A stretch of 12,068 nucleotides of DNA from assembly GCA_016840425.1 (NCBI GenBank), contig JAEOSI010000046.1, forward strand, positions 1-12,068, in the 5' to 3' direction. Positions 1 through 12,068 of this stretch are shown piece after piece. Each line of letters begins with the position of its first letter. The first letter of the stretch is position 1. The notes under the pieces were generated by a model. It saw nothing but the letters and a program-made list of their open reading frames with translations, did no database searches and was not told the DNA's origin. The position numbers and the translations under genes were made by a program. Source of the DNA: Candidatus Wukongarchaeum yapensis. Its GTDB lineage: Archaea > Asgardarchaeota > Wukongarchaeia > Wukongarchaeales > Wukongarchaeaceae.

Positions 1-1
1 G

Positions 2-307
2 ATGGGAGAAGCTACAAAGCTTATTTCAGGACATAGAGGACAAGTAATAGACGTAAGACAACTTGAAAAAGAAGGTGAAGCGATAGTTACAGGGCTAATA
101 CCAACAATAGAAACAATGGACCTTGCAGATGAGCTAAGGAACGCTACTGAAGGCAGAGGAGTTCTTGGATACGAGTTTGACAGTTTTAAACCAGTACCAA
201 GCGCATTAGCAGAGGAATACATAAAAGAGATTAGACAAAGGAAAAAGCTACCAGCAGCAATACCTAAGCCAGAAAACTGGAAGCGGTTTATTTATTCGAG
301 GCATTAA
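2..307 (+). CDS. fusA: Translation elongation factor EF-2 family protein, C-terminal domain V (5'-truncated by window edge; possibly a divergent EF-2 paralog)
   Basis: Translation GEATKLISGHRGQVID...LRNATEGRG...FKPVP...IKEIRQRKKLP matches the EF-G/EF-2 domain V pattern (RRG.I...IRSATEGRA....E..GF..VP...IR.RKGL). The ATG at 2 is internal; stop TAA at 305-307. Confidence 0.88.
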   Translation: MGEATKLISGHRGQVIDVRQLEKEGEAIVTGLIPTIETMDLADELRNATEGRGVLGYEFDSFKPVPSALAEEYIKEIRQRKKLPAAIPKPENWKRFIYSRH

Positions 308-350
308 ACATTATAGAAAGCTTTATTTTAAGTTTTCTAAATTTTCTCTT

Positions 351-376
351 CTTTTTGACGGATTTTATCCGTTTTA
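351..376 (+). terminator. Short hairpin flanked by T-tracts downstream of the EF-2 gene (possible terminator)
   Basis: ACGGAT-TTT-ATCCGT (358-372) flanked by T runs, within a T-rich stretch after the stop codon. Confidence 0.3.
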
Positions 377-508
377 CAGGTGTTTTTTATTTTTTCTTAT
401 AACTTGACTTTATCAAAGGTAGGAAATGATTTTTAAGAGAATAGGGGGGCTTTTAAACTCTTCTCTTGCACAACCTTATAGATCAATAAAAAGAAGGTTG
501 GATGCAAG

Positions 509-829
509 TTGATAAGTGAATTTCTTGATCAATATTTTGAAATCTCTAACTTAAATGAAAAACAAGAAGTAATAGAAGAACAAATAGAAGAAATAGAAGA
601 AGAAACATTAAAAGAAGAATGGGAGGAAGAAGAAACCGAAAAAGAGGAAGAATTTGAGGAAAAAGAAGAAGAACCAAATTTGTTAGATTTACCACGTTTC
701 TCGCCAAGTTTTTCCGCATTTTTTACAGCGGTAAAAGCGTGTGGGAGGTTCATCGATATTTCTTGTTTGTTCCATCCAATAGTATGCTTCCATAGAGTCG
801 CAGGAAGGGCATTTTATTTTTGTGGATGA
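509..829 (+). CDS. Small, extremely Glu-rich hypothetical protein (true start may be ATG 426 in another frame)
   Basis: 24 of 39 residues in the central segment are Glu, encoded by mixed GAA/GAG codons with interspersed hydrophobic residues. TTG start. The last 141 nt overlap tfs antisense, so the 3' part is doubtful. Confidence 0.4.
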   Translation: MISEFLDQYFEISNLNEKQEVIEEQIEEIEEETLKEEWEEEETEKEEEFEEKEEEPNLLDLPRFSPSFSAFFTAVKACGRFIDISCLFHPIVCFHRVAGRAFYFCG

Positions 830-1015
830 GAGTGAAGGTGATTTGGAAGGATCCTGTACAATAATTGTTTCAGATTTTTCAATTTTACTTGAGATTGTAT
901 ATCCTCCCGAAGAATCTTTAGATATAGTTTTTCCACATTTTCCGCATATGAGGAGAATATTACCGTTTTCATCTTTTTTTGGCATCATTAAAGCACCGCA
1001 TTCGCAAAATTCCAA
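689..1015 (-). CDS. tfs: Transcription elongation factor S (TFS; RpoM/Rpb9/TFIIS family)
   Basis: Two zinc ribbons (CEC...CGKC; CPSC...CKKC), QTRNIDEPPTRFY with the acidic DE tip, C-terminal W-R-E. TTG start preceded by GGAGG. Confidence 0.95.
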   Translation of the reverse strand: MEFCECGALMMPKKDENGNILLICGKCGKTISKDSSGGYTISSKIEKSETIIVQDPSKSPSLSSTKIKCPSCDSMEAYYWMEQTRNIDEPPTRFYRCKKCGKTWRETW

Positions 1016-1098
1016 TAATGTTTCCTCCTAAGGATTTCATTTATGAAATTTTAAAGTTTAAGTAAGTGAAGTTCTTGGTTGATTTAACTTTAATGGAA

Positions 1099-2637
1099 TT
1101 ACGTGTTAACTAGTTTGGAGTTTGAGGGGAAATTTAATGTATTGGCTATTCTTATTAGGAAGGGAGTTATTTTGTCTGTTTTACAATTTTTTTTGGCTAT
1201 TTTTTTTAGTATTTTATTTATTCCCGATCCATATTGGATGGCTTTTTTTGGTCTTTTTATGATTTCTGGGGGTAGATTTAGAAGGCGGGCTGTTTCTCTT
1301 AATATGTATTTTCGTTCGTTATTTTTTATTTTTAGTTCAGGAGGAATACTTATGGAGTAGGATATTAACTCGGGCTCTAGAAAGGGATATTTGGGAGAGA
1401 TTGTGTGGGCCATGGTTGCCATATCCACTGTTTGAAGGCTTGAATTCCAAAGATTTTTAGTATCTTTTTCTAAAGCTTTTTTGAGAGCAGTTATTCCTTT
1501 ATTTTGTAGGTTTTTTTGGTATTTTTTGTAGCCTGCAAAAAGCTCATCAGCACCTTGTCCTAAAATCATGTGATTAAACCCTGCTTTTTTCGCTTCTCGT
1601 GCTAAAAAAAAGAGGGGGATAGCAATGCTTACTTTGAGTGGATTTATTTCTTCTATTAACCAGATTATTTCGGGAATTTTTGATTCTACTTCTTCGAAGG
1701 TTAAATTGTAAACGTTTAATGGAAGATTTAGTTTTTCTGCAGCATTTTTCGCGTTTTTTTCGTCGGGATGATTCTTTACAGATACGCAAAAAAGTTCCAC
1801 ATTGATATTAACCATTTGGAGGGTTTTTGCAATTATTGAGCTATCTAGTCCTCCTGAAAAGCAAAGAGCTGCTTTTTTCCTATCTTTTGTTGTTTTTTTT
1901 ATTGATGATACGAGTTTGGAAGAAAGGATATTAGTGATATCTTTAATGGGTTTTTTAATCGTTGGACCTTGGAAGTTTAATACTGAAAATTTTAATTTTT
2001 TAAAGTCATACCTTGAAAGAATATAAAAAAAGCCAGGCAACACGGGTTTTACATATTCCAAGCCAATCTTCCATAACGCTTTTCTTTCAGATGCAAAGGC
2101 AATTATTTGATCGTTTTTCCCTATAAATAAAGGTTTTATGCCTACGGGATCTCTTCCAATAGTTATTATGTCATTTTCGCGATCGTATATTAGGAGTGAA
2201 AAATAGCCAGCTATACTGTTAAAAACGTTATATAAATTCTTTTTTAGGCATGTTTGCTTAAATTTTTTCGATTCGAAAAGATGGGCAACTATTTCGCCAT
2301 CATTTTCAGTTCTAAAAGTATGAAAATTTTTTAGACTAGTTTTAAGTTGGTTGGAGTTATATAATTCTCCGTTTAAGGCTACAACGGTTTTTTCATCGCA
2401 TCCAGTTAAGGGTTGGGAATATGTTACACCGTTTAGGTTAATAAAATCCCCTGCTATTACGCCGATATGACCTTTAATTGATTCAAAATTTTCGGGGTAT
2501 ATTGACTCTTTTTCTTCATATTTTGTGTATATTTTATGTTTACTTAAAGTACGATGGCGGAGAGTTTTTCCTATTTGAGTAAGATAGTAGCCAATATTCG
2601 ATGTATTTTTTTGAATTATACCGCCAATATAAGACAT
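1099..2637 (-). CDS. asnB: Asparagine synthetase B-like protein (Ntn glutamine amidotransferase-like domain plus ATP pyrophosphatase domain), lacking the N-terminal Cys
   Basis: Motifs NGELYN, RDPVGIKPLF, FSGGLDSS, GQGADELFAGY, PFL and RPKKAIQYGSG. N-terminus is MSYIGGII rather than MCGI. Confidence 0.88.
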   Translation of the reverse strand: MSYIGGIIQKNTSNIGYYLTQIGKTLRHRTLSKHKIYTKYEEKESIYPENFESIKGHIGVIAGDFINLNGVTYSQPLTGCDEKTVVALNGELYNSNQLKTSLKNFHTFRTENDGEIVAHLFESKKFKQTCLKKNLYNVFNSIAGYFSLLIYDRENDIITIGRDPVGIKPLFIGKNDQIIAFASERKALWKIGLEYVKPVLPGFFYILSRYDFKKLKFSVLNFQGPTIKKPIKDITNILSSKLVSSIKKTTKDRKKAALCFSGGLDSSIIAKTLQMVNINVELFCVSVKNHPDEKNAKNAAEKLNLPLNVYNLTFEEVESKIPEIIWLIEEINPLKVSIAIPLFFLAREAKKAGFNHMILGQGADELFAGYKKYQKNLQNKGITALKKALEKDTKNLWNSSLQTVDMATMAHTISPKYPFLEPELISYSISIPPELKIKNNERKYILRETARLLNLPPEIIKRPKKAIQYGSGINKILKKIAKKNCKTDKITPFLIRIANTLNFPSNSKLVNT

Positions 2638-2805
2638 TTTATCATCCTTTAAATTCTATTTAAAAGCAATGATTTTTTATTTCACACAAGGAAAAAATAA
2701 GAAGTTTTTATATCCTTAAATTTTATTAATGATTTATTTAGGAGTTTTGTAATAATAAAGTAATATAATTTTAATTATTTTTTGCTAAAGATATATTAGA
2801 AGTGA

Positions 2806-3387
2806 TTGGCTTTGTGTATACTATCTGATGTTGATATTTTAAGAGAGTTGAAAACAGCAAACTTAGTTATAAGGCCTATAGATTTAGAAAAACAGATAGG
2901 ACCGTGTTCAGTTGATTTAAGGATGGGGAATGAAGCTTTAGTTTTAGACAGAAAAAAAATGGTTTTAAATAATAGGGCTCTTTTCAAGATGGAGGACGAT
3001 ATAGAACCGTATATGGAAAGAATAGTTTTAGAGAATTCTTTAGTAATACAACCAGGGGAAAATGTGCTTATAACGAACATGGAGTGGATAGAGATACCGA
3101 ATAATATAAGGGGTAGAATCGAGGGCAGATCTTCATTAGCTAGAAGATTTTTGGAAGTTCATTCTACAGGAGGTTTCGTTGACTCTGGATTCTGCGGAAA
3201 AATTACGCTTGAAGTTACAAATAAGCTTAATATTCCACAGGAGCTTAAAGTAGGAGAAAGAGTTTGCCAATTAGAGTTATCGTATTTAGCGCATCCTTGT
3301 GAAAAGCCTTATAGTGGAAAGTATAAAGGACAAAAAAGTGTTACACCAAGCAAATTACACCTTGACTTTCCTAAAAAAGTTTTATAA
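2806..3387 (+). CDS. dcd: dCTP deaminase (trimeric dUTPase-like fold)
   Basis: ILSD, QIGPCSVDLR, EGRSSLAR, GFVDSGFCGKITLE, GERVCQL and YSGKYKGQ motifs. The start may instead be TTG at 2812. Confidence 0.94.
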   Translation: MALCILSDVDILRELKTANLVIRPIDLEKQIGPCSVDLRMGNEALVLDRKKMVLNNRALFKMEDDIEPYMERIVLENSLVIQPGENVLITNMEWIEIPNNIRGRIEGRSSLARRFLEVHSTGGFVDSGFCGKITLEVTNKLNIPQELKVGERVCQLELSYLAHPCEKPYSGKYKGQKSVTPSKLHLDFPKKVL

Positions 3388-3401
3388 ATTAAGTAATCTT
3401 T

Positions 3402-3450
3402 AAAGTTTAAATACCTGAGAAGTTTAAAAATATGTACTTTTTTTGGTGAT
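3402..3450 (+). promoter_or_regulatory. Putative BRE/TATA elements and SD for rpl10e
   Basis: aaag-TTTAAATA (TATA 3406-3413), gaag-TTTAAAAA (3423-3430) and GGTGA (3445-3449) upstream of ATG 3456. Confidence 0.5.
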
Positions 3451-3455
3451 AAGAT

Positions 3456-3977
3456 ATGCCTAAGAGACCTGCCCGCTGTTACAGGGATATTAAGCCACAC
3501 CCGTACACTAGGAGAGAATATATGCGAGGGGTTCCTGATTCCAAAATAAGGATCTTTCAGATGGGGACAGTTAAAGGCGATTTGCCTGTGGAAGTTGCAT
3601 TAAAAGTCAAAGAATCGTGTAATATTCAGCATGTAGCCCTTGAATCTGCAAGAATTGCTGCTAACAGATATCTCCAAAAAAATTTAGGTAGAAGCGAGTA
3701 TTTCTTAAAGATAAAAGTTTATCCACATCATGTTCTCAGAGAGAACAAGATGATGGCAGTTGCAGGAGCAGATAGATTACAGGAAGGGATGAGACATGCT
3801 TTTGGTAAGCCTATAGGAACAGCAGCAAGGGTAATGGAAGGACAATCAATCATTATTGTAAAAGTAATACCAGAAAATGTAGAACACGCAATGAAAGCAT
3901 TGAAGAGGGCAGGGATGAAGCTACCTTCAACCTACATAATAGAAGTAGTGAAAGGAGAGGAATTAATTAAAAGATGA
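3456..3977 (+). CDS. rpl10e: 50S ribosomal protein uL16 (L10e)
   Basis: [76 protein letters not shown]. Confidence 0.98.
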
Positions 3978-3987
3978 AATTTTATCA

Positions 3988-6300
3988 TTATAGTTTTATG
4001 AACAATGAGAGCTTTTTTTTCCTTTGAAGATATAATTTAGATAGGTAAGATAAGAAACCGGTAATAACTCCAAAAGTTAATGTGATCAGCCAAAAATTTT
4101 TTTCATTTTTGAGCGGGCTAATTATTTCTATTGAGTTGGAAGAACTTGCTACTACCTTGTTATGTATAACTATTTCACAGTGAAATTCCAAAAACCTGTT
4201 TGTTTCTGAAGAAGAGATGTAATATTGTATGGATGCATAACCTGATTCGTTTGTGAATCCAGCGCCTATGGAGGATGAATTGAGAAAGAATAGAACAGTT
4301 ATGTTATTTAAAGGCACATTATAACTATCAAAGACTTTTGCACTAACAGTTATTGTTTCTCCTGAATAAGCTGTTTTAGGTAAAGATAAATCTATTTTAA
4401 ATCCAGGATTTTCGATAAATATTGTTATAACTTTTATAACCGTAGCATAGCCTTCTTTAGCAGCTTTTATGAATATTTGGTAAGAATTATTTAAAGAAAG
4501 TTGATAAGTTGGAAATTCAAGTATATATATCTGGTTTATTGGGTCTTCGATAAATTTTCCTTGATCATATTCCCACTGATAAGTAACATGAGCGCCTAAA
4601 ATTGAAAGATTATTTTCAAGGTCTATATAGGAGAGATTTATTGAAAGTTTTCTGGGGTAAAATACTTTAAACTCAGATGAATTTATAGCTATTTTTGTTG
4701 GTTTAGTTGTGAGTGTTATATTAATATGTTCTTCTCCAGCTTCCCAGTTGTAAAACCACCGTAAAATAGCGCTGATGTTTGAACGAGAGGTTTGAGGGGG
4801 GAAGCATACTTCAAAAGTGACTATCCCGTAAATATCTGATTCTTTAACGGTAGTTTGAAGAACATTCCCATAGGTTGTGTCTACTATACTGAGGTTTACT
4901 GTACCTACACTGTATCTTAGTTTTGCACTGATGTTTATGTTTTCTTCATGGGTTACTGAAATAGAACTGGTTGGAGAGATTAATTCTAAATAGTTAGGAG
5001 AATAAGTAAAAATTTGCCATTCTCCTTTAATTAAAATGTTATCTGGTATGATAATTTGGTGAATAGAATCGTTTAATTCTATGCAAAAATCTTTCATTTG
5101 TACTCCGTTAGGGTTTAAAATAGATAAAAAATTCCAATCAAACGGGATGGTTATTAAAATAAAACTGGTCATGTTTTCAGCAAATTTTTGAGCAACTTGA
5201 AATGTTACATTCCATTTGATTGTTGTGGAATTATGGCGTTCATAATCGATTTCGCGAACAATGACTCTTGAAATGTTAATTTCTAAAAAGAAATGCCATG
5301 TTTTTTCTGTTTTAAAACCGCTAATATTAGTTTCATTTACTGAAACGTGGAGATTATTTTCAAGGTATGATTCCCAAGATAAAAATCCTTGGCCTAAAGA
5401 GAAATCAATTACTTTTTGATTATTTATTTTTAAGTCAACTTCAGAGGGGAATACAAGGTCAATACAAGAAATTTCATCAAAAAGAATTATTGCACTATAG
5501 GGAGGATTTTGAACCCCTACCTCTATGTCTATTTCCCAGAGGTTAAGAGGTAATTTATCGCAAATCTCTAATCCAAGTTTTGAAGCATTTAAAGATACCA
5601 AACGCCAACTGTTATGCCAAGAATCATTTATAATCAAAGAGACGGTTTTCGAGTCATTTTTTGGAGGATAAAGAGGGTGAGGGTAAGACCACAAATAAAC
5701 TTGTAATATGAAAGAAGTGAAATTATAAACCACTTTAACATAAGAGTATGAACTAGAAAGGTTATTTTCAGAAAACAGGTTGTAAGCAAAAGATACGATA
5801 ACAGAATTTCCATGCAATAACCCTCCGCCACTATAATCGACCTGGTGAAGAGAAGAAGCCCAGTTAGAAATATTATCAGTCCAAGAGTAATTACCGCTAT
5901 AAGAAATGAGACCTTCAGGATTGTTTAGATATCTTGAAAAACCCAGATCATCAGGTTGGTCTCTTTCATAGTTTTTCCAATAATAATCATTTTCAACTTC
6001 TGCATCGCCACAATGTACTGTTTGGTTATAAATATTGGTTATTCTAGCAGTCCAATTAGCTTTCCATAGAGACGAACTATTAATGTATATGTTATCGGAA
6101 CTATTCATCCATTTTTCAATTTTGACTGTAGCATGCTGAGAGACATTTAAAGTAGTTGAATCAAGAAGTTTAGGAGAAGGAAGAGAAGGAGAAATATCCG
6201 TATTTGGTAAAATGTTTAAGGATAAATTAATATAAGGACAGAAGAGGAGAGAGAAAATGAGGAATACTTGTAATAATGAGACTTTTTTGTCTTTTGACAT
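3988..6300 (-). CDS. Large secreted, C-terminally membrane-anchored surface glycoprotein (hypothetical)
   Basis: 770-aa ORF with an N-terminal basic-then-hydrophobic signal-like segment, a C-terminal TM helix (FWLITLTFGVITGFLSYL) and basic tail, about 30 N-X-S/T sequons, and beta-rich Ig-like-looking composition. Confidence 0.8.
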   Translation of the reverse strand: MSKDKKVSLLQVFLIFSLLFCPYINLSLNILPNTDISPSLPSPKLLDSTTLNVSQHATVKIEKWMNSSDNIYINSSSLWKANWTARITNIYNQTVHCGDAEVENDYYWKNYERDQPDDLGFSRYLNNPEGLISYSGNYSWTDNISNWASSLHQVDYSGGGLLHGNSVIVSFAYNLFSENNLSSSYSYVKVVYNFTSFILQVYLWSYPHPLYPPKNDSKTVSLIINDSWHNSWRLVSLNASKLGLEICDKLPLNLWEIDIEVGVQNPPYSAIILFDEISCIDLVFPSEVDLKINNQKVIDFSLGQGFLSWESYLENNLHVSVNETNISGFKTEKTWHFFLEINISRVIVREIDYERHNSTTIKWNVTFQVAQKFAENMTSFILITIPFDWNFLSILNPNGVQMKDFCIELNDSIHQIIIPDNILIKGEWQIFTYSPNYLELISPTSSISVTHEENINISAKLRYSVGTVNLSIVDTTYGNVLQTTVKESDIYGIVTFEVCFPPQTSRSNISAILRWFYNWEAGEEHINITLTTKPTKIAINSSEFKVFYPRKLSINLSYIDLENNLSILGAHVTYQWEYDQGKFIEDPINQIYILEFPTYQLSLNNSYQIFIKAAKEGYATVIKVITIFIENPGFKIDLSLPKTAYSGETITVSAKVFDSYNVPLNNITVLFFLNSSSIGAGFTNESGYASIQYYISSSETNRFLEFHCEIVIHNKVVASSSNSIEIISPLKNEKNFWLITLTFGVITGFLSYLSKLYLQRKKKLSLFIKL

Positions 6301-6464
6301 TTATAGTCTGCCTCAAAAAAAAATATAGTAAAGAGATTTTAAGCACCCCTAAAAATTAGGAATATAAAAAATTGGTTTAGTGATTGAGAAAATATGCGAG
6401 ATATTTAACTAAAAGTAGAAATTATAAATAAATAGTTACTTTAATTTTAATAACATTTCTTAAG

Positions 6465-6797
6465 TTATAATAATAACCATTCATTTATGTAAAAATCATA
6501 ATCTTTATCGCTTATTTTAAATTCTTGAAAAGTATCCAGTGTTTTTGCTAATTGAATAGCAAAAAGATGGTAACAAGCTGGAATTTTACGTTTTATAACA
6601 CCATTTAAGAAAAAATCTTCGCATAAACAAAAACGATTTTCAATTGTTAGATAGTCGCTTTTTTCTCCTGTAACTACCCATCTTATTATGCCACTAGGCA
6701 CGAAAATATATTTTTTTACGCGTCCTTCCATTGCAGATTTTAGACCACGTAAAAATCTGGAGATTTTAATTTGGTTTTTTTGAAACAACAAAACCAC
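6465..6797 (-). CDS. SWIM-type zinc finger protein (archaeal)
   Basis: CLCEDF...CYHL = CxC-xn-CxH SWIM signature, preceded by EGRVKKY.F..SG..RW.V.G, which I recognise from archaeal homologs. GTG start. Confidence 0.8.
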   Translation of the reverse strand: MVLLFQKNQIKISRFLRGLKSAMEGRVKKYIFVPSGIIRWVVTGEKSDYLTIENRFCLCEDFFLNGVIKRKIPACYHLFAIQLAKTLDTFQEFKISDKDYDFYINEWLLL

Positions 6798-7083
6798 GCT
6801 TATTTTGGTTTTTTACTATTAAAATAATTTTTATAACAATGAGTGGTTTTTTATTTTGCTAAAAAAATTTACTATGTTGCAATTTTAGGAACAGTTTAAA
6901 TTTTAAGTTTTACGTGATATAATTTGGATTCATTATTTAATTTTAATTATGATATAAATAAATAAAAATAAAGAAATAGTGAGAAACTGTGTGAGATCGC
7001 TATATTGTTATTAGTTTTCCATAAGGTTAAAGGACTTCATTTGGGATTTTTAAAGTAATTTTAAAAATGAGGCGGATTAGATA

Positions 7084-8484
7084 GTGGTAGAAAAAGGATA
7101 TGATGCGATAATTATTGGCAGTGGCCCTGCAGGCATTTTTACAGCTTTAGAATTAGAAGAAAAAAAAGAAAACTTGAACATATTAATGATTGATAAAGGG
7201 AAAGATATTACGAAGCGTTCTTGCCCTGCAATTGAGAAAGGAGAAACTTGCCAGCTTTGTAAACCTTGTAAACTATTGACAGGTTGGGGGGGATCAGGAG
7301 CTTTTAGTGACGGAAAACTTACGTTAACTACGGAAGTGGGAGGCTGGCTTAATGAATATCAATCAAAGAGAAAATTGAACGAATTAGTAAAGTACGTCGA
7401 CAAAATTTACCTAAATTTTGGGGCAACAGAAAAGATTTATGGAACAAATGCAGATGAAGTCTCAAAGATAGAGAGAAAAGCAACATTTGCAGGTTTAAAG
7501 TTAATACCATATCAAGTAAGACACTTAGGAACTGAAAATTGCAGAGATATTTTAAGAAAAATGAAAGAAAAACTACAAAATCACATAGATATCAGGCTTA
7601 ACGAGAACGTTAAACACATAATTGTTGAGGAAAAAAAGGCGAAAGGAGTGGAGCTAGATAACGGAGAAAAAATAATGGGAAAATACATAGTAGTAGCTCC
7701 AGGAAGAGTTGGAGCAGATTGGCTTACAGAAGAGATGAAACGTTATGGACTTGAAACAAAAAATAATCCAATAGACGTCGGGGTAAGGGTAGAATTACCA
7801 GCAGAAATAATGGAAGAAATAACATCAGTCCTCCATGAACCTAAGTTCATATATTATTCTAAATCTTTTGATGACTTGGTAAGAACTTTTTGCGTATGCC
7901 CCCATGGAGAGGTCATTATAGAGTCTACAGAGGAAAATGCAGTAACAGTAAATGGGCAAAGCTATGCTAATAAAAAAAGCGGTAACACAAATTTTGCAAT
8001 ACTTGTAAGCACTTCTTTTACAGAACCTTTTAAAGAACCTATAGCTTACGGCAAATATCTTGCACGATTAGCAAACATTATCAGCGGAGGAAGTGTCATA
8101 ATACAAAGATTAGGAGATCTGAAAATTGGGAGAAGAAGTACACCTGAAAGAATAGCGAGAAGTATAGTAGAACAAACATTAAAAACAGCAGTTCCAGGAG
8201 ATTTAAGTTTCGTTCTACCCTACAGATTTCTCCAAGATATTCTTGAAATGTTAAAAGCCGTAGACAAAGTAACACCAGGAGTTTACAGCGACCATACACT
8301 TCTTTACGGGATTGAAACAAAATTTTACTCTTCAAGAATAAATGTAAACAATGACTTAGAAACAAAAAAAGAAAACCTATACACAATTGGAGATGGAGCA
8401 GGAATAACAAGAGGACTTATACAAGCAAGCATTAGCGGAGTTATCGCAGCAAGAAGTATAATAATGAAAGAAAACAAAAAATAA
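7084..8484 (+). CDS. FAD-dependent oxidoreductase/dehydrogenase (COG2509-like, NAD(P)/FAD-binding) with an N-terminal Cys cluster
   Basis: Rossmann IIIGSGPAG, GWGGSGAFSDGKL, VRTFCVCPHGEV, VNGQS, NFAIL, YGIETKFYS, IGDGAGITRGLIQASISG. Cys cluster C-x8-C-x2-C-x2-C. Confidence 0.9.
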   Translation: MVEKGYDAIIIGSGPAGIFTALELEEKKENLNILMIDKGKDITKRSCPAIEKGETCQLCKPCKLLTGWGGSGAFSDGKLTLTTEVGGWLNEYQSKRKLNELVKYVDKIYLNFGATEKIYGTNADEVSKIERKATFAGLKLIPYQVRHLGTENCRDILRKMKEKLQNHIDIRLNENVKHIIVEEKKAKGVELDNGEKIMGKYIVVAPGRVGADWLTEEMKRYGLETKNNPIDVGVRVELPAEIMEEITSVLHEPKFIYYSKSFDDLVRTFCVCPHGEVIIESTEENAVTVNGQSYANKKSGNTNFAILVSTSFTEPFKEPIAYGKYLARLANIISGGSVIIQRLGDLKIGRRSTPERIARSIVEQTLKTAVPGDLSFVLPYRFLQDILEMLKAVDKVTPGVYSDHTLLYGIETKFYSSRINVNNDLETKKENLYTIGDGAGITRGLIQASISGVIAARSIIMKENKK

Positions 8485-8886
8485 CCAATAATAATTTAAA
8501 TTAAACAAGTACAATAAATACCTACATTCTTCCATCTTGTAAAGGAAGAATAAATAAAAAAATATAAAAAATAAAATAGAAACACTCAGATTAAAACCTG
8601 GGTAACCGTTTTTGCGTTGTTTTTTATGTTGGGGGTGGGTTTCCTCTTGTGTTTTTTTGCTTTTTCTTTGGAAAAGTAAAAGTATAATAAAAAACAAAGA
8701 AAAGAAAAATTAAAAAATAAAATTTCCTCGGCATTTCTTTAAGATTTCTTTAGAGTTAACGAAGTTTAACAAATAGAAGATTGATAGCAGCTGACTTTGC
8801 AAGTTTTAATACCTTTAGAGTTTTTTCAAAAAAGTTATTCATAGTAAAAATAAACAGAGTATGTGAGAATAGAAGGTGGGATAATT

Positions 8887-9396
8887 ATGAATGTTATGGA
8901 TGCTATTCTTTCCCGGAGAAGTGTTCGTAAATATACCTCCCAAGAGGTATCTGATGATGTGATAAAAGAGTTGTTGGAGGCGGGGATGAGTGCTCCTTCT
9001 GCGGAGAATGAGCGGCCTTGGCATTTTATTGTGATTAGGGATCGGAAGATTCTTGATGAGATCGCTAAATTTCGTTCGGGGTCTGGGATGTTAAAAGATG
9101 CACCGATGGCTGTTTTGGTTTGTGGCGATTCAAAATTGGATATACATAAGGGATGTTTGGTTCAGGACTGTTCAGCGGCCACGGAGAATATTTTGATCGC
9201 GGTTCAAGGAAAGAGACTTGGAGCGGTCTGGTTGGATATTTATTCTAGACGAGATTGGATCACTGCTACTCAAAAACTTTTAGACATTCCAGAACATGTT
9301 ATACCTATCTCCTTGATTCCGATAGGTTATCCGGCAGAAAAAAAGCCTCAGGCAAATCGATACGATGCTTCTAGGGTCCACTATGAACATTGGTAA
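8887..9396 (+). CDS. Nitroreductase family (FMN-dependent) protein, possibly degenerating
   Basis: RRSVRKY, SAPSA.N..PWHF, QDCSAATENIL, LGAVW, IGYP motifs. ATG 8887 follows GGTGG and is preferred over the GTG start at 8863. T/G-rich codon style differs from the A-rich upstream gene. Confidence 0.88.
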   Translation: MNVMDAILSRRSVRKYTSQEVSDDVIKELLEAGMSAPSAENERPWHFIVIRDRKILDEIAKFRSGSGMLKDAPMAVLVCGDSKLDIHKGCLVQDCSAATENILIAVQGKRLGAVWLDIYSRRDWITATQKLLDIPEHVIPISLIPIGYPAEKKPQANRYDASRVHYEHW

Positions 9397-9485
9397 TAGT
9401 TTTTAATGTTATCTTTCGACCCTCGAAAACGCTGAAGAACTACGTGAGAATCGTAGCACCAACCGCAAACAGCCGTTATGCGGTG

Positions 9486-9535
9486 TCGTAGACTTTATAA
9501 ACCATGAAAAAATATCTATCTTCAAAAGTCTACGA
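9486..9535. repeat. Perfect 11-bp inverted repeat with 28-nt spacer
   Basis: TCGTAGACTTT (9486-9496) and AAAGTCTACGA (9525-9535); TTTATAAA (9494-9501) overlaps the left arm. Confidence 0.75.
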
Positions 9536-9644
9536 TCCAAAGAAAACACCCTCAAAGGATCAAAAACTCAAAAAAAGCCCGCAGAGGCCTCCAAAGGGCG
9601 TTTTCTAACGGCCGGGGTAACCTAGCCTGGATTGGGTGCCAGAC

Positions 9645-9685
9645 GTTCCTTTCCTTGATGGTTTGTGTTAGGGAAGGAAGTGGAC
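9645..9685 (+). other. tRNA intron 1 (41 nt, position 32/33)
   Basis: Intron stem TTCCTTTCCT/AGGGAAGGAA. Relaxed BHB: helix CCAG/GTGG (one G-G mismatch), bulges AC^G and AC^T. Confidence 0.8.
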
Positions 9686-9691
9686 TCATAA

Positions 9692-9723
9692 TCTTTTCTT
9701 TCTGTTTTGGGGTTTAGATGTAT
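9692..9723 (+). other. tRNA intron 2 (32 nt, position 38/39)
   Basis: Relaxed BHB: helix TCAT/ATGT (one U-U mismatch), bulges AA^T and AT^T. Removal restores the CUCAUAA loop and the TCTGG stem strand. Confidence 0.75.
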
Positions 9724-9758
9724 TCTGGTTGCGTGGGTTCGAATCCCATCCCCGGCAC

Positions 9759-9766
9759 TTTTTTTT
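9759..9766 (+). terminator. Oligo-T terminator after tRNA-Met
   Basis: T8 run starting 2 nt after the discriminator base. Confidence 0.6.
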
Positions 9767-9998
9767 CTTATAGCGTTTTTTTAGCTGGGTGTAAAATATT
9801 TTTTATTTCATCGAGTCTGGTTTCAGCTTCAAGGGTTGTTTGTTTTTTGATTGTTTTTATTCTTTAGATTTTTCTTATATGGGAGTTTGTAGAAGAAGGG
9901 GTAAAAGTCGTAAAATCTACTTTGTAGTTAGCTCAAATATCAAAAGTTTTTTAAGAGATTGGATATAAGGGAGGTAAAAATTTTGGTTATAGGTAGTT

Positions 9999-10358
9999 GT
10001 GAAAAAGGATAGAACGTTATTTTTTTATGCTTTTGGTGTGTGGTTTATATTTCTTATTGTAGCGCTCATTGATGCAGGGTTTAGAGAGTCGTTTCTCAAA
10101 CCTAAAGTAGGTGAACATTTGGCACATGTTATCAGTATAATCATCTTATCTTCTATCTTTTTTAGTAGTAACATATCTTTTTATAGATAATATAGAAGTT
10201 GGTTATACCGGTACTGATTTGCTTTTGGTTGGAGTGTTTTGGGTAACTCTTGGGGAAAACTACTTGTTGATTATAATATTTTTAGGGGAAAAATATGGGT
10301 TGTAGTATTAATAATCGAATTTATAGCCCTATTATTATTCGGTTCAATACTAAAATAA
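9999..10358 (+). pseudogene. Small multi-TM membrane protein gene disrupted by two frame changes and a probable internal deletion
   Basis: Frame 0 to the T6 run at 10158-10163, then a +1 frame reading FLVVTYLFIDNIEVGYTGTDLLLVGVFWVT, then back to frame 0 at about 10248 reading SWGKLLVDYNIFRGKIWVVVLIIEFIALLLFGSILK-stop (10356-10358). Confidence 0.7.
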
Positions 10359-10388
10359 TAGAATTTAGTGGTTATCCGTCTTACGCTT

Positions 10389-10506
10389 CTAGGCATTTCT
10401 TTCCTTTGGTTGTGTGTTAGGGAAGGAAGTGGACTCATAATCTTTTCTTTCTGTTTTGGGGTTTAGATGTATTCTGGTTGCGCGGGTTCGAATCCCGTCC
10501 CCGGCA
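10389..10506 (+). pseudogene. 5'-truncated second copy of the two-intron tRNA-Met (anticodon arm, both introns, T-arm, acceptor 3' strand)
   Basis: CTAGGC-intron1-TCATAA-intron2-TCTGG-TTGC-GCGGG-TTCGAAT-CCCGT-CCCCGGCA. No D-arm or acceptor 5' strand upstream. Confidence 0.85.
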
Positions 10507-10520
10507 TTCTTTTCTTGTAA

Positions 10521-12068
10521 CTATTTCTCTAGTCGATTTTTTATTAATTGGGTGTAAAATGATTTTATTTCGTCGTTTATTTTTGAGTTTGAATGGTTTT
10601 TAGCCGTTTTTAGCCATGATGGTATTAAAGGATTTATTGCGGGGTATTCACCGGATAATTTACTTAGCAAAACTGAAAAAGCACAAAGGCCTTTAGTCCA
10701 GTTAATTGTGCGGGAATTTCCGGCTTTTTTTGAGAGTTCTTGATAAATAGATAATGTGTTATCATTAAGTTTTAAGCGTAACTCCTCAATATTTTTATCT
10801 TTAATATAATCATCAACGATGGGTAAAATACTAATAATTGAGTTAAAGCAATGTTCTTTGGTCCAAAAAGAAAATAAACAATAATTTTTACATAATGAGG
10901 AGATTGAGTGGAGATCTTTAAAAGAAAAATTTATTTTTTCTGTTTTCGGGGAATGTTTAGGTAAAGATTCGGAAATGGGGGAATAGTTTGATAGGGGATT
11001 GTATGAAAGGCGAGATTTTATTGTGAACGGATCTAAAGAGGCTAGGGAAAAAATAAAATTGGAAACAGGCTTTTGATTAAATTCACGGGTTTTTATTAAG
11101 AAGGGGTAGGGGAAATCAGGTATTACTACGAAGGCTTCTCTTTTCTGCATAACTCGTAAATAACTTTTTTGTTTTAGATCTAAATTCAAAAATTTTGCCG
11201 CTTTTTCATAGTCAAAGGTTGTACGGAAAAAAATCTTAGTTCCGGAATTTGCTAAAATATTGTCAGAGATTATGGGGCGGGTACTAACACTTATTAGGCC
11301 TATTTGAAGAGCTCCCATTAGCATGGCAAAATCTTCAGCTATTAATGTATCTGCGGTGGTTTTTTTTCTAAAAAGATTGGGTATTAAATGCTCTGCATCC
11401 TCGATAACGATTACGTTTTTAAGTTCGCGGCTTCTTTTTCTTAAAGCGGCTTCTGTTTGGATATTGTAGAGTATAATATTGAGCAAAAATTGTAGATCTG
11501 TTTTTGAAACACCGATTGTTCTAAGTAGGCTAAAATCGATGATGATATTGTTTTCAAGAAGTTCCTTCCAGCAAATGTTTGTTTTTTCTACGAAAAATAT
11601 TTTTTTAAGTGGGCCTATAATAAATCGTTTGAACCTTGATTTTATAGCTTCTAAGGTGGCGTTTATTGCGGGTAATTTCTCCCTGCCGAATTCGTTTAAA
11701 ACTTCATAATTTTCAAAAATATCGAGGAATGTTTTAAAGTTTTTATCTTTTAATTTTAGGAACTGTGTCAATATATCTTCTAAAACTCTAAACATCTGAG
11801 GGGTAATTTCAAAGGTGTTCTCAGTACGCATAATTTCTTTAATCATAGACAAAATAAAAGCTGCATGATCTTCAACTGAAACAGAACGGGGAGGATCAAA
11901 AATGTTTATGGCTAGGGGAAATTTAAGGGATCCGGGTAATAAATACTTAAAATTTACGTTTTTAGGAAATAATCCTAAATATTCTTTACCTTTAAAATCA
12001 ATAATAAGTGCTTTTAGCGCTGTTTTTTTCACCAATTGTTCGATTATAGATGCTGTAAGCATTGTTTT
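10521..12068 (-). CDS. HerA/DUF87-like P-loop ATPase (5'-truncated by window edge) with unrecognised C-terminal domain
   Basis: K-T at 12063-12068 directly before M is consistent with the end of a Walker A (GKT), so ATG 12062 is probably internal. Also LIIDFKGKEY, LAINIFDPP, IIIDFS, Walker B-like VIVIEDAEH, and TRP...ILANSGTKIFF. Confidence 0.8.
   Translation of the reverse strand, partial: KTMLTASIIEQLVKKTALKALIIDFKGKEYLGLFPKNVNFKYLLPGSLKFPLAINIFDPPRSVSVEDHAAFILSMIKEIMRTENTFEITPQMFRVLEDILTQFLKLKDKNFKTFLDIFENYEVLNEFGREKLPAINATLEAIKSRFKRFIIGPLKKIFFVEKTNICWKELLENNIIIDFSLLRTIGVSKTDLQFLLNIILYNIQTEAALRKRSRELKNVIVIEDAEHLIPNLFRKKTTADTLIAEDFAMLMGALQIGLISVSTRPIISDNILANSGTKIFFRTTFDYEKAAKFLNLDLKQKSYLRVMQKREAFVVIPDFPYPFLIKTREFNQKPVSNFIFSLASLDPFTIKSRLSYNPLSNYSPISESLPKHSPKTEKINFSFKDLHSISSLCKNYCLFSFWTKEHCFNSIISILPIVDDYIKDKNIEELRLKLNDNTLSIYQELSKKAGNSRTINWTKGLCAFSVLLSKLSGEYPAINPLIPSWLKTAKNHSNSKINDEIKSFYTQLIKNRLEK

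Follow-up and report, generated by a model that had tools for sequence, protein, structure and literature searches.

A 3′ tRNA-Met fragment in Candidatus Wukongarchaeum yapensis, probably an inert scar of recombination with DNA of a related lineage

Partial tRNA copies beside insertions are already well known. Archaeal integrative elements leave partial tRNA repeats, attL and attR, as exemplified by SSV1 (44 bp of a tRNA-Arg) and the pNOB8-type plasmids (PMC3293823, PMC8371274), and mismatches between attP and attB are inherited in the reconstituted archaeal tRNA genes (PMC3293823). In Caldiarchaeum subterraneum, a 1.8-kb insertion lies between a tRNA-Thr(GGU) fragment and a gene with several introns, the alleles that recombine differ in intron content, and it was proposed that mobile DNA brings tRNA sequence variants (Sugahara et al. 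2012, PMC3293823). Partial tRNA fragments, which flank small insertions, have been ascribed to integration or rearrangement, and for the split tRNAs of Nanoarchaeum equitans, Caldivirga maquilingensis and the Desulfurococcales there is no intact gene, and the 5′ half is separate and bears a complementary trailer (Chan et al. 2011, PMC3218864). Introns and splits have been suggested to protect tRNA genes from integration (Randau and Soll, cited in PMC3218864), and a 2026 preprint gives no general route for the arrival of introns in Asgard tRNA genes (10.64898/2026.10.13.758758).

The locus described here is a further example. The window, i.e. the whole stretch of DNA that was analysed, is 12,068 nt long and constitutes an entire contig (C259) of a 92%-complete, 2.16-Mb archaeal metagenome-assembled genome (MAG) of 277 contigs. 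It holds a working tRNA(CAU) gene and, at the other border of a 749-bp insert, a partial 3′ copy of tRNA-Met. The features are as follows.

8596-8607, plus strand: 12-nt 5′ stub of the original tRNA-Met gene, ACCTGGGTAACC, identical to tRNA positions 1-12 at 10 of the 12 nt
8608-9610, plus strand: putative TnpB-element remnant, with a T-rich left end, a nitroreductase ORF and an omegaRNA-like leader at the right end
9611-9757, plus strand: working tRNA(CAU) gene, the sole full copy in the genome, whose spliced form folds as a cloverleaf; exon 1 9611-9644, intron 1 9645-9685 (position 32/33), micro-exon of 6 nt 9686-9691, intron 2 9692-9723 (position 38/39), exon 3 9724-9757; T-stem pair U50-A64
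9758-9848, plus strand: diverged "ghost" covering the spacer and the final ~12-30 ATPase codons (local alignment, tblastn)
9849-10388, plus strand: orphan insert DNA of ~540 bp, with one 63-codon ORF (9999-10190) and hydrophobic frame pieces
10389-10506, plus strand: tRNA-Met 3′ fragment of 118 nt (tRNA positions 27-73 and both introns), delimited by a direct repeat and alignments; positions 27-32 10389-10394, intron 1 10395-10434, micro-exon 10435-10440, intron 2 10441-10472, exon 3 10473-10506; T-stem pair C50-G64
10507-12068, minus strand: host flank and HerA/DUF87-like ATPase gene, stop at 10521 (Pfam), collinear with the sister lineages

As with the archaeal att repeats, one border has an intact tRNA gene and the other a partial copy that extends to the 3′ end, relatives lack the insertion and mismatches of the partner have been carried into the reconstituted gene. 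Unlike those repeats, there is no integrase, whole or split, the insert is only 749 bp long, the repeat spans two introns and the end of a neighbouring gene, and the partner resembles the chromosome of a relative rather than an attP. The tRNA-Thr locus of Caldiarchaeum likewise combines a tRNA fragment with a multi-intron working gene around a small insertion, and alleles recombine there too. In that organism, however, the fragment comes from the 5′ side and a recombinase is encoded in the insert, whereas here it is a 3′ piece, there is no recombinase and a 12-nt stub is found on the far side of a TnpB remnant. The fragment also resembles the split tRNAs in being a piece from near the anticodon arm with bulge-helix-bulge (BHB) elements but differs from them in that an intact gene is present, there is no 5′ half and both strands of the intron helix lie within the fragment. 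What is special here is the recombinase-free setting, a repeat that runs through two introns into the neighbouring gene and a TnpB-type 5′ stub at the same tRNA gene.

Removal of the two introns (9645-9685 and 9692-9723) from the working gene leaves a 74-nt cloverleaf, which is called as tRNA-Met(CAT) by ARAGORN. The raw window yields no tRNA by default ARAGORN or Rfam because of the two introns, and the Arg(TCT) call obtained for this gene with the intron option of ARAGORN is a miscall. Both BHB motifs, read by hand, are relaxed, with one central-helix mismatch each. Since it has G1-C72 the tRNA is not initiator-like, and based on sequence the gene is the genome's single elongator-type tRNA(CAU), for which Met and Ile2 are not separated. 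Introns are present in nearly every tRNA gene of this genome, and the tRNA-Met orthologues of the sister lineages contain the same two introns.

The fragment lies within a direct repeat (9664-9764 and 10413-10513, 96% identity), which alignment extends leftwards to 9639 and 10389, corresponding to tRNA position 27. The discriminator A at 10506 is the 3′ end of the fragment. The boundary between positions 26 and 27 is sharp: further left there are 8 matches in 28 collinear positions and the local alignment does not score above shuffles, which rules out a full-length pseudogene. No 5′ acceptor strand for the fragment was found within 330 nt. Both strands of the intron-1 helix are inside the fragment (10396-10405 and 10419-10428), and the outer helix of BHB1 (24-26 with 34-36) is missing. 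The conserved tRNA leader with its TATA-like box is absent before the fragment; a TATA-like TTTATAG is found at 10320, 63 nt upstream, in an AT-rich region.

Compared with the full gene, the fragment has C28>T (10390), A31>G (10393), G>A at the first position of intron 1 (10395), C>T in the intron-1 stem (TTCC>TTTC), indels in the intron-1 loop and, in the T-stem, T50>C (10483) paired with A64>G (10497). All of these had been named in the preliminary description, as had the fact that no stem is broken, and the differences do leave every stem paired. They are unevenly distributed. A 70-nt core containing the 3′ half of intron 1, the 6-nt micro-exon and the whole of intron 2 is without differences between the copies (9664-9733 and 10413-10482), such that from 5′ to 3′ there are 5 differences in 24 nt, none in 70 nt, one compensatory pair and then a flank diverged by ~25%. 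This mosaic contradicts uniform decay of a duplicate made in place. When decay was simulated with six random substitutions per trial, 20% of trials left all pairs intact, 2.2% gave a two-sided compensatory pair and 0.8% did both; the pattern of differences exceeds chance decay.

Intact genes from relatives that lack the insert account for much of this pattern. U50-A64 is found in the intact empty-site genes of three lineages (G001, Ga0209427_10152503 and the group L052/L060/L061), and C50-G64 together with the A at the first position of intron 1, as in the fragment, in those of one lineage (L053 and L062); other tRNAs of this genome also use both T-stem forms. As C50-G64 occurs in intact genes, the compensatory pair, which the preliminary description had called the strongest evidence, is inherited allelic variation. 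Judged by their distribution among the relatives, the structure-preserving differences are mostly standing alleles and not evidence of selection on the fragment itself. Private to the fragment are C28>T, A31>G, the C>T in the stem and one indel in the loop, all within 24 nt of its 5′ edge; each of the three transitions turns a Watson-Crick pair into G-U, and together with the indel they look like decay. The left copy has the sister-lineage states at 28, 31 and the intron stem and agrees with three of the four lineages at the first intron position and at 50-64. What is odd is thus the left end of the right copy together with its T-arm and, in the left copy, the flank; a single reciprocal recombination would give just this arrangement. 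The intron-loop state TTAGGG is common to both copies and is found in no sister lineage, which suggests that the donor was closely related to this species or that gene conversion later homogenised the 70-nt core.

The preliminary description had also proposed that a relative's functional allele was swapped in and the host's 3′ part displaced, and that relatives without the insert carrying only U50-A64 would argue against this. The lineage-specific insertion and the different natural alleles bear out the scar in outline. On the direction of the exchange the evidence is mixed: three lineages without the insert have U50-A64 and one has C50-G64, and the flank/ATPase tree of four lineages is a star (the three topologies have 17, 15 and 15 informative sites) with this species as the outlier.

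The insert itself begins with the ghost, which opens with two oligo-T runs (T8 and T7). Its local alignment to 10507-10630 scores 43; shuffles give 22.9 ± 3.6 and no other window of the contig exceeds 27, so the tRNA repeat extends, in diverged form, ~90 nt past the tRNA, which is absent from the earlier description. In a tblastn search of the insert with the ATPase, the only match is C-terminal (...FYTQL...). The ghost is ~25% diverged with indels, beyond any sampled sister lineage; it deviates from the flanks of all of them and lacks 14 nt, and the flank of the second copy agrees with them. A tandem duplication of 749 bp was rejected, as similarity to the ATPase is limited to the first ~90 nt of the insert.

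The remainder of the insert is orphan DNA. Three overlapping frame pieces on its plus strand (9993-10190, 10141-10305 and 10218-10358) are hydrophobic and look like a frameshifted small membrane-protein gene. Homologues of the 63-codon ORF were found only in its own strain, and the frames of the insert had no match in Pfam (any frame of 9758-10462) or the ESM Atlas, nor the insert in Rfam. The orphan DNA has no second copy in this genome or in G001, and the insert has no match in viral contigs (two scans) or at the loci of the relatives. By Pfam, the insert and the rest of the contig are free of integrase, recombinase and other mobile-element genes; matches to the integrase family PF00589 are confined to other contigs (C133, C189 and C192).

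Empty sites were found on seven contigs from four sister lineages (G001:C119; Ga0209427_10152503, L049; Ga0209427_10072654, L052, with L060 and L061; ZHAO22-1 L053 and L062), in which an intact two-intron tRNA-Met gene adjoins the spacer that follows the fragment in the window and then the ATPase gene. These flanks are ~85-92% identical to those of the window. Based on this comparison, the 749 bp are inserted in this species only, among the lineages compared. The insert is also found in five other assemblies of the species (L051 and L055-L058; 99.6-99.98% identical), with zero differences across 9107-10900. The contigs come from other samples and assemblers (JGI, ENA and NCBI) and four of them are 35-41 kb long. 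The identical structure in five independent assemblies shows that it is not an assembly artefact, and the insertion is fixed in the species.

In two sequencing runs from Logan, a unitig with U50 and the insert (9704-10442) is unbranched, at a depth of 14.1 and 12.6 against flanks of ~22 and 20, and in a third run the flanks are identical and the insert is almost uncovered; such per-contig depths and uncovered parts are not evidence, and one left-flank contig is equally low. A fourth run contains a ~92% variant of the junction between insert and fragment, at a depth of 4.6, which is too low to be informative. A subpopulation with C50-G64 and without the insert, considered from the Logan contigs, was set aside, the five other assemblies all carrying the insert.

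To the right of the fragment, the ATPase gene (product of 884 amino acid residues) runs on into contig C276, towards tRNA-Ala and the rpoB operon, so this side of the fragment is ordinary chromosome. The contig order is C137 (reversed), C259 and C276, joined by exact overlaps of 144 nt at window positions 1 and 12068, and the tRNA-Met locus is placed between the EF-2/asparagine-synthase region and the rpoB operon. In one relative (L049:1-390) the ATPase gene is broken ~270 nt before its end and a small winged-helix-like ORF is found instead. On these comparisons the tRNA-Met locus is a rearrangement hot spot.

The upstream side of the working gene has a history of its own. The 5′ stub stands directly after the context that precedes the first tRNA nucleotide in the pristine relatives L062 and L060. 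In the putative TnpB-element remnant that follows, the nitroreductase ORF (8863-9396, Pfam) has a GC content of ~43%, compared with ~32% around it, and occupies the site of a TnpB-like ORF in L049; the leader (~9400-9610) includes a TATA-like CTTTATAAA at 9493-9501. A leader of ~110-130 nt precedes nine tRNA genes (contigs C3, C89, C110, C123, C137, C189, C232, C259 and C268), and in four of the nine, including tRNA-Met, 11-14 nt of the tRNA start recur 365-2248 nt upstream. Two contigs of one lineage, compared at L053:2900-3330 and L062:3070-3330, have flanks that are 100% identical over 345 nt and different upstream parts: L053 has the TnpB leader before tRNA-Met and a different intron-1 loop, and L062 is pristine. 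Arrival of the element is thus accompanied by replacement within the tRNA gene, whose 5′ portion seems to be co-converted when the element is gained.

A T-arm scan revealed only two 3′ tRNA fragments in the genome. The second is the following.

C123:21472-21579: 3′ fragment that also starts at position 27 (full gene at C137:19818-19946), with a TPR-repeat gene between

Its tRNA is a type-II tRNA, probably Ser(CGA), for which the ARAGORN call is Arg-TCG. The arrangement is common to this genome (G000, loci L005 and L006) and G001 (C59, L050). Between the two species the exon parts match at 75 of 76 positions, against identities of 78% in the 100 nt upstream, 81% in the middle of the intron and 94% in the 100 nt downstream; this conservation of the exons leaves some room for a function or a shared targeted mechanism.

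Taken together, these sequence comparisons make it probable that the fragment is an inert leftover from a Campbell-type insertion of DNA from a related lineage. The incoming DNA would have consisted of a diverged tRNA-Met 27-73, the downstream spacer and the terminal part of the ATPase gene, with ~540 bp of unrelated sequence behind them, and one reciprocal (Campbell-type) crossover with the resident locus would have taken place inside the shared tRNA segment. The product would have a complete working tRNA gene on the left, the foreign spacer ghost and orphan DNA in the middle and, on the right, the partial 3′ copy joined to the true host flank. Candidate agents are an integrase acting in trans, homologous recombination or break repair. 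We infer this topology from the distribution of the odd parts, and the fragment is apparently not used by the cell. Counting against a scar of this kind are the lack of a recombinase gene at the locus and of a donor match in the databases and relatives searched, and the second 3′ fragment, which also starts at position 27 and has better conserved exon parts.

A classical att scar, left by a virus or plasmid whose tyrosine integrase used an att site in the anticodon stem and which was later deleted down to 749 bp, is an unlikely source of the same structure. Anticodon-type att repeats usually extend from position 27 to the 3′ end of the tRNA, exactly the span of the fragment, and the second fragment of the genome begins at the same position. 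Integrase-family genes are found elsewhere in the genome (C192 and C189), and SSV1 and the pNOB8-type elements provide precedents (PMC3293823). The insert, however, holds nothing that resembles an element gene and its sequence is found in no viral contig, the repeat continues ~90 nt beyond the tRNA into the end of a chromosomal neighbour gene, which points to a chromosomal donor locus, and the usual symmetric core site is absent since two introns split the anticodon stem in the DNA. The att scar of the preliminary description therefore holds for the partial 3′ tRNA repeat and an insertion absent from relatives but not for an integrase or mobile-element gene. Duplication in place (a long target duplication, or slippage during replication) with subsequent neutral decay is extremely unlikely. 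It would explain the private intron-loop state and the identical 70-nt core common to both copies, but the decay is unequal (2 sites, or 2%, in the 3′ 94 nt of the fragment against ~25% and a 14-nt deletion in the ghost), the fragment matches a natural allele at three sites, the compensatory pattern would have to be one of the 0.8% and the ATPase region is not repeated in tandem with a 749-bp period. It is quite improbable, too, that the fragment is a TnpB footprint, in which a break in the resident tRNA gene would have been repaired by copying a replacement gene and downstream DNA from a foreign allele, the repaired copy would have been rejoined to the unrepaired right end at position 27 and the old gene would have been left as the stub plus 27-73. 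TnpB of ISDra2 cuts 15-21 bp from the target-adjacent motif (TAM), and the fragment starts 17 nt past the end of the stub, which fits that distance. The stub does lie upstream of the TnpB-element remnant, both tRNA genes with a fragment have the element's leader and the leader-bearing gene of L053 has a replaced intron-1 loop despite flanks identical to those of L062. Seven of the nine leader-bearing tRNA genes are, however, without a 3′ fragment, an alternative register would place the cut near position 12-16, the second case would need a distance of 14 nt and has no stub that we could find, and the 540 bp of orphan DNA are unaccounted for. That both position-27 fragments, behind TnpB-fronted tRNA genes, are footprints of RNA-guided cutting or homing is accordingly a long shot; if true, it would be a new way of tRNA gene fragmentation and of allele and intron exchange between Asgard lineages.

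The preliminary description had offered trans-splicing as the more novel reading, and more broadly the fragment might be a functional 3′ piece, either spliced in trans to exon 1 to give a C50-G64 isoform or serving as a processing or termination signal or a cassette-excision site. Such a function is very unlikely. Fragment exon 3 together with exons 1 and 2 would make a valid tRNA-Met (with this exon swapped in, the cloverleaf and the ARAGORN tRNA-Met(CAT) call are likewise obtained), all stems are unbroken, the TATA-like TTTATAG stands upstream at 10320 and the other fragment locus keeps its exon parts in two species. A separate 5′ half, however, is not encoded elsewhere in the genome: BLAST searches of the 92%-complete genome with the full gene and with its first 28 nt find only the working gene and other tRNAs, the sole trace being the degenerate 12-nt stub. 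With its own TTTCTTTCCT strand retained, the fragment would form BHB1 in cis, as a 10-bp hairpin that would outcompete pairing with the transcript of the full gene, and splicing in cis would yield only a 27-73 RNA. The outer helix of BHB1 and the conserved tRNA leader and promoter are absent, the private changes at the 5′ edge all weaken Watson-Crick pairs to G-U, and descent from functional alleles accounts for the states that are preserved. A trans-splicing partner is thus not borne out, and on the sequence evidence the locus does not support the existence of a new split-tRNA class.

A scar of recombination bears on the proposed protection of tRNA genes by their introns, as the exchange would have run through two introns and a 6-nt micro-exon and even such heavy interruption would not have blocked it. 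It would also mean that sister lineages exchange tRNA-Met alleles, including intron sequence and the T-stem pair, which would be a concrete route for the turnover of introns and alleles. With a 5′ stub, a working gene and a 3′ remnant at one locus, the tRNA-Met region of this archaeon would be a good test case for TnpB-driven rearrangement.
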